A DNA stretch of 64,000 nucleotides, taken from Octopus vulgaris (Eukaryota). This document shows positions 1 to 64,000 of the stretch, piece after piece. The stretch spans positions 5,890,001 to 5,954,000 of the forward strand of contig OX597834.1 of the NCBI GenBank assembly GCA_951406725.2. The letters are read 5' to 3'. A program made the position numbers and the translations under genes. How positions within the stretch are numbered: position 1 is the stretch's first letter; each line of letters opens with the position of its first letter. The notes below the pieces were generated by a model that was given only the letters and a program-made list of their open reading frames with translations, searched no databases and was not told where the DNA came from.

Positions 1-87
1 ACCATTATCACCATCACCATCATCATCGTCATCATCATCATCATCACCATCATCATCACCATCGTCATCATCATCATCATCATCATC

Positions 88-160
<73 letters not shown>

Positions 161-215
161 CCATCTTCATCATCCTCATCATCATCATCATCATCACCAT
201 CATCCTCATCATCAC

Positions 216-269
<54 letters not shown>

Positions 270-318
270 CACCATCATCATCACCACCACCACCACCACC
301 ACCACCACCACCACCACC

Positions 319-351
<33 letters not shown>

Positions 352-393
352 TTCATCATCATCATCTTCATCATCATCTTCATCATCATCATC

Positions 394-432
<39 letters not shown>
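1..432. repeat. (CAT)n/(CAC)n compound microsatellite
   Basis: Continuous catcat/caccac triplets from the window start. Confidence 0.97.
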
Positions 433-435
<3 letters not shown>

Positions 436-972
436 TGTAGAAGCATCTTAAATCTAAACGCTGAATTCTCTGAATCCATTTATCTGTCTGTGTGTCCAAT
501 TTATTTGTCTGAGTGTCTCAACTCATTTAAACAATCGGACACATATAATTAAAAGTTACAAATCAAGAAAACTGCAGATTTTTAGTAAAATATACACACA
601 CCTTCATGTTTTGGATATTTCACTTCTCTATTTATTATTTTCTCTCTCTCTCTCTGTTTCACTCTGTCTCTTTATTCCTATTCACACACATATACACATA
701 CATCGTCAACATCATCATCATCATCGTTAAAACATCCACTTTCCGATGCTTGAATGTGTCAGCTGGAATTTGTTGTGACAGATTTTTCTATGGCTGGATG
801 CTCTTCCTGTTGTCAACCCTCACCTGCTTCTATGTGGGGTTATATTTCCCATGACAAATCATGGTTTCATAGAACATTGAAAACAGGCACACCTACGCAC
901 AAACACACGATGAGCTTCTTTCAGTTTCCATCTACCAAATCCACTCACAAACCTTTCACCTAAATATATGTA

Positions 973-1197
973 CAAGGCGGTGCAGCAAATTTCCTGGCTT
1001 TAAGGGTATCATGAAAGACCTTGTTGGATGCTCAACCTTCCGAGTTCTTTTACAGTGATTAGGAAAATGAAAGGACCACTGCAATAAGTGTGTGAATCTG
1101 AGAGGGGAATATGTTGAGTAAAATCATAATTAACTAATTAATTGATCCTCCTGTATTTTCTTTTACACAAAGCCGGGAACTATTGAGCACCCCCTTG
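973..1197 (+). mobile_element. Mariner-derived non-autonomous element (MITE) retaining the transposase C-terminus
   Basis: Preceded by TA; imperfect TIRs caaggcggtgcagcaaatttcctggct / agccgggaactattgagcacccccttg; internal aagtgtgtgaatctgagaggggaatatgttgagtaa = KCVNLRGEYVE*, matching the mariner C-terminal KCxxxxGDYVE motif. Confidence 0.75.
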
Positions 1198-1330
1198 TGT
1201 GTGTGTGTGTGTTCCTTGTCTTGCAAACGGTAAACAGTGGCATCAGAGATGATGTCAAACTGTGTTTGCTGGCAGACCACTGCAAAAGCATATCAAGGGT
1301 TCTTGATGTTTTGTAAGATCTCTGTGATCA

Positions 1331-1850
1331 GAAGTGCAAGAGTGGCTGTGTGTTAAGTAGCTTGTTTACCAACCACATGGTTCCAGGTTCAGTCCCACTG
1401 CGTGGCACCTTGGGCAAGTGTCTTTTACTATAGCCTCGGGCTGACCAAACCTTGTGAGTGGATTTGGTAGACGGAAACTGAAAGAAGCCTACCGTATATA
1501 TACTCTCCACTCTTTTACTCTTTTACTTGTTTCAGTCATTTGAATGTGGCCATGCAGGAGCACTGCCTTTGAACAATGTGCTATGCTTACAGCACCTAGG
1601 TTTCTCAAGCAGTCACCAATCTAAGTACTGACTAGGCTCGACGTTGCTTAATTTTGATGATCAGACGAGAACCGGTGCTTTCAACATGATATGGCTGTAG
1701 TGCGTATGTTTTTGTGTGTCTGTCTTTGTCTCCCCAACATCGCTTGACAACCGATGCTGGTGTGTTTACGTCCCCGTTACTTAGCGGTTCGGCAAAAGAG
1801 AATGATAGAATAAGTGCTACGCTTATGACTGAAACAAGTAAAAGAGTCTC
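1331..1850 (+). mobile_element. tRNA-derived CORE-type SINE (family A), interrupted by a 5S-SINE-tail chimera
   Basis: Head gagtggctgtgtg..ggttcagtccc (A/B boxes), accttgggcaag CORE-like motif; tail half resumes at ~1704. Confidence 0.85.
1585..1703 (-). pseudogene. 5S rRNA pseudogene, near full length
   Basis: Reverse complement gccatatcatgttgaaagcaccggttctcgtctgatc...ttaagcaacgtcgagcctagtcagtactt..ggtgac..gtgctgtaagc matches metazoan 5S rRNA; several substitutions relative to the copy at 63663. Confidence 0.9.
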
Positions 1851-2420
1851 ATTCATACAGAGTCATTTGTTTCCAGTTCTCCATGATTTTTGTTTCATTG
1901 ACTGAGAGACTATTATTTCACTTGGAAACAGGTGGGACTTGACATCAGGTAAGGCATTCAGGTGTATGTAAGTTAAAAATGTCTGAGCAAGCTTGACCAG
2001 GTGGTGGTGGTAGTGATGGTGATGGTGGTTTCATTGATGACGATGACAACGACGACGACAACAATGATTGCTAGCTGAAATGAGTTTTAGTAGGTAAGAA
2101 GTGCTTTTGGATAGAAGTTCTGATGAAAGATATCTGCTTGCCTCAGCATGTAAACACAGAAAATAGAGCTCAAAGAAGCATGGAGTTGTCAGTTCAATTC
2201 TAGCAACCTCCATATCTGATAAAAGAACACTGAATAATAAGAACAGCCATCTGATGTGCAAAACTGTTTGGGATGATCTGATTTGTGTTGATTGATTGAA
2301 GTGTGAGAGATAAAGTGGGGGATGAGAGGGGGAGTGAAATTGGGGGACAAAGATAAGAAAAGAAAGAGAGACATAGTGAAAGAGAAAAGGTGTAGCCAAT
2401 AGGAAGATAAGAAACTATCA

Positions 2421-2459
<39 letters not shown>

Positions 2460-2571
2460 TAGGATGAAACAGAAAGAGAAAAGGGGAGTTAAAGAAAGAG
2501 AAAGATATTAAAGGTAAATGACTTACTAACAGGAAACTTAAAAGAAAGGAAAAGGTACCTGAAAGACTGGC

Positions 2572-2620
<49 letters not shown>

Positions 2621-3249
2621 GGGGTGGGGAACTGGAAGATGAAAAAGAGACTGAAAGAAAGAAAAGCAGGGAATTTGGCACTTAGAACTTAAGGAATCTT
2701 GTTTCGCTTCTCACTAACACTCTCCACTTCAACTCTGTGTTTCTACTTCCTCCCCACAGACTTTTTTCCATCCTCTCTCTTAACACCTCAGTTTTATCCC
2801 AAAGGAGAGGGAAGGGCTAACGCATTTTTTTTTTCGTTTTTTTTCTTTTGCTTTTTTTTTTTTTCTTGCTTTTGTTCACACATTTTCCTTGGATGCATCT
2901 GGACTTCCATGAACAAATCTGATAACATTTTCCTTCAGAAACTATTGTCTTGAGACAAAACAATTTTCGTGTGTATTACTTTTCTTATATAGGCACGGGA
3001 GTGGCTGTGTGGTAAGTAGTGTGGTAAAAAAAAAACATGTTAAGTAAGAGGTTTTAGTGCCTCCTTCTTCTAAGAGATTTGAAACCTCATATTGATTTTT
3101 AAAAAAAGAAAATATTTTTTCGAGAAGATCCAATCGGTGAGTGTTGGGTTTCGTCTCTCATTTATTCATTTTCATTCATTAATGTGTTTGTCCAGCCCGC
3201 AAAGCTACGCACCCTTTGTACTGTCTATATGACAAATTTTATGAAATAA

Positions 3250-3510
3250 AGTAGCTTGCTTACCAACCTCATAGTTCCGGGTTCATTCTCATTGCGTGGC
3301 ACCTTGGGCAAGTGTTTTCTACTATAGTTTTGGGCCGACCAAAGCCTTGTGAGTGAATTTGGTAGACGGAAACTGAAAGAAGACCGTTGCATATATGCAT
3401 ATATATATGTATGTGTGTATATGTTTGTGTGTCTGTGTTTGTCCCCCCAACACAGCTTGACAACCGATGCTGGTGTGTTTACGTCCCTGTAACTTAGCAG
3501 TTCGGCAAGC
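3250..3510 (+). mobile_element. Family A SINE, partial
   Basis: gtagcttgcttaccaacc...accttgggcaag...gacggaaactgaaagaag...cttagcagttcggcaa. Confidence 0.85.
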
Positions 3511-3942
3511 GTTAACAACAATAGTTTTATAACTGCCATAGTATTTAATGTACAAAACATTAAAATGCTAACTGGAGAAAATTAATTATAATCATTATTA
3601 AAAATAACTTGATATAGAAAGATATTTATTACAAGTACAAATCTGTGTTGCAATATTAATGAGAAAGTGAAAATTTATATCTGATGAATTTGCTAGACAT
3701 GTAAATTATATCAACATGCTTATGGCTTTTGATTATCGTCAATTTATAAAAGCTTTATTATAGCAACCAACTAAATGTTTGGTTCTGCTCTGAGGACCAT
3801 AATTGCCCATGATATAATATCTGGGGAAACCTCAGTTTCCATATATACATACATACATAATAATTATATTAGGGAGTATAACTCCAAACTTACAGGGAAA
3901 AATTCAATTTAGTATTAAATCAAATTTCGCAATATAAATATA

Positions 3943-4156
3943 TAAAATATGAATTAGAGATAAAACCACTTTTATGCAACTCAAACAGTGATAGACATAA
4001 ACCAATACATAAATAACAAATAATATAATTATAATTATATATATATAATTATATATATATAATTATATATATATATTATTTGTTATTTATGTATTGGTTT
4101 ATGTCTATCACTGTTTGAGTTGTATAATAGTGGTTTTATCTCTAATTCATATTTTA
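3943..4156. repeat. ~85-bp inverted repeat with AT spacer at the end of a dispersed element
   Basis: taaaatatgaattagagataaaaccac...aataacaaataata (3943-4027) versus its near-exact reverse complement (4071-4156). Confidence 0.9.
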
Positions 4157-4272
4157 CATACATACATATATAATCAGACACACACACACATACATACAGT
4201 CCAATAAACATGCATACACATATACACACATACATGCAATCATTGGCTTGTAGCTAATGCAATGCTTAATGG

Positions 4273-4590
4273 TTTTATGTTTCTTTATTAGCCACACAGG
4301 GCTGCACACAGATGGGACAGATTACAAAGTAGAGCTTTTCTTTTTGGGGAGAGAAAAAAAATGGGGTAGGTTTTCGATCAAAAGGGATTGTAAAATGGAA
4401 AGGAAAAAAAAGAAAAGAAAAAAGATTAAAAAAAGAAAAAAGGAAAGAAAAAACGATCAATAGGGATTGTGTATCACAGAAATGTCATGATGTAAAGTGT
4501 AAAGGGGGAAGCAGATAAGGTTTATCCGTGGAAAGAAAAGCCTACGGAAAAGACCACGGTAACCTCGGTTAATAATGTTACATGTTACCA
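4273..4590 (-). mobile_element. Probable LINE 3' UTR fragment sharing its 3' tail with family B SINEs
   Basis: tttctttattagccacacagggctgcacacagatgggaca is similar to the SINE B tail tttctttattacccacaaggggctaaacacagaggggaca, but the rest is unrelated. Confidence 0.5.
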
Positions 4591-5182
4591 CATTTGTTTG
4601 CAAGTAGGTAATATTTGCTAGACAAATATTTGCTAGACAAAACTTGCCTTTCTAACCCTAAGTACTTATATCAGTCTGGTACTTACTTCAGCAATCTCAA
4701 TTTGTTGAATGGTTAAATTTATGTATTTTGACATAAATTGATTGTTTGTGATATAAAGATATGGTTTGCTGCGATATTTATTTCCAGCTCTCTGTGTATA
4801 GAGTTCAAATAACACCGAGATAAACTTTACTATTCATATCTTGAAGGTCAATACAAAAAAGTACCATTTGAGAACTGATGAAGTTCTCTCTGCCACCTGT
4901 TGAGACACTTTGAATGTTGCACTTTGTCATGGGGGCATGGAGAGGTGTGGAAGTTTCTCTGTAGCTGCAAATGGCTACATGGGTGGCTAAAATAATTGTA
5001 ATTGATGGAAACGTTGTACAGGCTTCAAACTCATTTCTGTGCCATAAACAGATACACTGTAGCTGGACAAGCAGGTAGATAACTAGACAAGCAGACAGAG
5101 AGACAGAATGGCAGACCAATAGATAGATAGACAGAGAGATAGGCAGCCTGATGGATGGAGGGATGGACAGATAGACAGATAG

Positions 5183-5412
5183 AAGGCGGTGAGCTGGCAG
5201 AAACGTTAGCACACCGGGCGAAATGCTTAGCAGTATTTTGTCTGCCGCTACGTTCTGAGTTCAAATTCCGTCGAGGTCGTAAGCCTTTCATCCTTTCGGA
5301 GTTGATTAAATAAATACCTGTTACACACTGGGGTCGATGTAATCGACTTAATCCCTTTGTCTGTCCTTGTTTGTCCTCTCTATGTTTAGCCCCTTGTGGG
5401 CAGTAAAGAAAT

Positions 5413-5415
<3 letters not shown>
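5183..5415 (+). mobile_element. tRNA-derived Meta-domain SINE (family B)
   Basis: aggcggtgagctggcagaaacgttagc..gagttcaaattcc..gcctttcatcctttcgg..; tail ccccttgtgggcagtaaagaaata. Confidence 0.85.
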
Positions 5416-5449
<34 letters not shown>

Positions 5450-5465
5450 GGGCAGCCAGATAGAT

Positions 5466-5500
<35 letters not shown>

Positions 5501-5519
5501 GAGAGAGAGGTACACACAT

Positions 5520-5920
5520 AGGCACAGGCATGGCTGTTTGGTAAGAAGCTTGTTTCTCAACTGCATGGTTCTGGGTTCACTCCTTGACACCTTGGGCAAG
5601 TGTCTTCTACTATAGCTTTGGGTTGACTGAAGCATTGTGAGTGGATTTTGTTGACAGAAACTGAAAGAAGTCCGTCAGGTGTATACATGTGTGTGACTTT
5701 ATGTCTGTGTTTGTCTCCCACCGGTGTCTGAGAATCGTTGTCGGTGTCTTCATGTCCCCGTAACTTAGCAGCTCAGCAAAAAGATATCAATAGAATAAGT
5801 ATGAGGCTTAAAAGAATGTAAGTACTGGAGTTGATTCGTTTGATTCAAAAACTCTTGAAAGCAGTGCCCCAGCATGGTCACAGTCAAATGACTATAACAA
5901 GTAACCGATAAAAGATAAAA
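5520..5920 (+). mobile_element. Family A SINE, older diverged copy
   Basis: ggcacaggcatggctg..accttgggcaagtgtcttctactatagc..cagcatggtcacagtcaaatgact. Confidence 0.8.
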
Positions 5921-5941
5921 CTATCAGGTATTAATTTTTTC

Positions 5942-6160
5942 AGGCGGCGAGCTGGCAGAAACGTTAGCACGCCGGGCGAAATGCTTAGCAGTATTTCGTC
6001 TGTCATTACGTTCTGAGTTCAAATTCCGCCGGGGTCGACTTTGCCTTTCATCCTCTTGGGGTCGATAAATAAAGTACCAGTTACGCGCTGGGGTCGATGT
6101 AATCGACTTAATACCTATGTCTGTCCTTGTTTGTCCCCTCTGTGGGTAATAAAGAAATAG
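5942..6160 (+). mobile_element. Family B (Meta) SINE with TSD
   Basis: Full head, Meta domain gactttgcctttcatcc..ggggtcgataaataaagtacc; flanked by aggtatta(a/c)ttttttca. Confidence 0.9.
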
Positions 6161-6449
6161 GTATTACTTTTTTCATTCCTGATTTCCATAATTTTTCATA
6201 GTGAAACAGGTAGAAGTGATATTTCTTTTTTTAACAACACAAATCTACTTTCCATTAAATTCAATTAGAAGCACTCAGTTATTAGCTAAGAGTAGAGCAT
6301 GTATCAACAAAGCAAGCTGAGCCAAACAGAATTACAGGCCTTGATTAGATACTTGCTTTACGGACTAAAATTATACCTGTAATTAAAGTCGTTCTGAGCA
6401 TAGCCATCCCATCTTGTCTTTTCAAAGAACAAAACAGTTTTATTGTTTA

Positions 6450-6791
6450 CGGTGGCATGTAAAAAGCACCTTCTGAACGTGGCCGATGCCAGCACTGCCT
6501 TGACTGGCTTCCATGCCAGTGGCACGTAAAAGGCACCAATCCGATCGTGGCCATTGCCAGCCCAGCCTGGCCCCTGTGTCGGTGGCACGTAAAAAGTACC
6601 CACTACACTCTCGAAGTGGTTGGCTTTAGGAAGGGCATCCAGCTGAAGAAACACTGCCAGATCAGACTGGAGCCTGGTGCAGCTTCCTGGCTTCCTGGCT
6701 TCCTGGCTTCCCAGATCCCCAGTCGAACCGTCCAACCCATGCTAGCATGGAGAAAAGACGTTAAATGATGATGATGAGGATGATGATGATG
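6450..6791 (+). mobile_element. RTE-LINE 3' UTR-derived repeat (family C) with (GAT)n tail
   Basis: ggtggcacgtaaaaagcacc subrepeats, ttaggaagggcatccagctg, ccaacccatgctagcatgga..ttaaatgatgatg. Confidence 0.75.
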
Positions 6792-6859
6792 AAAACTTTC
6801 TTTCCTAAAAATAGGAAAATGTGGCATCTTTCCATAATATTTAATTTCAAAACCCTACA

Positions 6860-7266
6860 TTCTTTTACTCTTTTACTTGTTTCAGTCGTTTGACTGCGGC
6901 CAGGCTGGAGCACCGCCTTTAATCGAGCAACTCGACCCTGGGGCTTATTCTTTTGTAAGCCCATTACTTATGCTATCGGTTTCTTTTGCCGAACCGCTAT
7001 GTAACGGGGACATAAGCGCACCAGCATTGGTTGTCAAGCAATGCTAGGGGTACAAACACAGACACACAAACTCACACACGCATATATATATTTACATATA
7101 TACGACAGGCTTCTTTTCAGTTTCTGTCTACCAAATCCACTCACAAGGCTTTGGTCGGCCCGAGGCCATAGTAGAAGATACTTGCCCAAGGTGCCACGCA
7201 GTGGGATTGAACCCAGAACCATGTGATTGGTAAACAAGCTACTTACCACACAGCCACTCCTGCGCC
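6860..7266 (-). mobile_element. Family A SINE, full length
   Basis: Reverse of ggcgcaggagtggctgtgtggtaag ... gactgaaacaagtaaaagagtaaaag. Confidence 0.92.
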
Positions 7267-8127
7267 CCTTCATTTAAAATTTTTTTTGATATTTCAGGAT
7301 CTAATGTCCATGAGGTGTACACAAAGAACAAGCATTAAAATGTTGAAATCGGTTAAATAAAGATGCATTAATAGTTTTGGTTTGGTTCTATTCCAGAACA
7401 TACTTTTTACAAAAGAAATATTTAAGACAACAAAACAGTAAACAGAGGAACAAAATATTAATCCCATAAATAAAAGTATTTTGTTAAGAAAGAAAGAAAA
7501 AGAAAGAAAAAAAGAAAGAAAGAAAGAAAGACAAAGTAAATAAAATGGAATTTTCTTTAATTCTCTAACATCTCACTCTAACATTTACTTGCTCAGGATT
7601 TTAGCTTTTGCTGCCAAATTTGGAGACCGAGATTAATGTGTCTGTAATTTTGTCATTTTGTGGAATCTCTAATGTCGTAAGATAATGCCAAATGGCGGAT
7701 AGTGGCGGTTGACAGTCAATGAATAAATGATGAACTAAATAGAATTGAGTCCAAGGTCTGAAATATTTTATGGAAAGAGATGTAATTTAAAAGCAAAAAA
7801 AAAAAAAGCAATTCTTTTCTACCTACAAAATAATCTACAATTAATGGTGCCAAAGATTTGTAGCTATTCCTTTAAGAGCTTATGACCATTCTGCTGTTTT
7901 AAGTCAAAAGGTATCTTGCATTATGCGAGTAGGAACTTATTTCAATAAAAGATTTACTTTTACTTATTTTATTTCTCGGTTGGTGAACAATAGCTTTTTC
8001 GCTATAGGTTTTCAAAAAGTCAATCTCTACTTTACAGCATTTTAATGGTGTGAGAGTTGGAAAGAGGTGAATGTAATTTGATGTATAACAAATGCTGCAA
8101 AAAACTTCATTCCAAACCAAATTTTGT

Positions 8128-8511
8128 TTTACTCTTTACTCTTTTACTCTTTTACTTGTTTCAGTCATTTGACTGCGGCCATGCTGGAGCACCGCCTTTA
8201 GTCGAGCAAATCGACCCCGGGACTTATTCTTTTTGTAAGCCCAGTACTTATTCTATCGGTCTCTTTTGCCGAACTGCTAAGTGACGGGGACGTAAACACA
8301 CCAGCATCGGTTGTCAAGCAATACTAGGGGGACAAACACAGACACACAAACACATACACACACATACATACATATATATATACATACTCACAAGGCATTG
8401 GTCGGCCCGGGGCTATAGTAGAAGACACTCGCCCAAGATGCCACGCAGTGGGACTGAACCCGGAACCATGTGGTTGGTTAGCAAGCTACTTACCACACAG
8501 CCACTCCTGCG

Positions 8512-8558
<47 letters not shown>

Positions 8559-8722
8559 GACAGGCTTCTTTCAGTTTCCGTATACCAAATCCACTCACAA
8601 GGCTTTGGTCGGCCCGGGGCTATAGCAGAAGACACTTGCCCAAGATGCCACGCAGTGGGACTGAACCCGCAACCATGTGGTTGGTTAGCAAGTTACTTAC
8701 CACACAGCCACTCCTGCGCCTA
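8128..8722 (-). mobile_element. Family A SINE with tandemly duplicated 5' half
   Basis: One tail (8128-8350) and two heads (~8386-8511, ~8557-8722) separated by (TA)n. Confidence 0.88.
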
Positions 8723-9875
8723 TGAGTGTCCACTTAGAAACTATTTGGTTAAATGAAGGCTGTAGCTGAATGCATTTGTTCAAGGTGCCATGCAGTGAGA
8801 CTAACTCCTAGAACTACAGGCTGACAAAGGGAACTTGTTCTCTACACAACGCCAACATCGGCTGAGAAAGTATAAAGTTTAGATTATAATTCCACACTTT
8901 GAATGGTGATGTAATATTATGCAAAGAAATAGCAGCTAAATTTTCTTCAAATTGTACAGCTTAACCAGATAAGGGATCCCTCATTGGTTACCAATTTCAT
9001 TTAATTCCAAAAGTGAGTTGGAGCATAAGAAATATTAAATTGCAGAACCAAATCCAATAATTCTTTTGTTACCATATTTCTGTTGAAATAGATTGTCTTT
9101 ATTTCAATTAATTTGAAAATAAAGAATTTAATAAAATAACCTCGTGACTTTGAAACTGGTTTTTTGGAATATAAATTGACACGAAATTTTGATGGAAAGT
9201 TTATTCTAGACAACTTTTAACTTGAAGCTTGTATCATTGAATCAGAAGTTGTCTCAGGTGGGTTGATATCAAAAAAAAGGTAAATCATTATTTTTGGTCT
9301 TTCAACATTCTGAATTTAAATAACGGTTTCTGCTTTTACTTTTAAATAACAGTATCAGCTTTTGCTTTCATCCTCCTGGAGAAGCTAAAACAAAGTAAGA
9401 GCTGACGCTCTCATTGCTCTGCTGTTGTTGTTGTTGTTGTTGTTGTTTTAACTGTGGCTCAATCCTCATCAAACAAATCTAGAATCAAAGACATTCGATG
9501 AGTTGACATTCTTTACAACACAGAATATATATGATTTGCAGTATTGGTTCTAGATCTCTTTGATTTCATTTCAAATTCCATTGAGGTCAACGCTGCCTTT
9601 ATCCTTTCTGAGTCAATAAATAAAAATACCAAGCAAGTATTCTTCTCTCTCTCTCTCTCTCTTTGTGTTTGGCTAAAAGCCCCAGGGAACAGTGCCCCAT
9701 CACAGCAACATTTCAAAAGTGGCTGTAAACAACGACAACTGAACAAACAACCCCCACCCACACACTACTGACTAGGTACTAATGCATGCAAAAAAAAAAA
9801 GTACTCACAGATATTAGAGTTCAATTTATAACAGTGAGTTAAACTCCATATTTTGAAGAATGTTCTGATGAAATG

Positions 9876-10705
9876 AAAATCATGTTGTATTTTGGGAAGG
9901 TCATTATGCCATTAATAATAAACACATGCACTGGTTCAATATCACTTCATTATTGTTAATCAAGTCGTTAAATATTTCCCCATCTCACTAATTGATCGGT
10001 TGTTTGTTTAATGAGCTGATTAAACAATCAGTTGGTTGTTTGTAAGTCAAAGTCCTGTTATTGCTATTCATGACCTTTTAGTAACCCTCTCTCTTCAAGG
10101 TCTGCTCTGAGTCTGTCCTCAACAGCAAATTAAACAAATGATTGGTCAATTAGGTGGTTAGGTAATTAACCAATTGGCTAACAATAAAGAAGTGATATTG
10201 AAACAGGGTGTGTGTTTATCAAAATTGGCACGATGACCCTTCCAAAATATAACAAGATTTGTTTCAATGCATGAATTCACACCAAGAATCTTGCAAGCCA
10301 AATGCAAACTGAAGTAAGATAAGCTTTAGCCAAGCTAGCAAGATGCTGGAAAACACTTTGTTCTACTGTCTAAAAACAGTTCCACTTCAAAGTGGAGTGG
10401 AAGAAAGAGGTCAGACTCAGAGCAGACCTTGAAGGGAGAGGGCAAGTTCTTGAAAAGGTCACAAATAGCAACGAAAGAATTTTGGCAATTAAACAACCAA
10501 TTGATTGTTTAACCTACTCATTAAACAAATTATCAATTAATTAGTTGATTAGATGTTTATATGGCTGATGAACAATAAAGAAGTGATATTAAACCAACGC
10601 ATGTGTTATTATTGGTGTGATAACCCACCAAAGATATACAACAAGAATAGTATCAATGCATGCATTCACATAAAGAATCTTGCAAACCAAATACAAAATT
10701 GAAGA
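9876..10705. repeat. Composite inverted plus tandem repeat (three diverged copies of one unit)
   Basis: 9876-10120 is the reverse complement of 10408-10650; 10180-10315 is a direct partial copy of 10570-10705 (aacaataaagaagtgatatt...caatgcatg.attcac..aagaatcttgcaa.ccaaat.caaa). Confidence 0.8.
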
Positions 10706-11488
10706 TAATTATGCCAAGCAGTTATTATAATGCAATAATCAGTCATTACATGTTTGTAAACATCTGTGTATGTTGTTGAAACAGCTGTAGAAATACCAGT
10801 GATATTGCCTAGCTTTCTGTTTTATCTCATGTATATAAATGACTCAGTGTGCGCACACATATATGTATGTGTGTGTAGATACACACACACAGACACACAC
10901 ACACACATACACACAGACATAGCAGACGATATAGAAAATGCATTTTGAAGAAATACATGTATTTATATGATGTGCGGTAATGGTAAAAATTTCCTTCTAT
11001 TAGAGAAATAAATGTTGAACAACTCTGTCACATTGTTTTTAAGAGGAAGCATAAAAATAAAGAAGTAACTTAGATTTACAGATCAAAGACTACCAGAGAC
11101 TGAAATGGAATTTGGTCAATCAAACTGGCTCAATTTTCATTTTTTAACTGTTTATTTCAAATAGCAAAATTTCCCCAGAACTTTGGGGCAGAGACAGTTT
11201 GCATTAAATGAAAATAATAGACGTCTGCAATATTAAAGATTAAATGCAATTATTCTTTATTTCCACAAACGTTCCTCTGAATATATTTTGTATGAGCTTT
11301 TATTTCTATTTATGAAGAAAGATATCATAAAATATAGGTAAATATTAGTTGACATTTGTGTAGTGTTTTAGTTATTTTTATCATAATTTCTAGATATTAT
11401 TTCATTCTTTTCTTTATGTTTCTTTTAATTTATTGTTGCTTAACCCTAGGTCTGCCTTGGTGTAGCAAACTTTTGAGAAAGATAATCT

Positions 11489-11832
11489 AGGCGCAGGAGT
11501 GGCTGTGTGGTAAGTTGCTTGCTTACATCATCATCATCATCATCATCATTTAGCGTCCGTTTTCCATGCTAGCATGGGTTGGACGGTTTAACTGGGGTCT
11601 GTGAAGCCGGAAGGCTTCATCAGGCCCAGTCAGATTTGGCAGTGTTTCTACGGCTGGATGCCCTTCCTAACGCCAACCACTCCGCGAGTGTAGTGGGTGT
11701 TCAACCACATAATTCCGGGTTCAATCCCACTGCGTGGCATCTTGGGCAAATGTCTTCTAGTTTAGCCCCGGGCCGACCAATGACTTGTAAGTAGATTTAG
11801 TAGACGGAAACTGAAAGAAGCCACTCCTGCGC
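11489..11832 (+). mobile_element. Family A SINE head with nested family C fragment (11527-11700, minus strand)
   Basis: SINE head split at gcttac/caaccaca by (cat)n..ttccatgctagcatgggttggac..ggatgcccttcctaacgcc. Confidence 0.8.
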
Positions 11833-12597
11833 CTGAGAACTATGTTAAGAATACACATGTCTGTGAAGCGTTCAGCCACTTGCATGTTAATTTCAAGAGC
11901 AGGCTGTTCCATCGATCAGATCAACTAGAACCCACGTCGTCATAATAAATGGAGTGTCAATTAGTTATATTCCAATCTTTTATCTTTCACTTGTTTCAGC
12001 CACTGGACTCTGGCCATGCTGGGGCACTTCCTTTAAGGGTTTGGTGCCAGTACATTCACTCCAGTATTTCTGCTGTTGTTTATTTGAAAATTTGTGCTGT
12101 TAGGAAGCTGCGGGTTTCTCTTCTTCACGTATCAAATGCATGCAGTGTACCTGAGGGAATGCGCCTGGCTAAGGGGCCACAGTATTTGGCCGTGCATTGT
12201 GGTCTTAAGCAAGATTCTTTCTTTCACGCTGCTCCTGTCCATTCGTCTGGCAAAAACGAGTTGTAACTGTAATTCAAAGGGGCCAGCCATGTCACAGTCT
12301 GTGTGTCATGCTGAATCTCCCTGAGAACTACATCAAGAGTATGCATGTCTGTGGTGTACTCAGCCACTTACACATCAATTCCATGAGCTGACTTTTTGTT
12401 CCAGTTGGAATAACGGAAACCCTCGGCATCATAGCCAATGGCAACCAAATACTTAAGAACATCGCCTTGGACATGATTGCATTGCCTAATGTCTTGGGCA
12501 AGTATCTCTTCTCATAGCCTTGGGTTGAACCATATCTCCAAAGTGAAACTGAACAGATGGAAACTTTGTGGAAGCCTGCCAAATAAATTATTACTTT

Positions 12598-12782
12598 AAG
12601 CCATTACTCTGGAAGCCATCTACTCGCAAAACCAGAGGGCGCACACTCTCCTACCCTGATGTAATCTCCAGGGATACAGGCATCCAGCAACAGGACCTCC
12701 GTAATGCTATGATGGACCATGAAGTCTGGCGTAGAATGGTAAATTCCATTGTCTCGACCGCGATCGAACAATGATGATGATA
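12598..12782 (+). mobile_element. RTE-clade LINE ORF C-terminus remnant
   Basis: Translates to LLWKPSTRKTRGRTLSYPDVISRDTGIQQQDLRNAMMDHEVWRRMV, a typical RTE C-terminus (RGR..Y.D....D.G.....AM.DR..WR), followed by (TGA)n. Confidence 0.75.
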
Positions 12783-13042
12783 ATTACTTTAATGTAAAGG
12801 TCCAGCCTTGTTACCTGCATCACAAAGTTACTCCTGAAGGATTACATCATCATCATCGTCTTGATACTTGCATCAGTCAGACGGTTCAGTGAGGCTGATT
12901 TTCTATGGTTGGATGCTCTTCCTGTCACCAACTCTCTCTCCTGTTTTCAAGCAAGGTAATATCTCTCCATAACCATATTCTACACAAACCATGTTTGTGT
13001 AGAATATTGCAAAGGAATGATATTCTTTTACAAATGCCACAT

Positions 13043-13438
13043 AGGCGCAGGAGCGGCTGTGTGGTAAGTAGCTTGCCTACCAACCACATGGTTCCGGGTT
13101 CAGTCCCACTGCGTGGCACCTTGGGCAAGTGTCTTCTATTAAAGCCTCGGACTGACTAATGCTTTGTGAGTGGATTTGGTAGACGGAAACTGAAAGAAGC
13201 CCGTCGTATATATGTATATATATGTGTATGTGTGTGTTTTTGTGTTTGTGTTTGTTTCTCCAACATCGCTTGACAACCGATGCTGGTGTTTTTATGTCCC
13301 TGTAACTTAGCAGTTTGGCAAAAGAGACCGATAGAATAAGTACAAAGAATAAGTCCCGGGGTCGATTTGCTTGACTAAAGGCAGTGCTCCAGCATGGCCG
13401 CAGTCAAATGACTGAAACAAGTAAAAGAGTAAAAGAGT
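13043..13438 (+). mobile_element. Family A SINE, full length, flanked by ~55-bp direct repeats
   Basis: Complete head and tail; flanks 12990-13044 and 13442-13496 are near-identical. Confidence 0.92.
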
Positions 13439-13496
13439 ATACATGTTTGTGTAGAATATTGGAAAGGAATGACATTCTTATACAAATGCCACATAG

Positions 13497-13541
<45 letters not shown>

Positions 13542-13543
<2 letters not shown>

Positions 13544-13957
13544 GTGCAGGCACGGCTTTGTGGTAGCTTCCTAACCATGTGGTTCTCAGTTCAATCCAGC
13601 CATGTGGCACACTGGACAGGTGTCTTTTACTACAGCCTTAGGCTGACCAAAGCCTTGTAAAGTGGATTTGGTTGATAGAAACTAAAAGAAGCCCATCACA
13701 TGCACACACACACACACACACTGTATATATTAGTTTGTGTCTTTGTTTCTTTGCTTGTCCCCTATCATTGCTTGACAATTGGTGTTGGTGTGTTTATGTC
13801 CCTGTAACTTAGCAGTTTGGCAAAAGAGAGTGATACAATAAATACCAGGCTTAAAAAAATATAAAGTACTGGGCTTGATTTGTTCAAATAAAATTCTTTG
13901 AGGCAGTGCCCCAGCGTGGCCACAGTCTGATGACTGAAACAAGTAGAAGATAAAAGT

Positions 13958-13960
<3 letters not shown>
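13542..13960 (+). mobile_element. Family A SINE, older copy
   Basis: aggtgcaggcacggct..cagcgtggccacagtctgatgactgaaacaag. Confidence 0.75.
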
Positions 13961-13989
<29 letters not shown>

Positions 13990-14137
13990 TGTATGTATGT
14001 ATGAATATTTTTGACATTATAAAAATTTATAAACTTCTGAGCCAATGTGATATAAGTCTTATTATTATCAAAATGGAATTTCAGACCAATATTTATATGC
14101 TATTATACATAACATTTAGGTTCTTTGAGATTTAAAA

Positions 14138-14249
14138 TCATCATCATCATCATCATCGTTTAACGTCCGCTTTCCATGCTAGCATGGGTTGGACGGTTCA
14201 ACTGGGGTCTGGGGAGCCCGAAGGCTGCACCAGGCCAGTCAGATCTGGC

Positions 14250-14299
<50 letters not shown>

Positions 14300-15040
14300 A
14301 CTCATCATCATCATTTAACGTCCACTTTCCATGCTAGCATGGGTGGGATGGTACCACAAGAGCTGGCCAGGCTGAAGCCTGTACCAGACTTCTGTGACTG
14401 TTTTGGCAGGATTTTTACAGCTGGATGCCCTTCCTAACACCAACCACTCAGCAGAGTGGACTTTTTACATGCTTCTTACATGGCACAAGCACAGGCAAGG
14501 TCAGTTTTGGCAAGGTTTTTGCAGCTGGATGCTTTTCGAAACAGCAACCGCTTTACAACGTGGACTGGGTGCCATTAAGTGGCACCTGCACTAACAGGGT
14601 CACCAAGTACTTGCAAGACAAAAACAAAGTTTACTCTCAAGGCTTTAGTCATTCCAGGGCTGTTGGTGTAGACACTTGTCCGAGGTGCCATGCAGTGGAG
14701 TTGAACCCAAAACTCTGAGACCAAGGTACTCAGCCACTTCCACAGTAATTCGTCATCATCATCATCATCATCGTTTAACGTCTGCTTTCCATGCTAGCAT
14801 GGGTTGGATGATTTTGACTGAGGACTGGCGAACCAGATGGCTGCACCAGGCTCCAATCTTGATCTGGCAGAGTTTCTACAGCTGGATGCCCTTCCTAATG
14901 CCAACCACTCCAAGAGTGTAGTGGGTGCTTTTTATGTGCCACCAGCATGGGGGCCAGTCAGGCGGTACTAGCAATGGCCATGCTCGAATCATTTTACACA
15001 GGTGGTACTGGCAATGACCTTGCTTGAATCTTTTTACACA
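14138..15040 (-). mobile_element. Cluster of three family C (RTE 3' end) fragments
   Basis: Repeated (cat)n-gtttaacgtc..ttccatgctagcatggg..ggatgcccttcctaa at ~14138, ~14302 and ~14752. Confidence 0.75.
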
Positions 15041-15398
15041 ATCTGTAGATAATCTCAGTTGACTGAACAAGTGAAAACTCCTCATCACAACTGGTGGAGA
15101 TCCATTTAACTTTCCTTAGAATATTAAGTTGTACTGAACTTAGTATTAGATCCAAACGGAAAGATAAACATCAATAACAAACAACTGACCGAATGTCTGG
15201 TTGTTTATCTCTTCTTAATATTTTGAATGTGCCCCCACTCTCCTCTTCTTCTTCTTCCCTTCCTCTCCCTTCCTCTTTGTCTTTGTCTTTTTCTGTCTCA
15301 TTCTATCTCACTCATACACATGCACACACACACGCTATCTCTCAGTCTCTATGTCACTCTCTGTTTCATGCACATATGTACACACATAGACACACACA

Positions 15399-15431
<33 letters not shown>

Positions 15432-15525
15432 TGTCTTTGTACACAACACACACATACATGCAAACTTCTATCATTCAATTAGTTGACTAGAGTTGAATAT
15501 CTTTCAAAGATTTTTGGTTGAGGGT

Positions 15526-15527
<2 letters not shown>

Positions 15528-15556
<29 letters not shown>

Positions 15557-15775
15557 TAGGTGGGAAGGAGGGAGAGAGAGAAAGGGCAAGAGAGAAAGAG
15601 ATCGAATAACTGAATGGAAAAGGAAGACGGTGGGAGAGAAGAAGAAGGAAATGGAAGGATGGAAAGAAAGGAGCAGAGGACGAAGAGAAGAATATGAAGA
15701 GGATACCCAGGAAGAATATAGGGGAAGAAGATTGCAATAACTGAGAGAGCAGGGGAGAGAGAGAGAAAGAGAGAG

Positions 15776-15806
<31 letters not shown>

Positions 15807-16020
15807 GAGAATTTTGTGATGAGGAAGGAGTAGAAGACAAAAGAAAGATGACATGAGACAGGGTAAGAGAGAAGGGGAGAGAGGGAGATAGAGAGGGAGA
15901 GAGAGACAGAAAAAGAGAAAGAGAGAAAGTGAGAGAGAGAAAGAGAGAGAGAGAAAGAGAGAGAGAGAGAAAGAGAGAGACAGAAAGAGAGAGAGACAGA
16001 AAGAGAGAGAGACAGAAAGA

Positions 16021-16063
<43 letters not shown>

Positions 16064-16102
16064 GAGAGGGGGAATGAGAGAGAGGGAATGAGAGAGAGAG
16101 AA

Positions 16103-16133
<31 letters not shown>

Positions 16134-16320
16134 TAAAGAGAGAGGGAGGAAGAGAGAGAGAGAGAAAGAAAGAGAGAGAGAGAAAGAGAGAGAGAGAATG
16201 TTGTGATGAGGAAAGGGTAGAAGACAAAAAAAAGATGACATGAGACAGGGTAAGAGAGAAGAATAAGAAGAAAGAGGGAGAGAGAGAGAAAGAGGGAGAG
16301 AGAGAGAGAGAGAGGGGAAT
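15528..16320. repeat. GA-rich purine tract / (GA)n with internal ~65-bp duplication
   Basis: (GA)n runs; ttgtgatgaggaa..gtagaagacaaaa..agatgacatgagacagggtaagagagaag at ~15813 and ~16201. Confidence 0.92.
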
Positions 16321-16667
16321 AAATATTGGAATAGAGTTTGATTGAAAGAAAAATGAAAGAAAGTTCGAAAGACACAAAGAAAGAAATAATGGAATAAAAG
16401 AGTAAAAGTTGGGACGGGGGCGGAGAAGAAACTTAAGAAAAAACCCATTAAAAGAAAAAGTTATGACAACATAAAAGATATATATAAAAGTAAGTACAAT
16501 ACACACACGAAAAAAAAAGAGAAAAAAAAGACCCCATCACACAAAAATGTGTGTGTGTGTGTGCGTAGGAAAACTCAGGTAAAAAAAAAAGATTAGTGAT
16601 TACGTTTCTGCTTGATTAACATCAGGTCTTGCAGACAGTGTCTGCTTTTTACTACTTACCAAATAAC

Positions 16668-16682
16668 TATATATATATATAA

Positions 16683-16732
<50 letters not shown>

Positions 16733-16827
16733 GTGTGTGTATTTGTGTGTGTACTACTTTATATAAACTTCGTGTGTGTGTGTGTGTGTGTATATATATG
16801 CAACACACATACAAATATACACTTTAT

Positions 16828-16868
<41 letters not shown>

Positions 16869-16907
16869 TATAAATATATATATATAAATATACACTATAT
16901 ATATATA

Positions 16908-16998
<91 letters not shown>

Positions 16999-17130
16999 TA
17001 TATATATATAAATATACACTTTATATACATATATATATATATATAAATATACACTATATATATACTTTGTTGTGTGTGCATATATATATATATATATTTA
17101 TAGATTACACTTTATACATACCTTGTGTGT

Positions 17131-17171
<41 letters not shown>

Positions 17172-17276
17172 GATGTATGTATGTATACTTTATCATCATT
17201 TGTATACTTCGAAGAATATCAATGTCTTCAGGTGAAGTTGGAAACCTGGTCTGATGTTCCATTTCTTTAATAAAGT

Positions 17277-17337
<61 letters not shown>

Positions 17338-17353
17338 GTGTGTGTGTGTGTGT
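16668..17353. repeat. (TA)n/(TG)n microsatellite field
   Basis: Long TA and TG dinucleotide runs. Confidence 0.93.
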
Positions 17354-18802
17354 ACCTATGTCTACATGCATGGATGCGACTGTATGTCCCCGCTCTGACG
17401 TTCCATATACGTAATATGCTATCTGGATTGTGATGTGTGTTGTTTTGTCTATCAGTGTATATATCAATAAATGATTGTGTATATATGTGAATGTGTCTGT
17501 CAACATGTATGTATATATGTGTATATGTGAATGTTTATCCTCTCAGTTTTATTGGGTTTTTTTTCCTTTACTTTGCATACATCAAAAGCTATCAGTGTCT
17601 TCAGGTAAAGATGGAAACCTGGACTGATGTTCCATTTGTTCAAACTGGTTTTTTTTTTTTCCTCTCTAGATGGGGGTGGGGGGTGGACAGAGGGTGCTGT
17701 GCTCTCTGAGTATATTTGGATTCTGCTCTCCGTATACTAGTAAGAGCATGTGTTTTAGAGAGAGGGGGAGACACAAAGGTGAAGAACATATGTGGGGGGT
17801 GGGGGGTGAGAGAGTGAGAGAAAATGCAGAAATAGAGGGAGGGTGAAAGTAATGCACATGGAGTGACAGAGAGAGAGATACGAAGAGAAATAGGAAAAGA
17901 TAAGGAAAAAGAATGAGAGAAAGAGAGAGAGAGAGAATGTGTGTGTATGTGTGTGTGTCTTATCCGTTTTATTTATTTTTTTTTAATTTACAAAAAGCAT
18001 TATTTCTCTGAGCATCTTTTGTAAATGAAGAAAGGCCAGGCACAGGAGGAGAAAGTAGAAAAGCAGGTGGAGGTGGAGGTGGAGGAAGCGTACATGACTA
18101 AATTCTTACTTTACGAGTTCTATTTTGGAAGTGCCACTGTCATATAAATGGTATCTAGGTAACAAATTAATATCCAGGTGAGTCACAAGCTAAAACAAGG
18201 CAAAAATAGAAACGACTGATAAAGTGTGATGTCCTCGTGTTGTGAAGAAAAATAAAGGAGCCTTGTTCAATATTTTGGACAATAGCTCTTCATCATGACA
18301 GATGGGAACGTATAAGATAGTAAAGTTAAATAGAAAAACAATGTCGATTCAGTTGTCTAACATGCCTTAAATAGTGAAATGAGGCTGTTGCTTTTCAGCA
18401 TAGAAGAGTGAACATTTCAAATGAAAGTAAATGGGACTATTCTGGAAGGAAAAATTAAAGAATGCATGAGATAGGCGCAGGAGTGGCTGTGTGGTAAGTG
18501 AGTGAAAGAAAGTGGTGGTGAAAGAGTACAACAGGTTTCACCACCATTTTAGGTGTTTTCACTCAATAAACGCTCACAATGCCCGGTCTGAGTATATACT
18601 CTCTGAGTATATTTGGATATTTGGAATTCTATAGAAAATAATTGTTAAAATATTTTGTGTATTGTAAAATTACAACCAATTTCTTGCAGATAAATTTTAA
18701 CTACAAAATCTTATGTAGACCTTGGTTGAGAACCACTCCTTTCAGGGAAGCAAGGAAACAGGAGTACCAAGTTTTTGTATAATTCTCTGAAAACATACGG
18801 AT

Positions 18803-18975
18803 ATGGCGTAGGAGTGGCTGTGTGGTAAGTAGCTTGCTTACCAACCACATGATTCCGGGTTTATTCCCACTGCGTAGTATCTTGGGCAAGTGTCTTCTGC
18901 TATAGCCCCGGGCCGACCAAAGCCTTGTGAGTGGATTTGGTAGACGGAAACTGAAAGAAGCCTGTCGTATATATG

Positions 18976-19032
<57 letters not shown>

Positions 19033-19272
19033 TGTGTGTGTGTGTATATGTTTGTGTTTATGTGTTTGTGTTTGTCACCCCAACATCACTTGACAACCGA
19101 TCCTAGTGTGTTTACGTCACCGTAACTTAGCGGTTCAGCAAAAGAGACCGATAGAATAAGTACTGGGCTTACAAAGAATAAGTCATGGGGTCGATATGCT
19201 CGGCTAAAGGTGGTGCTCCAGCATGGCCGCAGTCAAATGACTGAAACAAGTAAAAGAGTAAAAGAGCAAGAG
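18803..19272 (+). mobile_element. Family A SINE, full length
   Basis: ggcgtaggagtggctgtgtggtaag..gactgaaacaagtaaaagagtaaaagag. Confidence 0.92.
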
Positions 19273-19936
19273 TATACCAATTAGAACTCTCTAGAACATA
19301 GGAATAGCAGACTACATATCTTATTGATCCAGTGTTATTGCATTGGATGTCCATAAAATGTTCTCCAGAACAGCCCTAGTTATCATACATACATAGCTAC
19401 CCACAACTTTGATTATATAGTCACAGGCATGGCTGTGTGGTTAGAATATCGCTTCCCGACCACATGATTCCAGCTTTAGCCCCACTGTGTTAGACCTTGG
19501 GCTATAGCCTCATGCCAACTAAAACCTTGTAAGTAGATTTGGTAGAGGGAAACTGAAAGAAGCCCTTCATATGTGTGTGTCTCCCACTACAACTCGACAG
19601 CTAGTGTTGGTGTGCTTGCATCTCTGTGACTTAGCAGTTTGGCAAATATAGTTAGTACCAGGCTTAAAAAATGGTAAGTACTGAGGTCGATTCATTCAAC
19701 TAAAACTTCAAGGTTGTACTCCAGCATGGCCACAGTCTAATGACTGAGACAAGTAAAAAATAGAAGATACACTTAGCTTTCTATTTGCTCTCACACACTG
19801 GCATAAGAATTGCTCGTGTGTTCTTCATTGCTTGTCTCATTCTGACATAAACCTACTTTTAATACCTTACCATTATTCCCTTTATTGTATTAAGAATAAC
19901 TTCTTTACACCACTGCTTCCTGTTTACCATTCCAGC

Positions 19937-20069
19937 ATTGAGCAAGCACAGCTCCAGAACCACAGACATGGGGTTAGTATGTCACAAGAAACAATTGCAA
20001 GACAAGAATCTTCAAGCGGGGCTAACCAGCAGGAGACCTTGGAGGAAACCAAAGATGAGATGACTGGAT
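19937..20069 (+). mobile_element. RTE-like LINE C-terminal remnant (frameshifted)
   Basis: IEQAQLQNHRHGVSMSQETIARQ../RRPWRKPKMR resembles the RTE motif QLRW.GHV.RM...RI.RQ....RP.GRPK.RW. Confidence 0.5.
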
Positions 20070-20735
20070 ACTCTCTCACTTTTTACTCTTTTACTCTTTT
20101 ACTTGTTTCAGTCATTTGACTGCGGCCATGCTGGAGCACGGCCTTTAATCGAGCAACTCGATCCCGGGACTTATTCTTTTGTAAGTACTTATTCTATCGG
20201 TCTCTTTTGCCGAACCGCTAAGTGAGACGAGGACATAAACACACCAGCATTGGTTGTCAAGCAATGCTAGGGGGACAAACACAGACACAGAAACACACAC
20301 ACATATATATATGTATATATACGACAGGCTTCTTTCAGTTTCCATCTACCAAATCCACTCACAAGGCATTGGTCGGCCCGGGGCTATAGCAGAAGACACT
20401 TGCCCAAGATGCCATGCAGTGGGACTGAACCCGGAACCATGTGGTTGGTTAGCAAGCTACTTACCACACAGCCACTCCTGCACCTATATCCTATTTCTTT
20501 ACTAATATCCTATTTCTTTACTACCCACAAGGGGCTAATCACAGAGGAGACAAACAAGGACAGACAGGTGGATTAAGTCGTTTATATCGACCCCAGTGCG
20601 TAACTGGTACTTATTTAATCGACCCTGAAAGGATGAAAGGCAAAGTCGACCTCGGCTGAATTTGAACTCAGAACGTAGTGGCAGACGAAATGCTGCTAAA
20701 CATTTTGCTCAGCGTGCTAATGGTTCTGCCAGCTT
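20070..20735 (-). mobile_element. Family A SINE (20070-20486) followed by family B SINE (20508-20735)
   Basis: Both family signatures on the minus strand. Confidence 0.88.
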
Positions 20736-21320
20736 AGATAATATCCATTGTCTTATTTGGTTGCTTCTGATAGTACCCTATGGAGGAGGTACCTCAGGAA
20801 TCTACCCCCCACACCCCACACCCCAGAATTTGTGGGCAGAGAAAATAGATGGATGGATGGATGGATGGGTAGATATCTTTGAATCAGTATTGTTTATTTC
20901 TTTCCTTTAATTTTTCTCATATTTTTTTCCCTTTCTCTTCTGTTGTGATGAAGGACCACTGTTCGAAACAGCAAATTATCCTATTTCACTTGCCTCTAAA
21001 TACACTGACTTTGTGTATTGATTGATTGATTGATTCCAGTTCCAGCCTATGAGCTGTGGCCATGCTGGGGCACCGCCATTTTTGCATAATTTTTGCATTA
21101 TTGCATAATTTTTGCATTATTGCATAATTTTTTTTGTATATTTGCTGTTTATGTCCATGTGTCTCCTCTGGATATCAACTACAACACTGAAATAAACTTA
21201 AACTCAGATTACATTTCTATTTTTTTTTTTTCCTGCTTGTTGCAAAAGTGAGTTAAGTGTTTATCTGGGAGGGTGTTTGGCGATTCAGATTAGATTACTA
21301 TCTGACCTGACTGTTAAGTG

Positions 21321-21600
21321 CATTATTTCATGGTTCATCATCATCATCATCATTGCCAACACCTCCCATACCACCACCATCCATCACATCATCATCATCA
21401 TCATCGCCATTATCACCACCACCATGGTCATCACCATAATTATTATCATTATTACTAACATTATTTCATGGTCCATCATCATCATCATTGCCAACACCTC
21501 CCATACCACCACCACCATCCATCACATTATCATCACCATCGTCATTATCACCACCACCATCGTCATCACCATAATTATTATCATTATTACTAACATCATA
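21321..21600. repeat. Tandem duplication (~140 bp x2) of a CAT/CAC-rich unit
   Basis: cattatttcatggt.catcatc..cattgccaacacctcccataccaccacc..ccataattattatcattattactaacat occurs twice. Confidence 0.88.
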
Positions 21601-22139
21601 AATAACTATTAACGGTCTAATATAGTTTATTATCCCCGTTAATATCATTATCTCCATTGTTTTTGTCATCTCTCAATTCATTATAGATATTTTAGTAATC
21701 ATTTAAGGGAAAACATATATTTAAAATAATCTCCTAAGTCAACTAATCAAGGGGTCACCAGTTCATATCCTGCCAACTACACTGAGTATTGAGTCTGTAG
21801 ATATTTTGCTTTCAAATTCACCTCAATACTAGGTTGTCATTGCTATTGTCTGTCTCTAGATCTGTTCTTCTGATACATTTCCTTATGGTCAAAGGCATTC
21901 CAGCCGTGATCAACCAGTCTTTTTGCTAGTCACAGTGTACCCAGAACTATGTTATCCATATATGTCTCCTCCTCTTTTCCCAACCCTTGAATGAAGATTG
22001 CCTGAATTGACTTTTGTAGAATGTGAACACAGAATCTAAGTCTTCTTTTATGGTCTTACACTGACCAAAGTCTTGTGAATAGATTTGGAAGAGTGGATGT
22101 GTGAAAGATCTTTATACATACATATATAAATTTTTGTGA

Positions 22140-22640
22140 CCCCCTTTGGTCATGAATGACCATGGGATTGCACCTAGAAAGTTACCCTCCGAGGCACAAG
22201 TCTGGGCAAGGTTGTTTATGGAAGACCAGCAGTCGCCCATGCATACCAGCCTCCTCTCTCCACTCCACCGATGTTATGCAAGGGAAAGGCAAAGGCCAAT
22301 ACAGCTTGGCACCTGTGATGTTGCAGCTCATTTATTAACGTGCAAGTGGCTGAGCACTCCACAGACACGTGTACCCTTAACGTAGTTCTCGGGGAGATTC
22401 AGCGTGACACAGTGTGACAAGGCTGGTCCTTTGAAATACAGGTTCCATAGAAACAGGAAGAAAGAGTGAGAGAAAGTGGTGGCAAAAGAGTACAACAGGT
22501 TTCACCATCACCCCCTGCCAGAGCCTTGTGGAGCTTTAGGTGTTTTCGCTCAATAAACACTGACAATGCCTGGTTTGGGATTGAAACCGCGATCCTATGA
22601 CCATGAGTCCGCTGCCCTAGCCACTGGGCCATTGCGCCTC

Positions 22641-22641
<1 letters not shown>
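22140..22641 (-). mobile_element. tRNA-derived SINE (family D), possibly composite at its 3' end
   Basis: Reverse head gtggaggcgcaatggcccagtggctagggcagcggactc..ggtttcaatccc, same family as 47407. Confidence 0.75.
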
Positions 22642-22675
<34 letters not shown>

Positions 22676-22920
22676 TAGTTTCATTTCTATTATTTTCACT
22701 ATGATATATTTATGTACGTATATGTATACATATATATATGTATATATATATATAGGTGAGAAAGTTGGTATGTGAAAGCACGTGGTTGGATGTATAAAAA
22801 ACAAAAAAGAGTTAAAAAACTACAGAGGGCTTGTGTTATATGGTTAAAGAATATATTTAAATCGTTATGTTAGAAAAATGTTAGAAAATTTTGTGTATAG
22901 TAACATAGTTTTGGGAGAAA

Positions 22921-22990
22921 TAACCGGTTTCGAATTTTCTTTTCAAATTTCTCAAATTTCTTTACCTATATCGTGTCATGTCTTCGCTAT
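22921..22990 (-). ncRNA. Degenerate hammerhead ribozyme in the 3' UTR of the Penelope-like element
   Basis: Reverse: ..gCGAAGA..(loop)..ttcGAAACCGGTTA; palindromic stem III; first core box mutated. Confidence 0.4.
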
Positions 22991-23176
22991 GTTATGAAAT
23001 ATGGAGTTCCAAGCAGGGGAAGATAATCAGGGATGTTTTCCCGTACAAGGGAGATAATCAAACATGTTGGGAATGACTAATTTAACATGATTTGGTTTAG
23101 AAGGAATAGAATGTTACAAGTGGTTAAGTTCTGCTTTATATTTTTTCAATGAGGTGAGTTTCCTTGTTTAAAAATG

Positions 23177-23668
23177 TTAGAAACGGTTAAGTTTTGGCTT
23201 ATATTTTTCAATGAAGAAGGTTTCCTTGTTTAATCTAACTTGTGTTGGTGTTCCAATGGCACATTGATAGAATGGAAAGATTACAAATTGTGGTAGTAGT
23301 TGTTTTGCGCATTTCTCAATATGTTCACTAAAGGGTATCATTCTGTATTCTAGGAATGCAATCTGTTGTCGATGCAGAGCGCATCTGCATCTGAGCGATA
23401 ATCCCGTTGACCCTATGTAGTTTTGGTGGCAGCCCGAGCATCTTATGACATAAATTAGGTTTACTGAAGCACAAGTAAAATTTGATTTGATTTTGAATTT
23501 CTGTCCCTCTTTGAAGAGGAATTTCTGATCCTTCTAGAAGGTTTGGGCATGTTGCGCAGTTTGGTCTACCACATTCTTTTCACTTTTGCATCCGTTATTT
23601 CAGAAAACAATTTTGCCTTTGTGACGAACTTTTTTTAGTGCTTTACGTTGTTTGTAGCTTTTAATAAG
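23177..23668 (-). pseudogene. Penelope-like retroelement C-terminal Zn-knuckle plus GIY-YIG endonuclease (5'-truncated, frameshifted)
   Basis: 23521->23177 reads FLFKEGQKFKIKSNFTCASVNLIYVIRCSGCHQNYIGSTGLSLRCRCALHRQQI...SEHIEKC...RLNKETFFIEKYKPKLNRF* (114 aa; LIY..C..C..YIG.T); upstream frames give CGRPNCATC and LIKSYKQRKALKK. Confidence 0.9.
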
Positions 23669-23784
23669 TACTAAGCTTACAAAGAATAAATCCTGTGATT
23701 GAATTGTTCAACTAATGGTGGTGCTCCAGCATGGCCACATTCACATGATTGAAACAAGTAAAACAATAAAAAAAACTATGCTAT

Positions 23785-24315
23785 TTTGATCCTGAGTAAG
23801 GCTGGGTATCTCTACTACTGTTGCTCCTTGCCGTTCTCAAAAAATAGCGATCGTAATTTTATCTCGTTCGGCTTAACAGCCCTTCTTGTTCGTGTTACTG
23901 TTATTCTCCTTGTCCTGTCTTTTACTGTTATATTTTATACTGTCGTTACTGTCCTGTTTTTGTTACCATTTTTACCCCTCAGCAAAAAAATCTTAAATTT
24001 TATTTAATTTGATTTTCGCGGGAAGGATTGTTTCATTAAAGTCATGTATCACCTTGACCTTCGAAAAGTGGAGTAGATGAAACAAAGGCGACTGAAGAAG
24101 GGGAATTTTCCTTGTATTGTATGTCCTGTACTCTATCTTTTCGTTGTTTAAGAAAAATGTCCATTTCCTTGGTTTTGTGTTTATGTTTTCGTTTCTCATT
24201 GTGTTCGACGTTTTTTTGGTGTCCTGTACCCATATATGCATGTATATATACATGTAGAGGTAGGTACGTACATATATGTATGTATATATGCATATGTTTT
24301 ATTTATTTATTAATT

Positions 24316-24320
<5 letters not shown>
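23785..24320 (+). mobile_element. Dispersed repeat (second partial copy at 60120-60340), possibly a Penelope pseudo-LTR
   Basis: gaaggggaattttccttg..tgtttaagaaaaatgtcca..ttgtgttcgacgttttt..gtgtcctgtacc shared with 60120-60340; HHR-like words ttcGAAA and CTGAAGA. Confidence 0.6.
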
Positions 24321-24350
<30 letters not shown>

Positions 24351-24719
24351 CACACAAATACACACACAGATACATAGATAGATAGAAACACATAGATGCA
24401 AACACAGACTATTGCAAAGTAGTGTGACTTACCGCATTCTAATAAAAACATCTTTTGGTATTGTTTCCTTTTATGCTAGTGCCAACTTTGCTTCTCATAT
24501 CTTATATGAAGGACCAGAAAATGTTCTCTGAAGACAGGGCCCAGCATGATTGCAGTGCAATGATTGTAAGCTGTAAAGGATTTTTAGGAATTTGACATCA
24601 CAATAGACAGAGAGAATTAGTGGTATACTGGATTATGGAACACAGAAGGGAGACAAACAAGTAACCAGTAACCACATCTGGTGGCATGTACGTATGTCAG
24701 GAAGGGGAGAATTTGAACA

Positions 24720-25732
24720 TATTCATTTCAAATTTTAGCACAAAGCCAACAGGTTGGGCTAAACCAATTGCATCAACCACGGTGTTCAACTGGTACCTTG
24801 AAAGGAATGAAAGGGAAAGTGAATCTCAGTAGAATTTGAACTCAAAAAGTAAAGGTCAACAAAGTACTGTTAAGCATTTTCGCCACTGTGCTGATGGTTC
24901 TACCAACTCACCCCCTTAGGCCCAGGGAATGTTGGTTTCAAAGTTTGGCACAAGGCCAGCAATTTCGGAGGAGGGTGTAGGTTGATCACATCAACATCCC
25001 AGTAATCAACTGGTACTTATTTTATGGACCCTGAAAGGATGAAAGGCAAAGTCAACCTTGGTGGAATTTGAACTCAGAATGTAAAGACAGAGGAAATGGT
25101 GCTAATCGTTTTGCCTGGTGGGTGAACAGTTCTGTCAGTTCACCATCTACCAGAAGTAATTACATTGGTTCTAAATTTTGGCAGAAGGCCAAAAGGTTCA
25201 GGGGAATGGGTAAGTCCATTACATTGACCCTAGTATTCAGCTGGTACTTTTTTATTTTTTCATGGACCCCGAAAGAATGAGAGGCAAAAGTTGACCCTGG
25301 TGGAATTTGAACAGAGAACATAAAGACGGCTGAAATGCCATGTGTGGTAAGTAGCTTGTTTACCAAACACATGGTTCTGGGTTCAGTCCCACTGTGTGGC
25401 ACCTTGGGCAAGTGTCTCCTGCTATAGCCTCGGGCCGACCAAAGTCTTGTCAGTGGATCTGGTTGACGGAAACTAAAAGAAGCCCGTCGTATATATGTAT
25501 TTATATATATATGCATGTGTGTGTCTGTGTTTGTCCCCCTAGCATTGCTTGACAACCGATGCTGGTGTGTTTACGTCCCCGTTACTTAGCGGTTTGGCAA
25601 AAGAGACCGATAGAATAAGTACTGGGCTTACAAAAGAATAAGTCCCGGGGTCGATTTGCTCGACTAAAGGCGATGCTCCAGCTTGGCCACAGTCAAATGA
25701 CTGAAACAAGTAAAAGAGTAAAGAGTAAGAGT
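24720..25732. mobile_element. Three old family B-related units (minus strand) followed by a family A SINE (25341-25732, plus strand)
   Basis: Repeated ctggtactt..gaaaggatgaaaggcaaagt..gaatttgaac; then a 5'-truncated family A copy. Confidence 0.8.
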
Positions 25733-27727
25733 ATGGTGTGCTAACGGTCTTGCCAGCTCACCCTCGTAAGGGTGAACTTAGATATATTGACCACACAAAC
25801 AAAATACGTTGCAAGTGACAGTACAGCACTTATGACCTTTGAGTAATATTTTATCAACTCAGTCACCTTTGCTTTCTAATAAAATATTAGTACACTGAAT
25901 AACAGAGTTGAAAGAAGGGGAAGAGCGGGGGTCCTTTCTAACATCTCCTGGCATCTCTTCACTTTTCTCTTACCCAGCACTATCTCTGTCCCCACTTGAA
26001 AGAAGAAAGAATACACTCAGCACCAATTATACGTGTTTCCTGTTAGAAGAACCACCAAAATATTAATCTATATCTAGTCCTGGCTTCTTGTCAATATTAC
26101 TGTAAAGACAACATGATCTGAATTAATAATGTTGATTTTTATTAGTGTTGTTTCCTTTCTATCTTCCTCACCAGCCAACATTCTCTCCACATCTTTCTCA
26201 CTCTGCCTCTCTCTATCTCTGTCTCTCTCTCTGTTGCTTCTCCTCTCTCTTTTTCTCTCTTATTTATATTGACAAAGTTACAAAATTACTTCACAATATA
26301 ATACAATAGTTGTAACTTGTTTACCAATTATAACAATTTAGGCTATGAAGTTTCCAACATAAGTTTGTATTTTTTTATATTCATACTTATTCCTTTCTGT
26401 TATTATATTTTTATCTATTTATTTTTTATTTATTTATTTATTTATTTATTTGTTAATTCTGAAGTTGATTTAGATTGAGATTTTTGTTAATTGAAATATA
26501 ATTTCTAAGTGATAAATCTAAAAATAAACGATTTGAAAATAAAACTTTTAAAAAAATTATTGCAAAATAAAAATGAAAAATTTTAAGATTGGGAATGAAA
26601 AAAGTGCAAAAAATTAAACTTAAGTCAATAAATGATTGATTTTAAATCAATATTTTTTTTTTAAAAAGCATTGAAATAAGCTTTGAGAATGGTGAGAGAT
26701 AAAAAAAAAAAAAAATGAACAGAAATCTTTTTATTTTTTATTTTTTATTTTTTATTTCTTTTACTTATTTTTAGATTTTTTTTTCTCTTTGTGTATATGG
26801 TAGGGGAAGTTAATATATTTAATGGATGGAGTTGGGGAAAACAGACTTTGCAAGTTTTATTGTTGTTGTTGTTGTTGTTTTTCTTTCTTCCTCTATAAAC
26901 ATAAATTAGATATTTGATAGAAATATTTTCTGGCAGTTTTACTTCAAAATATTTTTTTCATGAACTGTTGACCAAGCACGAAAACCACGTTTATTTGCCG
27001 AGAATAATTTCCCATGAAATCACTCTAGAGTAAACTTTATTGGTTCTCTTCATCTCTTACCATTTTATTTCATTTCTGTAGGTGTCGATGGTGATGGAGG
27101 TGGGCGTAATTGAAAAATCATAATTGAAAAAATATTTAATAAGGAAGAACAGAATTATATATCTCATTGAACCCCACTAAAATTAGTTTATTGAAACTCT
27201 AAGTCCACAGGCTGAGAAGTTGAAATAAATTATATTATATGCTATAAGCACCAATTTGGAACACAAAAGAAGAATAGGTGTGCTGTCAGACTTGGATAAG
27301 TACCATCTTGCCACATGACCAAGCTAACAATTACACTTTAAAGCACCTGCCATACTCTCTTTTCTTGAATTTGGTGCTATGAATCACCTCACTGCTATTT
27401 TTAACTGAACTATTTTATCTCTATAAGATTCCTAGCAGGACTGGCAATTCTAGCAATGTCCAACCTGGTGACTTCTTACCTCATGTTGATATTAACAGGA
27501 AGAAATAACTTTGTGAATGAAATCTTTAATCACAGTTTTGATGTAAAGGTTATTAAAAATGATACACAACGATTTGAGTTCAAAAATAGTTGCAGGTTCA
27601 CTAACAAGCTGCAAACTAAGTCACAATTGCATCGGTTCTTTGTAAGAAAGAAGCTGATATGAAACACTTCACTGTAAAAATATGAAAGACTTCATTGATA
27701 AAATATCAAAATTAGTTAAGTGAGCAC

Positions 27728-28230
27728 TTATTTCTTTACTGCCCACAAGGAGCTACACACAGAGGGGACAAACAAGGAGAGACAAATGGATTAAGTCAAT
27801 TTTATCGACCCCAGTGCGTAAGTGGTACTTACTTAATCGACCCCGAAAGGATGAAAGGCAAAGTCGACCTCGGCAGAATTTGAACTCAGAATGTAGCGGC
27901 AGATGAAATACTTATTTTGTAAATGACTAATTCTGCTCAAAAACATAAGGGAGACAACTTCAATAATTTTTATTTATCAGCTTCAAATTTTGGGACAAGG
28001 CCAACAGTTTTGAAAAAATATTTATAAGGAAGAACAAAATTATGTATCTCATATATAGATATGTCGATTACAACAACCCCAGTGGTCAACTGGTACTTAT
28101 TTTATTGACCTTGAAAGGATGAACAGAAAAGTTGACCCTGGTGGCATTTGACATCAAGACATAAAGTTGGAAGAAATACTGCAAAGTATCTTTTCCAGGA
28201 TGGTAATGCTTCTGCCAGCTCCCTGCCTTA
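27728..28230 (-). mobile_element. Family B SINE (27728-27910) and an older related copy
   Basis: tttctttactgcccacaagg..cgaccccgaaaggatgaaaggcaaagtcgacc. Confidence 0.8.
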
Positions 28231-28700
28231 AATATTATGATTAATTAAAATTAATTAAATATTGAATGCCGTGGAATATATACCTGAATTTTAACAGTAT
28301 GATGATATTTGGATGTTTTACTCATCATATTGGACATGCTCACTGAAGAGCTGTCTAACAATCACTGCAGATCATTGATGATGAGAGAAGTACATAAAGT
28401 ACATATAAGTCTTGAAGCTTGTGTTAAGTGACCGGTGGCATACTTTGTGAAAACAAAATTATAGGCATGACTCTGTGGTAAGAAGCTTGCTTCCCAACCA
28501 CATGGTTCAAGGTTCAGTCCTACTGCATGGCACTTTGGGTAAGTGTCCTCTGCTATAGCCCTGGGCTGACCAAAGCCTTGTGTGTGGATTTGGATTTAGT
28601 AGACAGAAACTGAAAGAAGCCTATCATGTGTATATATATATATATACATATACTGTTGTGTCTGGGGAGTCATTTTCTTTTTGTGCCTTATAATCCAAAA

Positions 28701-28748
<48 letters not shown>

Positions 28749-29017
28749 TATTAATATTAGGGAAGTTATTTCCAAGTCCACAGGGGAGAAAAATTCAATT
28801 TAGTGGTACTAAAATGAATTACTCACTGTATTATATACATATATATATAGGTTTCAGAGACAGAATCACCCTCAAGCAACTCAATCATCATTGAATGACA
28901 TTATCCACTATAGGGACATATAGGACTAAATATTAAAATTATCAAAATTAATACCTACAATTCTTATTCCAAATTATCAAAATTAATACTTTTAATTCTT
29001 ATTAGAAATCATATACT

Positions 29018-29124
29018 CTACTACACGTGTTTCATGACAACATATTCCTCGATATTGCTGAAAGAGAATGTCTCGAAATACAATACCATATTAAAACGAT
29101 CATATTGCCAATCTTCAGGTCTAG
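29018..29124 (-). ncRNA. Type I hammerhead ribozyme, complete core, long stem-loop II
   Basis: Reverse: ctagac CTGAAGA t tggcaatat ... atgttgtca t GAAA CACGTG TA gtag; 9-bp stem II, palindromic stem III ACACGTGT, GUA site; stem I weak. Confidence 0.65.
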
Positions 29125-30189
29125 CATATATGAACTTATTTTGCTGTTTACATCCTAAATAAAGACATGACCAACTAAAATTATATAACTAGAAGTTGTT
29201 GGAATTATTTTACTTTAGTAAATAATGAACAGAAATGTGGAATAAAAGTAGGAAAAAGAAATGTTTGTAAAAAGAAATGTTAAGTCATCTGTATGGTAAT
29301 TTTCTCTCCATGAATTAAACATGGCTAACATCAATCATATAATTCAACATTGAGAGCTACTTTTTTTGGGGGGGGGGATAATTCTCATTAACATTTAAAA
29401 GTACTTAATTTCTATTATTTATAATTACCTTGTAAGGGAAGTGAATAATAATAAATCAGGAGAATTTTTTTTCCTGGCTAATTTATTTTATTTATAAACC
29501 CATGCTAGCATGGAAAGTGGGCGTTAAATGATGATGATGATGTTAACTTTGATAAATAAGAAATTTCTAGGTCAGTTACTAGGTAAACTAAAATTACTCA
29601 AAATATAATTTTAAAATATTTAAAAATATTTTGAAACAAGTAAAAGTCAGTAAGAATTAGTAAAAATCAGTAAAAATCTAATTTTTTATTATTTTTATAA
29701 TTATAATTCAATTAATCTATATTGATTATACCATTATTCTTAAAATTGAGTTTCTAATTTAAGATTAAAAATTTAGAATAATACCATCTAATATTATACT
29801 ATAACTTTTTATTAAGAAACTAAAATATCTGAAACTAGAAGTTAATTAAATATTATCTTACATTTATATATGAATAAGTAGATATATTCTAGTTATACTA
29901 AATAATAAAATATGATTATACATTATATCTAAGTATTATGATAAAATTTTATTTGAATTAGAATTATAGTTTTATTTATTTTCTAAAGAATCAAATGTTA
30001 TCTCATCTTATTAAACCTTTTTCTGATGATATCTGAAAAGAAACAGCAATTTTAGCAAAACATATTAAGCAACATTAATAATAATCAAAAAACATAAAAA
30101 TAAACATGCTTTTGATGGTTTTACAGATATTTCAAAATTATAATACTCTGATGATAGATGTTTCCATTAATTTGTCCAACCTCTTTTTT

Positions 30190-30427
30190 TATCTTTTACT
30201 TTTTATGTTTTACTTGTTTCAGTCATTTGACTGTTGCCATGCTGGAGCATCGCCTTTAGTTGAGCAAATCTACCCCAGGACTTATTCTTTGTATGCCTAG
30301 TACTTATTCTATCGGTTTCTTTTGCCAAACCACTAAGTTACAGGGACATAAATGCACCAGCATCGGTTGTCAAGCAATGTTGGGGGGACAAACACAGACA
30401 CACAAATATATACACACACACATACAT

Positions 30428-30488
<61 letters not shown>

Positions 30489-30879
30489 AAATTAGAAAAA
30501 AAACACCTATTATCAATTCAAAATGAATATTTAAATTACACCATCTAGAAAATTACATATAATAGAAAAGTTAAAATTAAAACAACAATAAAATGTAAAG
30601 ATTAAGTAAATTGCCAAAATAATAATAAAAATGTATATAATAGGTAATAATATAATATATATTATAAATATATAAATATTATAAAAATAATATATAATAC
30701 ATTTTCTATTATATGTAATTTCCTAGATGGTGTAATTTAATTATTCATTTTGAATTGATAATAGGTGTTTTTTACTAATTATTTATATATATATTATATT
30801 GTGTGAAATTTGATTTAGTATTTCTAAATTGAATTTTTTTTTCCTTGTAAGTTTGGATTTTATTCCCTCAAATAATAAT

Positions 30880-30933
<54 letters not shown>

Positions 30934-31091
30934 GCCTCTATCAGTTTCTGTCTACGAAATCCACTCACAAGGCTTTGGTCGGTCCAAGGCTATAGTAGAG
31001 GACACTTGCCCAAGGTGCTATGCAGTGGGATTGAACCCGGAACCATGTGGTTCATAAGCAAGCTACTTACCTCACAGCCACTCCTACGCCT
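30190..31091 (-). mobile_element. Family A SINE split by an inverted-repeat element inserted in its central microsatellite
   Basis: Tail 30190-30400, head 30930-31091. Confidence 0.8.
30490..30780. repeat. ~82-bp inverted repeat with AT-rich spacer
   Basis: aattag..cacctattatcaattcaaaatgaat..aaattacaccatctag.aaattacatataatagaaaa (30490-30571) versus its reverse complement (30699-30780). Confidence 0.9.
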
Positions 31092-31284
31092 TGTTTATCT
31101 ACCTCTGTAAATATATATATATATATGTAAATGTAAAAAAATACAAACTGGGACAAGAACGTGAAACATTTAGAAGACGATACAAAAAGCACAGACGGGA
31201 CATTCAAAGCCTTCAATCTTCAGTCAAGAACCGGATCATCTTCGCAATTTCGGCTGATTAATCTTGACAAATATATATATATTT

Positions 31285-31335
<51 letters not shown>

Positions 31336-32094
31336 AGTAAGCACATAAATGCAAACCAAAAGCTGTAAAAAATGGTACTTCAATACCCAAGGTAGAGTGA
31401 TATGCTTTCATCAAAGCGGCAAAATCTTCGCAAAATCTTCACAGATGTGAAACTCATCTTCACATTCCTGTTTTCTGGACAGTTCTGATGAATACTAAAT
31501 TAAGATCGTGATATATGCATGTGTGTGTGTGTGTGTGTGTGCGTGTGTGCAAATATGCATATGTATATATGTGTGTGTGTATACGCATACAAGGTTGGAC
31601 ACGTGCCATGCACAAAATAAGTTCAGTACATTCTGGAATTGACAAACAGATGCTTCAATTTTTCCTAAAACTGAATAAATAAATAAAATAACAATGAATA
31701 CAAATGTGCTTGTACATGATGAACAACAAGATGAATAAATAATGAGGATAACAATGTAATTTAAATAAAATGTCAAATGTTTTGATGCATGATATTCGAC
31801 CCATCACACATACACACACACACATATATGATGGATAGAGAGAGAGAGAGAGAGTAGTTTAAGAAGAACACTTGATGCTTTTCTTAATGATCTACTCGTA
31901 ATAAACTGTATGGTTGCCAAAGGGAGGAGAGACAGAAGAGGCTGGGGTTGTGTAAAGTGGACAGACAAAGCGAAAAATGCAAATTTGTAAAGTGCAAGTT
32001 TATACTGTGTCATTGAATGACTTTTCTTGTTTCCAATTATTTTTGGGATGTTTGCTTGTATACCAGCAATTCTGTTCCTAGTGTAGGAGTGGTG

Positions 32095-32246
32095 ATGGTC
32101 TTTTGCAGGGCTTAGAAAAACTGAAGGACCTCTGCAATAAGTGCCTGAATCCAAGAACAGAATATGTTGAATAAAATTGTAATTAACTGCTCGCACTCTA
32201 TTTTTTATTTTACTCATAACCAGGAACTTTTCAGCACTCCCTCGCA
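32095..32246 (+). mobile_element. Mariner 3' end remnant, same family as 973-1197 (extra TIR copy at ~32369-32389)
   Basis: GLEKLKDLCNKCLNPRTEYVE* followed by TIR caggaacttttcagcactccctcg. Confidence 0.7.
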
Positions 32247-32287
32247 TACATGCATGCACACACACATAATGTACATACACAGGCAAG

Positions 32288-32345
<58 letters not shown>

Positions 32346-32399
32346 TATATTTATGTATGCATGCTCCTAACTTTTCAGCACTTCCTCGTAAACATGCAT

Positions 32400-32448
<49 letters not shown>

Positions 32449-32478
32449 CAAGAAAAAAGCAACAAGAATGGATTAGTT

Positions 32479-32569
32479 TTTCAGTACAATTGTTTCATAC
32501 AAAGACTAGCTTTATTAAAAGCTGCAAATATTGCAGCAAATACAAGTGTCCCGTACTCATCAGCCAAAA
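32479..32569 (-). ncRNA. Type I hammerhead ribozyme, complete core (paralog of 55681-55771)
   Basis: Reverse: ttttgg CTGATGA gtacgggac ... gtctttgtat GAAA CAATTG TA ctgaaa; stems I and II pair with G-U wobbles. Confidence 0.78.
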
Positions 32570-32859
32570 CACATATGAGTTCTCCAAGCATCCTAGTGGG
32601 TGAGGCTACACTCATGAAGTATCGAAGATAGTTCTATTAAAAGCAAATTTAGATTGTAAGCAGACTTCCAAAGTTCTCTAATGATGCACAGTCTTATAAC
32701 AGGCTTTAAAAAAGCTTTTTAGCTTCACAGAAAAGGTGAATCCATCCATAATGTAGGTGCAATTACTGGAGATATGAGGAGATATTTCTTTATATATATA
32801 TATATATATGCCTACATTTATGTATGAATGCTCCTAATGGTTTCCTGGACTCTGTAGCT

Positions 32860-33058
32860 CAGTGGTTCCAAAACTATGAGTCGCGACCCACGAATGGGTC
32901 GTGAACGGAATCTTAGTGGATCGCAAAATGTTATAAAATTACGCATTAGCTTTGATTAAATGCTGTCTATCGAGATAGTTCAAGTAGAGTTAAGTGGGTC
33001 GTCATAAACTGATGTGATAAATAGTGGGTCGCAACTCCAAAAAGTTTGGGAACCACTG
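32860..33058. mobile_element. hAT/Charlie-type MITE, 199 bp, with perfect 8-bp TSD
   Basis: TIRs cagtggttccaaaact / agtttgggaaccactg; TSD ctgtagct at 32852-32859 and 33059-33066; internal gggtcg subrepeats. Confidence 0.92.
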
Positions 33059-33835
33059 CTGTAGCTTATATATTGCTCACTGGATGGGATGCCAGTCCAC
33101 AGGGTTACTCACTTTTGCCAGATGAATGGATTGGAATAAATGGGAAATGGTGTGTTTTATTCAAGATCCAGAAATTTAGACCACAACATTATAATCATGT
33201 GTGCAACCCCAACCTCACTGCTAAATCCTGTACCTATGCACACACACACACACACACACATGGGAATGTATTTTTTCAGGTTTTTACATTTTTTTCCTCT
33301 GTGGACATCTGCTAAATGAATACATTATCACCTTTACAACCAAATGGCCTTCCTGCAACTAACCCTTAAATGTTTTTCAAATAAAAGGTCTTTTAACCAT
33401 ATTTCCATACCTGTTCAGAAGCTCAGAGTCAGTAGATTACTTTTTGACTGGGAAAATGACAATGCCACCATGATTTACAGCTCAACAATTTTCAGAGGAG
33501 TGCAAATAGAAACACGCATATATGATGATGATGATGATGATGATGATGATGGTGGTGTGTTCATGAGTGTGTGTTGTACATGTATGCTTAGACACAAATC
33601 TGAGTGTGTATGTAAATATGTATATATTACCAGTCAAGAAATCATGAAGTGATACAAACTGGTGACTTTTGAAATGTTTTGAATGTGTAATTTGTATATA
33701 TTCACCTGAGGAATAGGTTTCTTTATCACATGATGTAATATCGCTCTTCATTAATTCAAAAATTAGTTTGAAACAGCTGTAGTGAATGTAAAGTTATTCA
33801 TCTGTTGTTATTTTGATATATATATATTGTTATTT

Positions 33836-33876
<41 letters not shown>

Positions 33877-33899
33877 TAAATATAAAAGATCAAACTCTT

Positions 33900-34120
33900 C
33901 TGAGCCATTGGCCTATAAGGTTGATTTCCTCCACCCCTCCTGCAGAATAGGATGCCCGTGTGTTGCAGGATTATTCATTTTTGTCAGCTGAGTGAACTGG
34001 ACTGGAACAGCATGATATGAAGGGTTTGGCTCAAGATCACAAAACACCGCCCAGTTCAGGAATTGAAACCACAATCTTGCAATCATGAGTGCAACACACT
34101 AACCACTGTCACATGCCTTC
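33900..34120 (-). mobile_element. Ancient tRNA-derived SINE
   Basis: Reverse head gaaggcatgtgacagtggttagtgtg..ggtttcaattcc; related fragment at ~33075-33230. Confidence 0.55.
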
Positions 34121-34150
34121 CCCACCACATATATGTATGCATACGTATAT

Positions 34151-34259
<109 letters not shown>

Positions 34260-35045
34260 CACACACGTGCATAGATATATGCATGTATGTATGTATGTAT
34301 GGAAAACATGTCTGCTTAAAGATGATAAAATATTAAAAAGTACTGAAAATTATAAGATAAAAGAAAAAAGAAAAAGAATGGAAATCCCAAAGTATCGTTA
34401 AAGGTCAACTTAAAACAATGTTTAGTCTTTCAAAAAAAGAATTGAACAAATATCTTTGAAAAATTGTTGAGGATAAGAATGGGAAATAAGTTCATATATT
34501 CACCATTAATCCTATTTGTTGGTCACATTTTCTATTTCAATGATTTCTCAATGATTTTGTATTCAAGAAGCAACAATCTGTTATTCTTTTTTGGCACTTT
34601 TTCCAAAAACAGGAAAGAAAAGTCATTTGTTACCCAAGAAACAAAATGAAAAAAAAAGGAATATACAAAAAAAAATATATACAAGAATATATTAAAACAA
34701 AAACGAAAAACGTTTTTAAAGAAGAAAATCGTTTTTGTGCCATTTTGTATCCTACATTAGACTTTTGGACAATTACTTCCCATGTCTACTTCACTTCTGC
34801 TTGTCTTACAGTCTCACATGACCACACATATACATACATAGACATAGAAACATAAATACACTCCATCATTCATACTTATTTTTATAATCCTTTGTCACTT
34901 TTTCCTCATCTTCTTTTTCCTCATATTTTTTCTCTGTCCACTTTCTTCTCATTTGCTCTCTCTCACACTCTGTCTCTTTATCGGTCATTGACATTTTTTT
35001 TTATTTCTATTACTCCTCTCCGCTCTCTTCCTGACGCTCCTTGCA

Positions 35046-35086
<41 letters not shown>

Positions 35087-35250
35087 CCAATTCTTGGTAT
35101 GTCTCTCCGTCTATCTGTCATTCATATTTCTTCCTCCTCCTCCTCCTCCTCTTCCTGTTTCTGCTACTTTTTCTTGCCTCCTCCATAAATGACTGTGGAA
35201 TGATCACAAAGATTACAAATATTAATCAATTTGTGTTTGTAGTTTACATA

Positions 35251-36430
<1,180 letters not shown>

Positions 36431-36991
36431 CCACACCGATGCCTACACAGACCACATATGCCTATGTATCAGTCCACTAATTTTGACAGAGATAAAGTAC
36501 AAAAGCAGTGCAGAACATTGTTGTTTGGTAAAAGATTAATTTGAAAGGAAAATGATTGGAAACAAACAAACAGCAAAGACAGAAACAAAAGACTGTCAAA
36601 CGTGGTGTTGCAAAGGAAATAAAAAAAAATGATAAGTTGTTACCAGAACAGACTGGATACAGATAAAAGCAACTGAGAACAAAATGACTGTATATTCTTA
36701 GAATAGTTTCCAACGAATGCCATGTCAAGGCAATTAACCCTTATAATAGTTCAATCAAATTGAATACTAATTAGTACATAGATGCAGGTGTGTGGTTGTT
36801 TCTAAGAAGCTTTCTTTGCTACCACATGCCTGACATGGCACCTTGGGCAAGTGTCTTCTTCTATAGCCTCAGGCCTGTGTGTGAACAGCTATGCTACATG
36901 GCAGTGAAACATGGGCTGTGACAGCCAAACACATGTGTAGGCTTGAAAGAAATGAAGCCAGTATACTTTAAAGGTATATATATATATATAT

Positions 36992-37417
36992 AGGCGCAGG
37001 AGTGGCTGTGTGGTAAGTAGCTTGCTAACCAGCCACATGGTTCTGGGTTCAGTCCCACTGCGTGGCATCTTGGGCAAGTGTCTTCTGCTATAGCCCCGGG
37101 CCGACCAATGCCTTGTGAGTGGATTTGGTAGACGGAAACTGAAAGAAGCCTGTCGTATATATGTATATATATATATATATATAAGTGTATGTGTATATGT
37201 TTGTGTGTCTGTGTTTGTCCCCCTAGCATTGCTTGACAACCGATGCTGGTGTGTTTACGTCCCCGTCACTTAGCGGTTCGGCAAAAGAGACCGATAGAAT
37301 AAGTACTGGGCTTACAAAGAATAAGTCCCGGGGTCGATTTGCTCGACTAAAGGTGGTGCTCCAGCATGGCTGCAGTCAAATGACTGAAACAAGTAAAAGA
37401 GAGTAGAGAGTAAAGAG
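36992..37417 (+). mobile_element. Family A SINE, young full-length copy
   Basis: Complete head and tail; nearly the reverse complement of 37990-38397. Confidence 0.93.
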
Positions 37418-37434
37418 TATATACATATATATAT

Positions 37435-37650
37435 CATCATCATCATCATCATCGTTTAACGTCCGCTTTCCATGCTAGCATGGGCTGGACGGTTCAACTG
37501 GGGTCTGGCAAGCCCGAAGGCTGCACCAGGCCAGTCAGATCTGGCAGTGTTTCTACAGCTGGATGCCCTTCCTAACGCCAACCACTCCGAGAGTGTAGTG
37601 GGTGATTTTATGTGCCACCGACACAGGTGCCAGACGAGGCTGGCAGACGG
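37435..37650 (-). mobile_element. Family C (RTE 3' end) fragment
   Basis: (cat)n gtttaacgtccgctttccatgctagcatggg..ggatgcccttcctaacgcc. Confidence 0.8.
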
Positions 37651-37989
37651 CATACATATATATATATACATATATATACACACACACACATGCACACATG
37701 CATATATATTCTAAAAATAAATGGGCAAATGCTCTGAAATATTCATGAAGTAGTATACTTACGAAGTCGACTGGTTTTTGTCGGTTTTGGCTGATCTTGA
37801 CCAACTTTAGAAATATTTTCAAACAATTGTTTTTTTTTATAGAAACCAAACAGGGATAAGCAAGTGAAAGCTTCTGTCAGTAGATTATTGCAACCTGTAT
37901 AAGATATTCTTTGGAGAAGAAGGAGAGCTTGATCAGATCGAATCAGAAGTTTCCGTGTTCGTGTGTAAGTTATTACACAGGTTTCTAAC

Positions 37990-38397
37990 TACTCTTTTAC
38001 TTGTTTCAGACATTTGACTGCGGCCATGCTGGAGCACCGCCTTTAGTCGAGCAAATCGACCCCGGGACTTATTCTTTGTAAGCCCAGTACTTATTCTATC
38101 GGTCTCTTTTGCCGAACCACTAAGTGACGGGGACGTAAACACACCAGCATCGGTTGTCAAGCAATGCTAGGGAGACAAACACAGACACACAAACATATAC
38201 ACACACACTTATATATATATATATATATACATATATACGACAGGCTTCTTTCAGTTTCCGTCTACCAAATCCACTCACAAGGCATTGGTCCGCCCGGGGC
38301 TTTAGCAGAAGACACTTGCCCAAGATGCCACGCAGTGGGACTGAACCCGGAACCATGTGGTTGGTTAGCAAGCTACTTACCACACAGCCACTCCTGC
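37990..38397 (-). mobile_element. Family A SINE, young full-length copy
   Basis: Complete tail-to-head on the minus strand. Confidence 0.93.
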
Positions 38398-38429
38398 TGA
38401 TTAAAAATAAATGTATCCTCTTCTGCTTT

Positions 38430-39743
38430 AGGCACAAGGCACAAAATTTCCAAGGAGGGGAGCAGTCAATTAGACTGACTCCAGTATGCAACTGGTACTT
38501 AATTTATCGACCCTGAAAGGATGACAGGCAAAGTCAACCTTGGCGGAAATTGAACTCAAGATTTAAAGACAAATGAAATACCTATTTCTTTATTACCCAC
38601 AAGGGGCTAAACACAGACAGGACAGATAAATGGATTAAATCGATTATATCGGCCCCAGTGCGTAACTGGTACTTATTTAAGGTGGAGAGCTGGCAGAAAC
38701 GTTAGCACACCAGGGGCGAAATGTTTAACGGTATTTCGCTTGTCGTTACGTTGTGAGTTCAAATTCCGCCGAGGTTGACTTTGCCTTTCATCCTTTCGGG
38801 GTCGATGAATTAAGTACCAGTTACGCACTGCGGTCGATGTAATCGACTTAATACCTATGTCTGTCCTTGTTTGTCCCCTCTATGTTTAGCCCCTTGTGGG
38901 TAATAAAGAAATAGGTGCTTTTTTAATCGACCCCGAAAGGATGACAGACAAAGTCGACCTTGGCAGAAATTGAACTCAACATTTAAAGACAGGAAAGATA
39001 CCTATTTCTTTACTACCCACAAGGGGCTAAACACAGAGGGGACAAACAAGGACAGACAAACGGATTAAGTCGATTTCATCGACCCCAGTGCATAACTGGT
39101 ACTTAATTCTTCGACCCCGAAAGGATGAAAGGCAGAATTTGAACTCAGAATGTAACGATAGACGAAATACCTATTTCTTTACTACCTACAAGGGGCTAAA
39201 CATAGAGGGGACAAACAAGGACAGACAAACGGATTAAGTCGATTTCATCGACCCCAGTGCATAACTGGTACTTAATTCATCGACCCCGAAAGGATGAAAG
39301 GCAGAATTTGAACTCAGAATGTAACGATAGACGAAATACCTATTTCTTTATTACCTACAAGGGGCTAAACATAGAGGGGACAAACAAGGACAGACAAATG
39401 GATTAAGTCGATTATATCGACCCTAGTGCATAACTGGTACTTAATTCATCGACCCCGAAAGGATGAAAGGCAGAATTTGAACTCAGAATGTAACGATAGA
39501 CGAAATACCTATTTCTTTACTACCTACAAGGGGCTAAACATAGAGGGGACAAACAAGGACAGACAAACGGATTAAGTCGATTATATCGACCCTAGTGCGT
39601 AACTGGTACTTATTTAATCGACCCCAAAAGGATAAAAGGCAAAGCTGACCTCGGCTGAATTTGAACTCAGAATGTAGCAGCAGACGAAATACCGCTAAGC
39701 ATTTCGCCAGGTGTGCTAACGTTTCTGCCAGCTCGTCACCTTA
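38430..39743 (-). mobile_element. Family B SINE head-to-tail multimer (including three 169-bp units) with a nested plus-strand copy (38681-38913)
   Basis: cgaccccgaaagg at 39112, 39281 and 39450; recurring junction gacgaaatacctatttcttt; single head at ~39690-39743. Confidence 0.92.
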
Positions 39744-39974
39744 AAAATGAATATATCGATGCAGGTGTGGTTGTGTGGTAAGAACTTAGCTTTTCAATCA
39801 CATGGTTCCCAGTTCAGTCTCACTGCATTGCACCTTGAGCAAGTGTCTTCCATGGTCAGACATGTTCTCCACAGAAGACTGGAAACGAACGGCCGTGCGT
39901 ATTTGACGACAATGATGCATGTGTATATGTGTGTGTTTAGAACATTTTTAAAAATCTTTTTACTGATTGGTCAT

Positions 39975-40784
39975 TAGACTGTGGCCATGCTGGGGCACTG
40001 CCTTGAAGAGTTTGTAGTCGAAAGAATCAACCCCGGTACTTTTATTAAGCCTCATACTTATTTGATCAATGTATTTTGCTGAACTGCTAAGTTACAGAGA
40101 TGTAGACACACCACCACTGATTGTCAAACAGTGGTTGGTGGACAGACACACACACATGCACACACACGCACACACACACACACACACACACGACAGTCTT
40201 CATTCAGTTTCCATCTACAAAATCCACTTACAAGGCATTGGTCGGCCCGGGGCTATAGTAGAAGACACTTGCCCAAGATGCCATGCAGTGGGACTGAACT
40301 CAGAACCATGTGGTTGGGAAGCAAGCTTCTTACTCTTACCACTCAGCCACGCATGTGCCTATGTACATACTCTTTTCTCTCTTTTACTTGTTTCAGTCAT
40401 TTGACTGCGGCCATGCTGGAGCACCGCCTTTAATCGAGGAACTCGACCCCAGGACTTATTCTTTGTAAGCCCAGTACTTATTCTATCGGCCTCTTTTTGC
40501 CGAACCGCTAAGTAACGGGGACATAAACACACCAGCATCGGTTGTCAAGCAATGCTAGGGGGACAAACACAGACACACAAACACACACATGCATATATAT
40601 ATATATATATACATAAATACGACGGGCTTCTTTCAGTTTCCGTCTACCAAATCCACTCACAAGGCTTTGGTCAGCCCGAGGTTATAGTAGAAGACACTTG
40701 CCCAAGGTGCCACGCAGTGGGACTGAACCTGGAACCATGTGGTTGATAGACAAGCTACTTACCACACAGCCACTCCTGCGCCTA
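39975..40784 (-). mobile_element. Two family A SINEs in tandem (older 39975-40362, younger 40370-40784)
   Basis: Two tail/head sets. Confidence 0.88.
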
Positions 40785-41316
40785 TGTACATTTTTATCAG
40801 TCTACATTTTTATACGTTTTTGTCGCTATATTTTTAGAAAATAGAATTCCGTGCCAATTTGGTATTTTTATGACTGTCTGTAAGTGTTTTTGTCTATATT
40901 TTATTATTTGGATACATGAAATGTAGCTCTAAATGTTCTCCTGAGCTCTTGACCTATGAATTTAAACTCTGTATATCATAACTGAATATGAAGTGTGCTG
41001 TAATTGCCTTCGCTTTGCAGCTTCTTAATCTCTGTCTCTTTCTAGATGTCATTATGTCATTTTTGTTTCTTGAATTTCAATCCTTATCAACATAATGGTT
41101 ATTCATAGACCTCGTTCCCTAATTATATCCTTTTCTCGCTGTATTCTTAACTTTCTTCCATCTTCTCTCTTCTCATTTTGTATTCATATACATACATACA
41201 TACATACAAACATATAAAGTTAATCCAAACAAGAAAGCACAAAAAAAACACAACAACGCGAGGACGTGGAACAAATATAGTATTATTGGACGTTCAGGAA
41301 AGAAGGCAAGAAGGAG

Positions 41317-41353
41317 GGTTTAACGTTTCGAGCGGAGCTCTTCGTTGGAAACA
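41317..41353 (-). ncRNA. Minimal hammerhead-like motif, core box mutated
   Basis: Reverse: gttt CCAACGA a GAGC tcc GCTC GAAA CG TT aaac; perfect 4-bp stem II, palindromic AACGTT. Confidence 0.55.
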
Positions 41354-41452
41354 TAGGAGAAGGAAAGATCCAGAGAAGGGAAGACAGAGGAAAAAAAATC
41401 GCCAACGGTACACACGTGGTCACATACCTATATACATACATACATACATACA

Positions 41453-41488
<36 letters not shown>

Positions 41489-41525
41489 TAATGTTAGTGA
41501 AATTTTTCCTTCTCTGGACTTTTCT

Positions 41526-41564
41526 GGTTTCTGACGAAGAGCTAAGCTTGAATGGTTAAAGACC
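41526..41564 (+). ncRNA. Minimal hammerhead-like motif, GAAA box mutated
   Basis: ggttt CTGACGA a GAGC taa GCTT GAAt ggtta aagacc. Confidence 0.5.
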
Positions 41565-41688
41565 AACTCTTTTTCCCACTTTTACTGAGCATCAAACTAA
41601 TACATTCATTGTGTACATCCTCATGTAGGTTTGTTATTGTTATTTATAATATTCAATTGTTCAACTTTTAATATTAAATTTGACAACA

Positions 41689-41720
<32 letters not shown>

Positions 41721-41722
41721 AA

Positions 41723-41775
<53 letters not shown>

Positions 41776-41784
41776 TTATGTATA

Positions 41785-42023
41785 CAGGGTTGGCCAAAAG
41801 TCACCTGACAGTAAATCAAATCCATTCAACTCCAAGATCAAAACAAAAAATTATTTTATATGAGACTTCACGAATAAATAGACAAATGTTGAAAACAAAA
41901 ATGGTGATTTTAACTCACAGCATTCAATTATTAAACATTCATAATTGGAATGAATAAATAAAATTGAATATTAAGTCTTTATGGAATTCTGATTTACTGC
42001 CTGGTGACTTTTGGCCAAACTTG
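41785..42023. mobile_element. Tc1/mariner-type MITE with ~33-bp TIRs
   Basis: ta|cagggttggccaaaagtcacctgacagtaaatc ... gatttactgcctggtgacttttggccaaacttg. Confidence 0.85.
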
Positions 42024-42036
42024 AAAATATATATAT

Positions 42037-42453
42037 ACTCTTACTCTCTTTCACTCTTTTATTTGTTTCACTCATTTGACTGCGGCCATGCTGGAGCAAT
42101 GCCTTTAGTCGAACAAATCAACCCCGGGACTTATTCTTTGTAAGCCCAGTACTTATTCTAGCGGTCTCTTTTGCCGAACTGCTAGGTGACGGGGACGTAA
42201 ACACACCAGCATCGGTTGTCAAGCAATGTTAGTTGGACAAACACAGACACACAAACACACACACATACATATATATATATACATATATACGACAGGCTTC
42301 TTTCAGTTTCCATCTACGAAATCCACTCACAAGGTATTGGTCGGCCCGGTGCTAGAGCAGAAGACTCTTGCCCAAGATGCCACGCAATGGGACTGAACCT
42401 GGAATTATGTGGTCGGTTAGCAAGCTACTTACCACACAGCCACTCCTGCGCCT
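42037..42453 (-). mobile_element. Family A SINE, full length
   Basis: Family signature, tail to head. Confidence 0.9.
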
Positions 42454-42556
42454 GTATAAATATATATATATATGTATATATATAAATATATATATATACA
42501 TATTAGCCACACTTTACAGTATCATATAGCTATTATAATAAATCTTACCAATCAGC

Positions 42557-42612
42557 TTCATGAGGTGTTAGATAACAGCCTGATTCTTTTGTTAAAGGCC
42601 GAAACCGAGGTA
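42557..42612 (+). ncRNA. Degenerate hammerhead-like motif
   Basis: tTCATGA GG ... CC GAAA CC ga GG TA; intact GAAA, stem III and GUA; two mismatches in the CUGAUGA box. Confidence 0.45.
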
Positions 42613-42800
42613 TGCATTTAATTCTGTTTTTTATATAAATTTTCATCTGTCCTGCCTGCCAAATTTGGTTTTGGTGTTCGCTGTATTTTTCCTCTAGAGA
42701 ATTTCCTTGTAGTTTGATCATTGATGGTCTATTTCTAGCATACGGCCAACTCCCTAGCAGTAAGCCCTGCCAATATACACATATTTATATATATATATAT

Positions 42801-42860
<60 letters not shown>

Positions 42861-43345
42861 GGACAGACAGACAGCTTTGTGTGTATATGTATATATATAT
42901 ATAATAAAACAGGAAATTGAAAATAAAATTGAAAATAAAAATATAAAAATGTCTATTATGGACTTTATCTCAGTGGTAAAATGAAAGGCAATCAAAAAAT
43001 GTGAACTTAAAAATGCATGGGTTTTAATAGACTTGTAATGGTGCTGTCAAGTTTCCCCAACTAAAGCCACCAGTCATGTGACCAAGCATTTCAGCAGCAA
43101 GTGGGAAGCTAGTGTTTTAGTAGTCAAAAGCTGGAATGTAGTGACATGACACTGACTCCCTGACAAGCTTGTGTTCCCCGCTAAGTCTAGCGCTTCTGAC
43201 AGAAGAGACTGAGACAACCAAGAACGTGTTGCCTCGACAGCTGAGAAAAGCCAAGGAGCAGGTTAGACAGCACTTCCACCATTGCTCTGCTTGCTCATTG
43301 TCCTCTTAACAGTATGCGATTCTACACGAGAGCACACTAAGTGTA

Positions 43346-43581
43346 CCTATTTCTTTATTACCCACAAGGGGCTAAACATAGATGGGACAAACAAGGACAG
43401 ACAAACGGATTAAGTCGATTACATCGATCCCCAGTGCGTAACTGGTACTTAATTTATCGACACCGAAAGGATGAAAGGCAAAGTCGACCTCGGCGGAATT
43501 TGAACTCACAGCGTAACGACAGACGAAATACTGCTATGCATTTCGCCCGGCGTGCTAACGTTTCTGCCAGCTCACTGCCTT
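43346..43581 (-). mobile_element. Family B SINE with 17-bp TSD
   Basis: Flanked by agcacactaagtgtacc (43331-43347 and ~43605-43621) with a short duplicated 5' junction. Confidence 0.9.
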
Positions 43582-44039
43582 CAATAAGTGTACCGCCTTC
43601 AATAAGCACACTAAGTGTACCGCACATGTAATAGTAGCTATTGAGAGTTCTGCCTTGTAAAAGTAACGCAATAAATGAGTCACCAATTTGAATATGAGTC
43701 CGTCTTCATCCGTCACATCAGGCAACTACTAACATCAACACTACCATTTTAAAATAAATTGCATAAGGTTGGTCAGGCTGGGAGAGTTGTTAACACATTG
43801 GCCAAAATACTTTGTTGTATTTCATTGTCTTTACATCCTGAGTTCAAATATCACTGAGGTTAACTTTGCCTTTCATCCTTTCAGGGTCGATAAAATAAGT
43901 ACCAGTTGAGTAATGAGATCGATGTAATTGACTGGCCTCACCCCACCAAATTTTGGGACTTGTACCCATATTAGACAGTAGAAAGGAATATAAAATTGCA
44001 TACCTATAAGCCTACAAGTAAAACCAAAATTTATATATC

Positions 44040-44460
44040 AGGCGTAGTAGTGGCTGTGTGGTAAGTAGCTTGTTTGCCAATCACATGGTTCTGGGTTCAG
44101 TCCCACTGCGTGGCACCTTGGGCAAGTGTCTTCTACTATAGCCTCGGGCCGACCAAAGCCATGTGAGTGGACTTGGTAGACGGAAACTGAAAAAAGCCTG
44201 TCGTATATATGTATATATATATATGTATATGCCTGTGTGTGTATATGTTTGTGTGTCTGTGTTTGACCCCCAACATCGCTTGACAACCGATGCTGGTGTG
44301 TTTACGTCCCCGTAACTTAGCGGTTCGGCAAAAGAGACCGATAGAATAAGTACTAGGCTTACAAAGAATAAGTCCTGAGGTTGATTTGCTCGACTAAAGG
44401 CGGTGCTCCAGTATGGCCACAGTCACATGACTGAAACAAGTAAAAAGTAAAAAAAGTAAG
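44040..44460 (+). mobile_element. Family A SINE, full length
   Basis: Family signature. Confidence 0.92.
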
Positions 44461-44654
44461 TAAAGTATCAAATCTGTAAAGTACTTAGTCCCCATACTGC
44501 TTGTTTTAGTTACAATGAAAATATTTATCAAAAATATTTTTGGGTAGGAAAAAAATCAAAATTTAAATGCTGTGTTAGAAACTAATTATTTTTTTAACGT
44601 CTAAAATCACTTAAAAATCGTAAAGTAGAAAAGATTCATTTTTAATTATGAGAA

Positions 44655-45120
44655 AATTATTTTCCTTGCATTTTTTTCTCTTCCAAAGTCTTTCAGAATT
44701 TTATCTACACTGAAACTCCTGCTAATTTCAGAGTCGATGAACATAATTGCTAAACTGTTCCAACGTTCTTGCTGAATTGATCTCAAGTAAGTTTTGACCA
44801 ATTTCAGCTTGGAAAAAACTTATTTTTCTCAAGATGTCACAGTCACCCAGATTGTCAAGAAAATCTGGAGAGCAATAAAAGAAATTTGGAAATGCAGTAG
44901 ACCAGTTGTTGTAAGCAAGGAATTCAGTTTTCTGGTTAGCTTTAATCTTTGATGTCAAAATTGGATTTAAAGCCTCCATTTCGTCACAAAGCATGCATCC
45001 ATCTTTATCAACTAGTTATAGGATATTAACTTGATCTTTTTACTCTGTTGCTTTAACCTCTGTCAATACCACTTCCTGATCTACTGCACAATTTCTTATA
45101 GTGTCCTGGAAGAGGTCTTT
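44655..45120 (-). pseudogene. hAT transposase C-terminal dimerisation domain remnant
   Basis: Across frameshifts: STAFPNF../IALQIFLTIWVTVTS*E../FSKLKLVKTYLRSIQQERWNSLAIMFIDSEISRSFSVDKILKDFGREKNARK, matching hATC FPN...LRI.LT.PVT.AS.ERSFSKLKLIKTYLRSTM.QERL..LA. Confidence 0.85.
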
Positions 45121-45189
45121 AAAATTGTACAAAAGGCAAAAAAATAATCTTTATACTTTTGCAATTGTTTAAACCACGGTTCAAGTATT

Positions 45190-46030
45190 GCAGTGCATTA
45201 TCAACCACTTGATTGAAACATTTAGTAGACGTGCCCATTGCAAGGACCCTATTAGGCATGTTACTGATCAGATCACAAATATTCTCTTGAGAAATTTCAT
45301 GCCAATTTCAAGCAGTAATCTCAAAAGATCTGGCTTTGAGGATGCTTTCTTGTTCGTTTTCCAAAGTGTCCTGTCCATTATGCTCCAGAGATATTCAATA
45401 GGGTTCACATCTGGTGACTGGCTTGGCCATGGAAGCTTTTTAATGCCATTCTCTTCCAACAAATCTTGGGTCATTTTAGCCATCTTCCATAAATAGTCTT
45501 CTATAATCGTTTCTCCATTGGAGAAGACTGGAATGCATCCTTTCTGCAAAATGGACATATTTATCTGAGATTATGTTTCCCTCAAACTCCACCATCTCTG
45601 ATTGACCATTGTTCCAAATTGCTCCTCAGGCGATCACAGAATAGCCACCACGTTTCAATGTTGGCTGAAATATTTTTCATGTGAAATTCTTGATCACAGT
45701 TTCCAAACCCACACTTAACCACTGTCAGAAAATATAGCAGATTTAGACTCATCAGAGAATATGCCAGTGTTCCAAAATGCTAGTGCCTCTCCACCATCTC
45801 ACTGGCCCAATCTGTTCTCCATTTGATATTGGCTGGTTGCAGAGGTAGCTTCCTTCTTGCTGCTCTGCCATAGTGACCAAGTTTGTGAAGATATCTGACA
45901 GCTGTCTTAGGACTGACATCAATTCGTTCTGCTATTTCAGAGGATTATCCTCCACACTTCTTTTAGCAAAATTAAGGGTCCTGTCAGACCTGAGCGAGGT
46001 GATGCTGATTCCTTCCTCTCTCTGATGAAT
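45190..46030 (-). pseudogene. Tc1-family transposase remnant
   Basis: VSPKTAVRYLHKLGHYGRAARRKLPL; FWNTGIFSDESK; PTLKRGGYSVIA*GAIW; [18 protein letters not shown]; stops and frameshifts; the QDNA segment with the second catalytic Asp appears deleted. Confidence 0.92.
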
Positions 46031-46290
46031 TGCACAATCATCCCAAGGTTTTCTGTGATTTTACACTAAGTTAAACAAAACAATATTCCATGGGATGTCT
46101 ATTTACTTCTGTCATGTCTTTGTATATATACTTACATGTGTGTATAGAGTGCTTTTTCTTTTGTTCTTCTTTGCATCATATTTGAAATTTTCATTTCCAT
46201 ATTTCCGTATTGTTTCCTCATGAGACAGTTTACTTATCTCATTTAAATTTTTTAATTGTGCCTAATTATATATTATTTATGTAAATATTA

Positions 46291-46580
46291 CATCGGTCTC
46301 TTTTGCCAAACTGCTAAGTTACAGGGACGTAAACACACCAGCATCGGTTGTCAAGCAATGCTAGGGGGACAAACACAGACACACAAACACACACACACAC
46401 ATACACATATATATACATATATACGACAGGCTTCTTTCAGTTTCCGTCTACCAAATCCACTCACAAGGCATTGGTCAGCCCAGGACTATAGCAGAAGACA
46501 CTTGCCCAAGATGCCCCACAGTGGGACTGAACCCGGAACCATGTGGTTGGTTAGCAAGCTACTTACCACACAGCCACTCC
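46291..46580 (-). mobile_element. Family A SINE truncated at both ends, between exact 56-bp direct repeats
   Basis: Repeat at 46185-46240 and 46581-46636. Confidence 0.88.
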
Positions 46581-47406
46581 AAATTTTCATTTCCATATTT
46601 CCGTATTGTTTCCTCATGAGACAGTTTACTTATCTCGCTTAGAATTATGGGTTGGACGGTTCAACTGTGGTCTGTGAAGCCAAGAATTATGGAAAAACGG
46701 TAGAACTTAAGAATCAAAGTTTGAAATATGCGTGTAATCCTTTTTATTCTTCTTAATATTTTGTTCTGAATCATTCTGAGTTCAAATTCTGCTGAGGTTG
46801 ACTGTACCTTTCGCCCATTTGGAGCCATTATATAAGTACCCATTGAGGATTATGGTCACTGTAACTAACTTACTCCTTCCCTTGAAATAACTAGTCTGGT
46901 GCCAAAATTTAAAACCAATATTTTTACTCTGAATAAGGTGGAAAGCTGGCAGAATCGTTAGCATGCCAAGCAAAATGCTGAGTAGAATTTTACATTCTGA
47001 GTTCAAATTCTACTGAGGTCGACTTTGCCTTTCATCCTTTCAGGGTCAGTTAAATAAGTACCAGCTGAACACTGGAGTCAACTTAATCAACTTACACCCT
47101 CCCTGGAAATTGCTGGCCTTGTGTCAAAATTTGAAATCAATATTTTGCTTTGAATATTGATCTCAGTCAAATAATTCATATGCAAATTTATTCCAATTAT
47201 GGGTATTGCATTGAAGCGATAATATACTGGATTTTAATGAGACCATTAAAAATTGAGCTCATAAATTCAATGGTCAGATTTTTATAGTGTTTAGGCACTA
47301 ATTCACTATCTATGTGTATGTGAGTGTTTGCACATATACAAAACTATATTTGTATGTGTGTGTGTATGCACAACACACATATACATACATGCAAGTATTA
47401 CATATG

Positions 47407-47787
47407 TGGAGGCGCAATGGCCCAGTGGTTAGGGCAGCGGATTCGTGGTCGTAGGATCGCAGTTTCGATTCCCAGACCGGGCGTTGTGAGTGTTTATTGA
47501 GCGAAAACACCTAAAGCTCCACGAGGCTCCGGCAGGGGATGGTGGTGATCCCTGCTGTACTCTTTCACCACAACTTTCTCTCACTCTTACTTCCTGTTTC
47601 TGTTGTACCTGTATTTCAAGGGCCGGCCTTGTCACTCTCTGTGTCACGCTGAATATCCCCGAGAACTACGTTAAGGGTACACGTGTCTGTGGAGTGCTCA
47701 GCCACTTACACGTTAATTTCACGAGCAGGCTGTTCCGTTGATCGGATCAACCGGAACCCTCATCGTCGTAACCGACGGAGTGCTTCC
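47407..47787 (+). mobile_element. tRNA-derived SINE (family D), full length
   Basis: gtggaggcgcaatggcccagtggttagggcagcgg..gtttcgattccc (A/B boxes); fragments of its body at ~11835, ~12260, ~18500 and ~22340. Confidence 0.85.
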
Positions 47788-47889
47788 ATATCCATATTAC
47801 ATATGCACGTACTCACACACATATGGATGCACACACACACACACACACACACACACACCATACTTATACATGTATGCATGTATATTTCT

Positions 47890-48558
47890 CTTTTCTCTTT
47901 TCTCTTTTACTTGTTTCAGTCATTTGACTGCGGCCATGCTGGAGCACCACCTTTAGTCGAGCAAATCGACCCGGGGACTTATTCTTTGTAAGCCTAGTAC
48001 TTATTCTATCGGTGTCTTTTTGCAGAACCGCTAAGTGACGGGGACGTAAACACACCAGCATTGGTTGTCAAGCAATGCTAGGGAGACAAACAAACACATA
48101 CACACATATATATATATATATGCATATATACAACAGGCTTCTGTCAGTTTCCGTCTACCAAATCCACTCTCAAGGCTTTGGTCAGCCCGAGGCTATAGCA
48201 GAAGACACTTACCCAAGGTGCCAAGCAGTGGGACTGAATCCGGAACCTATTTCTTTATTACCCACAAGGGGCTAAACACAGAGGGAACAAACAAGGACAG
48301 ACATAGGTATTAAGTCGATTACATCGACCCCAGTGTGTAACTGGTACTTAATTTATCGACCCCAAAAGGATGAAAGGCAAAGTCGACCTCGGCGGAATTT
48401 GAACTCAGAACGTAACGCAGACGAAATACCGCTAAGCATTTCGCCTGGCGTGCTAACATTTCTGCCAGCTCGCCGCCTTTCTGCCAGCCCGCCGACTGAA
48501 CCCGGAACCATGTGGTTGGTTAGCAAGCTACTTACCACACAGCCACTCCAGCGCCTAT
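47890..48558 (-). mobile_element. Family A SINE with nested family B SINE (48246-48480)
   Basis: Host split at duplicated gactgaa(t/c)ccggaacc. Confidence 0.9.
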
Positions 48559-48904
48559 GTGTATGTTTGAATGTCTTTCTGCGTAAGATCCTGTACTGGA
48601 CTTAAAACCTTATTTTAATAGAAACAGAGAAATGAAAGGCAGCGCAGTAATAAATAAGTATATTCAAATTCTAATGGAGCATGGTGACATTTTCTTTACA
48701 CTTGTTTTCTTACGAAGACAAGCATAAAAAGAAACACACACACGCACACACACAAATACACAGTCAACATGCATATGAATGCAAGCACACATACACATGC
48801 ACATTCATGCACAAACACACAGGTGCGTGAGCTGATTGGCTTTTGTTTCACATGTTTTCTTGCAATATACATAATATAAACACTTGTTTGTATTCTATAC
48901 TACT

Positions 48905-49207
48905 CATGTGTATGTGTGTGTGTGTGTGTGTGTGATATATATATATTGATATTTATATACAAAATATTTTATACATATAGCAACAAATATTTACATATAT
49001 AGCCACCAAACTTATGCATATATATATAATTGTAAATTTTAGTTATATATATGTGTGTGTGTTTGTAGGTGTGTGTGTGTGTGTGTGTGTGTGCATGTAT
49101 GTATTCACACATTAACATACATATGTAAAAAAAAAAATATATATATATATTACATGCATATATAGATATATGTATATAAATATATATATATATTACATAC
49201 ACATATA

Positions 49208-49245
<38 letters not shown>

Positions 49246-49278
49246 CAACACATATATATATATATATATTACATACAC

Positions 49279-49317
<39 letters not shown>

Positions 49318-49369
49318 TATATATCTGTGTAGGTATATGTGTCTATGAATACATATGTATATGTATGTA

Positions 49370-49442
<73 letters not shown>

Positions 49443-49477
49443 GTATGTATGTATATACATACGTGTGTGTGTGTGTT
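48905..49477. repeat. (TA)n/(TG)n microsatellite field
   Basis: Dinucleotide runs. Confidence 0.9.
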
Positions 49478-50429
49478 GAATATGTAATCAAACATAATGT
49501 ATAGTGAAACCATGAGATGACCTCCACTGTCTGGCTTTTGAATTCCCAAAGGTAGAATTTTAATGGTGGAACTTGATCAACCATGTGCCTCAGCCAATCA
49601 TATGTATCAAATAAATTTATCGTTAAAAACAAAAGGTGTACTGCATTTAACTATGTCAGTATTTTTGTGATTTATGGCGAAGTGGTGTGATGTCAAAAAT
49701 ACACGATTCAGCTGCCAGAAAAAAAACCATTTCTTTGTGTTTTGTAGTATTTATTTTTTTTTTTTTACACTCATATATATAATTTTTATTGAAAAAGATG
49801 TTTTTCTCCATATTTTATATTCTGAAGTGATGCTATCATATTGAAAATATCACATAGGTGAATTATTTTAATTTAATACTTCTTCTTGACCTTAGACAAA
49901 TTAATAAAATTAAAACAATGCTGGTCAAAGTGGAATGTTGTTTTTGTTTTTTAGTTTTGCCGTTTCATTTTAACACTAAAAATATTCCTAAATCATTTAT
50001 ATTTATTTATTGTGTGTGTGTGTGTGTGAGTATGCAAGTGTGTGTGTGTGTGAGTATGCAAGTGTGTGTGTGGGAGAATTGGTGGGTGTAGAAAAGAGAA
50101 CAAATAAAGATTTGTAGTTTAATTAAAAATAATGTTAATAGTGATAACACAAATGTATTACACAAAGCATTGTATAAATTAAAAGTTAACACTTTAAAAT
50201 AGAACTAAAACAAACTAATGAGGACTAATTTTGGTCTTTTTTGTTGGTTGCTCCTGGTTACCGTGAATGAGCAGAAATATGGTCAAAATTTTCCAGCTAT
50301 GAGCATTCCATTTCTTTCGTTTTTTTCCCATTTTTTTTGGTATTTCTTTGTATTTCTGTCCAATGTGTCAAGTTTTTCTAAGAACAGAGCATGTGATTTG
50401 AGAGAGATTTGGCTGCCATTTCTATTATA

Positions 50430-51133
50430 TTTATTGGTTTCAAATTTTGGCACAAGCCCAACAAGTTCAGGGAAGAAATAAGTCGATTACATCAAGTACA
50501 AAATGCATAGCTGTATTGTGTCTGCCGTTACGTTCTGTGTTTAAATTCCGGCGAGGTCGACTTTGCCTTTCATCCTTTCAGGGTCGATAAAATTAAGTAC
50601 CAGTTACGCACTGGGGATGATGTAATCGACTTAATCTATTTGTCTGTCCTTGTTTGTCCCCTCTGTGTTTAGCCCCTTGTGGGTAGTAAAGAAATAGGGA
50701 TTTCGTCTGCCGCTATTTTATCAGACCCAAAAGGATGAAAGGCAGAGTTGATCTCGACAGAATTTGAACTCAGAACAGAAAGAAGCACGAAATACCACAA
50801 AGCATTCTGCCAGGCAAGCTAATGGTTCTACCAGCTCACCATCTTGTTTAAAATAGATATTTATTTCAAATTTTGTCATCATCAACACAACAACAACAAC
50901 TATTACAACCATAAAAATAATCCTTTCTACCATAGGTACAAGGTCTGAAACTTTGACGGGGGGGACAGTTGATTATATTGATCCCAGTACTCAACTGGTA
51001 CTTATTTCATCAACCCCGAAAGGATGAAAGGCAAAGCCAGCCTCTGCAGAACTTGAACTTAGAACATGAAGACGGATGAAATGCCATTAAGCATTTACCC
51101 AGTATACTAATGATTCTGCCTGCTCACCGCCTT
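50430..51133. mobile_element. Cluster of family B SINE copies (plus strand 50505-50715; minus-strand older copies)
   Basis: Meta domain gactttgcctttcatcctttcagggtcgataaaattaagtacc and its reverse complements. Confidence 0.8.
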
Positions 51134-51192
51134 GTTTCTAGCTAATTCATTGATGATCTAGATGCTACCCCTATCGTCCTTTGACAACAATA

Positions 51193-51388
51193 CTGATGAT
51201 GATGATGATGATGATGATGGTGATGGTGATGGTGATGATGATGATGGTGGTGATGGTGGTGGTGGTGGTGATGATGATGATGACAATGATGATGATGATG
51301 GTGGTGGTGGTGGTGATGGTGATGGTGATGGTGATGGCGGTGATGATGATGATGATGATGATAATGATGGTGGTGATGATGGTGATGG

Positions 51389-51422
<34 letters not shown>

Positions 51423-51442
51423 GGTGGTGGTGGTGGTGGTGG

Positions 51443-51491
<49 letters not shown>

Positions 51492-51524
51492 GGTGGTGGT
51501 GGTGGTGGTGGGTGATGGTGATGA

Positions 51525-51558
<34 letters not shown>

Positions 51559-51566
51559 GGTGGTGG

Positions 51567-51621
<55 letters not shown>

Positions 51622-51695
51622 GGTGGTGGTGGTGGTGATGGTGATGGTGATGATGATGATGATGATGATGATGATGGTGATGATGATGGTGGTGG

Positions 51696-51738
<43 letters not shown>
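51193..51738. repeat. (GAT)n/(GGT)n compound microsatellite
   Basis: Triplet runs. Confidence 0.97.
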
Positions 51739-52605
51739 AGAGGCACAGGATCATGAAAGCAACAGACAAAATGTCTTGTGGTATTTGTTTCAGCTCTTTG
51801 ATGCCGAAGTTCAAATCCTGCTCAGATCAATTTTGCTTTTGCCCTTCACGGGTCAGGTCAAAATAAAATAAAAAATGCCAGACAAGAGTTGCGGTGATAT
51901 AATTGAATTTTCCTTCTTGGAATTTTTGACCATTTTCTTTATAACTTTGAATGGTTTTGGTCTTTCTTGTTGGTTGCCCTAGTAACCCTGATGATCAGAA
52001 ATATGGTCAAAAGTTTTCCCCAGATATGAACATTCCATTGGGGGCAGGGGTATTTGCTTTATGATTTTCTGATGGTGATGTCTGTCATGATTACATTGAA
52101 GAATGCCTTAAAATTCTATTCAACAGATCATTATCTCTGATTCTCATTGTTTACAAGGACGAGAAAGAAATTCTGTCTTTGGATACCCGATGCCAGTATA
52201 TGGTAACTAAATTTCCTTGCTTGCAAAATTGAATCAAGTGCTGCAAACCAATGGGACACAAGGTCAATTGTCCACCACTGCTGTTATGTCTGTCCAATTC
52301 CTCCAACTTTGAAAGAACCAAATCTCCTTCAATAGGAAGGCACATCTTCTTACTGTATTTGTCTTAATCAAACAATTTTAATTCCATGTTAAATTAGAGG
52401 GCTGGATTCACTCTCTTTCAATAAATTTAAAGAATTATTCGACAGACACACAGACACGACATCGAAGAAGTGACTTCAGTGGTGTTCCTATAATCCTGTG
52501 AGTTTATAAAGACCAGCAAATGCACCCAGACAAATGCAGCACGGATATTAGGGGCCATTGTGGTCATTGCTGTGGTGATTATGGTTGGCATCACCATCCA
52601 ACACA

Positions 52606-52640
<35 letters not shown>

Positions 52641-52864
52641 GTACTACTACTACTACTACTACTTCTACTACTACTACTACTACTATTACCAGCACCACCA
52701 CTACTACTACTATTACTACTACTACTACTACCACCACCACCACCACCACCACCACCACCACCACCACCACCACCACTACTACTACTACTACCACCACCAC
52801 CACCACCACCACCACTACTTCCACTACAACTACTACTACCACCACCACCACCACCACCACTACC

Positions 52865-52932
<68 letters not shown>

Positions 52933-52954
52933 AACCACCACCACCACCACCACC

Positions 52955-53029
<75 letters not shown>

Positions 53030-53050
53030 GCTGTTGCTGCTGCTGCTGCT
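52606..53050. repeat. (TAC)n/(CAC)n compound microsatellite
   Basis: Triplet runs. Confidence 0.97.
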
Positions 53051-53359
53051 TAAAAACCATTACTTCATACTGGATCTCATTCTGTCTTATCACTCCTCAT
53101 ACATTTTTCTTCGTGTGACCAGTAACTATAGCAACAGATGTGACTGGTCATCTTTGTTATTGCATTTCTTTTTGCTCTTTATGTTTCCTTCTCAAATTCC
53201 TTTCGAGACCAACTTCCATAGTTCCAGTTTCTATAGAATATAATTCCAATCAAGTTCTGTATTTTGAAAAAACTGACTTACTTTTCTCCCTAAAATTTGA
53301 GGCGCAGGGCCCCACATTTGTTGAAGAAGGTTAGGTAGAGTTCCTGGAAGAATTATCAT

Positions 53360-53773
53360 ACTCTTTACTCTTTTACTTGTTTCAGTCATCTGACTGTGGC
53401 CATGCTTGAGCACCGCCTTTAATCGAGCAACTCGACCCTGGGACTTATTCTTTTGTAAGCCCAGTACTTATTCTATCGGTCTCTTTTGCCGAACCGCTAA
53501 GTAATGGGGACATAAACGCAACAGCATCAGGTTGTCAAGCAATGCTAGGGGGACAAACACAGACACATAAACACACACACGCATATATATATATATATAG
53601 ATATATATACGACAGGCTTCTTTTAGTTTCCGTCTACCAAATCCACTCACAAGCATTGGTTGGCCCGAGGCTATAGTAGAAGACACTTGCCCAAAGTGCC
53701 ACACAGTGGGACTGAACCCGGAACCATATGGATGGTAATCAAGCTACTTACCACACAGCCACTCCTGCGCCTA
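53360..53773 (-). mobile_element. Family A SINE, full length
   Basis: Family signature. Confidence 0.9.
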
Positions 53774-53777
53774 TCAT

Positions 53778-54200
53778 GTGGAGGGAACCTGTGAAAGACG
53801 TAGACCCAGGAGGATGTAGGACAAGGTGGTGAAATATGATCTTCTGTTACTGAGTTTCACAGAGTTGATGACAGGTGACCAAGACTTCTGGAGATTTGCC
53901 ATGCTTGAGAAGATATGACAAGCCAAATACAATCATAGATTCGGCCAGTGCCAGGGATATGTAAACGGCCCCTGTGTTGGAGACACATAAAATGACACTC
54001 ATGTTGCTGACATGTAAAAGATACCCAGTAGACTTTGTAAAGGGATTGGCATTAGGAAGGGCATCCAGCCATAGACAACAAACCAAAACGGATGACTGGG
54101 GCCTGGTGCAGCTCTCCAGCTGACCAGATCTAGTCATACTGTCTAATCCATACCTGCATGGAAAATGATGATGACGATGATGAAGATGATGATGATGACG
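53778..54200 (+). mobile_element. RTE-clade LINE 3' end: ORF C-terminus, 3' UTR and (GAT)n tail
   Basis: VEGTCERRRPRRM*DKVVKYDLLLLSFTELMTGDQDFWRFAMLEK (RTE motif VEG.R.RGRP.K.W...V..D......DR..WR), then ttaggaagggcatccagc..gcatggaaaatgatgatg. Confidence 0.78.
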
Positions 54201-54311
54201 ACGACAACAACAACAACAACAGCCACAATGATGAAAGAAACATGGTTTTCATAGTAATCTTTTGTATCAACATTCACTTTACATTAAGGGTTGAGTATTT
54301 CTCTTTCTATT

Positions 54312-54731
54312 TCTATTTCTTTACGACCCACAAGGGGCTAAACATAGAGGGGACAAACAAGGACAGACAAAGAGATTAAGTCGATTACATCGACCCCAGT
54401 GCGTCACTGCTACTTAATTTATAAACCCCGAAAGGATGAAAGGCAAAGTCGACCTCGGCAGAATTTGGACTCAGAACGTAGTGGCAGACAAAATACCTAT
54501 TTCTTTACTGCCCACAAGGGTCTAAACACAGAGGGGACAAACAAGGACAGACAAACGGATTAAGTCGATTACATCATCCCCAGTGCGTAACTGGTACTTA
54601 ATTTTATCGACCCCGAAAGGATGAAAGGTAAAGTCAACCTCGGCGGAATTTGAACTCAGAACGTAACGGCAGACGCAATACGGCTACGCATTTCGCCCGG
54701 CGTGATAACGATTCTGCCAGCTCACTGCCTT
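54312..54731 (-). mobile_element. Family B SINE dimer
   Basis: Two bodies joined at gacaaaatacctatttcttt, one head. Confidence 0.88.
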
Positions 54732-55327
54732 TCAAGCCACTGACACTGGAATGGATATCTGTAGTAGTACCAAAAGCATCCTCTCCCTTCTTCATCAGTT
54801 TTTTTTTTACTTTGGAGTTACTACTCTCCCCTTAAGGGTTTGCCTGTGCGACAGACTGCAGGCTTGACATTCTGTATGTTCTTTTCTATACCTATATGGA
54901 GACCCTCCCTATCACTTAATATAAAATGAGGTAATTTTATTTTACTATCAACAGTTGCATTGAGTCTAGTTTCTCCATAACATCTTTCAAGAGCAGATGG
55001 TGTTAACTAAACTGTTGTGTAATAGAATCACATCATTTGGTGCCATAGAAATGCCAAGACTTGCATTATTTGAACATACCTTGCTTAGTGATTTATAATA
55101 ACACAACATATGTTTTACAGATTTCAGACCGTGTTTCAGCTAATTAATAAAAAATCTGGATAGATTTAGTAAGATGACTAATGCTTACCTCATTCAGTTA
55201 ATGCTTTGAATACAACTTAATACAATGTCCAGGCATTTTCAACAAAAGAAAGAAAGAGACCTCGATATTATGTAAATAGAAGAAATTTATCTGTAAATGT
55301 AATATGTGACAATTATTCCGTAGCTAT

Positions 55328-55388
55328 GATAAAACTCCGAGTTTCGGATGCTGAAGTGGAAATCCATGCCACCATCTCTTCAGTTATC
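55328..55388 (-). ncRNA. Type I hammerhead ribozyme, complete core
   Basis: Reverse: gataa CTGAAGA gatg..catc c GAAA CTC G GAG T T ttatc; stem I gataa/ttatc, stem II gatg/catc, short stem III, GUU site. Confidence 0.78.
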
Positions 55389-55408
55389 CAGCATTTTTCC
55401 GATGGCCA

Positions 55409-55469
55409 GATAACTGAAGAGATGGTGGCATGGATTTCCCCCTCAGCATCCAAAACTCGGAGTTTTATC
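55409..55469 (+). ncRNA. Mirror hammerhead copy with G12->A substitution (probably inactive)
   Basis: gataa CTGAAGA gatg..catc c AAAA CTCGGAG TT ttatc. Confidence 0.6.
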
Positions 55470-55506
55470 ATAGCTACGGAATAATTGTCACATATTACAT
55501 TTACAG

Positions 55507-55538
<32 letters not shown>

Positions 55539-55654
55539 CAATTAAGATTCAAGTCAATTCTAATGAATTCACTTGAATATGGTACTTAACTTAGATGCAC
55601 CAGAAAACTATATGGTGTTAACCAATACAGTAGTGTGGGGTGATTATAAACGAG

Positions 55655-55922
55655 AAAAGAAGCAACAAGAATGGATTAGTTTTTAGTACAATTGTTTCAT
55701 ACAAAGACAGGCTTTATTAAAAGTTGCAAATATTGCAGCAGATAAAAGTGTCCCGTACTCATCAGCTAAAATACATATGAGTTCTCTAAACATCTTAGTG
55801 GGTAAGGCTACACTCATGAAGTCTTGGAGATAATTTCATTAAAAGCAGATTCAGGTTGTAAACAGATTTCCAAAGTTCTTTAATGATGATGCACAGTCTT
55901 ATCACAGGTTTTAAAAAAGCTT
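55655..55922 (-). mobile_element. Hammerhead-bearing dispersed repeat (second copy ~32450-32716)
   Basis: agcaacaagaatggattagttt ... gatgcacagtcttat.acagg.tttaaaaaagctt shared between the two loci. Confidence 0.85.
55681..55771 (-). ncRNA. Type I hammerhead ribozyme, complete core
   Basis: Reverse: ttttag CTGATGA gtacgggac ... gtctttgtat GAAA CAATTG TA ctaaaa; perfect 6-bp stem I, palindromic stem III ACAATTGT, GUA site. Confidence 0.82.
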
Positions 55923-55940
55923 ATTATATATTTAAAAAAG

Positions 55941-55988
<48 letters not shown>

Positions 55989-57522
55989 TATGACAGGCTT
56001 CTTTCAGTTTTTGTCTACCAAAATTACTCATCAGGAGTAATAGAAGCTATAGTAGAAGCCACTTGCCCAAGGTGTCCTGCAGTGGGACTGAACCCAGAAC
56101 CATGTGATTTGGAAACAAGCTTCTTACCACTCAGCAAGCACTTCCATGCTTAATGAAGCTAATTAATTATAGTTACATATGGAACAAGGAGAAATTGTAA
56201 TCGGCTGAATTATTGATCTTGGCCTGGAAAAAAAAGGAAGACAAACGCATCATTTTAATAAAAAATAAATGGTGGACATACAATAGAGAGGGGTTCTGAT
56301 CTTTGGCAGTCATCCATCCATCCATCTTCCAAGTGCACTGTTCCAGGGAGGTCCACAAAAGCTGACTGCTCAGGCACCTCCTCCATAGGGTCCTATTGAA
56401 GTAACTTTCATTGCACTTTCCTACAGGATTTCCAAATATGACCAACTCTGGCTACAGATATTACTCAACCACCTCCTTCTTGTTCTATCTCATGGCCTTC
56501 TGCTGGCCGGCTTGGTTTGGCTTGGCTTGGCTTGAAGAATCTGTCTTACATTCCTTTCCTGCAACATTCTAACCCCATGTCTGTAGTACCAGGGTTGTGA
56601 GCTACCAGAGTGGTGTAATCATACAATCTTATCAAACCTTCTCAGCTCAGTCACACTCAATTCTTAATTATTTTAGTTAATTAAGAAATATATGTGATGT
56701 CCCTCTCCTATCTTTCTTGATCAGAATTAATTATTAGGTTTTGGTTGATTGATTTTTTCCCCTTGTAAATTTAATTCACATTCCTTGGCTTATTACAGTA
56801 AATTTGTGGACAAGTGCTGAACTGTTTGGCTTTCTTACAGCAGGCAACCCTGAGTATTTCACAGTCATCTCTTAGAATGTTCATGTACTGATTGTCCATG
56901 TTTAGTTTGTAGCAACCCGGGCACCCACACACATAAACATACATGCACAAACACACTTCCATCTCTCTCTCTCTCTCTCTGTCCTTCACTTTCTCTCTCT
57001 CTCTTGCATTTTCTTTCCCTCACTTTTCTCTCTCTCTCTTTCTTCTCCCCTTCCTTCTCTCCTCATCTCTTCCTCCCCCTCTTTCAAATAGAATACCAAA
57101 GGTTTATATTATTTGCAATTGTTTTCAAGCAATTAAGCTGTCAGCAATTTCTTCATGGCAATCTCATGACAATAAATTATTACACAGATAGCCTCTAATC
57201 CAGGAGTCATTTTAGACAAAATACAGCAGATAAATTTCAATTAGGCTCATCATTTGTTTTCGCTAATTTTACACCAATTTTCTTTTTCATTTTTTTCACT
57301 TTCTCTAATTTTCAGTTATCTTTACACACCTTGGCTGGATTTGAACACACAACAGGCTTGCACTGCACCATGAAACAATTGCATGTCTGAAAATCTTGTA
57401 TGAATGCGAAATGCCGTGAAACAAATTTATTTTTGTATTTTTTTTCTGTCTGCTTCTGTGTCACATGACACAGAAGCTGGTGAAAAATAATCCCCTGACA
57501 AAGTTTCCTATTAAGGAAGTGC

Positions 57523-57747
57523 GTGGAGGCACATGGCCTAGTGGTTAGAGCAGCGGACTCGTGGTCAAGGGATCGCGGGTTCGAATCTCAGACCAGGCAA
57601 TGTGTGTGTTTATGAGTGAAACACCTAAGCTCCACGTGGCTCCGACAGAAGGTAATGATGAATTTATGCTGACTCTTTTGCCACAACTTTCTCTCACTCT
57701 TTCCTCCTGCATCTTGCAGCTCACTTGTAACAGACCAACGTCCCATC
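57523..57747 (+). mobile_element. tRNA-derived SINE (family D-related), 3'-truncated
   Basis: gtggaggcacatggcctagtggttagagc..gggttcgaatc; same as 62462-62770. Confidence 0.85.
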
Positions 57748-57880
57748 TACTACTGCTGCTTCTCCCTATCCTCCTCCTCCTCCTCCTACTACTACTACAA
57801 CAACTACTACTACTACTACTCCTCCTACTCCACCTTCCCCTCCCCCTCCTCCTCCTCCTACTGCTGCTGCTGCTGCTGCA

Positions 57881-57923
<43 letters not shown>

Positions 57924-58053
57924 ATAATAATAATACTAATACTACTACTACTGCTACTGCTTCTAGTACTACTTCTGCTATTGCTTCTACAGCTAGTACT
58001 ACTACTACTAACACCAACACCACTATCCCTGCTGCTGCTGCTACTACTACTAC
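57748..58053. repeat. (TAC)n/(CTC)n/(CTG)n microsatellite
   Basis: Triplet runs. Confidence 0.92.
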
Positions 58054-58554
58054 ACTTGTAAAGTTCCGGAAACTACTGCAAATAATTATAGAAGCCAATG
58101 TAGGAGCCTCTATGTGGTTGCTCAACGTCCTAAAAATAGCAAGCAAAACTCCTTCAAATCATAAATCTCAATATCTCACGAATGAACAGATTGGAGGACA
58201 CAGTGCAAGGTTCACTGCATTTGATGCAATCAAATAAAATGATTAAAAATAACAAGGTGTGTGGGTGTGAGAGTCACATCTGGAATGTCTTTCGATGATA
58301 AATTCTACTTGAACAGCAACTGCCTTGACGTTAAACAACAACGGTGACAAACATCATCATTGCCACCATCATCATTGTTATTGTCATTATCAGCATCATT
58401 ATCATCATTGCCATCATCTTCATCATAATCATCATCATTATCATCAGCATCATCATCGTTATCAGCATCATCATCATCATCATCATTGTCACCACTATCA
58501 TCAATGTCATCATCACCATCTTCATTATTATCATTTTTCATCTCAATGACTAGC

Positions 58555-59005
58555 ATCTGTGCCAGTGGAGTGCTAAGAGCACCATCCGAGTGTGATTGTT
58601 GCCAAAGCAGCTAACTGGCTTTGGTGCCGCTGGCACGTAAAAAGCACCATTCAAGCATGATCATTACCAGCATCGCCTTACTGGCACTTGTGCCGGTGGC
58701 ACGTGAAAAGACATTCAAGCGAGGTCATTGTCAGTGCCGCTAGACTGGCTCTTGTGCAGGTGGCACGTAAAAGACACCATTTGAGCCTGGCTGTTGCCAG
58801 TGCCGCCTGACTGGTCCTCGTGCCAGAGGCACGTAAAAGCACCCACTACACACTCGGAGTGGTTGGCGTTAGGAAGGGCATCCAGCTGTAGAAACCCATG
58901 CCAAATCAAGATTGGAGCCTGGTGCAGCCATCTGGGTCGCCAGTCCTCAGTCAAATTGTCCAACCCATGCTAGCATGGAAAGCAGATGTTAAACGATGAT
59001 GATGA
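58555..59005 (+). mobile_element. Family C (RTE 3' UTR) with ~60-bp internal subrepeats
   Basis: Four ggcacgt(a/g)aaa..cac units, then ggttggcgttaggaagggcatccagctgtag..ccatgctagcatggaaagc..gttaaacgatgatg. Confidence 0.8.
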
Positions 59006-59284
59006 TCATCATCATCATCATCATCCTTGCCATCATCATCACCATAATCATGATCATCACCATCATCATCATACTCATCATAATCATTATCATTATCATC
59101 ATACTCATCATTGTCCTTGTCATCATCATAATCATCATCATCGTCGACGTCATTGTTATGTCTCATTATCATCATCATTATCATCGTCATCATCACCATT
59201 GTCAGCATCATCATCATCATCATCATTGTCACCACCATCTTCATCATTGTCATTTTTCATCATCATCATCATCATCACCACCAT

Positions 59285-59315
<31 letters not shown>

Positions 59316-59359
59316 GTCATCATTATCAGCATAATTATCCTCATCATCATCATTGTCAG

Positions 59360-59392
<33 letters not shown>

Positions 59393-59548
59393 TGTCACCA
59401 CCATCTTCATCATTGTCATTTTTTATCATCATCATCATCCTCGCCATCTTCATCATCACCATCATCATCATCATCATTATCAGCATAATTATCCTCACCA
59501 TCATCATTGTCAGCATCATTAGCATCATCATCATCATCATCATCATTG
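59006..59548. repeat. (CAT)n-rich tract with higher-order duplications
   Basis: cattgtcaccaccatcttcatcattgtcattttt and ttatcagcataattatcctca each repeated; similar tract at 58352-58540. Confidence 0.92.
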
Positions 59549-60384
59549 TATTATAATGTTTCTGACTCCTGTAATATCTCTGTGAGATATTTATGAGGAA
59601 TAAAACTCTATTGGTACTAAATCTCTATCTCAGATTTAATTATAACACCACGAAATAAAATTAAAACTATAATCGATCATAATAAACCATAATTTCCACT
59701 GAACATACAACAATATTTAACCAGCCAATAAACAGAAAATGGATATCAGTATTCTCTAAACTAAAAACTATCGAGGAAAAATTTTTATTAAATATAAATA
59801 TAATAATGAAATCCACATATAACGGAGAAATGTGTGACCCCGATCACAGAAATGAATATTAATTAATGTAGAAATATTTTTAAAAATCTGCAATATAAAA
59901 CTTAAATAATTTAGTGTTGAATATGCAACAGGAAAAAAGTTATCGATCACATGGTATGGCTGTGTGGTAAGAAGATTGCTTCTCAGGCACGTGGTTCCAG
60001 GTTCAGTCCCACTGTGTGGTATTCTCTACAAGTGTCTTCTGCTATAGTCCCAGGCTGACCAAAAGATTTGTGTATAGATTTGGTAGACAAAAACTGTCCT
60101 ATATGTATGTATGTAAGTAAGAAGGGGAATTTTCCTTGTTTTGTATGTCCTGCACTCTGTTTTTTCGTTGTTTAAGAAAAATGTCCAGTTCCTTGGTTTT
60201 GTGTTTATGTTTTCGTTTCTCATTGTGTTCGACGTTTTTTTGGTGTCCTGTACCAATATATGCATGTATATATACATGTAGATGTTGGTACATACATATA
60301 TGTATGTATATATGTATATGTTTTATTTATTAATTTGTTATTACACGACAGAACTCATGCATCCATTTCTAAGTAAGTTTGTTC

Positions 60385-60427
<43 letters not shown>

Positions 60428-61280
60428 ACACATGCATCACATATGCTCATGTGTGTGTGTGTGTGTGTGATATTATTCAGTTTATTTCAAGACGTCTTGC
60501 CAATATAGAAAGAGCTGGTTTCTAACCTACTTCCAAGACTCCTTCCCTGGAATTTCAACATCAAAAACAGGGTATTTTTGTTTGTTAGTATGTTTGTATG
60601 TATGTAAGTATACCGAGAGAGTGAGACAAATGATTGGCTGCCTCTTCGGTGTAAAGAGAGTGCTTGTATACTTAATTCTAATTAATTAAAATTGCACCCT
60701 CATTAATGAGAACAATCATTATCTAAATCACTAATTCTGATTTCCAAAAAAGGGTGGAGAAATGACCCAAAATTTTTCGTTAATGAAAATGAATTACACA
60801 AGAATGCAGTAGGGTATGTGTCTGATTAGAAGCCGCTTTGTAGATCCAACAAAAACCAAATTCACTGATATGACAAATGAAGCAGCTTCGTTATTTCAAT
60901 CAAACTTCACTTGGCCGGGCCCACCGTTTCCATCATTATAACGAGGTGTCATTGTCTCACATGCTACAGACAATAAGAAGTTAAGGAAATTTTGATTGCT
61001 ACATTAAACTGGCGTGAGAAGTAATTACTATATATGGAGTCTAAAGACTTGTTAAATAATTATCAGACTCTGAAAGATCTGATTTGTTAAATTAATTAAA
61101 CTAAAAGTTACAGCTCCAATTTGAATACATTGTGAAATTAATTGTTACTGTTTTAAAAATCAATTGTGCTATTAGCTTCTACTGAGTCACACAAACAGCT
61201 GTTGTGAATAATGGCTTTGATAGTAAATGGCAGTTGATATGATAATAAATGAATTTTACTGAAAATAAGTAGGATTAAAG

Positions 61281-61431
61281 TGGAGGAGGATGATGGTGGT
61301 GGTAGTGGTTATGATGGTGATGATAGTGGTGATGATGGTGGTGGTGGTAGTGGTGATGATGGTGATGATGATGATGATGATGCTGGTGGTGGTGGTGATG
61401 GTGATGGTGATGATGGCGGTGGTGGTGATGG

Positions 61432-61480
<49 letters not shown>

Positions 61481-61672
61481 GAGGATGGTAATGATGATGA
61501 TGATGATGGTGATGATGATGGTGATGGTGATGGTGATGATGATAATGACGATGATGATGATGATGGTGGTGGTGATGTGATGATGATGATGATGATGAGG
61601 ATGATGATGATTGTGGTGGTGAGGATGAGGATGATGAGGAGGGGGAGGATGGTAGTGGTGGTGGTGGTGGTG

Positions 61673-61704
<32 letters not shown>

Positions 61705-61886
61705 GATGATGATGGTGATGATGGTGATGATGAGGGTGATGGTGATGATGGTGATGATGGTGATGGTGATGATGATGATGATGATGATGATTATGATGAT
61801 GATGCTGCTGCTGCTGATGATGATGATGATGGTGATGATGATGGTGATGTTGATGGTGGTGATGATGGTGGTGATGATGGTGATGG

Positions 61887-61924
<38 letters not shown>

Positions 61925-62195
61925 GTGGTGGTGATGGCGATGATGATAATGGTGATGATGGTGGTGGTGGTGGTGGTGGTGGTGATGGTGGTGGTGATGA
62001 TGGTGATGATGGTGATGGTGATGGTGATGATGATGATGGTGATGATGATGATGATGTTGATGATGATGATGATGGTGGTGGTGATGGTGATGGTGATCAT
62101 GGTAATGGTGATGGTAATGATGGTAATGATGATGATGATGATGGTGATGGTGATGATGATGATGGTGGTGATGGTGATGATGATGATGATGACAA
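61281..62195. repeat. (GAT)n/(GGT)n compound microsatellite, ~0.9 kb
   Basis: Triplet runs. Confidence 0.97.
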
Positions 62196-62461
62196 CGAAG
62201 AGGATGAAACGCAAAGTGAACCTCATCAGAATTTGATGGTTGAAATGCCACACAACATTTTGTTTAGTATTCTAAAAATTCTACCTGTTCAGTACCTGAA
62301 AATCATTAAATAAAACTTTCAGCTTATGCATCCATCCCCTACATTTTGGAAAATTTTTCCAAAAATCCTCCTATAACAAGGAATTCCATCTGGCCAACTA
62401 TTTTCTCTGTCCATTATTCCTGGGAGGGTGGTGGGGATAGCGTCCTTGGCATCACCTCCAT

Positions 62462-62770
62462 TTTTCTTTTTTGTTCCTTCTCGAGCCATGCCTGGCTCAT
62501 AAGGGCCGGTTTCCCAGTTTCCTTGGCGTATAGGTTCCCCACCTGGATGGGACGCCGGTCTGTCGCAGGTGAGTGGCAAGATGCAGGAGGAAAGAGTGAG
62601 AGAAAGTTGTGGCGAAAGAGTCAGCAGAAGTTTGCCATTACCTTCTGCCAGAGCCGCGTGGAGCTTAGGTGTTTCGCTCATAAACACACACATCACCCGG
62701 TCTGAGATTCGAACCCATGATCCTTCGACCGTGAGTCTGCCGCTCTAACCACTAAGCCATGTGCCTCCAC
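62462..62770 (-). mobile_element. tRNA-derived SINE (family D-related), full length, 12-bp TSD
   Basis: A box tggcttagtgg, B box ggttcgaatc; TSD catcacctccat at 62450-62461 and 62771-62782. Confidence 0.92.
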
Positions 62771-63413
62771 CATCACCTCCATAGGGTCCTGTCAGAAGCA
62801 ACCATCATTACACTTTATGAGATGGATTCCTAAGCCTAACCAACAAAGATTATAGATATTATCCAACCATTTATTCTTAATCTGCCTCTAAATCTCCTAC
62901 TAATCTGGTTAGCTTCAAGAACTCATCTTGTGATTATTTCCTGTGACATTCTAATAACTTGTCTATAGTCCTACAACATGGAATTCTGTAATAGGAAATC
63001 TATTTTCTGTTGATTTCCATGTACCTAAGGAAGCCAAAATCCACAGAAGTCAAATAGAAAATATGTCTAATGTTACAATATTCCACATTGGCACAGGCAT
63101 CGCTGTGTGGTAAGAAATTGTCTTCCCAACCTCATGGTTCCAGGTTCAGTCCCACTGCATGGCACCTTGGGAAAATCTCTTTTTCTATAGCCTCAAGCTG
63201 ACAAAGCCTTACAAGTGGATTTGGTTGATGGAAACTGAAAAGAAGCCCATTGTATATATGTGTGTGTTTGTGTGAGAGTGTTTCTGTTTGTCCCCGAATC
63301 TCTCTCTCTCTAGCCAGGTAACCATGTACCTCCTCCAAAGCAAGACACCTGCTCCTGTCTCTGTCTCCCTATAATCTTTCATCATCTGACACAAGATCTC
63401 CTTCCCCAATGCC

Positions 63414-63645
63414 TATTTCTTTATTACCCACAAGGGGCTAAACATAGAGGGGACGAACAAGGACAGACATAGGTATTAAGTCGATTACATCGACCCCAGT
63501 GCGTAACTGGTGCTTAATTTATCGACCCCGAAAGGATGAAAGGCAAAGTCGACCTCGGCGGAATTTGAACTCACAACGTAACGCAGACGAAATACCGCTA
63601 AGCATTTCGCCCGTTGTGCTAACGTTTCTGCCAGCTCGCCGCCTT
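63414..63645 (-). mobile_element. Family B SINE, full length (3' part of a 5S-SINE chimera)
   Basis: Complete head, Meta domain and tail. Confidence 0.92.
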
Positions 63646-63662
63646 TATAAGAGGAATGGAAT

Positions 63663-63773
63663 GCTTACAGCAACCAGGGTTCCCAAGCGGTCACCCATCT
63701 AAGTACTAACTAGGCTCGATGTTGCTTAACTTCGGTGATCGGACGAGAACCGGTGCTTTCAACGTGATATGGC
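63663..63773 (-). pseudogene. 5S rRNA pseudogene lacking the first few nucleotides
   Basis: Reverse: gccatatcacgttgaaagcaccggttctcgtccgatcaccgaagttaagcaac.tcgagcctagttagtacttagatgggtgaccgcttgggaaccc..tgctgtaagc. Confidence 0.93.
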
Positions 63774-64000
63774 CCCAATGCCACCTCCTTTCTCAAAGGA
63801 TCTTTGTCTTGCAACTTACATATTGAACTTTGCCAGTGTTGATGCCACATAAAAAGCATTCAGTCCACTCTGTGAAGTGGTTGGCATTTGGAAGGACATC
63901 CAGCTGTGAAAACCTTGTCAAAACTGACCTCACCTGTGCTTGTGCCATGTAAAAAGCACTAAGCCTACTTTGCTGGGTGTTTGATGTCAGGAAAAGCATC

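Follow-up and report, generated by a model that had tools for sequence, protein, structure and literature searches.

The 64,000-nucleotide stretch of Octopus vulgaris DNA analysed here (the window) carries a type I hammerhead motif on its minus strand, inside a short copy of a dispersed repeat. The features of the site, and of one related copy, are as follows.

55241..55506: inverted pair of pLTRs from another Hydra-like family, adjoining the window copy and sharing its (TA)n tract
55507..55533: (TA)n target at the 3' end, common to the pLTR copy and the adjoining element
55534..55926, minus: 5'-truncated, ORF-less pLTR copy, very likely of a Hydra-clade Penelope-like element (PLE); about 390 bp, delimited by similarity to other copies
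55910..55991: 5' junction, with a 21-nt duplication and then (TA)n
55681..55771, minus: whole type I hammerhead motif, with the core elements CUGANGA, GAAA and UH in order and helix I open-ended
55766..55771, minus: stem I 5' strand UUUUAG, 6 bp with 55681-55686
55759..55765, minus: hammerhead core CUGAUGA; position 7 is the sole site variable among 15 aligned rows
55699..55758, minus: extended helix II domain of 60 nt (9-bp basal stem, G-U closure, internal loops, distal hairpin)
55723..55739, minus: distal hairpin of helix II, UGCAA/UUGCA, pair probability 0.91
55688..55698, minus: GAA (55696-55698), then the palindromic stem III ACAAUUGU (55688-55695)
55686..55687, minus: cleavage site predicted from the hammerhead consensus, after A17 of GUA (A17 = 55687)
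55681..55686, minus: stem I 3' strand CUAAAA, partner of UUUUAG
55660..55676, minus: 17-nt block without variation among the 15 aligned subfamily rows, lying between the cut and the first 3' end
55650, minus: short 3' end used by other copies, about +35 to +37 from the cut
55534..55649, minus: optional tail of about 117 nt, up to the long 3' end; corresponds to the first part of the 5' UTR of the next unit
55607-55631 and 55547-55578, minus: predicted tail hairpins
32443..32781, minus: second, older family copy in the short-end form, hammerhead at 32479-32569; 88% identical, 23 kb away

Hammerhead numbering and consensus follow common usage and PMC4209133. The preliminary description had placed a hammerhead at 55681-55771 on the minus strand, and a 6-bp stem I, an intact core and a palindromic stem III are all read there. 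Re-reading the strand gives the same predicted cut, between 55687 and 55686, the G-U that had been named as the closing pair of stem II is confirmed in the sequence, and the inner UGCAA/UUGCA hairpin is present at 55739-55723. The insert had been given as 39 nt; from GUACGGGAC to GUCUUUGUAU it measures 41 nt, and 39 is obtained only if one more A-U pair is counted.

Closure of helix II by G10.1-C11.1 is a common hammerhead feature but not an obligatory one. In the alignment this pair is G-U in 12 of 15 rows and G-C in the other 3. Since the G-U closure is fixed among copies whose frames are open, it represents a trait of the family rather than decay. Both this closure and the GUA cleavage triplet have precedent in Hydra elements: by hand count in File S2 of PMC8557442, 11 of the 25 Hydra families listed there have A at the cut and 2 of 25 close helix II with G-U.

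A hammerhead descriptor scan gave 29 distinct matches in 448,697 bp (the window plus loci that had been picked for carrying the hammerhead repeat and that partly overlap) and 0 in the same sequence reversed. Genome-wide, the family pattern is matched exactly 1,517 times (751+766), its reversed control 0+0 times. Note that these 1,517 are hammerheads and not insertions, many of the 100 listed being diverging pairs. Because both counts stand against zero in the reversed controls, the hammerhead is not a chance match. Rfam returned no hammerhead among the best 150 of 178 rows for the window, and a local Rfam scan with E up to 10 gave 5 matches, none of them a hammerhead. The motif at 55681-55771 was probably missed because its helix II is 60 nt long.

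The neighbouring pLTR pair belongs to a family with 1,664 candidates in the genome, a helix II of 31 nt and the stem III ACUCGGAGU. Its minus-strand core at 55383 is intact, and its plus-strand core at 55414 has AAAA in place of GAAA. Again two 3' ends are found in this family, at about +42 and +109. The inverted repeat at 55285-55512 was considered as a MITE and rejected, since it is the inverted pLTR pair and scraps of a Hydra-like ORF lie beside other copies.

Elsewhere in the window, a GIY-YIG fragment with CxxC inside its core (23180-23533, minus) comes from a different PLE clade. Fragments that by their motif look like a Tc1/mariner-like transposase lie at 44731-45570. Two 5S rRNA-like hits that exceed the gathering score (1584-1702 and 63662-63780, minus) are probably 5S-derived repeats. 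At 38962-39641 a 169-bp unit stands four times in tandem, 95% alike, with an inverted copy adjoining, and a degenerate short hammerhead-like motif at 41531 (plus) resembles one at L080:895(-).

Copies, full-length relatives and clade

Similarity to other copies covers 55507-55926 of the window, with (TA)n on each side. The window copy shares 99% identity with copies dispersed over other contigs and is therefore a recent insertion. This speaks against a ribozyme domesticated by the host for a role at this locus, an explanation for which no supporting feature was found there. In addition, the window's 64 longer non-repetitive open frames resemble pieces of repeats or transposons by eye, a comparison that leaves short exons aside. 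We regard domestication as highly improbable. The window copy has no partner hammerhead within its own insertion. The nearest same-strand family member lies 23 kb off and the stem III at 55383 does not match, which makes a role for this copy unlikely. The lone fragment is probably inert, a dead-end product.

A 341-base query against the window's own 2.8-Gb genome gave 3,229 candidates, the best 40 of which are 96-100% identical over the query. Other copies reach further upstream, to the 3' region and the ORF of a PLE, and their 5' ends are staggered. At locus L031, one strand carries RT, a CxCX5C linker, GIY-YIG, a 1.3-kb 3' region, the hammerhead and then (TA)n, with an inverted copy at the truncated 5' end; its Pfam matches (RVT_1, E 0.0065; GIY-YIG, E 0.0011) both lie below the curated cut-off. 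About 350 nt upstream of this hammerhead, a long pyrimidine tract ending near CAG (L031:4870-5035) looks like a splice acceptor. The window copy itself is short and ORF-less, as would be expected of a non-autonomous hammerhead element, retrozyme-like or SINE-like, that is not the end of an autonomous PLE. The upstream continuation of other copies to the PLE ORF, with staggered 5' ends, contradicts this. No unit of 170-400 nt was found repeated in tandem, and the repeat lacks the short non-coding monomers in tandem that mark non-LTR retrozymes. A non-autonomous origin has hardly any likelihood left, and the copy is better read as the end of an autonomous PLE.

Full-length relatives were reached with an endonuclease query, for which the best 150 of 14,394 candidates were scored and 20 loci examined. 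Six of them (L051, L052, L054, L055, L056 and L058) have a hammerhead on each side of an open frame of 941-984 aa, the two hammerheads being 4,623-4,713 nt apart; the frame of L058 has a stop near its end. The full-length ORF of about 955 aa encodes RT plus GIY-YIG, with asparagine-rich inserts. Thus the features of an endonuclease-bearing (EN+) PLE are all present: an ORF with RT and GIY-YIG, pLTR flanks, 5' truncation, inverted 5' copies and an optional tail. The nearest full-length copies belong to sister subfamilies 80-90% identical to the window's own, of which the copies examined are truncated or broken. Between the 5' and 3' pLTRs of one element there are 0 differences in four of the six, 2 in L052 and a deletion in L058. 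This identity was considered as a means to tell a circular from a linear template and was dropped, as it is compatible with both. Contigs of four runs, which we guess to be RNA, match parts of a full-length copy; ends, strand and level are not resolvable in them.

The clade was assigned by motifs. According to section 11 of PMC8557442, the Hydra clade is defined by RWK, DKT, CxCX5C, CxxC and CxH and by the lack of CCHH. In the frames of L051-L060, RWK appears as RRIRWKTY and DKT as PADKTGN. The family ORFs also have YRDD, the CxCX5C linker CKCRIKSKC, CxxC as CQLC and CxH as CVH. Their GIY-YIG is C-terminal with a single C and no CxxC in its core, so CCHH is absent. (TA)n serves as insertion target, as in the Hydra clade, and the unit of 4,623-4,713 nt departs from the tendency of Hydra elements to stay below 3 kb. 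In two full-length family proteins Pfam gives nothing at E 0.1, and the assignment therefore rests on these motifs and on a match by eye that covered the published N-terminal 400 aa. It is almost certain that the hammerhead belongs to the pLTR of a Hydra-clade Penelope-like retrotransposon. The family is distinct from the published Hydra-1_Obim, which has 709 aa and a different hammerhead sequence. The Naiad clade, first suggested by the RT fragment and the (TA)n targets, is excluded by domain order: the N-terminal GIY-YIG, DKA and CCHH are absent. In the 3' ends of Naiad_Obim and Naiad_Ovul given in PMC8557442 File S5, a 'half core' is seen, with stem I and III strands, GUA and GAAA in scrambled order.

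Fold conservation and pairing of two hammerheads

The 15 rows of the structure alignment were hand-picked from 51 distinct sequences and represent subfamilies together with sister family B; note that they amount to few related subfamilies and few independent lineages. In these rows the named hammerhead structure is paired in 95.5% of 381 cells, versus 35-50% in slid controls, and 0 of 500 shuffles reach this value. Two-sided changes occur at 3 of the 26 hammerhead pairs, a number that 65 of 500 shuffles also attain, the rows being few and related. Stem I is paired in 100% of the scored cells of the 15 subfamily representatives and has one two-sided change. The distal hairpin of helix II shows a C-G/U-G/U-A series at one pair. 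All 15 rows agree in the core bases except at the free position 7, and the flanks vary.

Such invariance of the catalytic bases next to variable flanks would not be expected if the fold were kept for a non-catalytic job, such as binding of the RT or folding of the RNA close to the priming sites, and barely cleaved in vivo. Fully sequence-distinct families also retain the same core. For such a job one may cite that every genomic copy examined retains an uncut hammerhead and the bases downstream of it; a ligated circle, however, would likewise yield intact copies. The G-U closure departs from the usual G-C, competing folds are predicted, and insertion of PAc, the Poseidon element of Anolis carolinensis, is independent of cleavage (PMC11167929). 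On balance we consider a non-catalytic fold improbable.

Stem III points to how cleavage might be arranged. Pairing of its 8-nt palindrome is retained through subfamily changes. The third, inner pair is A-U in 8 rows, G-U in 4 and G-C in 3, and the innermost is broken in 2 of 15. The inner pair fits two strands, because a single strand can form it only around a 2-nt loop. In a monomer, stem III has only 2 bp and a pair probability of 0.02. For the tandem, the double-hammerhead fold has -27.8 kcal/mol, 8.5 better than the -19.3 kcal/mol of two monomers; the unconstrained minimum of the tandem is -30.8 kcal/mol. The preliminary description had held that the motif suits a double-hammerhead dimer, and the 2-bp monomer stem III, the retained palindrome and the better double fold bear this out. 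Palindrome covariation thus fits the double-hammerhead pairing that is already known for such elements, as judged from the aligned sequences. In full-length family members helix III is short and palindromic, and a second hammerhead lies on the same transcript. Other hammerhead families in the same loci have palindromic stem III sequences that differ from this one.

Folding models also predict competitors. With flanks, the monomer has -17.9 kcal/mol in its active fold versus a minimum of -24.0 kcal/mol, and nearest-neighbour folding of the isolated hammerhead RNA misses the active shape (z = -0.15). RNAalifold predicts a rival fold that sequesters the hammerhead core. For families A (the window's own) and B, though not apparently for family C, folding predicts a hairpin that sequesters GAAA and the cut; it was considered as a switch and rejected, since the active fold accounts equally well for its changes. 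Pairing of the distal hairpin with the invariant block downstream, as a pseudoknot, was also set aside: it is possible, but solely one-sided changes were seen by eye.

A hammerhead acting as a monomer would need a tertiary contact between helix II and stem I, or a protein that holds the 2-bp stem III. It is true that the helix II extension is structured and retained in three families, that the partners in cis are 4.6 kb apart, and that the PAc hammerhead of the anole cleaves solely with its protein (PMC11167929). Covariation of the inner palindrome pair, however, would be needless for a monomer, stem III forms with a probability of only 0.02, and no contact between loop and stem I with a two-sided change was found in the alignment. 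A monomer is therefore unlikely. Dimer-dependent cleavage by hammerheads of this family is probable. The reading that we prefer for the whole, at a probability of roughly 0.72, is a pLTR hammerhead of a Hydra-clade PLE that would cut after GUA only as a stem III-paired dimer, likely with the help of the element's protein.

The long helix II is not confined to family A. Its span is 60 nt in family A, 57 nt in sister family B and 55-58 nt in the distant family C. Families B and C (994 and 1,467 genome candidates) lie on the same strand downstream of Hydra-type endonucleases (68-74% and 33% identical to A); in two copies of family C examined there is no CxCX5C linker. Against base shuffles, the helix II extension has z values of -4.3 in B and -5.5 in C, and in family A they run from -1.1 for the window copy to -2.3, two other copies lying at about -2.2. 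More type I hammerheads, all distinct in sequence, were seen at L056:9255(+), L056:1695(-), L056:7746(+), L050:401(-), L058:2169(+), L022:2817(-), L108:1738(-), L115:2654(+) and L077:3242(-). These nine have a helix II of 43-60 nt and a mostly palindromic stem III, and several have (TA)n shortly past the cut. No account of a long-helix-II hammerhead in octopus PLEs was found in the literature searched. In a 2026 repeat annotation of Octopus vulgaris, 31 recently active Penelope-like families are listed (PMC13282606), and its main text mentions neither hammerhead nor Hydra nor ribozyme.

3' ends, proposed mechanism and known systems

Copies end at one of two 3' positions, counted from the cut: mostly +35 to +37, or +149 to +162. 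The window copy carries the long 3' end. In all 18 diverging pairs of two-armed insertions (18/18), one end is long (tailed) and one short (untailed). These pairs were retained from 26 multi-end rows after one duplicate (L034), 3 convergent or mixed-family rows, 3 direct repeats and the window were dropped; 12 of them are reachable with a long-end query, and the other six were retrieved solely through the endonuclease query. Ten of the pairs bear an ORF; in 7 of these the ORF arm carries the long end, in 3 the inverted arm.

The tail hairpins are paired in 92.4% of 432 cells, with two-sided change in 2 of 27 pairs, which 239 of 500 shuffles reach; the modelled hairpins are only weakly suggested. 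The invariant 17-nt block at 55660-55676 is a candidate protein-binding site. In family A a similar motif, UCUU-N1-2-UUGCUU, precedes both 3' ends (55660-55676 and 55535-55548 of the window, minus). The window copy has one change in the second instance, and in family B the resemblance of the second is weaker. This motif is a candidate mark of both RT start sites.

We propose the following mechanism. In the full-length transcript, the hammerheads of the 5' and 3' pLTRs would pair through stem III and form a double hammerhead, from which an RNA of unit length could be released and perhaps circularised. The RNP of the element would nick (TA)n and prime reverse transcription inside its own RNA, at +36 or +154 from the cut. 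Because reverse transcription would start inside the RNA, past the cut, new copies would retain an intact hammerhead. Early termination would leave fragments such as the window copy. More tentatively, and with less than even odds in our estimate, the structured helix II module of 55-60 nt in several Hydra-clade families of this genome may gate cleavage or dock the element's protein, and each insertion may arise from two coupled priming events, one for each target strand, with distinct starts 117 nt apart. In the coupled-priming reading two-armed insertions have exactly one tailed end because the two strands must use different start sites.

The family offers a test system. It is a Hydra-clade family that is young and high in copy number, has full-length open frames and includes subfamily variants that carry natural compensatory changes, its long helix II is overlooked by descriptor and Rfam searches, and its start sites, 117 nt apart, are easily scored. 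It could be used to probe the job of PLE hammerheads in vivo, be it dimer cleavage, circle formation or protein-assisted folding. This is a question left by PMC4209133, PMC8557442 and PMC11167929.

PAc is the one reconstituted PLE (PMC11167929). Its hammerhead needs protein, cleavage is dispensable for insertion in vitro, and zero RNA reads end at the hammerhead cut. As in the octopus family, two 3' ends bound an optional tail downstream of the hammerhead, the tail of PAc lying between two internal RT start sites; the targets are AT-rich, and an AC-rich stretch stands by the first 3' end. However, PAc belongs to another clade, and its sites are adjacent and within the ORF, whereas those of the octopus family are 117 nt apart in the 5' UTR. 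In vitro the start site of PAc is equal on both strands, while two-armed insertions of the octopus family always carry one of each end.

The spike-moss PLE-X1 hammerheads also have a long loop 2 (28-35 nt) and are flagged noncanonical (PMC8557442, File S2). These elements differ in being endonuclease-less and targeted to 28S rDNA, and their hammerheads are without a palindromic dimer-type stem III (PMC8557442).

Metazoan PLE hammerheads are dimer-dependent, with low activity and a palindromic stem III (PMC4209133; for the dimer type also Lunse et al., as cited in PMC6765202). The octopus hammerhead shares with them type I, a very short palindromic helix III, one hammerhead per pLTR, the predicted double hammerhead, and the predominance of solo, truncated copies (PMC4209133). 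It differs in that helix III has 2 bp with a 4-nt loop rather than none, in a 6-bp helix I and in a much longer, multi-segment helix II (PMC4209133).

The closest likeness is to the Hydra clade of PMC8557442 (Hydra-1_Obim, Penelope-13_HM, Penelope-2_NV). RWK, DKT, CxCX5C, a C-terminal GIY-YIG without CCHH, CxxC, CxH and (TA)n targets are shared, and so is a type I hammerhead on the sense strand, close to the 3' end and with a palindromic stem III. An optional tail of 30-40 bp on one inverted pLTR is known (PMC8557442, PMC3846280), as are asparagine-rich inserts and long 3' spacers in PLEs (PMC3846280). Compared with PMC8557442, the octopus unit is 4.6-4.7 kb against generally <3 kb in Hydra, and the ORF of about 955 aa with asparagine-rich inserts stands against 709 aa in Hydra-1_Obim. 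For helix II the span is 55-60 nt, where none of the 25 listed Hydra families exceeds 26 nt, and the tail is about 117 nt long against 30-40 bp. A hammerhead is expected in this kind of element, and the departures, namely the long helix II and the long tail, are quantitative.
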